DNA of 14,195 bases from Candidatus Heimdallarchaeota archaeon (GTDB lineage Archaea; Asgardarchaeota; Heimdallarchaeia; Heimdallarchaeales; Heimdallarchaeaceae). Numbering within the stretch: the stretch's first letter is position 1; the number at the start of each line of letters is the position of its first letter. Below, piece by piece: positions 1 to 14,195 of the stretch. The translations under genes and the position numbers were made by a program. The notes below the pieces were generated by a model. That model made no database searches and was not told where the DNA came from. It saw nothing but the letters and a program-made list of their open reading frames with translations. The stretch covers positions 1-14,195 of the forward strand of contig JAEOTE010000156.1 of NCBI GenBank assembly GCA_016839945.1, read 5' to 3'.

Positions 1-454
1 AAACATCTGAATTCATTATAGCTATTTCTAATGATAGAATTGTGGAGAAGAATTTGTGTACTTTTGGGTCTGTTTTCTTAATTTCAACTAGAATTGCTAA
101 AGAACTAGCTATTAATGATGAAACAACAGCTTTTTCTCCTACAAGTTTCGCTGACTTTAAACGGAAGAACATAGCTTCGAAATTATCTTCAGGAATAGGG
201 AATGTCAAGACTTTTGAATATTGTGAGAGCAGGAAATATCCAATCATTGATACTTCAGTATATACAATTCTATAATGTTCTGGAGTATCTTTTGCATGAG
301 CTAAGTCGTCAGTTGCATTAACTATTGACTGAAAAAAAGTATCGTTCAACTCTTGATATTTCTTGAAAACAGGGAAGAACCTTTCAAAATCCTCTAGTAT
401 ATATTGTTCATATCGAGAGAATTCATTAGGTATATCAAATTCCTCTGTGTTCAA
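1..454 (-). CDS. Hypothetical protein, N-terminal 151 aa, runs off the window start (MNTEEFDIPNEFSRYEQYILEDFERFFPVFKKYQELNDTFFQSIVNATDDLAHAKDTPEHYRIVYTEVSMIGYFLLSQYSK...)
   Basis: Hand translation of the - strand is open from TTG at 454 to position 2 with no stop. An AGTGA RBS-like element lies just upstream. Co-oriented with the 527..1531 gene. Absent from the ORF track because it has no stop in the window. Confidence 0.8.
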   Translation of the reverse strand, partial: MNTEEFDIPNEFSRYEQYILEDFERFFPVFKKYQELNDTFFQSIVNATDDLAHAKDTPEHYRIVYTEVSMIGYFLLSQYSKVLTFPIPEDNFEAMFFRLKSAKLVGEKAVVSSLIASSLAILVEIKKTDPKVHKFFSTILSLEIAIMNSDV

Positions 455-526
455 AATATCTCACTATACTTTTTTCTCTAGATTCTCTATTAAAGATTCT
501 TAATGTCCCAGATATTATTTCCAATA

Positions 527-1531
527 TTACTTTCTCTTTTTTTCTATTTCCATCTTAACATCTGAACTAAGTTTTTTCCAGTATTGATAGTATCCATTCC
601 TATTCAGTAACTCTTTGTAAAATGTAATAGAAATTTTATCGTTCTCAAAAGCAGTGTAAAATTCTTCTTTTATTGGAGACCTATCAAATCGTATTTTCCT
701 TTGAGCTTCTAAGAGTATTGGTTCTTGATTTCTCATCATACTGAAAGTTTTCAGTTTTTTTCCTAGATTCTCTTTCAAAACTTCCTCCCATTTTAAACTT
801 CGCAAAAAGTGATGATCTATGTAAACCTCCTTTGCACAATCAACCACTCTTCCAAGATATTCAAAAGACTTAGCAAACTCATTTTTAATTTTGGAAAGAT
901 AAAAAGGAAAACCATCCAAAGCAACTAGATCAGGGGAATTCTCTTCAATAAATTCTGTTGCTATATTAGAAGAAGGTCCACAAACATCAGATGTGTAGAT
1001 GTATTGGAAATCATCTTCCTCAATCATCGTTTCAAGAACGTATCCTCTTGCTCCTTCTGAGCCATGAGGAACAGGAGGTGAGAAAACTATTTTAGTTGAA
1101 CCTATTTCGTAAGTAGAATTATCAGCTTTTGAAAGTTTGAGCTTTTTATTTTTCCATAGCCATTTAGCTCTTTGTTGTTGACTATAATTGAGAAATTTAT
1201 CAGGATCTTTAGCTAGTATTGTAACTTCAGGACTGTATATTGAATTAAAGACATCTCTGTTAGTAAACTCATATTTTCTTTCAACTCCCAAAGTAAAGTG
1301 ATCTCCATGATAATGAGACTGGATTATAATATCTACTAACTCAGCAAATTCAAGAATGATTTTTCTGGATAACCAAGAAGCTGCGATTTCGATAGGAAGT
1401 GGTCGTAAACCGAATCTTGTTGGACCTAACGAAACACTAGGATCAATTAAGATGTTTACACTTCGAGTCATTACTAAATGTGCAAAAGACCGAGTGCCTA
1501 AAGATTCGCAGGATATTGGAAAAATCTTCAT
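527..1531 (-). CDS. UPF0282-family metallo-beta-lactamase-fold hydrolase
   Basis: N-terminus ESLGTRS...ILIDPSVSLGPTRFGL is typical of archaeal UPF0282. MBL motifs SHYHGDH (HxHxDH), PVPHG, TSDVCGP and IDHHFLRS are present. Confidence 0.85.
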   Translation of the reverse strand: MKIFPISCESLGTRSFAHLVMTRSVNILIDPSVSLGPTRFGLRPLPIEIAASWLSRKIILEFAELVDIIIQSHYHGDHFTLGVERKYEFTNRDVFNSIYSPEVTILAKDPDKFLNYSQQQRAKWLWKNKKLKLSKADNSTYEIGSTKIVFSPPVPHGSEGARGYVLETMIEEDDFQYIYTSDVCGPSSNIATEFIEENSPDLVALDGFPFYLSKIKNEFAKSFEYLGRVVDCAKEVYIDHHFLRSLKWEEVLKENLGKKLKTFSMMRNQEPILLEAQRKIRFDRSPIKEEFYTAFENDKISITFYKELLNRNGYYQYWKKLSSDVKMEIEKKRK

Positions 1532-1658
1532 TTATGTATTAATTAAACAATCCTATAAAAATAATTAGTGAAGTTAATGTAAAAATTCAAATTTATTGGT
1601 TTCAAGTAACTTACTAGTTAATTTTTTATACTGTTAATAGTTTCATTATTTGAGAAGC

Positions 1659-3131
1659 ATGAGTAATGAAATCATGGAAAATCCTGTTTTTGCAAGTAAA
1701 TACGTTTCTAAATTTACTCATTATGATGAAATAAATGATGTACTTACTGAAAACCTTCAATTTGAAGAACAAGAATCAATTGAGATTCTGCTTCTTCCTA
1801 TTATTGATCAAGTTCCTGAAAACAAGAAAGGAATTGTACGTACATTCATTAAAAATAAAAGTCATAACACTTTAACTTTATACATCTATTATAATCTAAC
1901 AGGATGGTTTAGTGATTTACCTAAAAATGAAAATCTGAGATTTCTTGAATCTTTCACAATTGGTCCTTCTGAAATATGGTTTAGAGATATAGAATTCAAG
2001 AGCATGATAAAGCAAGGAAAGAACTATCTACAAATTGTAGCAACACAAGAAAAATCAAAAAAACCCAAAGAGTTTGTATCATCTCATATTGAGTATACTC
2101 AAACAAGAGAGATAGTAGAAAGTATTCAGATCGAGAGAAGTAATTATATGGGAATGATTTCAAGAGCTTACATAAATCCTAGATCTCTCAAATACTGGAT
2201 TTTTTATTCTATATTTGGTAAAAATGTATATAGAAAAGAAAATATCTTCATCTTCCTATTAAAACGGTTACTTCTATTAGCTGGTATTACTTTCTTCACT
2301 CTATACTTTGTGCTTCCAATGATTTTTGGACTTGGATTTGTTCTTCCATTGAGTATCATAGCTATTGTTATTTCAATCTCATCTTTCATCTTAGATAGAG
2401 ATAGTAAGAAACTTGTAATCATTCATGAATTGGGATTATCTGAAAGTGATAAAAAAGCTAGCCTAAAATTAGTAAAGGAGACTTACGGAGGATTCTTACA
2501 GAAATTCTGTGCTAATGATATAAATTTTGATTATGATTTAGAAAATGATGTTGTTCATTGGAAGGAAGGAGCTAATAGGTTATATGAAAAAATCATTCCT
2601 ATTATTAGTAGATTAATCCATATTCCAGTAAATATAAAACCTCCAATCAAAGTTAGACCATCTCGAGTTGAAGTCTTTGAAGATAGAGAACAATTGAAAG
2701 AAAAAATTGAACGAGGAATCGAATTACAACATGAGGAAGGAATACGTTTTAGAGATGAGATTAAAGGAGTAGCAAAAGACATTGATGGAGTTGAAATGTC
2801 CATAGATGTTGTTGAATCAGATACACAAATAGAACCTGAATATATAGGAATAAAAACTGACCCAAAAATTGACACAAAAATTGATCCTATCATTTCCAAA
2901 ACTTCTGTTGAACCAGAGATTAAGAAAATCGAATCAAAATCTGCAGTAGAGCCTAAAATTGAAACTATAGAGTCAAAAACAACCGTTACACCAGAAATTG
3001 AACCTGTTAAAACTGAAACTGAAGGTTTAATCTCTGGAGAAAGAGAAAAACCTAGAAAAAGAAAATCTATTGATTTCGAAGCAATCCCAGAACCTAGGAA
3101 ACTTCCTAAGGATGATGAAGAAGAGAAATAA
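1659..3131 (+). CDS. Hypothetical membrane protein with two central TM helices and an acidic, repetitive C-terminal region
   Basis: Long ORF; ATG 1659 preferred over TTG 1650. Hydrophobic hairpin LLLLAGITFFTLYFVLPMIFGLGFVLPLSIIAIVISISSFIL; E/K/P-rich tail. Confidence 0.8.
   Translation: MSNEIMENPVFASKYVSKFTHYDEINDVLTENLQFEEQESIEILLLPIIDQVPENKKGIVRTFIKNKSHNTLTLYIYYNLTGWFSDLPKNENLRFLESFTIGPSEIWFRDIEFKSMIKQGKNYLQIVATQEKSKKPKEFVSSHIEYTQTREIVESIQIERSNYMGMISRAYINPRSLKYWIFYSIFGKNVYRKENIFIFLLKRLLLLAGITFFTLYFVLPMIFGLGFVLPLSIIAIVISISSFILDRDSKKLVIIHELGLSESDKKASLKLVKETYGGFLQKFCANDINFDYDLENDVVHWKEGANRLYEKIIPIISRLIHIPVNIKPPIKVRPSRVEVFEDREQLKEKIERGIELQHEEGIRFRDEIKGVAKDIDGVEMSIDVVESDTQIEPEYIGIKTDPKIDTKIDPIISKTSVEPEIKKIESKSAVEPKIETIESKTTVTPEIEPVKTETEGLISGEREKPRKRKSIDFEAIPEPRKLPKDDEEEK
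2895..3011 (+). repeat. Three degenerate 13-aa (39-bp) coding repeats
   Basis: SKTSVEPEIKKIE / SKSAVEPKIETIE / SKTTVTPEIEPVK within the 1659..3131 protein. Confidence 0.65.
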
Positions 3132-3207
3132 AAGCTACTGAAAAAAATTCACATATAACAAGCATGCAAAATAAAATAAATGCTTATTATTTCCTATACA
3201 AAATAAG

Positions 3208-3981
3208 GTGATTAAAATCGAAACTAGTAAGTATCCCATAAAATTTAGGGAAACAGAAAATTTTAGCTTCTTACCATTAAAAATAGCTTGTATAGGAATT
3301 TTAGCTTACTACATCTTAGAAATGTTGAATAGAGTAATTTTCTTTACAACAGATATAGAATTAGATGAGATGGCAGTAACTTGGAGAATTGTCGATTCTG
3401 TAATATACGCTATAACGTTTATAATAATTGCAATTCAGACAGCTGTATGGAGAGAAAAATTACATGCTTATGAGAATAGAAAAAAAGCAAGGAATGCATT
3501 CTTTACATTAATACTCACTGCTTTATTTACAGCTATGTATGAAATTCTAGTACTTGAAATGGATAAGCTTCAACCATCTCATCGAAGTGATTTAACTGTA
3601 CCATTTCTTTTCATGATTGTACTTCATTATTATAGTATAAGTCAAGTTAGACAGATTATCACTAGAATTGGCAGAACAAAAAAAGCTGAAACTGGAAGAT
3701 CAATATTCTATACATTTTTCGCATTAAATCCATGTATACGTTATTTACTTCCTTTCCTTTTAATGGTTTTAACTTCTGTTGGAGGGGATTTATATTTCGT
3801 TTATATGTTTTATTCTGACTTGATTATGACTTATCTAAGCGCTGCAGTTGCTGTAGGTTTCACTGTAATGATTTTTCTTGACAGTAGAAAAATCAGAAGA
3901 GCTCAATTAATGGAAACAATGAGAACAGAGATAGATAAACAATTAGCACAAGAAACTCTACCTGAAGATCAAGTTTTTTGA
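3208..3981 (+). CDS. Hypothetical polytopic membrane protein (about 6 TM)
   Basis: 257-aa ORF with about six hydrophobic segments. GTG start; an internal start is possible. Confidence 0.75.
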   Translation: MIKIETSKYPIKFRETENFSFLPLKIACIGILAYYILEMLNRVIFFTTDIELDEMAVTWRIVDSVIYAITFIIIAIQTAVWREKLHAYENRKKARNAFFTLILTALFTAMYEILVLEMDKLQPSHRSDLTVPFLFMIVLHYYSISQVRQIITRIGRTKKAETGRSIFYTFFALNPCIRYLLPFLLMVLTSVGGDLYFVYMFYSDLIMTYLSAAVAVGFTVMIFLDSRKIRRAQLMETMRTEIDKQLAQETLPEDQVF

Positions 3982-4667
3982 TCTTCTTTTTTCAATTCCT
4001 CATCTGTCATTTTCTTCAAAGCAGATGCTATTATAGCTTCTTTTCTACTTCTAAAAAATGATATAACTAAGAAATATAGAACCAAACCACCTACAGTTGT
4101 TCCAACTATTATGAAAATTGCTATTGTTATTGGATTTTTACCAGGGTAAATTTCTGTATTGTAACTTTCAGTCATATGATCTATTGCATATTGGATTCTA
4201 GTTTCAATATAAATATAATCTACACTTCCATAAACACCATCTACTATGTTTCCTAAGTCATCTAATATAACTAAAGTTGGAACTCTCCTAATATCAAACA
4301 TTCTTTCAGTTTCTAATGTGGAGTAACCAAAAATCCAATCATCTGATAATGAATGATTTGCTTTGAATCCCAATAATATCTCTTTTGGATCCTCTCTATT
4401 TGCATTCAAACCAAAAAGTGTAACATTGTAATTTTGATTGATTTGTTCTAGAACTGCAGCTTCTGCTATGCAACTTGAACAAAATGGTAAAAAGAATTGA
4501 ATTAATCTTATCCCTTCATAGTTGTAAGTGTTATCTGGATTTTTATCTATATCTAAAAAAGAAATTCCTGTATTTGTAATATCACTTCGTGTGAGTACTG
4601 TTCCAGAAATTAAAATTAAGTATATTAGGAGAATTGGAAGGATTTTTATCTTCTTCACATTCATCAT
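3969..4667 (-). CDS. Membrane-anchored TlpA/ResA-like thioredoxin-fold protein
   Basis: N-terminal signal/TM, FFLPFCSSC (CxxC), cis-Pro motif RRVPTLVILD, C-terminal TM. AGGTG RBS upstream. Confidence 0.8.
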   Translation of the reverse strand: MMNVKKIKILPILLIYLILISGTVLTRSDITNTGISFLDIDKNPDNTYNYEGIRLIQFFLPFCSSCIAEAAVLEQINQNYNVTLFGLNANREDPKEILLGFKANHSLSDDWIFGYSTLETERMFDIRRVPTLVILDDLGNIVDGVYGSVDYIYIETRIQYAIDHMTESYNTEIYPGKNPITIAIFIIVGTTVGGLVLYFLVISFFRSRKEAIIASALKKMTDEELKKEDQKT

Positions 4668-4679
4668 CTACACCTTTCA

Positions 4680-5765
4680 TTATCCTATAGCACTATAATT
4701 AGCTACTCTTCTATCATCTTCAAGTTTTACATTATCACATATAACAGACTTTTCTATAAATGAGTTTCTTCCTATGGTTGTGTTTTCCCAAATTACGCTC
4801 CTTTCTATTGTAGAATTTTCTTTTATTACAACATCTGAATGAATGACTGAATAGGGTCCAATAATGGATTTTTCTTCAATTATCACATTATTTCCAATTA
4901 CAACTGGTGGGATAATTTCAACGCTTTCAGAGATTTGGGTATTTTCTCCATACCAAGTATTTTTTCTTTTATTACCAGGAGGGTAATAACCTTTTACAAA
5001 TCCTCTCAAAATATCATAATTTGCCCAAAGATAACTTCGTATCTGTCCACAATCAAGCCAATAATAATCACCGACATACCCGTTTACTTTGAATTTCTCT
5101 TGTAGAAGATAGGGAAAAAGTTCTTGTCCAAAATCAGTTATATCTTTGAAACTATCCAATATCTCTAATATCTTATGTTTAAAGATATAAACACCTGTAT
5201 TTACTAAATTTTGGTGAAATTCAGCAACTGGTCTGTGGGCAAAAGCTATTGTTGTAAAAAGCATTTCTTCAGGCTTAGGTTTTTCCAGAAATATCTCTAT
5301 ATTTTGTTTTTCATCAAGTAAAATAACTCCGAATTTCTTTGTTGGAAAATCAATATTTTTCAAACTAATTGTTGCAAATGCTTCAGTTGATTTGAAAAAC
5401 TCTGCCATTTTTTTAACAGAGATATCACTCACTATATCTGCCATTGAAACAACAAAGTTCCCATTGATTAAATCAGATACTCTTCTCACTGCATCAGCTG
5501 TTCCAATAGGACCTATGTCTGGGATTATTATCTCTAAATCCTTGAATTGAGAAGATTCTTCTAGATATTTTCTTATCTGATCCCCCAAATATTTGACTGC
5601 AACAATTATCTTCTTTATTCCAGCATCTGCTATCTGTTTAATGGCAAAATCAATCATAGGCGTTAAAGCTACTGGAACTAGAGGTTTAGGTCGATTTGTT
5701 GTAAGAGGTTGGAGACGAACTCCTTTTCCTCCAGCTAAGATAACTGCACAGTCTATATCTGTCAT
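4680..5765 (-). CDS. NDP-sugar pyrophosphorylase (mannose-1-phosphate guanylyltransferase-like) with C-terminal hexapeptide-repeat domain
   Basis: AVILAGGKGVRLQPLT..RPKPLVP, GTADAV, FLEKP, NTGVYIF and YWLDCG motifs, plus LbH repeats. Start is ATG 5765 or GTG 5774. Confidence 0.9.
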   Translation of the reverse strand: MTDIDCAVILAGGKGVRLQPLTTNRPKPLVPVALTPMIDFAIKQIADAGIKKIIVAVKYLGDQIRKYLEESSQFKDLEIIIPDIGPIGTADAVRRVSDLINGNFVVSMADIVSDISVKKMAEFFKSTEAFATISLKNIDFPTKKFGVILLDEKQNIEIFLEKPKPEEMLFTTIAFAHRPVAEFHQNLVNTGVYIFKHKILEILDSFKDITDFGQELFPYLLQEKFKVNGYVGDYYWLDCGQIRSYLWANYDILRGFVKGYYPPGNKRKNTWYGENTQISESVEIIPPVVIGNNVIIEEKSIIGPYSVIHSDVVIKENSTIERSVIWENTTIGRNSFIEKSVICDNVKLEDDRRVANYSAIG

Positions 5766-5943
5766 ACATTTCACTTTCTTTAGTTTAAAGATGAATCATC
5801 TTTTTTATTCTTTTGCTTTTAACTTGAAAACTAAACTGGTATTTCTTATTAAGGCTTAAATTTTGTATTTCTATTCATTTTAGCAATTAGTTTATATATC
5901 ATCTTTATCTTATAGTAATTTGCTAAATAAAAGAGGTAATAAA

Positions 5944-6756
5944 ATGAACAAAAAAACAGGAACTATATTAGCATCTTTGATTATTTTAATTTTTAGTTTT
6001 TCAATTTCTAGCAACGTTATTGTAAAAGCAGCTATAGTTGAAGGTTACAATTATTCTAGTTTGTTGGTTACCGGGACTGAATTAGCTTGGACATTATCAA
6101 AGCTTGAAATAACAGAAGGCAGTGGAGATCCTGATCTTTTTCAACTAACAGCAACTGAAAGCATGTCGGAAGGTGATGTTTTCAAAATTGTACTATTGCA
6201 AAATTTAAAGGACAGTGGATTAGATCCTTTTGATTTATATGATACCTCAACACAATGGGCAGAATTTTTCCTTAATAGTGTATCTCTTGGTAAGAATGTA
6301 ACAGATATTTACTGGGGATCATTTATGGGAGAAACTGGAATGATGTCGAGTGCACATATTCTTCCAACAATTATAGAATTAGATACTGGAGATAAGAATT
6401 ATTTTGATTATATGGCAGAAGAATTTGAAACATTAGCTGAAAATGAAACTGCAGGAATTTCTATTAGCAATACAGCAGACAAATATACAATGAAACTAGA
6501 GATTCATGAAAAAATTGTCTTCCTAGGTACATTCAAAATAGATTTGAGTTTAGAAATCGTATATAACAAAGAATGGGGAGTACTAGCAAAATATGATTTA
6601 AAAGAGTCAATATCAGCTCTTGGTGAAACAGCAAAGATTAATATTCTATATGAGATTAACAATGAAGAGATTAAAGTAGCACCATTCAGTTGGATGTTTA
6701 GTTTTGTAGCAATTTTCATTACTGCGGTAGTGATTTTAAGAAGAAGGAAAAAATAA
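5944..6756 (+). CDS. Secreted/surface protein with C-terminal sorting-type TM anchor (paralog 1)
   Basis: ATG 5944 follows a GAGGT RBS. Signal peptide MNKKTGTILASLIILIFSF; tail APFSWMFSFVAIFITAVVILRRRKK. Clear full-length similarity to 6882..7697. Confidence 0.85.
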   Translation: MNKKTGTILASLIILIFSFSISSNVIVKAAIVEGYNYSSLLVTGTELAWTLSKLEITEGSGDPDLFQLTATESMSEGDVFKIVLLQNLKDSGLDPFDLYDTSTQWAEFFLNSVSLGKNVTDIYWGSFMGETGMMSSAHILPTIIELDTGDKNYFDYMAEEFETLAENETAGISISNTADKYTMKLEIHEKIVFLGTFKIDLSLEIVYNKEWGVLAKYDLKESISALGETAKINILYEINNEEIKVAPFSWMFSFVAIFITAVVILRRRKK

Positions 6757-6797
6757 ATTCCCTACTTTTTTTTTTTCACTAAGTTCTTTAGTGAAAA
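6757..6797 (+). terminator. Oligo-T terminator plus inverted repeat
   Basis: T11 run at 6766-6776 after the stop; TTTTCACTAA(6773-6782)-N5-TTAGTGAAAA(6788-6797). Confidence 0.55.
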
Positions 6798-6881
6798 TAT
6801 ATTAAAAAAAGTCAATTTTCAACAATTACTTTAAATAATATCTTTGACTATTTGTTCATTACTTAACATTAGAGTGATCAA

Positions 6882-7697
6882 ATGAACAAGAAAATAAAAG
6901 TGACTTTGGCTTTAATAACAGTTATGATATTTAGTTTTGCAATTTCAAGCAATATGATTACAAAAGCAACATTTTTTCATGATTTTACTTATTCAGATAA
7001 ACTAGTACCTGGTGCGGAACTAGCTTGGAAATTGACAAAGTTTGAATCAACTCCAGAAGAAACAAATGGTGCTTATATTCCATTGTTGGAAGGAGTGAAT
7101 ATGACAGAAGGAGATGTCTTCAAAATTGTAATATTGCAAGATCTTGACGATTTAAACTTAGATTTTATGGATGAGCTGTACTTTACTTCACAACAATGGG
7201 GAGAGTTTTTCCTTAATGATGTATCTCTTAGTAAGAATGCAACTGATTTATATTGGTATACTTTTTACGGAACTTCAGGATTTTTGATGAGTTCTCTCAT
7301 TGTTCCGACAACAGTTCAAATATATACTGAAACTAAGAATTATTTTGACTTTTTGACTGAAGATTTTGAATCTCTCGCAGGTAATGAAACTGAAGGAATT
7401 ACAATAAAGAATACAGCAGACACATATACTATGAAATACAAAATTCACATCAGCTTGACATTTCTGATTTCATTGTCTCTGGATATGAGTTTAGAAATTG
7501 GTTATAATAAAGAATGGGGAGTGCTTGCAAAATACGACCTATCAGAGACGATAAAAAGTGGTGGTGAAACAACAAAAATTAGAATGTTATATGAATCAGT
7601 TACTGATGAAATTAAAGTACCATTCAATTGGATGTTTAGCTTTATTGCCATTTTTGTTACTGCTATAGTGATCTTAAGAAGAAGGAGGAAAATATAA
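6882..7697 (+). CDS. Secreted/surface protein with C-terminal sorting-type TM anchor (paralog 2)
   Basis: Shares GxELAWxLxK, EGDVFKIVxLQ, QWxEFFLNxVSL, KNYFD and YNKEWGVLAKYDL with paralog 1. Tail VPFNWMFSFIAIFVTAIVILRRRRKI. Confidence 0.85.
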   Translation: MNKKIKVTLALITVMIFSFAISSNMITKATFFHDFTYSDKLVPGAELAWKLTKFESTPEETNGAYIPLLEGVNMTEGDVFKIVILQDLDDLNLDFMDELYFTSQQWGEFFLNDVSLSKNATDLYWYTFYGTSGFLMSSLIVPTTVQIYTETKNYFDFLTEDFESLAGNETEGITIKNTADTYTMKYKIHISLTFLISLSLDMSLEIGYNKEWGVLAKYDLSETIKSGGETTKIRMLYESVTDEIKVPFNWMFSFIAIFVTAIVILRRRRKI

Positions 7698-7717
7698 ATT
7701 CCCTACTTTCTTTTTTT
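7698..7717 (+). terminator. Oligo-T terminator, duplicated together with the gene
   Basis: TAAATTCCCTACTTT is identical after both paralogs (6754-6768 and 7695-7709) and is followed by a T-run. Confidence 0.55.
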
Positions 7718-7734
7718 AATTAATATTATTTGTT

Positions 7735-8190
7735 CTATTTCTCTTCATTTAGCTTATCTTCAAGCCAACCTACTTTGCAATTTTCAATACCCTTCAAATC
7801 GAACTTAGGAACCATTGGTTTGATATCTAGAAGAGGAGTACCATTTAGAACATCTATTCCCTTTACTAACAGTTTGTTTCCTTCAACCCTGACTAATCTT
7901 ACTACTGATAATCCCATTAAATTTGGTCTGTTAGGATGACGAATTGCAAATATACCTTTAGGTTTATTGTCCATAAAAGGTTGAATAATCAATTCTTCTC
8001 TTTCAGCTCGATCGAATCTGTATATTAGTATTAGATGAGAGAAGCCTTCTACATCTCTTAATCCTTCCTTGAAATCGGGATGTACAATTACTGTACCAAA
8101 AGCATCTGAGAATCCTGGTTGAATTGGAACTTCTTCTGGATTTTCAAACGGACTTTCAATAAAACCAATAGGTTTGATAACAAATTCCAT
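7735..8190 (-). CDS. trmO: tRNA (N6-threonylcarbamoyladenosine(37)-N6)-methyltransferase TrmO/TsaA family
   Basis: KPIGFIESPF, GLRDVEGFSHLILIYRF, GIFAIRHPNRPNLMGLSVV and GIDVLNGTPLLDIKP are family-diagnostic motifs. Confidence 0.92.
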   Translation of the reverse strand: MEFVIKPIGFIESPFENPEEVPIQPGFSDAFGTVIVHPDFKEGLRDVEGFSHLILIYRFDRAEREELIIQPFMDNKPKGIFAIRHPNRPNLMGLSVVRLVRVEGNKLLVKGIDVLNGTPLLDIKPMVPKFDLKGIENCKVGWLEDKLNEEK

Positions 8191-8309
8191 ATGTAATAAT
8201 TTACATAGATACTTTTCTTTTTTTTGGAAAACAATACTTTTTACTCAGTAAGATGAAATTTAATGGAAATTAATCTTGACTTACATGAAAAGTGACAGAT
8301 TTTTGAAAA

Positions 8310-8328
8310 ACATCTATACGATAGATGT
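8310..8328. promoter_or_regulatory. Palindromic candidate operator in the divergent trmO / GTPase intergenic region
   Basis: ACATCTAT-ACG-ATAGATGT, perfect 8-bp arms. Confidence 0.4.
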
Positions 8329-8450
8329 AACATCAGTAAAATCTTTTTTGTCGGGATGAATTTAATACAAAAATTTCTAGACAGCATTAGAAAACCCAGA
8401 ATCGGCGTAGAATGCACTTTTGGCTTTTCTGCCTTCCCTCTAACAAAGTA

Positions 8451-8458
8451 TTTAAATA
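8451..8458 (+). promoter_or_regulatory. TATA box of the small GTPase gene
   Basis: TTTAAATA about 40 bp upstream of the GTG start, followed by a TGGTGG RBS-like element. Confidence 0.55.
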
Positions 8459-8499
8459 GAATCGTTGGGGAGTTAAACATGTAATGGTGGTTTGTTAGT

Positions 8500-9066
8500 G
8501 TGAGCCAGAGAATATTCAAAATCACCTTGTTGGGTGAAGGTGCAGTTGGCAAAACTTCTATAAGAAGAACATATCTAGGGGAAAGTTTCAAGGAGGGGTA
8601 TATGATGACAATTGGAGCTGATTTTGCGGTTCAAAAAATGACACATAATAATACCGAATATACTTTGCAAATTTGGGATTTAGCTGGTCAACAAAGATTT
8701 TCCGCAGTTCGTGAGGTCTACTATCGAGGAACTGCTGGAGCATTATTAGTCTTTGATGTTTCACGACCTGAAACTTATGAGATTCTTCCTAATTGGTTGC
8801 ATGAATTAATTCGTAATAATAAGAACCGCATTGTTCCTATTGTACTTATTGGAAACAAAGCTGATCTTCGTGATTCTACACCTTATTCCGTTCCTATCAA
8901 TTATGCTCAAGAGTATGCTGATCAACTTTCTGAATGGTCAGGATTTTATGTTCCATACATTGAGACTTCTGCTAAAACTGGATTAAATGTAGAAAAAGTA
9001 TTTCAAGTTCTTACTGAGAATATTTCTTCGTATTTTGAAAGAATGCTTATTGAAGAATATAAATAG
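8500..9066 (+). CDS. Rab-like small GTPase (Asgard eukaryotic-signature type)
   Basis: G1 GEGAVGKT, G2 TIGADF, G3 WDLAGQ, G4 NKAD, G5 ETSAK. RabF-like motifs IGADF, TLQIW, RFSAV, YYRG, LVFDVS. No C-terminal cysteines. Confidence 0.95.
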   Translation: MSQRIFKITLLGEGAVGKTSIRRTYLGESFKEGYMMTIGADFAVQKMTHNNTEYTLQIWDLAGQQRFSAVREVYYRGTAGALLVFDVSRPETYEILPNWLHELIRNNKNRIVPIVLIGNKADLRDSTPYSVPINYAQEYADQLSEWSGFYVPYIETSAKTGLNVEKVFQVLTENISSYFERMLIEEYK

Positions 9067-9167
9067 CTATACTATCCTCTTCTTTTTTTCTTGTTAGTTG
9101 ACCCTATCTTCTACAGAAATAGATTTTTATTCTCTTTCTCTTTTTCATATATAGAGTAGGGATTAAC

Positions 9168-9668
9168 GTGATTGATCTTCAGGAATTCATTTCATACCTT
9201 TCCGATCATGATTTCACTCTTTCTTCAGGTGTTCCTTGTTCTTATTTCAAGGATCTGTTAATCAACTTAGAAAAAGATCCTGATATCTACTATGTCCCAG
9301 CTACTCGTGAAGATGAAGCTGTTGGTATAGCTTCTGGCTATTTCTTAGGAGATGGCAAGAAAAGCTTCCTTATCATGCAAAATTCCGGTTTAGCTAATAT
9401 TGGAGATGCTCTAACCTCACTAGCTCAATTGTACAAGATCCCTATATTATTATTTGTAAGTTATAGAGGATTAGAACCCGACAATGATTTCCCTGAGCAT
9501 TCAATCATGGGTGAAGTTACAGAAAGTGTACTTGAAGCATATAAAGTTCCATATTGGAATCTTGAAGAAAGTAATTGGATAAAAACTCTTGATTTAGCCA
9601 TTAATAAAATGGATAAGACTTCATTACCTGTGTGCTTACTTGTAGAAAAAGGAGTGCTAAGCGAATGA
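9168..9668 (+). CDS. comD: Sulfopyruvate/phosphonopyruvate decarboxylase alpha subunit (ComD-like, ThDP N-terminal domain)
   Basis: GVPCS, PATREDEAVGIASG, MQNSGLAN, IPILLFVSYRG and IMG motifs. Substrate is not resolved from sequence. Confidence 0.78.
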   Translation: MIDLQEFISYLSDHDFTLSSGVPCSYFKDLLINLEKDPDIYYVPATREDEAVGIASGYFLGDGKKSFLIMQNSGLANIGDALTSLAQLYKIPILLFVSYRGLEPDNDFPEHSIMGEVTESVLEAYKVPYWNLEESNWIKTLDLAINKMDKTSLPVCLLVEKGVLSE

Positions 9669-10231
9669 AAGGTGCTGAAGTAATTTCCAAGCTGAATAAT
9701 GTTCTTTCTGGAGAGGAATTGATTGTCAGTTCCAATGGCAATGTTAGTCGTCAAGCATTCCATTTACTCCCTCAACCTCAGCTCTACCTTAGAGGTAGTA
9801 TGGGTCTTCCTGTTCCTGTAGGTTTAGGTTTAGCTATAGCATTACCAGGAAAAGACATTATCGTTTTGACGGGAGATGGAAATTTCTTAATGGGATTGAG
9901 TTCCATGGCAACTGTAGCTTTTCTTAAACCACTGAATCTCAAAATCATCATTTTGGATAATGAACTTTATTCAACTACAGGAGGACAAGAAACAGTCTCT
10001 TCTAACATGGGTTATTTGGAACTTGTTTTGGGGATGGGTGTTCAAAACATCAATTCGATAGATTCCATAGAAAAAGAAGATGTTATAGAGAAGATTCTTT
10101 CCGATACAATAAAAGATCCAGGTCTGCAAGTTTTACATATAAAGGTTGAAGAAGATACTATTAACTTGGAGAACATTCCCTGGCATCCAGTTGAGATCAA
10201 AGAACGATTCTTGAAACAACTAGACATTTAG
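9665..10231 (+). CDS. comE: Sulfopyruvate/phosphonopyruvate decarboxylase beta subunit (ComE-like, ThDP C-terminal domain)
   Basis: ATGA overlap with the comD stop (ATG 9665). GSMG, GLGLAIA, GDGNFLM...ILDN (ThDP motif) and TGGQET are present. Confidence 0.78.
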   Translation: MKGAEVISKLNNVLSGEELIVSSNGNVSRQAFHLLPQPQLYLRGSMGLPVPVGLGLAIALPGKDIIVLTGDGNFLMGLSSMATVAFLKPLNLKIIILDNELYSTTGGQETVSSNMGYLELVLGMGVQNINSIDSIEKEDVIEKILSDTIKDPGLQVLHIKVEEDTINLENIPWHPVEIKERFLKQLDI

Positions 10232-10250
10232 ATTTAGTTGGAAGGTAGAA

Positions 10251-10258
10251 CTTAAATA
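10251..10258 (+). promoter_or_regulatory. TATA box for a probably leaderless MoaD/SAMP transcript
   Basis: CTTAAATA ends 23 bp before ATG 10281, the expected spacing if transcription starts at the ATG. No SD is visible. Confidence 0.5.
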
Positions 10259-10280
10259 TTTTTTAACATAGAAATAATCA

Positions 10281-10562
10281 ATGAAGATCAATGTTCAATG
10301 CTTTGGACAAGTAAGATCAATAACAAAAGAAGCGATTGTGTCTATAGATATTCCAGATAAAATTTCTATTGTTAAAGCGTTAGATATTTTTGTTCAAAGT
10401 TTTGGGGAAGAAATGGAAAAAATCCTCTATAGTGATGGAAAGCTTAGAAAATTCTATTTCATTCAAGTGGATAAGAAAAATGTAGAACATGAAGAATTAG
10501 ATGATTTTATTCTCGAAGATGCTCAAACAGTATCTATTATTCCTTTTGTAGCAGGTGGATAA
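10281..10562 (+). CDS. MoaD/ThiS/SAMP-family ubiquitin-like sulfur carrier
   Basis: 93 aa, MKINVQCFG start, C-terminal VSIIPFVAGG di-glycine. Confidence 0.92.
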   Translation: MKINVQCFGQVRSITKEAIVSIDIPDKISIVKALDIFVQSFGEEMEKILYSDGKLRKFYFIQVDKKNVEHEELDDFILEDAQTVSIIPFVAGG

Positions 10563-10577
10563 ATTTTCTACAAGATA

Positions 10578-10657
10578 TAAATAAAAGAAGATGGAGGGAA
10601 GCTAGCAAAAAAATGATAGTGGGTGGATAATAATTATGAAGACTTTTGGCTAGCTTC
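10578..10657 (-). ncRNA. Candidate ~80-nt sRNA (or bidirectional terminator hairpin)
   Basis: Stem 10598-10611 / 10644-10657 (13 of 14 pairs; GAAGCTAGC/GCTAGCTTC). TTTATATA on the - strand at 10686-10679 puts a TSS at about the first base of the stem. Pyrimidine/U-rich 3' tail. Confidence 0.4.
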
Positions 10658-10716
10658 AAAGGATTGGTTATATGAAAGTATATAAACTCAACAATTTTCA
10701 AAGGTTATTTTCAAAA

Positions 10717-11082
10717 TTAAGCATAAGGATTTATTTCTGAATACTTTCGGATTATTTCCTTCTTTTCTTTGATATCTTCCTCTTTATGTTCTATATCACA
10801 AACATTTTTCTCTTTTAGTTCTCCTTCTTCGAAAACTGTTACTTTAGCTAATTGAATGAAGTTCTCATCATCAACAAAAATCTTCCCTGTTGCCTTTAAA
10901 TCTTCGATACCAAGAAGTATACGTTGATAATCTGTTAGAAGGTTATTATCATGCTTTATTAAATCGAATAGATCATCTATTTTGATCTTTCCTTTTTCTT
11001 TTAGAATCTTCTCTAAATTGGTCTTAAAGGATTCTTTTGCCGCTCTTTGCACTTCTTTCGTATCGCCCCAAACTATTGCCAT
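10717..11082 (-). CDS. Hypothetical protein, possible winged-helix domain
   Basis: LEKILKEKGKIKIDDLFDLI...ILLGIEDLKATGKIFVDDENFIQL fits a helix-strand-helix-helix-wing pattern; charged tail. Confidence 0.7.
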   Translation of the reverse strand: MAIVWGDTKEVQRAAKESFKTNLEKILKEKGKIKIDDLFDLIKHDNNLLTDYQRILLGIEDLKATGKIFVDDENFIQLAKVTVFEEGELKEKNVCDIEHKEEDIKEKKEIIRKYSEINPYA

Positions 11083-11203
11083 GCCAAATCAAACAAAAAG
11101 AGAGTTAAGACTATTTAAACAAAAAAGAGAGGTCAGTGAAAGTATTATAATAATGAAAAAGAAACTGAAATCAAGAAATGAAGTGATTTGTTTTACAGTC
11201 TTC

Positions 11204-12145
11204 TTATCTCTTTCTTTTTTCCTTTCTTCTTTGTTTTTCCCTCTTTAACCTTTCTTTCTTATATTTCTTTAACATGAGTTTGTCTAATTGTTCATCTGTT
11301 AAATTTGGAGGATTTAATAGAGGTTCAGGATTTTCTATTAATTCTTTAAAAAGCTCAATTGTTGGACCAGTATAGATTCCTGGTGCTATTCTATCATCTA
11401 TAGTTACCTTTAATTCCATTATTTTGCGAATATCAACCTTTTCAGTTTCTTCATCTATAACTTGAATTTTACGTATTTTTCCTAATGTTATTAAAACACC
11501 TGTTGTTCCAAATTCAAAGAGATGATGATATACTGCTGGAATTCCTATTGAACCCAAATGAGCAATGAATGCAGTAGAAAACATTGGTATATCTTTGGTA
11601 AGTGCATAAATTGGTATGTTGTGTTCATCTGTCCATCTCATGAACCAGAACATGAATCTAATAACAAACCTAGGCATTGCTCCCCAGAATTTAATATCTT
11701 TTTCATTTGGGTTTACTCCATGTCTAGCTTCGTAGAGATGTTCATTTACAATATTCTGGACTGTTTCCAATGTATCAAAGGGATCAAACTCAATCATGGC
11801 GTTTATTTCTTCCCCATCTTCTGATTTTTCTTTATTGACAACAAAAGAAATAATAATCTGATTTCGTTGCCATAATCTCCTTCCAGATACGAAACGGTTA
11901 ATTTTAGGACGTAAAGCTGATGTTCTAACACCTGCTGCTAGATATATCTGAAATAGTGTTAATTTATCTTCTTCATTCTTACCGTTGTTGTATTTTTCTA
12001 GGAATTTGTATGTATTAGTAAGATCCACCTGTGTTTTGTAGAAAATTTCACTTGATGATTTCCTAGGCATTATGTAAAATTCCATTTCATGAAATTTTGA
12101 GGTTTTAACCAATTCTGCATCAGGTCTTCTTGGCATGTTTTTCAC
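11204..12145 (-). CDS. Stand-alone 2-oxoacid dehydrogenase E2-like acyltransferase catalytic domain (no lipoyl domain)
   Basis: RPKINRFVSGRRLWQRN, STAFIAHLGSIG, VYHHLFEFGT, ITLGKI and TIDDRIAPG (at the DHRxxDG position). Start is GTG 12145 or ATG 12136. Confidence 0.85.
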   Translation of the reverse strand: MKNMPRRPDAELVKTSKFHEMEFYIMPRKSSSEIFYKTQVDLTNTYKFLEKYNNGKNEEDKLTLFQIYLAAGVRTSALRPKINRFVSGRRLWQRNQIIISFVVNKEKSEDGEEINAMIEFDPFDTLETVQNIVNEHLYEARHGVNPNEKDIKFWGAMPRFVIRFMFWFMRWTDEHNIPIYALTKDIPMFSTAFIAHLGSIGIPAVYHHLFEFGTTGVLITLGKIRKIQVIDEETEKVDIRKIMELKVTIDDRIAPGIYTGPTIELFKELIENPEPLLNPPNLTDEQLDKLMLKKYKKERLKREKQRRKEKRKR

Positions 12146-12566
12146 ATCTGCTTTGATAAATAAAGTACTTCTGTATGATTTATGGTTGTTTTTAACTTTT
12201 TCCAGAAAAATGAATTTTTTTGAATAATATATTCAATATAATCAAAATCTGATAGTGCGTACTAAGTTTTATTGTAATTAAGATCAATCCTATTTGTAGA
12301 ATTTTATCAATTTTTCACAATTGATTTTTAAAATAGCGCTTAAATCTCTTGTTTTTAGGTTTTAAAAACTTAAGCTTTTTTTTATATAAATAAGAAATTG
12401 GGATTAAAATAAAATATATTTAGCTTAAATAATATTTTTTTGAAAATAAAAAAGTTTTAGCTATAAATTTTATTATATTAAAGAAAAAAAAATTGAGGTA
12501 AAAATTGCCGAAATATTGCCCAGATGATACCAAAAAACATACGTGTACAGTATAAGGAGAATATAT

Positions 12567-12582
12567 AGATTCTTAAGAATCT
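12567..12582. promoter_or_regulatory. Perfect 16-bp palindrome, candidate operator
   Basis: AGATTCTTAAGAATCT. Confidence 0.45.
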
Positions 12583-12665
12583 TACCGACATAAAAAATTG
12601 ATCCAAGAAAAAAGTGAAATTTTCACCGCTTGTAGCTTAAGTTTTTAGGAGTTTCAAGAGGTAAA

Positions 12666-12710
12666 TGTTACAATTTTCCAGATTTTCTCTTCTGGTGGAA
12701 AAAAGTAACA
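12666..12710. promoter_or_regulatory. Long inverted repeat abutting the BRE/TATA of the peptide gene, candidate operator
   Basis: TGTTAC-aa-TTTTCCA (12666-12680), N15, TGGAAAA-aa-GTAACA (12696-12710); 13 of 15 positions complementary. Confidence 0.5.
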
Positions 12711-12713
12711 ATA

Positions 12714-12763
12714 TTTAAATAGAAGATGAAAAAGTGTAATCTTGAGCTTTATTGGCTGGTGGA
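12714..12763 (+). promoter_or_regulatory. TATA box (TTTAAATA 12714-12721), predicted TSS about 12744, and SD (GGTGGA 12758-12763) of the repeat-peptide gene
   Basis: Canonical archaeal spacing; the SD lies 8 nt before ATG 12772. Confidence 0.6.
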
Positions 12764-12771
12764 TAATAGAA

Positions 12772-13002
12772 ATGAAAAGTAAAACTAAGAAATTACTTGG
12801 CGTATTATTTGTAGTATCATTTATTGGAATAACAGCAAGTGTGATCGCTTGTGCAGGTCCAACAGGTGGATATCCTGATGAACCCTTAGGTCATACTGCA
12901 GGTCCAACAGGTGGATATCCTGATGAACCCTTAGGTCATACTGCAGGTCCAGACGGGGGATATCCAGACGAACCGATTAGTCATACTCGAATATATGTAT
13001 AA
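12772..13002 (+). CDS. 76-aa secreted precursor peptide with three tandem 15-aa cores
   Basis: MKSKTKKLLGVLFVVSFIGITASVIAC + AGPTGGYPDEPLGHT x2 + AGPDGGYPDEPISHT + RIYV. Good SD and TATA. Copy 3 carries four synonymous codon changes, which supports coding status. Confidence 0.85.
   Translation: MKSKTKKLLGVLFVVSFIGITASVIACAGPTGGYPDEPLGHTAGPTGGYPDEPLGHTAGPDGGYPDEPISHTRIYV
12852..12986 (+). repeat. 3 x 45-bp tandem repeat (coding)
   Basis: 12852-12896 and 12897-12941 are identical; 12942-12986 is diverged. Confidence 0.97.
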
Positions 13003-13045
13003 TGTGTAAAAAAATTCATGCTGACGTGAAATAATCGCCAGAAAA

Positions 13046-13400
13046 ACCCCACCCCTTTCCTCGGCGAGAGAAGGAAACCTGGGGCGTCTTAGAGAGGTCA
13101 TAGACGCCCATTAGGTTTTCATAAGGGGTGATATCCACAAGCAAATAGAACTCAAGCAAGGGGTAAAAAACGGGTCAAACCGAAAAAAAACTTTCGAGGT
13201 CTATAACTGAGAGAAATCCTACGAAGGCAGAAATCCTTGGGGATTTTTCATAGAGATCTTGTACAGAGTTCGCTACGTTGAATCTACGTGCAGGTTCTCC
13301 TGATCGAATTCTGTACGCTTGATCTCTTTGTCAGTTTATCTATCTTGACCCTACAATCTATCTATCCACCAACCAACCATAGAAATATGGGGGTCAAAAA
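13046..13400 (+). ncRNA. Large structured non-coding RNA / cis-regulatory leader of unrecognised family
   Basis: At least 10 nested helices found by eye, e.g. 13050-57/13123-30, 13073-81/13112-20, 13082-89/13102-09, 13172-78/13345-51, 13205-10/13331-36, 13252-58/13321-27, 13261-72/13305-16. G-U pairs work only on the + strand. Visibly GC-richer than other intergenic DNA here. Confidence 0.7.
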
Positions 13401-13401
13401 A

Positions 13402-14195
13402 ATGGAAAAACTTGAAAACATGACAAATTCAGACAAAAGAATACTGCAAATCTTGCAGAATTATCCACTAGAACCTTTTTCTTCAATGGCAAAGAGAGTG
13501 GAAATTTCTCCACAAACAATGATTCGAAGAGTAGAGAATCTAAAGAGTCGCAATATACTTCGCAATGCTATAGCCTCTTTCGTCCCTGAACGTATTGGTC
13601 TTACTAGATTTAGCGTTATTTTTGATATTTCTCAACTCCACCAGTTTACGCTTTTACAAAACGCTATTTCTGAACACAATTACATACGTGCATACAATCG
13701 ATTTTATGGCGAAAAGTTTGGCATACAAGCAAATTTCGATGTCCCAATGAATGTAAATGGAGTATTCACAAAATTCTTAGATTACTTAGTAAACGAAGAA
13801 TTCTGTGATGGTTATACCATATTCAAATCTAAAGGTCATCGTTTTTCTAAGCCAGCACCTATAACTATCTACAGTCAAGATCCAGAACCTTTTGATATCA
13901 TTTCATTCTGGCAAAAAAGAGTTAAAGCCAATTCTGAATTAAATGGTGTTAGAAGCGCTGTGACTGTTAAAAACGGAGAAATCATTATTGTGACTGATGA
14001 AGGAGAAAAACCCATTGAACCTTTACATCTAAGACTACTTCGAGATCTAACACGAGAAACTGCAAATGGACATAGGATTGGAATTCGCACACAACAAACA
14101 GAGCTAATTAATAACTACAGAGATCTGTATAAAAGCTTAGGTAAGAAAATAAGACTTACACCTTCAGAAGAGCACTTATTCAACAACCTTAGCGA
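13402..14195 (+). CDS. Lrp/AsnC-family winged-helix transcriptional regulator, probably tandem-domain (partial, more than 264 aa)
   Basis: Hand translation is open to the window end: MEKLENMTNSDKRILQILQNYPLEPFSSMAKRVEISPQTMIRRVENLKSRNILRNAIASFVPERIGL (Lrp HTH + linker), a RAM-like domain, then a second helix-1-like segment PIEPLHLRLLRDL. SD GGGGGT at 13389-13394. Alternative in-frame ATG at 13387. Confidence 0.88.
   Translation, partial: MEKLENMTNSDKRILQILQNYPLEPFSSMAKRVEISPQTMIRRVENLKSRNILRNAIASFVPERIGLTRFSVIFDISQLHQFTLLQNAISEHNYIRAYNRFYGEKFGIQANFDVPMNVNGVFTKFLDYLVNEEFCDGYTIFKSKGHRFSKPAPITIYSQDPEPFDIISFWQKRVKANSELNGVRSAVTVKNGEIIIVTDEGEKPIEPLHLRLLRDLTRETANGHRIGIRTQQTELINNYRDLYKSLGKKIRLTPSEEHLFNNLS

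Follow-up and report, generated by a model that had tools for sequence, protein, structure and literature searches.

Some archaeal regulators of the Lrp/AsnC (FFRP) family, among them Ss-LrpB and FL11/PH1519, recognise palindromic sites in the promoters of their own genes. In hok-type mRNAs, translation is controlled by fold-back inhibition through a long-range pairing between the 5' and 3' parts of the message. Multi-core RiPP precursors are known from the cyanobactins. A functional interaction between the 5'-UTR and the 3'-UTR has been described in haloarchaea (PMC2636863), and multi-copy precursors are found in fungi as Kex2-processed repeat proteins and alpha-factor (PMC7329392).

Here we describe a locus of the Asgard archaea, the closest prokaryotic relatives of eukaryotes, where gene regulation and non-coding RNA are poorly known. 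The window, by which we mean the whole stretch of 14,195 nucleotides that was analysed, makes up one contig in a MAG of Heimdallarchaeota. Near its end lies a cassette that comprises, in this order, a promoter with an inverted repeat, a short leader, a gene for a repeat peptide, a structured RNA and a gene for a tandem Lrp/AsnC regulator (Table 1). An earlier note had called this cassette undescribed, and that description still holds, as it belongs to no known family and no paper describing it was found in the literature. Our preferred reading, to which we give a probability of roughly 55%, is that the cassette is a two-gene operon restricted to one genus of Heimdallarchaeota, which would regulate itself and carry an intercistronic RNA controlling the translation or stability of both genes.

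Composition, spread and promoter of the cassette

The cassette was found in 18 of the 25 genomes of the host genus. The covariance model of the RNA (R1) gave one match in each of 18/25 genus genomes, and every match is located directly 5' of an ortholog of the regulator. A signal-peptide ORF lies 346-399 nt upstream of the regulator gene at all of the assessable loci (13/13), and the repeat-peptide ORF is carried by each of the 13 loci with enough upstream DNA, while a contig break falls in or just before this ORF at four others. The three parts had been proposed to form one module, and we observed the whole arrangement to recur in the 18 genomes, with the regulator orthologs always adjoining both peptide and RNA. 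The earlier note had named regulator homologs that never lie beside such a peptide or RNA as a refuting outcome, and this outcome was not observed. The proteins that flank the RNA are 51-69% identical among orthologs. Conserved neighbours encode unknown membrane proteins, Ldh_2, a beta-lactamase-family hydrolase and a small wHTH-like protein (recognised by eye and without a Pfam match). Neither recognised RiPP enzymes (radical SAM, YcaO, cyclase, protease and others) nor haem genes were found among these neighbours, and the functions of the flanking genes do not suggest any metabolite as ligand.

Table 1. Positions of the cassette features in the window
Feature	Position	Strand	Remarks
Putative operator	12666..12710	+	inverted repeat TGTTACnnTTTTCCA - 15 nt - TGGAAAAnnGTAACA; 15-bp arms
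TATA box TTTAAATA	12714..12721	+	conserved column block in orthologs
Peptide-gene 5' leader	12741..12771	+	SD GGTGGA at 12758-12763; block AGCTGGTGGA invariant, leader conserved
Peptide gene, 76 aa	12772..13002	+	MKSKTKK, hydrophobic signal or anchor, 3 x GPTGGYPDEPLGHTA
RNA domain 1	13032..13203	+	covariance model R1: 115.8 bits, E 2.6e-26
Domain 1 invariant block AATCGCCAGAAA..CCCCACCCC..TTTCCTC..GGCGA	13033-13067	+	ortholog conservation
Two-tier arm P4-P5	13073-13120	+	loop carries GAGAGGTCA (13092-13100)
Anti-leader segment, site A	13132..13156	+	complementary to peptide leader and SD
Domain 1 block GGGTCAAACC	13172-81	+	conserved
Domain 1 block TTCGAGGTC	13193-13201	+	conserved
RNA domain 2, long imperfect hairpin	13204..13344	+	core stem about 13252-13328
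Regulator-gene anti-SD TTGACCC	13345..13351	+	pairs with GGGTCAA 13391-97
Second anti-leader copy, site B	13363..13376	+	present in the window only; best duplex there; position not conserved in orthologs
Tandem Lrp/AsnC-type regulator, first 264 aa	13402..14195	+	contig ends inside gene

The inverted repeat that forms the putative operator ends 3 nt 5' of the TATA box and is kept in 13/13 orthologs with upstream DNA. Its paired arms occur only once in the 3.0-Mb genome. Each arm is asymmetric, being made of GTAACA plus TGGAAAA, and the TTTCCA/TGGAAA half-site is common to the promoters of the paralogous operons. Adjacency and this shared half-site are the two links between the putative operator and the regulator, which may bind here. 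Of the palindrome-rich promoter seen earlier, this conserved palindrome at 12666-12710 stands, whereas the perfect palindrome at 12567-82 was observed not to be conserved. Transcription is predicted to start near 12744, judging from the usual archaeal distance between TATA box and start. Comparison of the orthologs revealed no conserved TATA box between the two genes. Likewise, searches of the same interval for a hairpin-plus-T terminator and for runs of six or more T were both empty, in line with the lack of an obvious oligo-T terminator within the cassette that had been remarked on before. An internal promoter before the regulator gene may exist; in clades A and B, A-rich stretches are located 40-50 nt 5' of the start of this gene.

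The intercistronic RNA and its pairings

The structured RNA measures 330-400 nt across orthologs. In the window, the region 13003-13401 is enriched in GC (41-47% versus 15-35% in the flanks), and its + strand fold has a z-score of -4.55 against dinucleotide shuffles. These values, together with covariation, support the nested helices of ~350 nt that the earlier note had placed between the genes. Domain 1 contains an invariant block of about 30 nt, and a total of about 50 invariant nucleotides are found in single-stranded or junction blocks, framed by the covarying helices of a multi-stem junction. In an alignment that had been fitted to the model structure, 81% of the domain 1 cells were paired. 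The covariation score was 0.217 compared with 0.137 +/- 0.011 in shuffles (0/500) and reached at most 0.139 when the partners were slid. Compensatory changes were observed in 6/6 pairs of helix 5, and the P4-P5 arm, folded alone, takes the same shape in 18/18 species. Support for helices 1-3 comes mostly from invariant or one-sided variation, and the thermodynamic z-scores of domain 1 are modest (mean -1.6). The R1 model was built from a hand-drawn structure, since RNAalifold did not recover the variable helices when applied to plain MAFFT alignments. Domain 2 has fold z-scores of -3.9 to -8.0 in 18/18 species (average -5.3), and its hairpin keeps its shape while the sequence differs between clades.

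No Rfam 15 family could be assigned to the RNA region at the gathering threshold or at permissive ones, the best sub-threshold match being TtnuHACA16 with 18.6 bits against 100. In addition, no tRNA or tmRNA was found, and identity with SRP RNA or RNase P RNA was rejected as both are located on other contigs of the genome. When R1 was run on 150 genomes sampled across the phylum, the only matches outside the genus were two marginal ones (E 0.003 and 0.005). As side observations, a block ATCACGCTG just after the stop codon of the peptide gene is conserved, an A/T-rich stretch precedes the invariant core, and clades W, A and B contain two or three copies of TTGTACAA palindromes.

Could the region be a decaying coding sequence or an element that acts as DNA, such as a relic of a beta-domain or protein-binding palindromes, with no function as RNA? 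The palindromes would suit such a reading, and the paralogous operons have coding sequence at the corresponding place. However, no similarity to the partner protein family of those operons is left (best tblastn E 0.32), neither a reading frame nor a start codon is conserved, and the invariant blocks cover what would be wobble positions. The stems alter their sequence and keep their pairing, which DNA-binding sites do not do. We regard this reading as largely refuted and very improbable. Individual coding candidates were also dismissed, since no frame in the RNA region is conserved among orthologs. A 'MGSL' upstream ORF, which clades A and B have 3' of their third GAGGTC motif, is absent from the window, G023 and clade C, and a minus-strand ORF at 13016-13159 runs through the covarying arm.

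The RNA contains segments complementary to the Shine-Dalgarno regions of both genes, as had been pointed out from the letters of the window. For the peptide gene, 12741-12765 pairs with 13132-13156 over 25 nt at 84%, and this pair ranks first among the inverted repeats of the region. The position homologous to site A forms the best duplex with the leader in 12/13 orthologs, at -22 to -30 kcal/mol. Leaders and anti-leaders that are cognate gave a mean duplex energy of -24.7 kcal/mol, those exchanged within a clade -24.0 and those exchanged with other clades -18.7. No permutation out of 20000 reached the observed clade effect, a count that overstates independence because the 18 cassette genomes make up about four clades. 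The comparison shows that the predicted leader/anti-leader pairing is kept through clade-specific compensatory changes. A bulge-helix-bulge processing motif was considered for this duplex and rejected, as the internal loops do not fit.

For the regulator gene, the anti-SD and SD covary by clade, the pair being UUGAUCUCU/AGAGGUCAA in clade B, whereas clade A has GUUCCU/AGGAAC. A switch with three partners had been suggested around GGGTCAA and TTGACCC. The SD/anti-SD pair of that switch is conserved, but its third partner misfits clade A. A candidate platform that may hide the ribosome-binding site is present for each gene, the anti-leader for the first and the anti-SD for the second.

The anti-leader would be just as able to pair in trans, and the RNA might be a free-standing small RNA, made from its own promoter or cut from the 3' UTR, that acts as an antisense repressor on the leader of the peptide mRNA. 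Domain 1 is compact and conserved as such an RNA might be, and the block after the stop codon and the A/T-rich stretch before the core would also suit this reading. No conserved TATA box or BRE was found between stop codon and core, however, and no terminator 3' of the RNA. Furthermore, the distance from the RNA to the regulator gene is fixed, and the 3' part holds the anti-SD whose covariation with the SD of the downstream gene argues that both reside on one molecule. We consider a trans-acting RNA unlikely.

A special case of the operon reading is that domain 1 is the aptamer of a riboswitch, where a metabolite or ion would decide whether the anti-leader and the anti-SD are free. Its invariant nucleotides between covarying helices and the SD-sequestering platforms that adjoin it are what such an element might display. 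Riboswitch classes are usually distributed over many genes and lineages, whereas this RNA occurs once per genome in a single genus. It bears no likeness to any Rfam riboswitch, and the absence of a ligand hint in the flanking genes also weighs against this version, which we hold to be distinctly doubtful.

In the self-regulated operon that we favour, the promoter, with its box TTTAAATA and the operator 5' of it, would give rise to a single transcript consisting of a leader of ~28 nt, the secreted repeat-peptide gene, 330-400 nt of RNA and the gene for the (HTH-RAM)x2 Lrp/AsnC protein. The regulator would bind the operator of its own operon at the DNA level, and the RNA would act in cis. Its anti-leader could pair with the peptide gene's entire 5' leader, including the SD, and the resulting helix may block translation or protect the 5' end. 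In an alternative state, the anti-leader would be held locally in hairpin P6 of domain 1. The second anti-SD, in the same way, might either pair with the regulator SD or be sequestered within the hairpin that forms domain 2. Selection between these states would probably be made by a factor or ligand bound to the invariant core of domain 1.

The regulator, its paralogs and the repeat peptide

The rest of the regulator gene is found on contig C92 of the same assembly, which overlaps the window end with 96.5% identity. The same synteny is present in a JGI contig, where the gene encodes 471 aa, and the orthologs range from 446 to 479 aa. An N-terminal AsnC-type winged HTH was detected at residues 7-48 (PF13404, E 1.4e-7, 31.6 bits against a cut-off of 27), and PF13404 matches the orthologs too. 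The AF2 model contains beta-alpha-beta-beta-alpha-beta units at 64-147 and 306-375, with a second HTH of low confidence. Foldseek matched the regulator to PH0061, AsnC and Lrp (E 3e-7 to 1e-4), its best structural matches being Lrp/AsnC proteins and the fused NirDL, and a sequence profile aligned PH0061 with residues 1-134. The Pfam RAM model gave no match. The tandem Lrp/AsnC fold that the earlier note had assigned is supported by the AF2 model, Foldseek and the PH0061 profile. This family is rare, with 254 cluster representatives among 1.84 billion. A siroheme decarboxylase (AhbA/B, NirDL) was also considered; NF040708 scored 27 bits against a cut-off of 140, and the lack of a haem-pathway context argues that the regulator is not such an enzyme.

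The peptide precursor had been read as a signal peptide followed by three 15-aa cores, and both elements were recovered. A hydrophobic stretch follows the basic N-terminus, and three tandem repeats of 45 nt (15 aa) each span 12852-12987. Orthologs contain 62-142 aa with 2-7 tandem units of 15-20 aa and a DEPIG-type core, where the repeats are nearly identical within a species and differ between species. After its signal sequence, the product has an acidic repeat region that is rich in Pro and Gly. A small-x-Ser/Ala motif was noticed by eye directly before the first repeat in orthologs of clades W, A and B, and about 25-30 residues separate the signal sequence from the repeats in clade C. The lipobox-like VIAC that had been noted in the window is not conserved in orthologs, and a lipoprotein reading was rejected for this reason. 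Neither dibasic nor other recognisable cleavage sites were found between the repeat units. Only 3 relatives of the peptide were found among 5.8 billion proteins.

The origin of the peptide can be approached through the paralogous operons. Each paralogous tandem-Lrp gene lies 3' of a gene for a 152-aa secreted beta-sandwich protein, and this signal-peptide protein gene ends 37-55 nt before the regulator gene. The members of the partner family are solely unnamed Heimdallarchaeota proteins. Their conserved C-terminal tail matches the repeat unit of the peptide, with 10/13 residues identical. From this match, the peptide looks like a tail-amplified derivative of the secreted beta-sandwich family, in which the globular domain was lost and the tail motif multiplied. 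Since the partner family is paired with every tandem-Lrp paralog, the ground state would be a regulator and a co-transcribed gene for a secreted protein.

These features also allow a reading in which the exported precursor is cut into peptides of 15-20 aa that serve as signals, sensed directly or after re-import by the RAM-like domains. The tandem Lrp protein would then act on the operator and the RNA would merely tune the circuit, so that this reading may coexist with the self-regulated operon. A signal-peptidase cut at the small-x-Ser/Ala motif of clades W, A and B would leave the repeats only. The variable copy number (2-7) and repeats that are nearly uniform within species and distinct between them would suit a signal, the partner is consistently a regulator from a ligand-binding family, and the loss of the globular domain with multiplication of the tail suggests that the motif itself is the active part. 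However, the conserved neighbours include no processing protease, exporter or oligopeptide importer, and the paralog partners are 125-aa folded beta-sandwich proteins that do not resemble pheromones. The tail motif is nearly the same across paralogous pairs whose regulators are just 30-35% identical, whereas specific pairs of signal and receptor would be expected to co-diverge. The ligands of RAM domains are amino acids and small metabolites, and we know of no peptide described among them. A complex prediction with regulator residues 55-430 and two repeat units returned scores of 0.00 and 0.02, which speak neither for nor against binding. We judge peptide signalling to be improbable. The fuller proposal, with multi-copy peptides as cell-to-cell signals, the tandem Lrp protein as receptor and a 350-nt RNA gating both through their ribosome-binding sites, appears quite improbable. 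It would amount to peptide quorum sensing with components that resemble those of no bacterial or phage system. Should the peptide turn out to be a signal, peptide communication would, as far as we know and in the literature searched, be described for the first time in this archaeal group.

For the operon as we read it, the interest lies in a new family of structured RNA, ~350 nt long and clearly covarying, whose proposed mechanism can be tested, namely long-range pairing with the leader of the gene located 5' of it, together with an anti-SD for the downstream gene. The RNA sits beside a rare tandem Lrp family with a fixed secreted-protein partner, and the cassette appears to display a path from a folded secreted protein to a pure multi-copy peptide precursor. 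Its reach is limited, as the element is confined to one genus of uncultured organisms.

Comparison with known systems

The RRNPP (Rap-Phr) and arbitrium (AimR-AimP-AimX) systems resemble the cassette in that a small secreted pro-peptide gene adjoins a cytoplasmic DNA-binding regulator and a non-coding RNA is present in the locus. They differ in the regulator, which is Lrp/AsnC-like here and gave no match to a TPR domain in Pfam or NCBIfam searches, and in gene order. The RNA of the cassette, moreover, separates the two genes and is complementary to the peptide leader. Furthermore, the cassette shows no sign of peptide maturation or import.

With the Kex2-processed proteins, alpha-factor and the cyanobactins, the peptide shares a signal sequence followed by 2-7 near-identical short units, whose copy number varies by species. 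It differs from them in having no recognisable cleavage sites between units and no modifying enzymes conserved nearby. Its unit also seems to have begun as the C-terminal tail of a secreted, folded protein, which sets it apart from these multi-copy precursors.

The regulator resembles the Lrp/AsnC (FFRP) proteins in its N-terminal AsnC-type HTH and RAM-like alpha/beta domain, and in the conserved inverted repeat beside the TATA box of its own operon. It differs from them as a tandem protein of 446-479 aa from a rare family, encoded after a secreted-protein gene. NirDL (PDB 4ch7) similarly has two HTH-RAM units in one chain, but the cassette regulator occurs without a haem-pathway context.

The closest parallel to the RNA is found in hok-type and haloarchaeal messages, where the likeness is a segment 3' of the peptide ORF that is complementary to the full 5' leader including the ribosome-binding site. 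A type I toxin-antitoxin of the hok kind was nevertheless rejected, as the fold-back pairing is the one feature in common. The product here is a signal-peptide repeat protein with acidic, Pro/Gly-rich secreted repeats and not a small membrane toxin, and no antisense RNA gene is evident. In contrast to both hok and the haloarchaeal case, the pairing segment of the cassette lies inside a large conserved multi-helix RNA, which is also the spacer to a second gene.

Layout and conservation of the cassette

The assembly comprises 3.0 Mb in 186 contigs, one of which (C146, 14,195 nt) is the window in full. The earlier note had described a palindrome-rich promoter, a secreted repeat peptide, a structured spacer and an Lrp/AsnC gene, and this description was found to be correct: all four parts were located in the region, and the absent end of the regulator was located on C92, another contig of this assembly. 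One end of C92 and the window's final 540 nt (13656-14195) overlap with 19 mismatches (96.5% identity), and C92 carries the locus onward in the expected gene order. It seems that the assembly holds two strain variants or that the locus was split by strain heterogeneity. A close JGI contig shows the identical gene order with a regulator of 471 aa.

Features of the window and their positions
Feature	Position	Strand	Remarks
Ras/Arf-family small GTPase	8500-9066	+	PF00071, E 1.3e-45; typical Asgard 'eukaryotic signature' gene
AT-rich stretch without ORFs	5' of peptide ORF	+ (as read)	
Inverted-repeat arms TGTTACnnTTTTCCA - N13-15 - TGGAAAAnnGTAACA	12666-12710		5' of peptide gene; common to 13/13 orthologs
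TTTAAATA	12714-21		3-4 nt past inverted repeat, then conserved leader (ortholog comparison)
Peptide leader	12741-12765		includes SD GGTGGA; pairs with 13132-13156
Peptide ORF, 76 aa	12772-13002	+	basic N-terminus, 19-residue hydrophobic stretch, three 15-aa units
Three 45-nt copies	12852-12987		Tandem Repeats Finder
GC-enriched spacer, 399 nt	between peptide ORF and 13402	+	41-47% GC vs 15-35% around
Arm P4-P5	13073-13120		two-tier hairpin in domain 1
Anti-leader	13132-13156		in domain 1
Domain 2	about 13204-13344		long imperfect hairpin
Regulator ORF	from 13402	+	AsnC-type HTH; interrupted by contig end

BLAST searches found DNA 70-75% identical to the 400-nt spacer only in genomes of the same genus, and every match lies directly 5' of a regulator ortholog (protein identity 51-69%). 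Our covariance model of domain 1, R1, matches 18 of the 25 genomes of the genus, once per genome (E 1e-25 to 1e-38). No match was observed in 22 genomes (two of them closed) that represent 12 further genera of the order, and among 150 genomes sampled across the phylum just two marginal matches fall outside the genus. A small repeat ORF (62-142 aa) is located 346-399 nt 5' of the regulator gene in all 13 loci with sufficient upstream DNA, always with the same design: MKxKK, a hydrophobic stretch and 2-7 tandem units with the core (G/D)P-x2-4-(D/T)xP(I/L/V)(G/Q). Regulator orthologs were thus found to adjoin both peptide and RNA, and the proposal that these parts form a module clearly survives.

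In four other genomes the contig ends in or just before the repeats, and at least two of these still keep the 3' end of the repeat ORF. Contig starts within or just after the peptide gene were noticed in G013:C147, G014:C138, G019:C274 and G018:C48 (genome:contig), and a run of N lies inside the repeats of the G017 ortholog. Short-read assemblies are evidently broken by the tandem repeats, and copy numbers in MAGs may therefore be underestimates.

The spacer RNA and its pairings

The spacer folds with z = -4.55 on the + strand and -2.9 on the minus strand. Blocks invariant in all 18 spacers are AATCGCCAGAAA, CCCCACCCC(C)TTTCCTC, GGCGA, AGGTC, GGGGTCAAACC and TT(A/C)GAGGTC; would-be wobble positions in these blocks are also invariant, whereas identity in the flanking proteins is only about 55%, and the 18 sequences share no conserved frame or start codon. 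The same two-tier P4-P5 hairpin was obtained in 18/18 species, each folded singly, with stem variants that include GGGCGUCU/AGACGCCC, GGGUCU/AGACCC, GGGGGG/CCCCCC and GACGUC/GACGUC around a constant loop, (G)AGGUC(A/G). Across domain 1 the covariation score is 0.217 against 0.137 +/- 0.011 for shuffles (0/500) and at most 0.139 for slid partners. In the model-guided alignment 81% of cells are paired and helix 5 carries compensatory changes at 6/6 pairs, where the alignment used for pair counts had been fitted to our own structure and the 18 genomes represent about four clades; helices 1-3 show little informative variation. Domain 2 varies in sequence between clades, but in all species its fold z-score lies between -3.9 and -8.0. 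Neither coding sequence nor a DNA site, the spacer is an RNA structure, and it is very improbable that it is a non-functional relic.

No Rfam family matches this RNA, and identity with SRP RNA or RNase P RNA was rejected as both are encoded elsewhere in the genome. In clades A and B (e.g. loci L012, L016 and L026) an ATG occurs about 150 nt 5' of the regulator start, 5-8 nt past the third GAGGTC motif. This ATG opens a short ORF that starts with 'MGSL', is missing from the window, genome G023 and clade C, and is unconserved past its first residues; it was judged non-coding.

Peptide leader and anti-leader are the two arms of the strongest inverted repeat in the region. For 12 of the 13 orthologs, the best duplex between leader and RNA (-22 to -30 kcal/mol) falls at the homologous place, which consists of the 3' strand of hairpin P6 and the GAACUCAA block immediately 5' of GGGGUCAAACC. 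Leader and site were observed to change together between clades (CUCGAAU/AUUCGA, UUCAAUUU/AAAACUGAA and CUCAAUUU/AAAUUGA). A column test gave 73 double-change sequence pairs against 28 +/- 14 (4/1000), and in all-against-all duplexes the means were -24.7 kcal/mol for cognate, -24.0 for same-clade and -18.7 for other-clade combinations, with 0/20000 permutations of the matrix reaching the observed value. With its GGUGG or CUGG the 5' strand of P6 resembles the SD and so offers the anti-leader an alternative partner nearby.

The regulator SD covaries with a local anti-SD that lies 40-70 nt 5' of the gene and is also part of the 3' strand of the domain 2 hairpin. The window has UUGACCC/GGGUCAA for this pair, clade A has GUUCCU/AGGAAC and clade B has UUGAUCUCU/AGAGGUCAA. 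Of a proposed three-partner GGGTCAA switch, this pair is conserved and the third partner fits only some of them.

The paired arms of this putative operator (12666-12710) are found nowhere else in the genome. Our spacer alignment shows no conserved TATA-like element from the peptide stop codon to the regulator start, and none of 18 spacers contains a hairpin-plus-T terminator or a run of six or more T. With the shared upstream promoter, this favours a single transcript across both genes. A separate trans-acting small RNA, to be weighed against this arrangement, is considered improbable.

The regulator, its paralogs and the origin of the peptide

Regulator orthologs are 446-479 aa long and only the N-terminal HTH is recognised by Pfam and NCBIfam. 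The AlphaFold model (pLDDT 62) contains this HTH, a RAM-like unit at 64-147, a second helical region of low confidence and a second RAM-like unit at 306-375. Foldseek matches are Lrp/AsnC proteins (E down to 3e-7), with the fused two-unit NirDL aligned over about 430 columns, and a sequence profile matched PH0061 over residues 1-134. This is a rare family: of 1.84 billion cluster representatives, 254 match at E <= 1e-3.

Each regulator paralog (401-415 aa, 30-35% identical) is preceded by a co-directional 152-aa signal-peptide ORF that ends 37-42 nt before the regulator start; these operons are located at L064-L073, L027 and L028 in same-genus genomes. Upstream of more distant paralogs the encoded proteins are 170 and 289 aa long and are secreted or anchored. 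Paralog promoters read TTTCCA - about 18 nt including the TATA box - TGGAAA with the same half-site as the putative focal operator, a pattern consistent with control of each operon by its own homologous regulator.

The 152-aa partner is predicted as a confident beta-sandwich (pLDDT 86) with weak matches only, to carbohydrate-binding-like domains, and a DxDxDG-like motif; no Pfam family covers it, and its known occurrence is limited to Heimdallarchaeota. All repeats of the focal peptide align to its conserved C-terminal tail, FDPP(E/G)GDPDYP(P/I)GGG(V/L)xPGP, as in DPTGGFPDEPIGG and DPPGGDPDYPIGG (10/13 identical, E 1e-3), and the N-terminal parts are alignable too. Therefore, judged by these alignments, the focal peptide is best seen as the partner protein minus its folded domain and with the tail motif multiplied.

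Several neighbouring genes were also noticed. A serine hydrolase of the beta-lactamase family, which has a signal peptide and C-terminal membrane anchor (L032:681-1853; equivalents in 8/11 loci compared), is often encoded upstream of the peptide gene in the same orientation, though not in the window, and could be an extracellular peptidase. In one genome a 235-aa RING-finger protein (L032:1850-2557, minus strand), 3.5 kb upstream of the cassette, gives a weak sub-threshold AgrB-like match (E 3.7e-4; 20.3 bits, cut-off 23); its family occurs in only 3 of the loci compared. Downstream of the regulator are three conserved genes without a Pfam family (C92, reverse strand, 1140-3378; L032:7483-9922). 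One product (about 205 aa) is a membrane protein for which two transmembrane segments are predicted, another (about 120 aa) looks wHTH-like by eye, and the remaining one (about 373 aa) is a membrane protein that combines six hydrophobic segments with a soluble domain at the C-terminus.

Proposed regulation and comparison with known systems

The most likely reading, with a probability of roughly 0.55, is an autoregulated bicistronic operon with a cis-acting intercistronic RNA. By base-pairing to the peptide leader the RNA would close the mRNA, resulting in translational repression or protection of the 5' end, and it would also mask the SD of the regulator. A protein or ligand may act at the invariant core of domain 1 to select the state. 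A true riboswitch would be a special case of this operon and is a decidedly unlikely one. The peptide signalling circuit suggested in the earlier note is compatible with an autoregulated operon and is regarded as rather doubtful.

No paper or Rfam family describing the cassette was found, and it is confined to one genus of uncultured Asgard archaea. The cassette is similar to Lrp/AsnC autoregulation, to fold-back or 5'-3' UTR control, for which there is a haloarchaeal precedent (PMC2636863), and to multi-copy peptide precursors (PMC7329392). In contrast, the TPR feature that defines RRNPP and arbitrium systems is missing, as are a RiPP-type enzyme context and the toxin feature seen in hok-like loci. 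We regard the cassette as a variation on known kinds of regulation, with a new RNA family among its parts.

Follow-up and report, generated by a model that had tools for sequence, protein, structure and literature searches.

Signal peptides followed by tandem copies of a short peptide are familiar from precursors of secreted signals, and the question raised by this locus is what a 76-codon gene of that build is doing in an Asgard archaeon. The gene (P0001) lies toward the 3′ end of the stretch of Candidatus Heimdallarchaeota DNA analyzed here, 14,195 nt in all, which we refer to as the window. An earlier note on the same DNA had read it as a pheromone- or RiPP-like precursor. Eukaryotes, whose closest known relatives are the Asgard archaea, make wide use of multicopy pro-hormones that carry a signal peptide; to the best of our knowledge, peptide-based communication has not been described in Archaea. 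Is P0001 such a precursor, and where does its repeat come from?

Gene Structure and Expression Signals

Translation of P0001 begins with MKSKTKK, continues through a hydrophobic stretch of 19–20 residues that ends in VIACA, and runs on into three 15-residue units and a closing RIYV, which bears out the earlier description of a basic N-region and a hydrophobic H-region followed by repeats. Tandem Repeats Finder places the array at 12852–12987, with a period of 45, 3.0 copies, and a score of 212. As had been noticed before, the first two units are identical in DNA; the third differs from them by four synonymous codons (GGT>GGG, CCT>CCA, GAT>GAC, and CCC>CCG) and three replacements (T>D, L>I, and G>S), the very counts given in the earlier note. 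Neither Lys nor Arg occurs from residue 8 to residue 72, so dibasic sites (KR/RR) are absent between the repeats, again as described. No family in Pfam or NCBIfam covers P0001.

The mechanical list of open reading frames begins this frame at an upstream TTG (12742). We place the start at ATG 12772 instead, because the Shine-Dalgarno site and the TATA box that go with it are kept in relatives; the TATA box, TTTAAATA, occupies 12714–12721, ∼50 nt 5′ of this ATG. With TATA box, Shine-Dalgarno site, start codon, homologues, and motif all conserved, the comparative evidence is that 12772–13002 is a real coding gene. The features of the locus are collected in Table 1.

Table 1. Features of the repeat-peptide locus, in window coordinates
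Feature	Position	Strand	Basis or remark
Predicted archaeal promoter block GTAACAA..TTTAAATA (BRE/TATA)	12700..12721	+	Kept in 5/5 aligned loci
Shine-Dalgarno-like GGTGG, 9 nt 5′ of ATG	12758..12762	+	GCTGGTGGA invariant in the five-locus alignment
Putative exported repeat-peptide gene P0001	12772..13002	+	76 codons; stop codon counted in the coordinates
Predicted signal peptide, residues 1–28 (n-region MKSKTKK and hydrophobic region)	12772..12855	+	Aligns with parent-family signal peptides
Repeat unit 1, AGPTGGYPDEPLGHT, residues 28–42	12853..12897	+	Translation and Tandem Repeats Finder
Repeat unit 2, AGPTGGYPDEPLGHT, DNA the same as unit 1	12898..12942	+	DNA reading and Tandem Repeats Finder
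Repeat unit 3, AGPDGGYPDEPISHT	12943..12987	+	Differs from the other two units by 4 synonymous and 3 replacement changes
C-terminal tail RIYV and stop codon	12988..13002	+	Tails vary across the repeat-peptide family
Conserved spacer, ∼400 nt	13003..13401	+	Structured-RNA-like element at about 13030–13290
Tandem Lrp/AsnC-type protein, 5′ part, 264 codons	13402..14195	+	Pfam HTH_AsnC; gene cut by the contig end

Export Signal and Predicted Maturation

Judged by its n-, h-, and c-regions, the N-terminus of P0001 is a Sec-type export signal. The −3/−1 rule predicts a signal peptidase I site at A26-C27-A28/G29, and cleavage there would leave a mature peptide of 48 residues. Signal peptidase I fits the family at large, since the residues in front of the first GP are small at −1 and −3 in nearly all repeat peptides (ACA, VVA, VNS, VFS, and ATS). 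The parent proteins, the secreted sandwich proteins described below, align as carrying canonical cleavable signal peptides that end in V-x-A.

An alternative reading of the same residues is a lipobox. In an archaeal lipobox, the signal peptide closes with the motif [LVI][ASTVI][GAS]C (PMC13631571), and V24-I25-A26/C27 of P0001 matches it. Only the closest relatives (P0002–P0004) retain the Cys, whereas the other members in the genus lack it, most of the family having VVAGP, LNAP, or VNSGP at this position. Lipoboxes are also rare in the genome, where 5 of 307 signal-peptide-like N-termini match, compared with 2 for a reversed-motif control. We rejected a lipoprotein identity for P0001 on these two grounds, nonconservation of the Cys and rarity of the motif, despite the match itself. 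Some lipobox-type lipoproteins may exist in this archaeon, rare though the motif is; on the minus strand of another contig (G000:C28), two adjacent genes have classical lipobox N-termini (..FISGC). Two further kinds of signal were considered. A class III (pilin-type) signal was rejected by eye, there being no Gly or Ala ahead of the hydrophobic stretch, and a PEP-CTERM/archaeosortase signal was rejected for want of a C-terminal transmembrane helix.

Within the array, the unit borders vary by species (HTA/GP, GGA/GP, SGG/GP, and, in G005, FKE/DP), and no cleavage site between units is conserved across the repeat-peptide members. The junctions of signal peptide and unit 1 (ACA/GP and VNS/GP) resemble most of the inter-unit junctions (HTA/GP and GGA/GP).

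A Repeat-Peptide Family within One Genus

The protein database contains three to four relatives of P0001, which have two or three units. When 60 related genomes were searched at the protein level, matches came from 17 of the 24 that belong to the same genus, with nothing convincing beyond it. On DNA, the pattern DEPxG..DEPxG, with cores spaced 18–48 nt apart, was found in 14 of 400 genomes of the phylum, its own genome included, and all 14 are of this genus; the reversed pattern gave 0 matches in the same 400 genomes. Judged from these matches, the family does not extend, in the searched genomes, beyond a single Heimdallarchaeaceae genus. A metagenome scan for GYPDEPxG returned 99 stretches. 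Among the 80 listed, one alone (L130) has several matches, four in number, and it is a true family member with four units; single matches were judged to be due to chance.

The earlier note had suggested a pattern search for variable copy number, and copy number does vary: members of the family have 2–7 units, each of 13–20 residues. Both the core motif and the signal peptide are kept in the homologues, the loss of both having been named in the earlier note as grounds for refuting its reading. Copy numbers in draft genomes are to be read as lower bounds because repeats break assemblies. Arrays are seen at contig ends in the drafts G014 (C116/C138), G013 (C147), G019 (C274), and G011 (C93/C102), the loci being L019, L041, L024, L027, and L026.

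Two subtypes of unit can be distinguished, GP-x-GG-(Y/F)-PDEP-(I/L)-G and GP-V-x-DEPIG-x(3-8)-GGA. What is constant across units is DEP(I/L)G together with a Pro a few residues before it, and nothing else. The 52 cores compared draw on the full set of synonymous codons for D, E, P, I, and G, while replacements among them are rare, which argues for selection on the peptide and in this reading frame. The earlier claim of selection on GGYPDEP thus stands as far as selection at the peptide level is concerned, but the invariant core is narrower, namely DEP(I/L)G. In the signal-peptide region, pairwise dN/dS values are mostly 0.3–0.95, with one closely related pair above 1, consistent with a loosely constrained segment held mainly for hydrophobicity. 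None of the complete loci seen has an interrupted frame.

Origin of the Repeat Unit

Outside the genus, the closest homologue of the regulator encoded downstream of P0001 is P0007 (40% identity). Upstream of P0007, on the same strand, is the gene for P0089, a protein of 150 residues in which a signal peptide precedes a globular domain of ∼105 residues and YTFDPPDGIPDEPPDQW forms the C-terminal tail. The relatives of P0089 all end in similar tails, for example FDPPGGSGDEPIGGGVSP; P0089–P0092 are examples of the family, P0090 being entered at NCBI as a “hypothetical protein” of a Candidatus Heimdallarchaeaceae MAG. Proteins of this parent family (∼150 residues) are found in 24 of 31 Heimdallarchaeaceae genomes and in all 5 of the 5 genera searched, with 1–6 copies per genome. 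The signature of the globular domain, a predicted beta-sandwich, is YCDLDxDGxEDD ... G-WY ... FDPP, and the single tail that follows reads FDPP-GG-x-x-DEP-IGGG, with variants of the form DPP/DPT-GG-x-PDEP-I/P-GG. A tandem-Lrp gene lies directly 3′ of the sandwich gene in 19 of 20 fetched loci, the remaining locus being cut by a contig end. A more distant regulator (26% identity), from a metagenome contig of 1.13 Mb, likewise has the sandwich partner 15 nt upstream.

In a multiple alignment (A4), the tails FDPPGGSGDEPIGGGVSP and FDPPDGFPDEPPD align with PTGGYPDEPLG of the window unit. By this alignment, the repeat unit shares its ancestry with the tail that a secreted beta-sandwich protein has once, at its C-terminus, and this tail origin of the repeat is what is new here. 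The sandwich domain itself is absent from P0001. A 30-residue remnant of it survives only in two genomes, G005 and G018, whose peptides keep the last-strand remnant TDYTFDLREDPTGGFPDEPIGG before the repeats and so are intermediates. In a tree of 38 regulators (quick search, midpoint root), those linked to repeat peptides form one clade with an SH-aLRT value of 100. Grouped with it are regulators from other genera that are paired with sandwich proteins bearing DEP-type tails; the genus’s own sandwich-linked regulators, associated with PDYP-type tails, fall in a separate paralogue clade.

Because of the tail alignment, the two intermediates, and the regulator clade, the simplest history would be a single event at the base of the genus that removed the globular domain, copied the tail in tandem, and added a structured spacer of ∼300 nt. 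A beginning of the motif as a hormone-like core was ruled out, since the motif is the amplified tail of a folded secreted protein. In the present genome, which is 88% complete and has two regulator paralogues at contig ends, no sandwich paralogue was found at E ≤ 0.01.

A structural model of the parent protein (pLDDT 85.6) consists of an N-terminal helix and a beta-sandwich of seven to eight strands. The tail is placed with pLDDT 84–95 and ends in a short strand, which suggests that the motif can act as a docking element. Fold searches with the sandwich model returned just generic Ig-like, PKD, ApaG, or GH2-type sandwiches and gave no functional lead; Pfam has no family for the protein, and a protein-atlas feature search with it returned hypothetical archaeal clusters only. 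From the model, the parent looks like a small extracellular sandwich protein.

The Double-Lrp Neighbor

The gene that follows the spacer probably starts at the ATG at 13402 (MEKLENMTNSDKRIL) and not at GTG 13288, where the mechanical reading frame begins; the ATG matches the starts of homologues and is preceded by GGGGTCA. Wherever a repeat locus has enough flanking sequence (9/9), the order is peptide gene, spacer, and regulator, all on the same strand. Upstream neighbors differ from locus to locus. The regulator homologues in repeat loci are 457–479 residues long and contain an AsnC-type HTH, and the model of a full-length homologue shows two tandem Lrp/AsnC units (pLDDT 87.7, pTM 0.86). At the sequence level, the N-terminal unit matches Pyrococcus PH0061 (2dbb) with an E value of 5.5e-14.

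The best PDB match of the model is NirDL (4ch7), a fused siroheme decarboxylase, followed by single Lrp regulators. NirDL likewise has two HTH-plus-RAM units in one chain, and the match extends over 412 alignment columns; the neighbor differs from it in being 11% identical, in having extra helices between the units, and in its disordered C-terminus. By predicted fold, the neighbor would be of the Lrp/AsnC type and is a candidate regulator, though it may instead be an enzyme. A complex prediction for the double-Lrp protein of G004 (alignment A5) with its own mature repeat peptide gave a score of 0.00, below the mark, and weighs neither way.

Pfam and NCBIfam searches of the window reading frames and the conserved neighbors found no protease, modifying enzyme, or peptide importer (Opp) conserved near the repeat loci; the earlier remark that the window holds no modifying enzymes agrees with the Pfam scan of its reading frames. 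Beyond the window end, three genes 3′ of the regulator are common within the genus (L011:2311-4735 and L017:3656-6035). Two of them, for a ∼205-residue protein with 2 TM segments and a ∼122-residue HTH-like protein, are both on the opposite strand, and the third encodes a protein of ∼370 residues whose TM segments number at least six and whose C-terminal domain is soluble. This trio is not found beside the out-of-genus homologue (L057).

A Structured Spacer between the Genes

All repeat-peptide loci have a conserved spacer, of about 350–400 nt in the nine with enough flanking sequence. The structured element within it is absent from the ancestral sandwich/regulator pairs, whose gaps measure 15–350 nt. 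When the nine-locus alignment (A2) was folded with RNAalifold, 14 of 32 predicted pairs kept their pairing through changes on both sides. The spacer contains the blocks AATCGCCAGAAA-CCCCACCCC, GGGGTCAAACC, and TTAGAGGTCTA as well as a hairpin, GGGGCGTC..GAGGTC..GACGCCC, with compensatory changes. Rfam has no match in the window or the spacer, and the genome contains just one copy of the element. We rejected the idea that it is an SRP RNA or RNase P RNA out of place, both RNAs being found elsewhere in the genome. We note that the archaeal SRP RNA model matches G000:C61:71-247, near a contig start, over positions 97–278 only and with 52 bits (cutoff 96.5); this SRP RNA gene may be truncated by the assembly, or it may be unusual.

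Comparison with Known Systems

With the sandwich proteins P0001 has in common the type of signal peptide, the tail motif, and the position directly 5′ of a tandem-Lrp gene, and the partner regulators of both group together in the tree. It differs from them in lacking the ∼105-residue domain and in having three copies of the tail instead of one, and its locus has a structured spacer of ∼400 nt in place of a short intergenic gap.

Among bacterial peptide systems, the RRNPP cassettes of Bacillota (Rap-Phr, PlcR-PapR, and NprR-NprX) and the arbitrium pair AimP-AimR of phages provide a genetic layout to set beside it. There, as in all nine of the repeat loci, the gene for a small exported pre-peptide adjoins that for a cytoplasmic DNA-binding protein, and several cassette paralogues occur per genome. 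The neighbor here is, however, a tandem Lrp/AsnC protein whose model contains no TPR-type peptide-binding domain, no Opp importer is encoded in the neighborhood, and the ancestral partner is a folded protein.

Kex2-processed fungal proteins (alpha-factor and the ustiloxin type) and the plant CEP/CLE precursors resemble P0001 in combining a signal peptide with tandem units rich in Pro and Gly. The repeats of P0001 differ from theirs in having neither dibasic sites nor evident sequence homology to them, in their prokaryotic host, and in their derivation from a protein tail. Unlike precursors of cyanobactin-type RiPPs, P0001 has no genes for modifying or processing enzymes among the window reading frames or conserved neighbors, and its N-terminus is a Sec-type signal rather than a cytoplasmic leader peptide. 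The parallels with CEP, alpha-factor, and Phr drawn in the earlier note are to be taken as analogies only.

Possible Function of the Peptide

With moderate confidence, we regard P0001 as an exported, disordered, and acidic peptide that presents its motif multivalently and is coexpressed with the regulator. The signal peptide would be removed after A28 or, in this species, at the lipobox Cys27, and a strongly acidic, disordered peptide of ∼48 residues would then be released or tethered outside the cell. Its repeated DEP(I/L)G would act as a multivalent copy of the tail and bind whatever the tails of the sandwich proteins bind, for which cutting into single units would not be required. The double-Lrp protein encoded downstream would be expressed along with the peptide and would probably control its expression.

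A different role, possible but in our view doubtful, is that of a multicore signaling precursor, which would be exported, cut at the unit borders into peptides of 13–20 residues, and sensed by the double-Lrp protein after these reenter the cell, much as in RRNPP systems; multiplication of the unit would then raise the signal dose per transcript. Multiplied units beside a regulator are the expected look of such a precursor, and the combination of a signal peptide with near-identical tandem units in variable number is readily accommodated. So are the invariable placement next to a DNA-binding protein whose RAM-type domains are ligand-binding, the multicopy gene pairs whose tails differ between paralogues, and the likeness of the signal-peptide/unit-1 junction to most junctions between units. 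Against this, neither dibasic nor other conserved cleavage sites are present and the borders vary by species, nor is a protease, a modifying enzyme, or an oligopeptide importer conserved nearby. The candidate receptor is of the Lrp/AsnC and not the TPR type, and the solved ligand complexes among its matches hold amino acids; moreover, the ancestral partner is a folded domain of ∼105–120 residues, which is unlike a pro-peptide. Of the pheromone- or RiPP-like precursor proposed earlier, the real gene, the Sec-type signal, and the tandem units are therefore retained, but the conserved borders, dibasic sites, and nearby processing genes that would go with it are missing.

Retention at the cell surface, with the hydrophobic segment kept as a signal anchor or with Cys27 lipid-modified so that the acidic repeats are displayed, seems distinctly unlikely to us. 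A hydrophobic stretch of ∼20 residues can span a membrane, the V-I-A-C sequence shared with P0002–P0004 fits the archaeal lipobox (PMC13631571), and two other N-termini in this genome have a clear lipobox (ISGC). The absence of the Cys from most family members and the scarcity of lipoboxes (5/307 vs 2 reversed) speak against lipid modification, as do the small −1 and −3 residues before the first GP, which fit signal peptidase I in nearly all members. Less probable still is that the peptide has no function and that its reading frame is a regulatory upstream ORF, whose translation or export acts in cis on the regulator through the structured spacer. The two genes are on the same strand with no obvious oligo-T terminator after the stop codon of the first, and the conserved structured spacer joins them; a functionless product is, however, hard to reconcile with purifying selection at the amino acid level on DEP(I/L)G under free synonymous change, with a conserved export signal, and with a motif inherited from an already conserved protein tail. 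That P0001 is a decaying, functionless remnant of a sandwich-protein gene we find scarcely credible: the globular domain has been lost, but every complete locus seen keeps an uninterrupted frame, start signals are conserved, expansion of the units occurred independently, and the collected members retain the motif.

Implications

Whatever the function of P0001, the locus clearly illustrates the birth of a microprotein gene, in which a folded secreted protein lost its domain while selection maintained the multiplied copies of its short tail; a sister lineage still has an intermediate form. A two-gene module of an exoprotein and a double-Lrp protein, as yet unnamed and widespread in Heimdallarchaeaceae, is also marked by this locus. 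Keyword searches of the literature found no published description of the peptide or of the gene pair.

A bolder proposition is that P0001 is the precursor of a diffusible signal sensed directly or indirectly by the double-Lrp protein, and that the sandwich/tandem-Lrp pairs constitute an Asgard system for cell–cell signaling by peptides. We consider this unlikely on present evidence. Were it true, it would be the first peptide-based signaling system in Archaea, with an Lrp-type receptor in place of a TPR-type one. The locus provides a candidate that can be synthesized, 15-mers around DEP(L/I)G, together with a candidate cognate DNA-binding protein.

Further Tandem-Lrp Loci

Three more tandem-Lrp paralogues are encoded in the genome that contains the window (G000), at C126:1-1077, C92:6201-7208, and C62:88267-89352 (L049–L051), two of which are truncated 5′ where their contigs end. 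Encoded 68 nt upstream of the C62 regulator, on the same strand, is a different exported protein of 289 residues (L051:2660-3529:-); it has a signal peptide and a PT-rich linker, and its C-terminus consists of a transmembrane helix followed by KRKRKK. On a 14.5-kb metagenome contig (L082, JGI 3300033156), two tandem-Lrp genes stand back to back with a 4-nt overlap and are followed by the gene for the sandwich protein P0092 and by a 445-residue gene with no family assigned; a subtilisin-like (Peptidase_S8) gene adjoins this cluster.

Follow-up and report, generated by a model that had tools for sequence, protein, structure and literature searches.

A genus-restricted structured RNA of Heimdallarchaeota with a segment complementary to the leader of the upstream peptide gene

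What lies between a small signal-peptide ORF and a gene for a tandem Lrp/AsnC-fold protein in an AT-rich Heimdallarchaeota metagenome-assembled genome, and what could it do there? The window analyzed was the whole 14,195-nt stretch of contig JAEOTE010000156.1. Its first-pass annotation had proposed a two-domain structured RNA with no recognisable family at positions 13046 to 13351. The features referred to below are as follows (SD, Shine-Dalgarno sequence; MFE, minimum free energy structure).

12712 to 12721, + strand: TATA box (TATTTAAATA) of the peptide-gene promoter; predicted transcript start at ~12738 to 12739 (GTAA)
12741 to 12765, + strand: 5′ leader of the peptide mRNA with an SD-like GGTGGA (12758 to 12763); predicted partner of the putative anti-leader (RNAduplex)
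12772 to 13002, + strand: ORF for a 76-aa precursor, which in translation has a signal peptide or membrane anchor and then three GGYPDEP(L/I) repeats
13015 to 13025, + strand: motif TTCATGCTGAC directly 3′ of the stop codon, ATCA[CT]GCTGAC in relatives; conserved in group B, with its 5′ part conserved in group A
13034 to 13067, + strand: invariant 5′ block ATCGCCAG-AAAAA-CCCCACCCCTTTCCTC-GGCGA, with almost all positions identical in 20 sequences
13073 to 13120, + strand: long arm of domain 1 with the conserved loop motif GAGGTC (13094 to 13099); present in the MFE
13123 to 13130, + strand: AAGGGGTG, 3′ strand of the helix that closes the arm, with its partner at 13050 to 13057; present in the MFE
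13131 to 13157, + strand: putative anti-leader site A (AUAUCCACAAGCAAAUAGAACUCAAGC), which contains a conserved GAACTC (13148 to 13153) and is complementary to 12741 to 12765
13158 to 13205, + strand: invariant core made up of (A)AGGGGT, GGGTCAAACC (13172 to 13181), a variable hairpin and GAGGTCTA (13198 to 13205)
13206 to 13351, + strand: domain 2, with nested hairpins, a long arm AGAGATC..GATCTCT (13252 to 13327), an apical three-way junction and the closing TTGACCC (13345 to 13351); present in the MFE
13357 to 13376, + strand: putative second anti-leader copy, site B (..TATCCACCAACCAA..), predicted to pair with the leader in the 670-nt MFE
13389 to 13395, + strand: SD-like GGGGGTC belonging to the downstream gene; the A/C-rich linker around it is predicted to lack structure
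13402 to 14193, + strand: 5′ part of a tandem Lrp/AsnC-fold (NirDL-like) gene, 446 to 479 aa (Pfam HTH_AsnC-type); it runs off the contig

The ~330-nt conserved RNA structure between the two genes is real. The plus strand of 13046 to 13351 folded with an MFE of −107.6 kcal/mol, compared with −80.0 ± 5.0 kcal/mol for 100 dinucleotide shuffles, none of which folded as well. This corresponds to a z-score of −5.53, and the minus strand folded less well (z-score, −4.2). The 670-nt transcript from 12735 to 13404, taken as a whole, had a z-score of −5.9. Every helix drawn in the first-pass annotation was recovered at its place in both the ViennaRNA MFE and the centroid structure of 13046 to 13351. 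For domain 1 these were CACCCCTT/AAGGGGTG and the long arm running from GGAAACCTG to TAGGTTTTC with GGGCGTCT/AGACGCCC; for domain 2 they were GGGTCAA/TTGACCC, CGAAA/TTTCG, AACTGA/TCAGTT, GAAATCC/GGATTTT, AGAGATC/GATCTCT, GTACAGAGTTCG/CGAATTCTGTAC and the apical three-way junction. The structure thus stands at 13046 to 13351, but the start set there does not, as the conserved element already begins at 13034 (ATCGCCAG). An extra conserved motif lies 5′ of the element at 13015 to 13025, where a transcript start or processing site may be located, and motifs resembling TTCATGCTGAC are also present in sister genera.

Rfam 15 (4227 models) gave no matches at the gathering threshold across the whole window, a cutoff relaxed to E ≤ 10 added only noise (E values of 2 to 6) around the region, and eight related loci also gave none at gathering; the absence of a recognisable family was therefore upheld. 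Archaeal RNase P RNA (RF00373) was rejected as an identity for the element, the genome's copy being outside the window on contig C175 (76190 to 76508; 137.9 bits). Archaeal SRP RNA (RF01857) was likewise rejected, with a single partial match on contig C61 (71 to 247; 52.2 bits) and none in the window. RNAalifold applied to a plain MAFFT alignment of domain 1 returned 7 invariant pairs only. This failure was due to differing arm lengths, and a hand-seeded covariance model, R1, was therefore needed; it matched the window at 13034 to 13170, beginning with the invariant 5′ block. The element, single copy per genome, was detected in 18 of the genus's 25 genomes, all three of high quality among them. 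Outside the genus, R1 identified no copies in 22 other genomes of the order (6 from other genera of the family and 16 from elsewhere in the order). Scanning 185,579 species genomes for exact motifs identified 17 contigs, all from Heimdallarchaeota, and a pattern scan of metagenomes yielded 37 matches, 4 of them real and 2 new. Overall, 20 distinct element sequences were available; the arm of domain 1 was compared across all 20, and the long arm of domain 2 across 13 group B sequences.

Covariation among the homologs was seen in both the domain 1 arm and the domain 2 long arm (13 to 20 homologs), and comparative support was uneven among helices. For domain 2, 95.7% of cells were paired and 14 pairs had changed on both sides, compared with 6.6 ± 1.4 in shuffles (0 of 500 as good), while a control in which partners were slid gave at most 5 such pairs. 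In the 13 group B sequences, both-side changes affected 12 of the 18 pairs of the domain 2 long arm, with 95.7% of cells paired. For domain 1, 92.3% of cells were paired and 11 pairs had changed on both sides (7.1 ± 1.2 in shuffles; 0 of 500); the arm, with helices 4 and 5, had such changes in 10 of 13 pairs across the 20 sequences. Wobble pairs had been said to fix the plus strand, and they do so for domain 2 (69 G-U versus 6 A-C cells), domain 1 being marginal (20 versus 12). The domain 1 closing helix, P1, is not strictly conserved; it is loosely kept, its 3′ strand lying in varying registers along an invariant pyrimidine strand, such that the counterparts of AAGGGGTG in relatives (GGAAAGG, GAGGAA, UUGAGG and others) pair with the same strand in shifted register. 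Among the homologs compared, the GGGTCAA/TTGACCC closing helix and the CGAAA/TTTCG hairpin occur in the window only, and domain 2 of most relatives is closed by AAGAAACAA/UUGUUUCUU instead. Taken together, these comparisons support a functional, evolutionarily conserved RNA on the plus strand without a recognisable family, and a new, genus-restricted RNA family, with 20 sequences and covariation in both domains, is well supported.

The sequences CAAGGGGTCAAACC and TT[AC]GAGGTCTA were identical in 20 of 20 sequences, and the invariant blocks are not dyads but single strands rich in C or G. Two candidate pseudoknots, UCGCC/GGCGA and ACCCC/GGGGU, are invariant and therefore give no covariation signal either way; a third, GAACUY/RRGUUC, has one compensatory position as read by eye, C-G versus U-A with a U-G intermediate. 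Two coding explanations were rejected. A conserved upstream ORF from the core AUG in AGAGGUCUAAAUGG spans 51 to 59 codons in 4 sequences and is 23 to 29 codons or absent in the other 16, the window included. A protein-coding region is at odds with substitutions that track base pairs rather than codons, and no conserved open frame was identified. As a separate observation, the AGAGGUCUAAAUGG ORF in L008, L009, L014 and L015 ends just beyond the AUG of the regulator.

Gene order was constant at every locus examined: promoter, signal-peptide ORF with 2 to 6 "DEP" repeats, RNA, A/C-rich linker and tandem Lrp/AsnC-fold gene. The peptide promoter fits the GAAAnnTTTAAAA consensus taken from tRNA promoters of the host genome, and a block of GTAACAA-N-T[CT]TTAAATA, followed ~24 nt on by GTAA or GTAG, is conserved in 12 homologs. 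The 76-aa precursor had no match in a Pfam search; its homologs carry 2 to 6 repeat units of the GP[VT][ED]DEPIG type. Downstream, GAGG or GGAG lies 7 to 10 nt 5′ of the regulator ATG in all homologs, and the 16S rRNA of the host genome ends in ..GGAUCACCUCCU. The remaining part of the Lrp/AsnC-like gene is on contig C92. AlphaFold2 modeled an ortholog as two HTH+RAM-like modules (mean pLDDT, 79.6), for which the top Foldseek match was NirDL (4ch7; E value, 5.8e−9). An RRNPP-type peptide receptor (HTH plus TPR) was considered for this protein and rejected, as the two modules of the model are of the Lrp/AsnC, NirDL-like type.

Promoters were also sought using a position weight matrix from 24 tRNA promoters. 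The scan was noisy, with inconsistent hits driven by A-richness; weak A-rich hits lay just 5′ of ATCGCC in some species and near the regulator ATG in group B1, and no conserved canonical promoter was identified before the RNA or the regulator. Runs of at least four T are almost absent over ~370 nt, and 20 of 25 tRNA genes have one behind them. Because the conserved promoter lies only 5′ of the peptide gene and such T runs are nearly absent, co-transcription of the peptide gene, the RNA and the regulator is plausible, although with so noisy a scan the regulator may instead be transcribed separately.

RNAduplex paired 13131 to 13157, in the 3′ part of domain 1, with 12741 to 12765 through 21 Watson-Crick pairs and 1 G-U pair with 3 mismatches (−25.3 kcal/mol). 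Leader and RNA segment were predicted to pair at the same place in all 13 homologs that have both parts, with 15 to 25 Watson-Crick pairs each, and the pairing begins 3 to 6 nt past the predicted transcript start. Cognate leader and segment combinations had a mean of −22.9 kcal/mol versus −18.9 kcal/mol for those swapped across groups, and none of 10,000 permutations was as good. With one representative per lineage, the cognate (identity) arrangement ranked 2nd of 720, while controls using another part of the RNA or the reversed segment were flat (ranks 278 and 343 of 720). Aligned compensatory positions between leader and site A included G-C (7 sequences) versus A-U (3), A-U versus G-C, and U-A versus A-U. 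The MFE of the contiguous transcript contained the long-range helix in 12 of the 13 homologs and did not use it in the other one. For 12735 to 13404, the leader is predicted to pair with site B, enclosing both domains. Site B-like sequences of the CCACCAGCU type were read by eye in group A (L003, L006 and L007) and were absent from group B. Against mononucleotide shuffles of the leader, duplex z-scores were modest in several species (−1.0 to −3.3, and +0.5 in L011). In sister genera, leader complementarity was comparable in only 1 of 5 related loci, and the assignment of start codons in these genera is uncertain. As judged from the aligned sequences, the complementarity of leader and site A is maintained by compensatory change and co-varies, and the evidence points to this segment of the RNA as an anti-leader, or anti-SD, sequence for the upstream peptide gene.

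On balance, we lean toward a lineage-specific cis-regulatory RNA that folds back on the peptide-gene leader within a transcription unit of promoter, peptide gene, RNA and regulator. Such an RNA would serve both as a long 3′ UTR for the peptide message and as the 5′ leader of the regulator message. The anti-leader at 13131 to 13157 would reach back 230 to 470 nt to the start of the peptide mRNA, covering its first ~35 nt from approximately +3 through the SD, and in some species a second anti-leader copy after domain 2 could serve likewise. Folding back would trap the peptide ORF in a loop, which would be expected to block ribosome loading, alter message decay, or both. Counting against this reading, the anti-leader makes up only ~27 of the ~330 nt; the rest takes in the GAGGUC loop, the GGGGUCAAACC/GAGGUCUA core and the invariant 5′ block. 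In the isolated RNA, short sequences that mimic the leader are predicted to sequester part of the anti-leader (hairpins GGUGG..CCACC or CUGG..CCAG, and GGGUUC facing GAACUC), and the core is therefore best read as controlling release of the anti-leader. The invariant core may thus be the device that determines whether the anti-leader is free, with a protein, a ligand, translation or transcription kinetics as candidate triggers. We infer co-transcription, translation repression and switching from the arrangement described. A more ambitious version, to which we would give only a small chance, is a hitherto undescribed class of large archaeal riboregulator that toggles between an anti-leader held internally and one clamped on the peptide 5′ end, coupling the peptide and regulator outputs oppositely.

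The complementarity and covariation between leader and site A would also fit an independent, trans-acting small RNA of ~330 nt, either transcribed from its own promoter near ATCA[CT]G or cut from the operon transcript, that acts in antisense fashion through site A on the peptide leader and perhaps on other targets. The compact, GC-richer fold resembles that of a stable RNA, the ATCA[CT]G motif is kept even in sister genera, and TATA-like boxes (TTTAAAT, TTTAAAC or CTTAAAT) could be read by eye ~24 to 30 nt upstream of CACGATCGCC in group A. However, group B yielded no conserved canonical promoter, and most species have no oligo-T terminator behind the structure. The linker of the window holds no sequence resembling a promoter, so transcription of the downstream gene there must read through, and a search of the genome for the invariant pyrimidine strand's reverse complement gave no further copy, leaving no obvious second target. 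This explanation is considered rather unlikely.

The first-pass annotation had suggested a riboswitch-like leader, a ribozyme or a scaffold; a cis-acting anti-leader is not among these options and reaches beyond its coordinates. Its broader claim of a functional RNA is borne out; none of the three specific roles is, as no ligand pocket, cleavage motif or terminator/SD platform was established. A related proposal, which can coexist with fold-back, treats the RNA as a 5′ leader of the tandem Lrp/AsnC gene that is riboswitch-like or binds protein. Its core would recognize an ion, a metabolite or a protein, perhaps the regulator itself, and thereby control translation of that gene or read-through into it, the complementarity to the peptide leader being secondary. 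Invariant junction and loop nucleotides with covarying helices are typical of ligand-binding RNAs, although they are shared with many structured RNAs. Mutually exclusive pairings can also be drawn in domain 2 (UUCUCUC:GAGAG versus GAGAGG:CCUUCUU, and AGAGG:UUCUCU). In the window, TTGACCC (13345 to 13351) has two possible partners, GGGTCAA in the core and the same GGGTCAA in the SD region (13391 to 13397). The SDs differ between groups B1 and B2, and each has its complement in the 3′ strand of domain 2 (UUGAUCUCU:AGAGGUCAA and GUUCCU:GAGGAAC). Yet the duplexes with the regulator SD are weak (z-scores mostly −2 to +1), and in most species this SD and its AUG lie in the A-rich linker predicted to be unstructured, 30 to 50 nt from the structure. 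Neither a conserved terminator nor an Rfam riboswitch match was found, and the element is confined to a single locus in a single genus rather than recurring upstream of related genes across taxa. A leader of this kind as the primary function is thus improbable.

Two further explanations concern DNA and catalysis. The partners of the long-range duplex are imperfect inverted repeats of 25 to 30 bp, 230 to 470 bp apart, and could be ends of an invertible or recombining peptide cassette; alternatively, the conserved blocks could be operators of the regulator, the RNA fold being incidental in either case. It is common for Lrp-family proteins to bind several sites close to the genes that encode them. 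The long-range duplex contains 11 G-U versus 7 A-C combinations, counts that are not decisive, as RNA pairing and a DNA inverted repeat cannot be told apart on them alone. The internal helices, however, covary with G-U on one strand only (69 versus 6), which DNA sites would not need, and in group B1 the duplex is split by 16 to 24 unpaired nt on one side only, which fits RNA and not a recombination site. Moreover, the repeats are imperfect and bulged, their orientation is the same in 20 of 20 sequences, and the invariant blocks lack dyad character, making a DNA-level feature highly improbable. A self-cleaving or otherwise catalytic RNA, or a structural scaffold with no tie to the neighboring genes, draws on size, complexity and the invariant core only. 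It is scarcely credible, given that no Rfam ribozyme family matches, that the element is strictly linked to one and the same pair of genes in every genome, and that it is single copy.

The fold-back arrangement has counterparts among known systems. The icaR mRNA of Staphylococcus aureus carries a 3′ UTR segment complementary to the SD region of the same message, and the resulting long-range duplex encloses the ORF and was proposed to block ribosome loading and alter decay (PMC3868564). The present locus likewise has a downstream segment facing the leader and SD of the same gene, with complementarity that is conserved and co-varies in 13 homologs. It differs from icaR in its archaeal host, in a predicted duplex of ~25 nt that covers almost the whole 5′ UTR rather than a short anti-SD motif, and in an anti-leader that sits in a conserved multi-helix RNA of ~330 nt which also precedes a second gene and is known here from sequence alone. 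A 5′/3′-UTR interaction has been described for hbs of Bacillus subtilis (PMC5737220), and in haloarchaea there is a functional 5′-3′ UTR interaction, with translation control that can need both UTRs (PMC2636863). These cases share with the proposed fold-back a communication between ends of a prokaryotic mRNA that affects stability or translation, but their UTRs are short and lack a large conserved structured domain, and in haloarchaea no covarying base-pairing element is defined.

As in mRNAs of hok-type type I toxins, the full-length transcript is predicted to be locked by a downstream element on the 5′ initiation region, with a possible window for co-transcriptional translation. Unlike in hok, the product of the enclosed ORF is a tandem-repeat precursor with a signal peptide and not a small membrane toxin, and neither an antisense RNA gene nor a 3′ processing signal was identified at the locus. 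In size, covarying helices, invariant junction nucleotides and intergenic position, the element resembles riboswitches and the OLE, raiA, HEARO, ROOL and GOLLD RNAs (Rfam), but it matches none of these in sequence or structure and is known from one locus in one archaeal genus. Literature searches on non-coding RNAs and riboswitches of Asgard archaea and Heimdallarchaeota identified no comparable regulatory RNA.

To our knowledge, a genetic system has yet to be established for any Asgard archaeon, leaving comparative evidence as the chief way into how these organisms are regulated. The locus offers an archaeal case of long-range pairing between a leader and a 3′ region that is backed by compensatory evolution and not by a single-sequence prediction, and it provides a testable link between a putative secreted precursor of tandem-repeat peptides and a tandem Lrp/AsnC-fold protein. 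Restriction to one genus limits the immediate reach of the finding. Heimdallarchaeia are the closest known prokaryotic relatives of eukaryotes, and a toggling RNA, if true, would be the core of a possible peptide-signaling circuit among them. If the fold-back controls translation, it would represent icaR-like 3′ UTR control in Archaea and would give a handle on the timing of secreted-peptide production.

A GC content of 0.41 to 0.47 set the RNA region apart from its flanks (0.15 to 0.36). ViennaRNA gave 13046 to 13351 a minimum free energy (MFE) of −107.6 kcal/mol, compared with −80.0 ± 5.0 kcal/mol in 100 dinucleotide-preserving shuffles (z, −5.53; 0 of 100 as good); the opposite strand folded less well (z, −4.2). 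The first-pass annotation had drawn a two-domain RNA with no recognizable family motif, and each of its helices was present in both the MFE and centroid structures. Rfam 15 likewise returned no matches at gathering thresholds, either across the entire window or in eight related loci; at permissive E values, only two chance-level matches were found around the RNA region. Judged by these searches, the element belongs to no described RNA family. RNase P RNA was ruled out as its identity, the host copy lying on another contig (137.9 bits), as was SRP RNA, partly assembled on a third contig. A conserved upstream ORF within the element was tested and rejected. The host assembly (3.0 Mb in 186 contigs, 32% GC, 88% completeness) carries one copy of the element. 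Its 16S rRNA tail is GGAUCACCUCCU, and the 3′ end of that gene (contig C157, ∼450 to 540) has an apparent ∼33-nt insertion, AAGUGUGUAAGUUGUUUCUUACAUACCGCAUG, between ..GGAACCUGCGG and UGGAUCACCUCCU, as judged by the usual archaeal 3′ end and not by alignment. Elsewhere in the window, positions 8500 to 9066 encode a Ras-family small GTPase (Pfam Ras; E value, 1.3e−45), genes for which are common in Asgard genomes.

The invariant 5′ motif, run as an exact pattern against species-representative genomes, matched 17 contigs, 16 of them titled Candidatus Heimdallarchaeota, Promethearchaeati, or "uncultured archaeon," which places the host among the Asgard archaea. By BLASTN, 10 of the 24 congeners had relatives, with ∼70% identity across the first 165 nt. 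After pattern scans and de-duplication there were 20 distinct RNA sequences (18 from species genomes and 2 from metagenomes), comprising group A (L002, L003, L005, L006, and L007), group B1 (L008 to L011 and L035), group B2 (L014, L015, L020, L021, L026, and L029), group B3 (L027 and L042), and two singletons, the window and L004. R1, a covariance model of domain 1 (146 positions, 25 pairs), detected exactly one copy in 18 of the genus's 25 genomes, the three of high quality among them, and none in six genomes (two closed) of four other genera of the family or in 16 genomes of the order's other families. At the sensitivity available to these sequence searches, the RNA family is confined to one genus.

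Several blocks showed little or no variation across the 20 sequences: ATCGCCAG-A(2-5)-CCCCA(C)CCCCTTTCCTC, GGCGA, the arm loop GAGGTC, GAACT[CT], CAAGGGGTCAAACC, and TT[AC]GAGGTCTA. The helices separating them varied in sequence with pairing kept. For domain 2, the 13 group B sequences were aligned with MAFFT alone, without fitting to any structure, and RNAalifold derived from this alignment a consensus of 40 pairs, with 95.7% of cells paired. Changes on both sides were seen in 14 pairs, compared with 6.6 ± 1.4 in shuffles (0 of 500 as good) and 0 to 5 when partners were slid by 1 to 3 columns; the long arm had such changes in 12 of 18 pairs. Domain 1 was scored across all 20 sequences on an alignment fitted to the model, one that favors the structure; here 92.3% of cells were paired, 11 pairs changed on both sides (7.1 ± 1.2 in shuffles; 0 of 500), and 10 of the 13 arm pairs were compensatory. 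G-U cells outnumbered A-C cells by 69 to 6 in domain 2 and, marginally, by 20 to 12 in domain 1; this excess fixes the + strand, as had been read from the wobble pairs of the window.

Not every helix was shared in the form first drawn. In domain 2, the long arm covaried in group B, whereas GGGTCAA/TTGACCC, which closes the domain, and the CGAAA/TTTCG hairpin were confined to the window; in most relatives AAGAAACAA/UUGUUUCUU closes it, and where the window has CGAAA, group A carries a GCGGAU..AUCCGU hairpin. The P1 helix, which closes the arm of domain 1, kept an invariant 5′ strand across groups, but its 3′ strand varied by group (AAGGGGUG, GGAAAGG, GAGGAA(A), UUGAGG, or AAUUGAGG) and paired along CCCCACCCCUUUCCUCAAUU in shifted registers. 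This pattern indicates that arm closure is under selection, and the pyrimidine strand must be kept invariant for some other reason. The candidate long-range pairs UCGCC/GGCGA and ACCCC/GGGGU were invariant, with no variation to score. GGTC occurred four times in 368 nt (13034 to 13401), against 0.38 expected from its genome-wide frequency, and up to six times in L009 of group B1; most of these were RGGUCW located in loops or junctions.

Gene order was identical at every locus with enough flanking sequence: peptide ORF, motif, RNA, linker, and downstream gene.

Features of the locus, 5′ to 3′ (coordinates are those of the window)
12741 to 12765: peptide leader, the predicted 5′ leader of the peptide mRNA, including the SD-like GGTGGA
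12772 to 13002: small peptide ORF; basic and hydrophobic N terminus, then 2 to 6 tandem units like GPV[ET]DEPIG or GGYPDEP (three in the window)
Directly 3′ of the peptide stop codon: conserved motif ATCA[CT]GCTGAC
13046 to 13351, + strand: RNA element, with the anti-leader at 13131 to 13157
13357 to 13376: second anti-leader copy
3′ of the RNA: A/C-rich linker of 30 to 50 nt
7 to 10 nt upstream of the downstream ATG: SD, GAGG or GGAG
13402 to 14193: downstream gene, broken by the contig end; protein of 446 to 479 aa in full

The peptide product is precursor-like, with an N-terminal signal or anchor and near-identical units of 15 to 18 aa with a DEP(I/L)G core, whose number differs among species; a Pfam search of the window ORF and its homologs returned no family. 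For the downstream protein, Pfam recognized an N-terminal AsnC-type helix-turn-helix (HTH) alone. An AlphaFold2 model (13-sequence alignment; mean pLDDT, 79.6; pTM, 0.77) contained two HTH plus RAM-like modules, and its closest solved structure was the fused siroheme decarboxylase NirDL (4ch7; E value, 5.8e−9), followed by many Lrp/AsnC regulators. On this model it is a tandem Lrp/AsnC-fold protein and a putative regulator. Sister genera carry several paralogs of this protein family per genome. The host gene is split across two contig ends (window 14195 and contig C92, 6081 to 7208), with residues 3 to 235 in the window and 83 to 443 at the end of C92; contig C126 begins with a 31%-identical paralog. 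Inside the RNA, the invariant AGAGGUCUAAAUGG (13198 to 13212; group B homologs) resembles the initiation region of the downstream gene (AGAGGUCAAAAAAAUGG in B1), and in the window the core GGGTCAA (13172 to 13178) equals the SD region at 13391 to 13397, both being complementary to TTGACCC (13345 to 13351); mimicry of the start site is possible.

In sister genera (L086/L091 in G041, L087/L088 in G045/G046, and L089 in G044), a secreted protein that ends in ..FDPPGG..DEPxG..SP precedes the orthologous tandem gene, and the region between is also structured but of different sequence. That of G041 is built of three modules in tandem (ATCACG, hairpin TTAGAC-AGAATC-GTCTAA, TGAACACCCAC, long hairpin), and those of G044 and G045/G046 have one long hairpin and then a U-rich tract. 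With the genus RNA they share the 5′ motif ATCAYG..hairpin..AAUCGYC and nothing else.

RNAduplex placed the best partner of the peptide leader (about −38 to −5 relative to the ATG) in the same RNA segment in 11 of 11 homologs with a known peptide start. This segment lies between the arm-closing strand and CAAGGGG and includes GAACUY and a small variable hairpin. Across 13 sequences the duplexes had 15 to 25 Watson-Crick pairs each; the SD-like GGUGG lies within the duplex.

RNA segments and complementary peptide leaders
Group A: segment AUCCACCAUAAAUUGAACUU; leader AAGCUCAAUUUAGCUGGUGGAU
Group B1: segment AAGCUAAUUCGAACUCAAG; leader CUUGAGCUCGAAUAAGCU
Groups B2 and B3: segment CACCAGUUAAAACUGAACUCAA; leader UUGAGUUCAAUUUAGCUGGUG
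Window: segment 13131 to 13157; leader 12741 to 12765; 21 Watson-Crick pairs and one G-U of 25

Cognate duplexes averaged −22.9 kcal/mol, versus −18.9 kcal/mol between groups, and 0 of 10,000 random re-pairings were as good as the true one. When six lineages were represented by one sequence each, the true pairing ranked 2nd of 720; the controls, the 5′ part of the RNA and the reversed segment, ranked 278th and 343rd, and both were ∼9 kcal/mol weaker. In MAFFT alignments, one compensatory column was G-C in seven sequences and A-U in three, and further columns changed from A-U to G-C and from U-A to A-U. Contiguous folds running from the leader through domain 1 (415 to 654 nt) placed 16 to 23 leader nucleotides in a long-range helix in 12 of 13 homologs. 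Leader and RNA segment vary in concert, and the re-pairing, lineage-rank, column, and folding tests support their co-evolution. In the 670-nt fold of the window up to the downstream ATG (z, −5.9), both domains were kept as first drawn, and the leader paired with the second copy 3′ of domain 2, near 13357 to 13380; such a copy was visible in group A and not in group B.

Conservation is striking at the canonical promoter of the peptide gene, TGGAAAAT[TC]GTAACAA-N-T[CT]TTAAATA, which fits the GAAAnnTTTAAAA consensus derived from 24 tRNA promoters of the host. GTAA or GTAG lies ∼24 nt 3′ of it, so complementarity would begin 3 to 6 nt past the 5′ end of the peptide message. Group A also has TATA-like boxes ∼25 to 30 nt upstream of CACGATCGCC, in line with a trans-acting RNA that starts by itself near ATCA[CT]G. 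A position-weight-matrix scan found no comparably conserved promoter before the RNA or the downstream gene, only scattered matches driven by A-richness. The ∼370-nt element had hardly any runs of four or more T (none in 10 of 20 sequences; ∼3 expected from base composition). Such runs occurred within 45 nt 3′ of 20 of 25 tRNA genes. Promoter and T-run patterns together favor a single transcription unit; a separate trans-acting RNA is possible but less probable. The peptide control region (12670 to 12740, and L002 to L029) reads TCCA..N..TGGAAAAT[TC]GTAACAA-N-T[CT]TTAAATA, conserved far past the TATA box; its dyad-like TCCA/TGGA flanks could be a candidate operator for the adjacent Lrp/AsnC-fold protein.

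The comparisons establish the structure and its conservation, the gene order, and the co-varying complementarity; from these we infer co-transcription, repression, and switching. In this scheme the RNA element would serve both as 3′ UTR to the peptide transcript and as leader to that of the regulator. The anti-leader, and its second copy where present, would fold back onto the peptide leader and repress the peptide gene. In Staphylococcus aureus, the icaR 3′ UTR was shown experimentally to fold back on its leader, hindering 30S binding or altering decay (PMC3868564); the hbs 5′/3′-UTR interaction is a related case (PMC5737220), and in haloarchaea translational control needs 5′ and 3′ UTRs jointly (PMC2636863). 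By analogy, the fold-back should hinder 30S binding, alter decay, or both, and the element would act most like icaR-type control. It differs from icaR in its domain of life, in duplex length, and in that the anti-leader sits inside a large conserved core shared with the second cistron. Within the RNA alone, parts of the anti-leader are held by short leader copies (GGUGG..CCACC in L002; CUGG..CCAG in B2/B3). Most sequences place GGGUUC or AAGUC 3′ of GAGGUCUA, opposite GAACUY; the last base of GAACUY co-varies with both the leader mimic and the leader, the trace that would be expected of a two-state switch.

A riboswitch-like or protein-binding leader of the regulator gene, which could coexist with the fold-back, would account for the alternative pairings within domain 2 and for SD-complementary 3′ strands that change along with the SD. 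However, the element is known from one locus in one genus, predictions leave the linker around the SD unstructured, and the SD duplexes are weak; this role is slightly less probable again than a trans-acting RNA. That leader and RNA segment act as a DNA inverted repeat is unlikely, given strand-specific G-U pairs in the internal helices, a B1 duplex interrupted on one side alone, and a single orientation in all copies. The weight of the find, tempered by its narrow distribution, lies in the host lineage and in the quality of the comparative evidence.

Follow-up and report, generated by a model that had tools for sequence, protein, structure and literature searches.

The locus described here raises the question of whether the 5' leader of an archaeal messenger RNA pairs with a segment lying beyond its own coding sequence, and whether such pairing would shut off translation of the gene. 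Asgard archaea are the closest prokaryotic relatives of eukaryotes, and to our knowledge almost nothing is known of RNA-based gene control in them. In bacteria, full-length hok and aapA mRNAs are silenced by long-range 5'-3' pairing, which in hok/Sok takes the form of the fbi-tac fold-back. Masking of a leader by fold-back is known mainly from such bacterial toxin mRNAs, and we know of no control of this kind described in the Heimdallarchaeal lineage. The original prediction, made from the letters of the DNA, had proposed that the linker between two RNA domains is antisense to the leader of a small peptide gene situated upstream, and that the full-length transcript would keep the peptide untranslated until it is processed or refolded.

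The locus and its distribution

The window, that is, the whole stretch of DNA analysed (14,195 nucleotides), is one whole contig of a 3.0-Mb genome bin with 32% G+C. It carries, in this order, the gene of a small signal-peptide repeat protein, a structured RNA of about 300 nt and the gene of a wHTH (AsnC-type) regulator. The two genes are placed as follows.

12772-13002, + strand: small protein gene, an ORF with tandem 45-nt repeats and with homologs throughout the genus
13402-14195, + strand: 5' part of the wHTH (AsnC-type) gene, matched by Pfam HTH_AsnC-type and HTH_24, its synteny being found in all loci

The three-part order, on a single strand, was found in 18 Candidatus Heimdallarchaeota species genomes, all of one genus, and the locus is single-copy in each genome. 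All 13 complete loci have the same orientation and keep their synteny with the wHTH gene. The spacer between the genes is conserved and G+C-rich, leaving about 400 nt without an ORF downstream of the small protein gene. The pattern of the spacer signature gave one match per genome and was confined to the genus; a search of 59 other genomes of the class found it in none. A contig scan with the wHTH protein yielded no loci beyond those already collected, and a metagenome pattern scan returned 41 stretches, among them four true homologs and no new leader/site pair.

The small protein of the window has 76 amino acids, arranged as a basic N-terminus, a hydrophobic helix and three 15-residue acidic repeats; its homologs keep the N-terminus, carry 3-8 variable repeats and reach 142 residues or more. 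A Pfam search with this protein gave no family match, and no match came from the protein atlas or from an exact-protein look-up of contigs. The tandem repeats (12852-12986 in the window) vary by species in unit sequence as well as in number, and assemblies often end within them (contig ends in G011, G013, G014, G015, G018 and G019). An N-terminal extension of the ORF through the leader was considered and rejected, as the leaders, read by eye, keep the frame open in two clades only and contain an in-frame stop elsewhere. The wHTH protein comprises about 450 amino acids in relatives, with the AsnC-type winged helix at its N-terminus. The last 540 nt of the window (13656-14195) overlap the end of contig C92 with 96.5% identity; hence the wHTH gene runs on into C92 and the contig break reflects strain variation. 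A Ras-family GTPase gene is also present in the window, in keeping with an Asgard archaeon.

The helix in the window

The two arms of the helix flank the small protein gene and the first domain of the structured RNA.

12741-12765, + strand: 5' arm, the whole 5' leader including the SD-like GGTGGA (12758-12763); pairing verified, leader conserved
13132-13156, + strand: site A, the 3' arm, a linker right after RNA domain 1; best partner of its cognate leader, with which it co-varies

The pairing between 12741-12765 and 13132-13156 is exact as originally claimed, being ungapped and antiparallel with 21 Watson-Crick pairs, one G-U pair (U12749 with G13148) and three mismatches. The mismatches are all 1x1 (C12747/A13150, G12754/A13143 and G12758/A13139), and the helix has no extension on either flank. 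The arms are about 390 bases apart. Within 12300-14195 this helix is the top inverted repeat, and no other repeat in the whole window reaches 21 of 25 pairs with its arms 700 nt or less apart. An analytic, composition-based calculation leads one to expect 0.12 repeats of this quality in a window, and among 73 block-shuffled windows 10 contained a repeat of at least 21/25. That an equal repeat arises in 14% of shuffled windows would suit a chance match devoid of function. To judge from the window alone, the helix is indeed within chance, and it goes beyond chance only through its relatives.

Conservation and co-variation of the arms

The comparison of pairs was carried out on 15 genomes having both leader and RNA, two of which span a contig break in the repeats. 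Complementarity, on whose preservation in homologs the original prediction had staked itself, is kept: in 15/15 genomes the best downstream duplex of the leader is formed with the homologous linker, and the resulting helix measures 19-27 bp. The leader contains an invariant block around the SD. Elsewhere the arms differ among six clades, for instance at the helix centre, and the differences match on both sides. This matching was quantified by a swap test in which the leaders of each clade were paired with the sites of every clade, giving 720 assignments. The cognate assignment ranked first or second of the 720, and its rank was unchanged after the invariant SD block had been cut from the leaders. 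Compensatory changes in homologs, which the original prediction had named as a check, were found at 6 of 13 testable pairs of a MAFFT alignment of the helix, an alignment that has only the first 13 pairs in one register and in which two rows are misaligned. The paired cells amounted to 72%, against 66.5 +/- 1.5 in shuffles, none of 500 shuffles being as high, and dropped to about 45% when the partner was slid by one column. The z-scores of RNAduplex against shuffled leaders ranged from +0.7 to -4.6 and are weak because the G-rich leader matches the C-tract of domain 1 in any order; swap tests were used instead. Mismatches and bulges of the helix vary between clades, with one recurrent mismatch opposing a leader C to an A of site A, which would be a wobble pair on the opposite strand.

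It is therefore very probable that the pairing is real and under selection. A fortuitous match is barely credible in the face of a homologous position in 15/15 genomes, of compensatory change and of the swap tests passed.

Selection on the arms could conceivably act at the DNA level, the arms being a looping operator pair, the crossover sites of an inverton or what decay has left of a mobile element's terminal repeats. Invertons and small transposons likewise have a gene set between inverted repeats, the gene of a DNA-binding regulator adjoins, and the recurrent C/A mismatch is neutral in DNA. Nevertheless, such a role is highly improbable. The inverted repeat has no second copy in its own genome, all 13 complete loci show one orientation, and no recombinase or transposase is present among the Pfam-scanned ORFs (8500-14193). 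The arms are imperfect, vary between species and tolerate bulges, unlike operator motifs or recombination cores; moreover, the likely operator of the promoter is another conserved palindrome, and the RNA that contains site A shows G-U covariation fitting the + strand. On these grounds of copy number, orientation and gene content a mobile element or inverton was rejected, and mobile-element ends were discarded for lack of the second copy.

The structured RNA downstream

The spacer RNA on either side of site A contains the following elements.

13034-13131, + strand: RNA domain 1, made up of an invariant 5' block, an invariant C-tract and a long hairpin
13047-13055, + strand: invariant C-tract in domain 1, perfect complement of the leader's invariant GGTGG
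13073-13120, + strand: long hairpin of domain 1 with a conserved GAGGTC loop, from per-sequence folds
13172-13181 and 13196-13203, + strand: two invariant blocks after site A, opening the second part of the RNA, in 18 genomes
13261-13316, + strand: long hairpin of RNA domain 2, an inverted repeat whose arms in relatives differ yet are complementary (by eye)

Four blocks of this RNA are invariant across 18 genomes. The hairpin of domain 1 is kept in 18/18 genomes with at least five different inner-stem sequences, both sides always matching. Read from the opposite strand, the G-U pairs of this hairpin would turn into A-C mismatches; hence the RNA strand is the + strand. Runs of A on the + strand are numerous and would terminate any long transcript of the - strand. 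Site A adjoins domain 1 on its 5' side and the next invariant block on its 3' side, so that its description as a linker between RNA domains was correct. The helix that closes the structure just 5' of site A has partners that differ by clade. RNAalifold, applied to the MAFFT alignment, recovered seven invariant pairs, a yield explained by an alignment that is not structure-consistent, and the hairpin was judged from per-sequence folds instead. Rfam searches of the whole window at gathering scores, and of 12400-13500 at E up to 10, returned nothing credible. A riboswitch or leader platform carrying an anti-SD was rejected, the structured RNA being downstream of the masked gene and lacking an Rfam riboswitch match.

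Several minor features of this RNA deserve a record. The C-tract could also pair with the invariant G-run from 13172, which makes a three-way competition possible. Two conserved SD-like GAGGTC motifs are present, one in the hairpin loop (13094-13099) and the other in a single-stranded block (13196-13203); the second is followed, about 4-7 nt further on, by the ATG of a short ORF in 12 of 18 genomes, and by none in the window. Positions 13160-13171 hold an insertion of about 9 nt found in this genome only, which duplicates part of the invariant block following site A and misleads aligners.

Promoter, SD sequence and transcript ends

Whether the leader and site A belong to the same RNA depends on where transcription begins and ends. 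The promoter of the small protein gene contains the following element.

12714-12721, + strand: TATA box of the small protein gene, its position and sequence conserved in 15 genomes

A conserved upstream element is located behind the TATA box at about 12696-12710. A palindrome (12666-12710), conserved in the genus and unlike site A in sequence, adjoins the TATA box and is likely an operator. The usual archaeal spacing between TATA box and start would place the transcription start here at about 12742-12746, and consequently the first 1-4 pairs of the helix may fall outside the RNA. The helix had been said to cover the leader from the transcription start through the SD. This is plausible, GGTGGA being inside the arm; at the other end the coverage may fall short by those 1-4 pairs. 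GGTGGA can pair with the 3' end of the 16S rRNA (contig C157), and the genome uses SD sequences matching its own 16S 3' end with a modal position of -9 to -10. At -14, GGTGGA is 4-5 nt further upstream than the modal SD; we infer that it is functional. The 3' region of the 16S gene (contig C157, from about 447) shows a 32-nt insert between a conserved CTGCGG and the anti-SD end, perhaps a small expansion or an element resembling an intron.

From the stop codon to 13132 no run of five or more T occurs in the window, nor in 12 of 17 relatives. Clade C has a T5 run about 15-20 nt before site A that could end some transcripts. Depletion of T-runs was rejected as evidence for read-through, since low local T content explains their scarcity and renders it weak evidence.

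These observations bear on the reading in which the structured RNA, made or processed independently as a small RNA or as the wHTH mRNA's 5' UTR, uses site A in trans as an antisense seed on the leaders of separate peptide mRNAs. The position of site A, in a linker flanked by domains that fold stably and covary, is typical of a seed, and conserved complementarity is equally expected from pairing in trans. The T5 run of clade C could split the two RNAs, an A-rich, TATA-like sequence is found upstream of domain 1, and the c4-type design provides an established precedent. However, no conserved promoter can be placed in front of domain 1, where the region is merely AT-rich and cannot be aligned, no Rfam match, c4 or other, was obtained, and the intramolecular helix is predicted with near-unit probability if the RNAs are joined. 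Action in trans is considered unlikely.

Predicted folding and masking of the SD

For each of 13 species, the putative RNA beginning at about the expected start and ending shortly after site A (407-679 nt) was folded. The minimum free energy (MFE) fold contains the helix in 13/13 species, and the pairs expected from the ensemble come close to the MFE counts. In the window RNA the helix closes both the MFE and the centroid structures, the fold having z = -5.65 against shuffles, and the pairing probability of leader and site A is about 0.9-1.0 in the predicted ensemble; in these folds the helix is thermodynamically dominant. A series of 3' truncations was used to follow the state of the SD as the RNA lengthens. 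In RNAs ending in or after the ORF, three clades show a probability of 0.8-1.0 that the SD is unpaired, and this genome one of about 0.3-0.4; when site A is included, the probability falls to 0.0-0.3.

The SD-like GGTGGA is covered by the site A helix in five of six clades. In the sixth clade, site A stops just 5' of the SD, and the SD is predicted to be paired with the invariant C-tract of domain 1, a pairing that is predicted already before site A is made. The existence of two predicted routes to the masking of the SD points to selection for masking, and provides the strongest case for regarding translation, and not structure alone, as what is under selection. The claim that the full-length RNA shuts off peptide translation is accordingly supported in part: in the predicted folds the SD is masked as proposed, and the clade whose site A falls short of the SD departs from the proposed arrangement; release by processing or refolding is conjectural.

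In the mechanism outlined here, transcription from the promoter of the small protein gene most likely continues beyond the stop codon and into the structured RNA. Site A, once made, would capture the whole leader, from about its first base to GGTGGA, in a helix of some 20-25 bp closing a loop of 370-600 nt. The ribosome-binding site would be free in the nascent RNA and masked in the completed long RNA, and each long transcript would give a short burst of translation or none. The helix would also bury the 5' end and offer a double-stranded stretch that could be cut by the cell's own RNase III. This scheme supposes that both arms would be carried by one transcript and that masking would lower translation. 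Our preferred reading is that the arms are a selected RNA-RNA helix on the + strand, which probably lets the long transcript shut its own gene off; that the helix acts within one transcript to mask the leader, we consider about as likely as not. As a counterpoint, coupled archaeal translation could begin before site A exists.

The presence of a double-stranded stretch brings in another reading, namely that the helix is mainly a processing or decay site, where RNase III, by cutting read-through RNA, separates the leader and the ORF and releases the downstream RNA together with the regulator mRNA. The range of helix lengths in known RNase III substrates includes 19-27 bp. A gene of the RNase III family scores above the Pfam cut-off at C21:8448-8810, and was likewise found in 20 of 24 genus members, as well as in sister genera with closed genomes; the archaeal genomes that served as controls gave no match. 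RNase III genes in Asgard archaea have been sought by others (bioRxiv 10.1101/2023.12.14.571608). Leader-trailer processing helices are reported for precursors of rRNA (PMC11404451), and the helix studied here resembles them in being a long-range covarying helix that brackets a functional unit; it differs in that the unit consists of a protein-coding ORF and an RNA domain. Since RNase III is encoded, cleavage of the helix is a live alternative and could also come on top of masking. As the main function it is distinctly unlikely: masking of the SD, for which two routes are predicted, would be superfluous in a pure cleavage site, the mismatches and bulges differ by clade, and the bulge-helix-bulge motif of the archaeal splicing endonuclease is absent. 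The latter motif (two 3-nt bulges on opposite strands, 4 bp apart) was rejected as a candidate, the window helix having 1x1 mismatches only and the bulges of relatives varying in place and size.

Returning to masking within the long transcript, the structured RNA might in addition be a downstream sensor for a protein or ligand, perhaps the wHTH protein, or the ribosome through the exposed SD-like loops, which frees site A and the C-tract or keeps them bound, in the manner of a 'retro-riboswitch'. We regard this extension as rather improbable, and we are aware of no archaeal example of control of this class. If true, it would couple the output of a secreted multi-repeat peptide to the expression of the adjacent regulator in an Asgard archaeon.

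Comparison with known systems

The closest geometry is that of the type I toxin mRNAs. In the aapA1/IsoA1 system of Helicobacter pylori, the full-length aapA1 mRNA has its SD sequestered by its own fold until 3' processing takes place (PMC5416894). As in hok and aapA1, the 5' end of the mRNA would here pair far downstream within the same RNA; the full-length RNA is predicted to have its SD sequestered, and the nascent or shortened RNA to be open. The present system differs from those in its host, an Asgard archaeon, and in its product, a repeat protein of 76-142 or more residues that is secreted or anchored, instead of a hydrophobic toxin of less than about 60; moreover, the 3' arm is located inside a conserved structured RNA of about 300 nt leading to a regulator gene, not at the 3' end of a short mRNA. 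We know of no antisense antitoxin RNA for the small protein gene. The type I toxin analogy that accompanied the original prediction fails beyond geometry, as the product is not toxin-like in its length, its acidic repeats and its absence of a Pfam match. The locus is not a member of the type I toxin family, and the likeness is one of geometry only.

Two phage systems share other traits. Expression of lambda int is retroregulated by the downstream sib element, in which the RNase III site is formed only in read-through RNA. As in sib, the element is downstream of the gene, is present in longer transcripts only and would lower expression, with a double-stranded stretch and an RNase III gene at hand; unlike the helix with the 5' leader described here, sib is a local hairpin. 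The c4 antisense RNA of phages P1/P7 and the CI RNA of P4 (Rfam RF01695) are transcribed from the same strand as their targets, which are in their own operon. The present locus resembles them in having a same-strand structured RNA with a short complement of a ribosome-binding region in its own operon, and differs in that the phage targets flank both sides of a processed RNA of about 77 nt. There is no sequence similarity to that family, and its covariance model (RF01695) gave no match, whether the gathering score or E up to 10 was applied.

The nearest archaeal precedent is found in haloarchaea, where translational control requires the 5' UTR and the 3' UTR in combination (Brenneis and Soppa 2009, PMC2636863). 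It is a precedent in that a sequence following the ORF and the 5' UTR jointly govern translation; in the haloarchaeal case no direct pairing is defined, the organisms are others, and most mRNAs do not rely on an SD.

The locus is compact and combines a long-range helix of covarying arms, expected to hide a ribosome-binding site, with a previously undescribed structured RNA, in genomes that also encode RNase III. If the proposed reading is true, the fold-back mode of translational control documented in mRNAs of bacterial toxins and phages would extend to an ordinary secreted-protein gene in Heimdallarchaeia, and the locus would provide a handle on the communication between 5' and 3' regions in archaeal mRNAs.

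Lineage-specific elements and sister genera

A second segment complementary to the leader is present near the 3' end of the spacer.

13357-13376, + strand: site B, second, lineage-specific complement of the leader, strong in this genome and in G005

The duplex of site B with the leader has a predicted energy of -28.7 kcal/mol here and -24.1 kcal/mol in G005 (the same motif occurs in G018), and falls to background elsewhere; site B is accordingly lineage-specific or convergent.

In sister genera the gene pair is kept with a different spacer sequence, and no consistent leader-spacer helix of comparable kind was found there; the helix is restricted to one uncultured genus. In the sister genus g2 (L087, L090 and L091), the spacer between the genes of the small secreted protein and the wHTH protein consists of three repeats, each made up of a short hairpin, a C-rich motif containing the complement of GGTG and then a long hairpin. 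This grammar may be related to that of the RNA described here, despite the differing sequence.

Follow-up and report, generated by a model that had tools for sequence, protein, structure and literature searches.

A second complement to a small-peptide leader between the anti-SD and SD of a regulator gene in a Heimdallarchaeaceae genome

We found that the loop between the anti-SD and the SD of an Lrp/AsnC-type regulator gene holds a second complement to the leader of the small exported-peptide gene that precedes it. This segment (site B, TCTATCTATCCACCAACCAA, positions 13357-13376 of the + strand) could pair over the SD of the peptide gene, and its complementarity is real and, by a Watson-Crick score, non-random. 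A first complement (site A, 13132-13156, + strand) pairs with leader positions 12741-12765. The genus-wide conserved device is site A together with a switch in which a mimic of the regulator SD, an anti-SD and the SD itself exchange partners; site B is an add-on in the genome studied here. We put at roughly 0.4 the probability that site B acts as a lineage-specific second anti-leader element, grafted onto this conserved intercistronic RNA switch and coupling peptide and regulator. A function for site B is plausible in folding models. Judging by its distribution among relatives, it seems to have been added recently to an RNA masking device that is older and conserved, and most of the weight is carried by the conserved site A and the surrounding switch.

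The window, i.e. the whole stretch of 14,195 nucleotides that was analysed, comes from contig C146 of a MAG of 3.0 Mb that is 88% complete (G000), whose closest database proteins are labelled Candidatus Heimdallarchaeaceae. The peptide gene (12772-13002, +) encodes 76 aa, a signal peptide followed by three 15-aa repeats; a Pfam search of the peptide returned no hit and exact-peptide look-up has no strain variants on record. The regulator gene (13402-14193, +; Pfam HTH_AsnC-type, 1.4e-7) runs off the window, and its orthologues have about 450 aa. Peptide gene, regulator gene and intergenic element are kept across the genus. We gathered the regulator-upstream region from 18 genomes, 13 of which hold the whole locus on one contig, and took five extra loci (L039-L043) from metagenome or database contigs. 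Peptide gene orthologues are present in the 13 complete loci with a variable number of repeats, from about 2 to 7 or more between species. Many MAG contigs of the genus end within these tandem repeats (L015, L024, L025-L029), and leader and regulator are therefore on separate contigs. In the pattern search with CGCCAGAAAMCCCCACCCC, genus stands for 24 genomes and family for 31; this pattern overlooked many known loci because the length of the A-run is variable. The nearest regulators in the searched collections are 67-69% identical (69% in G004), and the DNA of the closest regulator homologues (P0001 and P0003) lies outside the locus comparison. In the regulator tree G000 groups with G004; G005/G018, G002/G022 and G008 make up the other basal clade.

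The region upstream of the peptide gene has a constant order in relatives: palindrome, TATA box, CTTGAGCT..AGCTGGTGGA, ATG. The palindrome (12666-12710, +) is an inverted repeat, TGTTAC..TTTTCCA-N15-TGGAAAA..GTAACA, with a spacer of N14/15 in orthologues. It lies directly 5' of TTTAAATA and is kept in most of the 16 leaders compared (L010-L026 leaders), one arm being degenerate or missing in G006, G022 and G005. It is probably an operator. In several relatives BLAST gives weak matches to the segment 12666-12721 elsewhere in the genome, on different contigs, a hint of more copies of the palindrome that would suggest a regulon. The predicted TATA box, TTTAAATA (12714-12721, +), keeps its position in all leaders. 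The usual distance between an archaeal TATA box and the transcript start is about 26 nt, which would place the start of the peptide transcript near 12744. The leader segment targeted by site B, TTGGCTGGTGGATAATAGA (12752-12770, +), includes the peptide SD GGTGG (12758-12762), and AGCTGGTGGA is identical in 15 leaders. The 16S 3' end, GGATCACCTCCT, was found on contig C157. Searched as a repeat family, the leader has no other copies genome-wide. One segment of the window, GGGTGGATAATAATTATGAAG (10598-10657), resembles the peptide leader and its start codon, with an identity of 11 nt; a AAGCTAGC/GCTAGCTT stem encloses it as loop sequence, and only a 5-codon ORF lies downstream.

Local alignment of site B with leader 12752-12770 gives 18 Watson-Crick pairs, one mismatch and one bulged C (13362), in agreement with the original prediction. 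The mismatch sets C12756 opposite A13372, and since this sole mismatch is C·A and not a G·U wobble, site B bears no RNA-specific signature. In a repeat search the ungapped core of site B is 14 nt long at 93% identity, and site A is 25 nt long at 84%. The targets of the two sites overlap at 12752-12765, SD GGTGG included, and the pairings are therefore mutually exclusive, so that the competition of A and B for the same leader bases, also part of the earlier claim, holds. The Watson-Crick local-alignment score of site B is 13.5; that of site A is 15.0 and rarer. Among 3000 dinucleotide-shuffled versions of the intergenic region a single one attained 13.5, as did 31 of 29,828 half-overlapping 400-nt chunks of the whole genome, both strands. 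About 6 of these 31 are the locus itself, and without them the natural frequency is about 25 in 29,828, i.e. close to 1e-3 per chunk.

Pairing energies tell less. The RNAduplex energy of site B (-23.8 kcal/mol) is unremarkable next to the shuffles (mean -21.0, sd 2.5) and to natural 400-nt chunks of the window (mean -19.9 kcal/mol), and partners reach about -20 to -21 kcal/mol because the leader is G/U-rich. We thus dropped this energy as a test of significance and replaced it by the Watson-Crick score; duplex energies against G/U-rich leaders overstate significance. Chance complementarity to such a leader could produce energies of the grade of site B easily enough, as the shuffle mean and the 5 of 62 natural chunks at or below -24.7 indicate. 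It is nevertheless the least credible of the explanations that we considered, and a very improbable one: a Watson-Crick score this high arises with a probability of about 3e-4 to 1e-3 per 400 nt, and the match shares target and strand with the conserved site and falls at a structurally meaningful place. Two such matches on the same strand, within 400 nt and to one 30-nt target, are not accidental. Another match, between ATTATCCACTAG (13460-13471, within the regulator ORF at the conserved NYPLE motif) and leader 12756-12767, pairs 11 of 12 positions and is probably due to chance, with an estimated 0.07 or so such matches expected.

Site A is the leader's best partner in all 13 complete orthologous loci. 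It lies about 390 nt downstream of the peptide leader, always immediately 5' of the invariant CAAGGGGTCAAACC, and mirrors lineage-specific leader bases in relatives. We used the mismatches in the leader:site A alignment of relatives to ask whether conservation acts at the RNA or at the DNA level, and both G·U and C·A types recur. Such a lack of an RNA-strand signature is what one would expect if TGGTGGATA/TATCCACCA were a protein-binding motif, e.g. for the Lrp-type regulator, present in leader, site A and site B; the three copies within 650 bp, adjoining the gene of a DNA-binding regulator, also fit. Yet the complementarity spans 19-25 nt and tracks the lineage-specific leader rather than a fixed short motif, the element is non-palindromic, unlike the operator candidates at 12666-12710 and the TTGTACAA pairs, and the motif shows no genome-wide enrichment (11-13 copies per strand in 3 Mb). 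We find it quite improbable that these are DNA-level sites.

The conserved switch resides in an intergenic stretch of about 400 nt with 40-47% GC, against 15-36% in the 2 kb upstream, and its region 13165-13410 folds with z = -5.3. The regulator SD, GGGGGTCAA, is at 13389-13397 (+), which confirms that site B lies just upstream of it, and GAGGTC, GAGGAAC or GGAG are equally spaced in relatives. As in an expression platform, an anti-SD, TTGACCC (13345-13351, +), is complementary to GGGTCAA at 13391-13397, and this relation is retained in relatives, where the anti-SD is 47-55 nt upstream of the regulator ATG and differs according to the type of SD (TTGACCC/GGGTCAA, TTGATCTC/GAGGTCAA, GTTCCT/AGGAAC). 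Also as in such platforms, the anti-SD has a second, mutually exclusive partner, the SD mimic GGGTCAA (13172-13178, +). Between mimic and anti-SD stands a long hairpin with inverted repeats (13249-13330, +; RNA domain 2). Site B was said to follow a structured domain directly, which is roughly right: it begins 26 nt after this hairpin. On its other side, site B abuts a small hairpin, CCATA-GAAA-TATGG (13377-13390, +), that overlaps the first Gs of the regulator SD and is present in MFE structures.

In many clade II relatives the place of site B holds another element, TGTTTCTT, which pairs with AAGAAACA beside the SD mimic. Their mimic:anti-SD helix is lengthened by AAGAAACAA:TTGTTTCTT, the latter standing just past the 3' end of the anti-SD and inside the anti-SD:SD hairpin loop. 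G000 has no AAGAAACAA/TTGTTTCTT pair, and site B is found at that place. In these clade II loci (L013, L017-L022, L039-L041, L043), AAGAAACAA..AGAGGTC pairs with GATCTCT..TTGTTTCTT and closes RNA domain 2; the pairing segments are homologous to 13172-13210 and 13318-13351 of the window, and the GAGGTCTA motif is the SD mimic for the regulator anti-SD.

The conserved intergenic RNA carries four recurrent SD-like motifs of the form RGGTC(A/T): one lies in a hairpin loop (GAGGTCA), one each in CAAGGGGTCAAACC and TTxGAGGTCTA, and the fourth is the regulator SD. Other invariant intergenic blocks, in 13030-13210 of the window and its orthologues, are ATCGCCAGAAA, CCCCACCCC and GGCGA. RNAalifold, run on a MAFFT alignment of the conserved element of 180-200 nt, found nothing beyond the invariant TCGCC/GGCGA stem. 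A cmscan of the whole window against Rfam (E<=1) gave only two sub-threshold snoRNA-like matches elsewhere, with no described family and no recognised aptamer. Coding of the conserved element on the minus strand was ruled out because the indels between orthologues (1, 8 and 1 nt) are not multiples of three.

We folded the locus with ViennaRNA, assuming from the position of the TATA box that the transcript starts at 12744. The original prediction had proposed that the leader is captured sequentially during transcription, and the thermodynamic models of G000 reproduce this order: in an RNA ending after site A the leader is predicted to pair with A (P 0.81), and in one extended to 13385, site B included, it pairs with B (P 0.85-0.92). 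In the free full-length fold leader:B has a probability of 0.84 and anti-SD:mimic of 0.82, the regulator AUG is unpaired at 0.72, and the peptide SD would be almost entirely hidden (unpaired 0.01). When the leader is blocked, as by a ribosome, or when site B is blocked, anti-SD:SD rises to 0.92-0.96 and the regulator AUG is unpaired at only 0.07-0.08. The predicted occupancies of leader:B and anti-SD:SD are inversely linked in all 12 combinations of start site and temperature, and also under blocking constraints.

The choice between A and B is much less robust. The isolated helices are nearly isoenergetic (A -21.9, B -23.2 kcal/mol) and, over a fold of 700 nt, the MFEs of the free and the site-B-blocked state lie just 3.4 kcal/mol apart. 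Moving the start to 12700 or 12735, or lowering the temperature to 10 C, gives the leader to site A in the model and closes the regulator start. Among the 11 other genomes modelled, G005 included, the leader stays on site A, and blocking the leader barely alters the accessibility of the regulator SD. Hence, the order of capture is borne out in the G000 models but flips with start site and temperature and does not extend to these other genomes. The suggested link to translation of the regulator fares similarly, since the strong effect on the AUG seen in the G000 model is fragile and coupling is absent in the same 11 genomes. In the model starting at 12744, warming moves the leader from site A (0.81 at 10 C) to site B (0.67 at 25 C, 0.84 at 37 C), with the regulator start opening along with it; such a shift could be thermometer-like behaviour or an artefact of the model.

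If site B does act as a second anti-leader element, one might picture the following. Once the first rounds of translation are over, site A would capture the free 5' leader, with site B taking it over afterwards or capturing it instead. Leader bases 12766-12770, to which site A does not pair, could act as the toehold for a displacement of A by B. Capture by either would hide the ribosome-binding site of the peptide. Capture by B would in addition draw the loop of the regulator OFF hairpin into a long helix, so that the anti-SD would switch to the mimic and the regulator start would be exposed. Peptide and regulator would then be alternative products of a single transcript. A stronger version would be a bistable switch that senses the state of translation, with the leader handed from A to B, one mRNA toggling between peptide and Lrp-type regulator, possibly in a temperature-dependent manner, and site B as a rewired loop element that pairs locally in relatives; we consider this unlikely, though not negligible.

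This scheme supposes that leader and site B would be transcribed together. No strong terminator or promoter was seen in the sequence between them. There are no oligo-T runs of 5 or more between the peptide stop codon and site A, and the only T5 run downstream of the peptide gene and upstream of site B is at 13243-13247. The complementarity would fit equally well if site B belonged to a separately promoted 5' UTR of the regulator and acted in trans, pairing with the leaders of other peptide mRNAs. A weak TATA-like sequence, TTTATCTA (13335-13342), could drive such a transcript, and pairing between two mRNAs has been reported to couple their genes in Listeria (PMC8722363). However, a start about 26 nt after 13335-13342 would fall within site B and truncate it, no convincing TATA box was found elsewhere in the intergenic region, and intramolecular pairing would be kinetically favoured if the genes were co-transcribed. 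We therefore regard action in trans as improbable.

The distribution of site B in relatives bears on whether it has been selected at all. Of 23 loci compared, only three (G000, G005 and G018) have a strong site B-like complement at the same position, and two (G002 and G022) have a degraded one. Such a complement is missing from 16 of the 21 orthologous loci other than that of G000, and G004, L039 and L042, the closest relatives found, are among these 16; none of the loci L039-L043 has a CCACC-type complement. We scored relatives for a leader complement 21-45 nt before the regulator ATG. The score of G000 is 13.5 (shuffle p <0.002), followed by 11.0 in G002 (p 0.004), 9.5 in G005 with the core CCACCAGCT (p 0.014) and a non-significant 7.5 in G022; the other 11 genomes have scores of 5.5-9.5 at other positions, with p from 0.03 (G006) to 0.97. 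Conservation accompanied by compensatory change was not found for site B across the 23 loci, and the original prediction, which took lack of conservation to count against it, is on this point largely contradicted.

In G005 and G018 the complement sits between an anti-SD (CCTCCAT) and an SD (ATGGAG), as in G000. G018 has the same leader as G005 and keeps the helix, a core of 11 Watson-Crick pairs and 1 GU pair plus a 3-bp extension, despite 4 substitutions in the unpaired flank. The 15 paired bases of site B show 0 changes between the two genomes, against about 9% divergence nearby, a sample too small for significance. In G000 the match covers lineage-specific leader bases, ATAATAGA (shared only with G004) and TTGG (unique to G000), and site B is therefore either young or has tracked its own leader. 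Site B might be ancestral and lost at least 2 times, or gained twice; parsimony favours neither. Its decay in G002/G022 points to weak or no purifying selection there.

These patterns give weight to a less adaptive account, which we take as a serious contender, only slightly less probable than the coupling reading. Site B might be a non-adaptive by-product, either a recent inverted copy of the leader or a diverged direct copy of the site A module, and would provide at most redundant masking of the peptide RBS, with no selected role in regulator control. Absence from the nearest relatives and decay in G002/G022 are what this account would expect, and so is the 18/19 identity, expected of a young copy. 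There are also local duplications around site B (CAGTTTATCTATC / CAATCTATCTATC), and site B with GGGGTCAAAAA resembles site A with GGGGTAAAAAA. The branch leading to the G000 regulator is long (0.39), and the ancestral ATG of this gene is gone; its 5' region has therefore been rebuilt. On the other hand, a second lineage, G005/G018, has a leader complement at the same relative position, and in G000 site B occupies the single loop in which pairing with a distant segment would turn the regulator switch over; for a by-product, such exact placement in an SD-sequestering hairpin loop would be a coincidence. A useless 18-bp complement to an RBS would also be expected to cost expression, and seems unlikely to be without effect because complements of 8 nt already repress in Bacillus subtilis, as described in a preprint on bacterial data (PMC12697547). 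These points argue for a selected role of site B as a second anti-leader element.

The G000 regulator has no ancestral start codon (MDQLN aligns to L-E-N-M-T), and its start must be at 13402, 3 codons upstream, or at 13387. In G005 and G018 the ancestral M is replaced by I and the start lies further upstream. In both lineages bearing site B (G000 and G005/G018) the 5' end of the regulator has been rebuilt.

Should site B work as modelled, it would exemplify how a masking device is rewired within a genus to couple two genes on one transcript, and would offer a compact testable example, with two sites of 20-25 nt. If it is only a young by-product, it marks the limits of the conserved device, i.e. 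site A and the SD-mimic/anti-SD/SD switch. To our knowledge, post-transcriptional control is almost unexplored in Asgard archaea, and we know of long-range masking of an RBS by the 3' part of the same mRNA mainly from a few bacterial cases. Site B would be a variant of long-range anti-SD masking or of an SD/anti-SD switch, from a lineage of archaea in which we know of no description of such control.

Several known systems share parts of this arrangement. In the fold-back (fbi) of hok, a type I toxin, the 5' end of the full-length mRNA is locked by a distant downstream complement, and only nascent or processed forms are translatable. Here too the predicted extreme 5' end of a small-protein mRNA is complementary to a distant downstream segment. 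However, hok mRNA becomes active through processing of its 3' end and is under the control of an antisense RNA, neither of which is known in the archaeal locus, where a second acceptor site is present. Platforms made of SD, anti-SD and anti-anti-SD occur in riboswitches and leaders, and like them the regulator SD can pair with an upstream anti-SD that has an alternative partner. Unlike in riboswitches, the proposed trigger would be the pairing state of another gene's leader. In this respect the model resembles the long-distance coupling of the coat and replicase cistrons in MS2, where a distant segment of the upstream cistron decides which pairing forms. Yet the downstream start of MS2 opens when the upstream gene is translated, and our model predicts the reverse.

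The icaR mRNA of Staphylococcus aureus is a natural precedent of close design: a sequence downstream of its stop codon pairs with the SD region of its own 5' UTR and blocks the initiation complex (PMC3868564). Site B likewise lies past the stop codon and is complementary to the SD region of the same gene, covering GGTGG at 12758-12762, the pairing here being predicted. The icaR case involves one short UCCCCUG motif and cleavage by RNase III in a bacterium, whereas the archaeal locus has two competing complements of 19-25 nt known from sequence, the second of which lies within the 5' region of the next gene. According to the preprint mentioned above (PMC12697547), 8-mers that resemble an anti-SD and stand hundreds of nt downstream of the RBS pair with it in vivo in Bacillus subtilis, repress translation and promote decay. 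Sites A and B resemble these sequences as pyrimidine-rich, anti-SD-like segments several hundred nt downstream of an RBS. Yet the B. subtilis 8-mers are synthetic, and the preprint describes such sequences as generally depleted, whereas the putative archaeal operon keeps two complements that are both long and natural.

Follow-up and report, generated by a model that had tools for sequence, protein, structure and literature searches.

In a genus of Candidatus Heimdallarchaeota, a gene for a small secreted peptide is followed, after a 400-nt spacer, by a gene for an AsnC-type regulator, and the locus raises the question of whether the RNA transcribed from this spacer controls translation of the regulator by exchanging pairing partners over its ribosome-binding site. 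We analyzed one such locus in a window of 14,195 nt, by which we mean the whole stretch of DNA under study; it is the entire contig of a 3.0-Mb archaeal metagenome-assembled genome. A previous inspection of the letters of the window (hereafter the sequence-only reading) had noticed that the heptamer TTGACCC (13345–13351) has two perfect partners, GGGTCAA at 13172–13178 and again at 13391–13397, and had proposed that these form an anti-Shine-Dalgarno (anti-SD) switch, with the regulator translated when the upstream partner closes an RNA domain (domain 2) and silenced when that domain is disrupted or cleaved away. We examined this proposal by RNA folding, by comparison with orthologous leaders, and by controls drawn from shuffled sequences and from other genes of the same genome.

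A structured RNA restricted to one genus

The spacer between the peptide gene (12772–13002) and the regulator gene (from 13402) folds beyond its shuffles (z = −5.2), and it contains a structured RNA of ~370 nt that is always located between the secreted-peptide gene and the AsnC-type regulator gene. The same gene order with a homologous spacer is present in 17 other genomes of the genus and in two further metagenome contigs, giving a comparative set of 20 leaders (the window and 19 orthologs) that fall into about eight clades. A covariance model search located the RNA in 18 of the 25 genomes of the genus, as a single copy in each, and in none of 22 other genomes of the order, six of which belong to other genera of the family and 16 to other families. 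Matches in an exact-pattern scan of 185,579 species genomes were confined to this genus (17 records), and a metagenome scan added just two new variants of the RNA. No Rfam family (Rfam 15) reaches its gathering threshold anywhere in the window, a permissive Rfam search of 12950–13450 returned chance-level matches only (E 4.8–9.7), and a tRNA/tmRNA scan returned none. The RNA is a new, genus-restricted structured RNA. RNase P RNA and SRP RNA were considered as identities and ruled out, as both are located elsewhere in the genome, the RNase P RNA being archaeal.

RNAalifold applied to plain MAFFT alignments under-called the structure, and a hand-set structure, covariance models and a model-fitted alignment were used instead. 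The covariance model of the 5′ domain recovers 20 of 20 leaders. Across these sequences, 92% of cells in the 5′ domain are paired, 13 pairs are changed on both sides, and none of 500 shuffles is as good, figures that are flattered by the fitting of the alignment to the model. In the 3′ domain, the long hairpin covaries in clades F–H, with 11 pairs changed on both sides. The invariant blocks of the leaders include AUCGCCAGAAA..CCCCACCCCUUUCCUC, the GAGGUC hairpin loop, CAAGGGGUCAAACC and UUAGAGGUCUA. The coordinates of all features in the window are collected in Table 1.

The motif CAAGGGGUCAAACC is interrupted in the window by an 11-nt insertion or partial duplication, which is unique to the window species among the 20 leaders. 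The second half of the interrupted motif contains the first GGGTCAA, and the model aligns 13158–13170 to the motif; the insertion may free the second copy for the upstream pairing of TTGACCC (helix A, below).

Three side observations concern the architecture of the leaders. In L006, L008, L013–L015, L017 and L018, the 5′ segment GCCAGAA is able to pair with the UUCUGGC that otherwise makes up hairpin P4; the resulting alternative 5′-domain fold is the predicted minimum free energy (MFE) structure in several orthologs. An SD-like word, GAGGUC (or GGGGUC), is repeated in the RNA: it stands in the loop of P3, in UUAGAGGUCUA and in the invariant motif, and it is the real ribosome site of clades A, B and F. 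In the window it is found at 13093–13099, 13196–13201 and 13391–13395, and it is found in all orthologs too. A small open reading frame (ORF) that follows UUAGAGGUCUAAAUG in clades F–H was rejected as a gene: its AUG is absent in the other clades, and the stretch is a conserved hairpin.

Table 1. Features of the spacer RNA and of the regulator start in the window
Feature	Position	Strand	Basis
5′ domain: P1 (ACCCC/GGGGU), P2, P3 hairpin with GAGGUC loop, P4	13033–13170	+	covariance models R1, R2
Invariant motif CAAGGGGUCAAACC, split here as CAAGGGGU-aaaaaac-GGGUCAAACC	13157–13181	+	invariant in 19 orthologs
5′ partner of strand X (state A, helix A), closes 3′ domain	13172–13210	+	constrained folds
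3′-domain core: hairpin 13211–13249 and long hairpin 13252–13327	13211–13327	+	MFE; long hairpin covaries in clades F–H
Strand X, pyrimidine-rich, UCAGUUUAUCUAUCUUGACCCU, contains TTGACCC, two mutually exclusive partners	13331–13352	+	folds; sequence unconserved in orthologs
Site B, complementary to peptide leader/ribosome site 12752–12770, in loop of helix B	13357–13376	+	duplex −23.2 kcal/mol
Local hairpin masking ribosome site when helix A forms	13361–13406	+	−9.9 kcal/mol in isolation
Shine-Dalgarno GGGGGU, 7 nt 5′ of ATG 13402	13389–13394	+	fits congener 16S 3′ end
3′ partner of strand X (state B): ribosome site, AUG, codons 2–4	13390–13412	+	folds
Regulator gene, N-terminal AsnC-type winged helix-turn-helix, cut by contig end	13402–14193	+	PF13404, 1.4e-7

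The regulator gene and its start codon

The Pfam match to PF13404 covers residues 7–48 of the regulator, and the ortholog L003 matches the same family at 7.9e-8. The full-length regulator ortholog (L003:5-1354, minus strand) has 450 aa, of which only the first ~50 residues match any Pfam family, and no RAM (AsnC_trans_reg) domain is detected at E ≤ 0.01 in either the 264 aa encoded in the window or the 450-aa ortholog. The label “Lrp-like”, which the gene had first been given, is thus apt for the AsnC-type helix-turn-helix and refers to that domain alone, since a RAM domain was not found.

The 3′ end of 16S rRNA in the genus reads ...GGAUCACCUCCU, with which the GGGGGU sequence upstream of the regulator can form six pairs, one of them a wobble; this end was taken from congeners, the 16S rRNA of the window genome being unassembled. 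In one congener, L057, foreign sequence that may be an intron or insertion stands just before the 16S 3′ terminus, where the others read GGAUCACCUCCU. An SD sequence is located 7–9 nt before the aligned ATG in 20 of 20 leaders. It varies by clade (GGGGGUCAA, GAGGUC(A/U)A, GGAGAA or GAGGAAC), and the stretch GGUCAAAAAAAUGGA is common to the window and clade F.

ATG 13402 is aligned with the ATG of all 19 orthologs. The other candidate that had been named, ATG 13387, is in frame and has neither an SD nor a conserved counterpart, the upstream AUG of the orthologs being out of frame or followed by a stop. As judged by the aligned leaders, the regulator start is ATG 13402, not 13387, and a leaderless start at 13387, which the sequence-only reading had named beforehand as fatal to its own proposal, is unlikely.

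A pyrimidine-rich strand with two exclusive partners

All three heptamers were confirmed by reading the sequence, as was the overlap of the downstream GGGTCAA with the regulator SD. The 14.2-kb window contains four copies of GGGTCAA or its complement, where 0.95 would be expected, three of them within 226 nt. In the folds, the two pairings are extended as follows: state A (helix A) has 17 bp, 13172–13178:13345–13351, 13197–13200:13338–13341 and 13205–13210:13331–13336; state B (helix B) has 18 bp in three tiers, 13345–13352:13390–13397 (8 bp), 13339–13343:13402–13406 (5 bp, including the AUG) and 13333–13337:13408–13412 (5 bp). Closure of the 3′ domain (domain 2) by GGGTCAA 13172–13178, as claimed, is seen both in the MFE fold and in folds constrained to contain helix A. 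The second pairing encloses site B in its loop, again as claimed, and is longer than had been reported (8 + 5 + 5 bp), covering the AUG. Because the heptamer pairings are parts of larger stacks, the switching element is the 22-nt strand 13331–13352 (strand X), which can pair with only one of its two partners at a time; one of the partners covers the SD, as in a translational riboswitch platform.

The energetics were evaluated as nearest-neighbor predictions on RNAs of 400–700 nt, without pseudoknots. In the fold of 13030–13425, the heptamer pairs of helix B have a probability of 0.64–0.85 and the AUG tier 0.7–0.84; the masking state amounts to ~0.85 and helix A, in the RNA alone, to ~0.14. In isolation, the hairpin 13330–13415 folds at −17.9 kcal/mol. 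Constrained ensemble energies are −125.9 kcal/mol for state A and −127.3 kcal/mol for state B, a gap of ~1.5 kcal/mol. From this near iso-energy a bistable RNA is predicted, in which most of the ensemble has its ribosome site occluded.

The sequence-only reading placed the ON state of the regulator in the closed form of domain 2, and for the window the predictions contradict this. With helix A enforced, opening the region from SD to AUG still costs 10.0 kcal/mol, and 9.6 kcal/mol when the conserved 5′ domain is enforced as well, so that the SD is accessible in neither of the two states. The site remains costly because of a local hairpin with a GAAA loop, composed of 13361–13365:13402–13406 (UCUAU:AUGGA), 13372–13374:13392–13394 (ACC:GGU) and 13377–13381:13386–13390 (CCAUA:UAUGG), and domain-2 closure alone therefore does not expose the site. 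A clean ON/OFF switch by domain closure is not supported in the window. The sequence AUCUAUC occurs three times between 13338 and 13366 (13338–13344, 13356–13362 and 13360–13366), two of the copies being alternative UCUAU partners for AUGGA.

Comparison with orthologous leaders

Neither TTGACCC nor a positional homolog of helix B is present in any of the 19 orthologous leaders, the nearest relative, L002, included. No anti-SD:SD helix is conserved or covaries among the homologs, in which both partners and registers differ by clade; because of these differing registers (alignment columns were read by eye), positional covariation for helix B is impossible. In most orthologs, P1 is the predicted helix between two invariant segments, GGGGU of CAAGGGGUCAAACC and the 5′ ACCCC, and since P1 never varies, covariation can neither support nor refute it. 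The predicted partner of GGGGUCAA in the orthologs is this 5′ ACCCC rather than the anti-SD strand; as a closing partner, GGGGUCAA is used in the window only, and marginally in L010.

A closing helix of the 3′ domain does recur. It is formed by the sequence just 3′ of the motif and a pyrimidine-rich strand 40–85 nt before the ATG: AAGAAACAA/UUGUUUCUU in clades F–H, GAGGU/ACCUC in clades C and E, and a long stack in clade B. The heptamers are the form that a conserved closing-helix position takes in this lineage, and they do not constitute a conserved expression platform. Across the orthologs, the predicted closing-helix pairs trade off with those that the strand makes with the ribosome site, the balance being close within clade H, and in these models several clades also appear bistable.

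For clades C, F, G and H, the folded leader is predicted to leave the ribosome site open (1–5 kcal/mol), and an RNA cut at −80 to mask it (7–14 kcal/mol); the difference of 5–12 kcal/mol is larger than the value of 3.0 that marks the 95th percentile among 155 control genes. Open when folded and masked when cut is, as modeled in these four clades, the behavior that the sequence-only reading had proposed. An open site at 1–4 kcal/mol with the 3′ domain folded is predicted for most orthologs, those of clades F and H among them.

Controls on masking and pairing

In its local context, opening the region from SD to AUG in the window costs 14.9 kcal/mol, more than any of the 378 SD-led gene starts of the same genome that served as controls (mean 5.6, 99th percentile 13.2 kcal/mol). 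In the full leader the cost is 11.3 kcal/mol, which corresponds to about the 94th percentile of 155 controls and is not extreme. When 45 foreign ribosome-site regions were swapped into the leader of the window, strand X made 4.2 ± 3.4 expected pairs with them vs 17.8 with its own ribosome site, and none of the 45 was as high. Swaps of ribosome sites between clades had a weak effect (8.2 pairs with the own site vs 6.3 ± 2.6).

Shuffles of the local strand with the same composition already mask by ~6 kcal/mol, the own values standing at z ~1–2, and the complementarity of the strand to its own site is no better than to the 378 other ribosome sites (percentile 0.08 in the window, 0.19–0.76 in other clades). 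The results of the shuffle, swap and other-site controls therefore indicate that much of the masking is generic to a pyrimidine-rich strand beside a purine-rich ribosome site. The heptamers themselves were evaluated in 20,000 dinucleotide shuffles of 13030–13385 that left the ribosome-binding region unchanged: 9.1% of shuffles contain a perfect 7-nt complement of that region, and 0.15% contain the full triple, in which the same heptamer also has a copy upstream.

The upstream peptide gene

The gene 5′ of the spacer RNA encodes a small protein with a signal peptide. Its leader and ribosome site (...AGCUGGUGGA...AUG, 12752–12774) are complementary to a segment of the 5′ domain, site A (13132–13156), which consists of P4 plus AAUUGAACU. 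This complementarity is found in 13 of 13 orthologs that have the leader on the contig (among L002–L018), at −15 to −24 kcal/mol, and it explains the conserved GAACU block.

The second site of this kind, site B, is strong only in the window and in L006 (−24.1 kcal/mol in the latter); degenerate copies are present in the equivalent loop of L004 and L005, and the site is absent from clades B, F, G and H. In a model of a 682-nt transcript (12744–13425), the pairing of the leader with site B reaches a probability of ~0.95, that of helix A increases to 0.93 and that of helix B drops to 0.01, an exclusivity that is partly due to the no-pseudoknot rule of the folding algorithm. The opening cost of the regulator site decreases from 11.3 to 8.7 kcal/mol in the same model. 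In L006 (clade E), the leader is predicted at site A rather than at site B, and the SD hairpin persists.

Farther upstream, an ORF on the minus strand (11204–12145) encodes a partial 2-oxoacid dehydrogenase acyltransferase catalytic domain (PF00198, 1.3e-11) and adjoins split ORFs for the N- and C-domains of a TPP enzyme and a ThiS-family ORF (9168–10562).

Proposed role and alternative explanations

Given what is shown above on the RNA family, its structure and coordinates, its energetics and its unconserved sequence, we give even chances to the reading that we favor: at the 3′ end of a new structured RNA specific to the genus, a lineage-specific bistable arrangement masks the ribosome site and probably damps translation of the regulator. 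Strand X would choose between 13172–13210, closing the 3′ domain, and the SD, AUG and first codons of the regulator, and the balance would be set by whatever stabilizes closure of the 3′ domain. Closure alone would be insufficient because the second, local hairpin must open too, and the likeliest effect would be damped translation of the regulator, possibly conditional. We infer both that the regulator is translated from the long leader and that the alternative pairing affects its translation. With regard to the sequence-only reading, its observation of three heptamers and a second pairing is confirmed, and its interpretation as an ON/OFF switch of translation is partly supported. The anti-SD/anti-anti-SD layout stands as an exclusive three-element arrangement over the ribosome site with states of nearly equal energy, but it lacks TTGACCC and helix B in all 19 orthologous leaders, it leaves the SD of the window masked in either state, and it is unaccompanied by a match to a known riboswitch or attenuator family.

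The complementarity could instead be incidental, the RNA having another role (masking of the peptide leader via site A, or a stand-alone function) and helix B being a by-product of no regulatory consequence. We take this to be a serious, if somewhat unlikely, explanation. It would account for the finding that any real ribosome site pairs with strand X about as well as its own, for the want of covariation in helix B, and for the recurrence of GAGGUC/GGGGUC within the RNA, by which the similarity to a ribosome site may be inherited; the complementarity of site A in 13 of 13 orthologs would moreover give the RNA another job. It is harder to reconcile with local masking that in the window exceeds all 378 control genes and all 45 foreign swapped sites, and with a pairing that falls in register over both SD and AUG. 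A strict two-state switch, in which TTGACCC paired with 13172–13178 is ON and paired with 13391–13397 is OFF, so that the regulator is switched OFF once domain 2 is disrupted or cleaved, is in our view unlikely. Its layout and near iso-energy are real, the heptamer triple is rare among shuffles (0.15%), and the 5–12 kcal/mol effect of a cut at −80 in clades C, F, G and H points the same way. However, the opening cost of 9.6–10 kcal/mol with helix A enforced argues against it, as do the restriction of GGGGUCAA as closing partner to the window (marginally L010) and the unconserved sequence and register, and the truncation effect is largely generic to a pyrimidine-rich orphan strand (shuffle null ~6 kcal/mol).

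Two further readings place the control elsewhere. In one, the peptide leader (12752–12770) would occupy site B and block both helix B and the local hairpin, leaving strand X to the closing helix and partly freeing the regulator site; modeled in this way, the locus would be a bistable device new for archaea, in which peptide gene and regulator might be translated in alternation from one transcript, without protein or ligand. The long-transcript model favors such coupling through the high leader:site B probability, the rise of helix A at the expense of helix B and the decrease of the opening cost to 8.7 kcal/mol, and L006 has a strong second site by the regulator ribosome site, with degenerate copies in L004 and L005. 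We nevertheless consider it quite improbable: clade E (L006) does not bear it out, the leader there preferring site A; clades B, F, G and H are missing site B; part of the exclusivity is given by the no-pseudoknot rule; 8.7 kcal/mol is still high; and the two genes would have to be co-transcribed. In the other, the regulator would have its own promoter or be leaderless at ATG 13387, and the upstream RNA would lie outside its mRNA. ATG 13387 is in frame, and the A-rich region before the ribosome site in many orthologs could hide a TATA-like box. This reading has, we believe, only a slim chance: ATG 13387 has no ortholog counterpart, the equivalent AUG being out of frame or followed by a stop; the SD 7–9 nt before the aligned ATG is conserved in 20 of 20 leaders; the only TATA-like run of clade H lies so near that a transcript started from it would lack the SD; and no A/T-only box is present upstream of 13387. 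Returning to the masking arrangement that we favor, if the masking helix works, RNA refolding would be a means by which an SD-using Heimdall archaeon adjusts a transcription regulator, and the helix would provide the first functional handle on a genus-specific structured RNA of ~370 nt that links a secreted-peptide gene to a regulator. If it fails, the locus is a caution that a pyrimidine-rich strand before a purine-rich ribosome site will resemble an anti-SD.

Relation to known systems

To our knowledge, natural RNA switches acting on translation are almost unknown in archaea, and our literature search found no such RNA and no translational RNA switch for Asgard archaea. Several systems invite comparison. 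RNA thermometers such as ROSE and fourU mask the SD in hairpins. The regulator start is similar in that SD and AUG lie in imperfect hairpins (13361–13406 or 13333–13412), with ribosome entry only after melting; it differs in that the masking strand has a competing upstream partner, and nothing points to temperature as the signal. No thermometer family motif was matched in Rfam, although an SD hairpin (−9.9 kcal/mol) exists. In translational attenuation by leader-peptide stalling (ermC, cat), alternative hairpins decide whether a downstream ribosome site is free, as they may here; unlike in those systems, ~400 nt separate the end of the upstream ORF from the ribosome site, and strand X is not overlapped by any short leader ORF.

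The mRNAs of type I toxins (hok/Sok) are controlled by folding back via their fbi and tac elements. The resemblance lies in long-range pairings that mask ribosome sites in a long mRNA, and in refolding after a change at one end as the proposed trigger. A hok-like long-range 5′–3′ pairing that masks a ribosome site is predicted for the upstream peptide gene, and not for the regulator. The difference is that no toxin or antisense RNA was identified here (no toxin-like ORF was seen in 12742–14193) and that two separate genes flank the RNA.

Translational riboswitch platforms, such as that of the E. coli thiM TPP riboswitch, combine an anti-SD with an anti-anti-SD element. Compared with this type of platform, the window differs in the absence of an aptamer-class match, in a ribosome site that is masked in both states and in elements that are not conserved; it differs further in the organism, an Asgard archaeon, and in the unusual size of the platform (~230 nt). 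The two are alike in their central arrangement: one strand pairs either with a partner in an upstream domain or with the SD and start region, and the two folds are close in energy.
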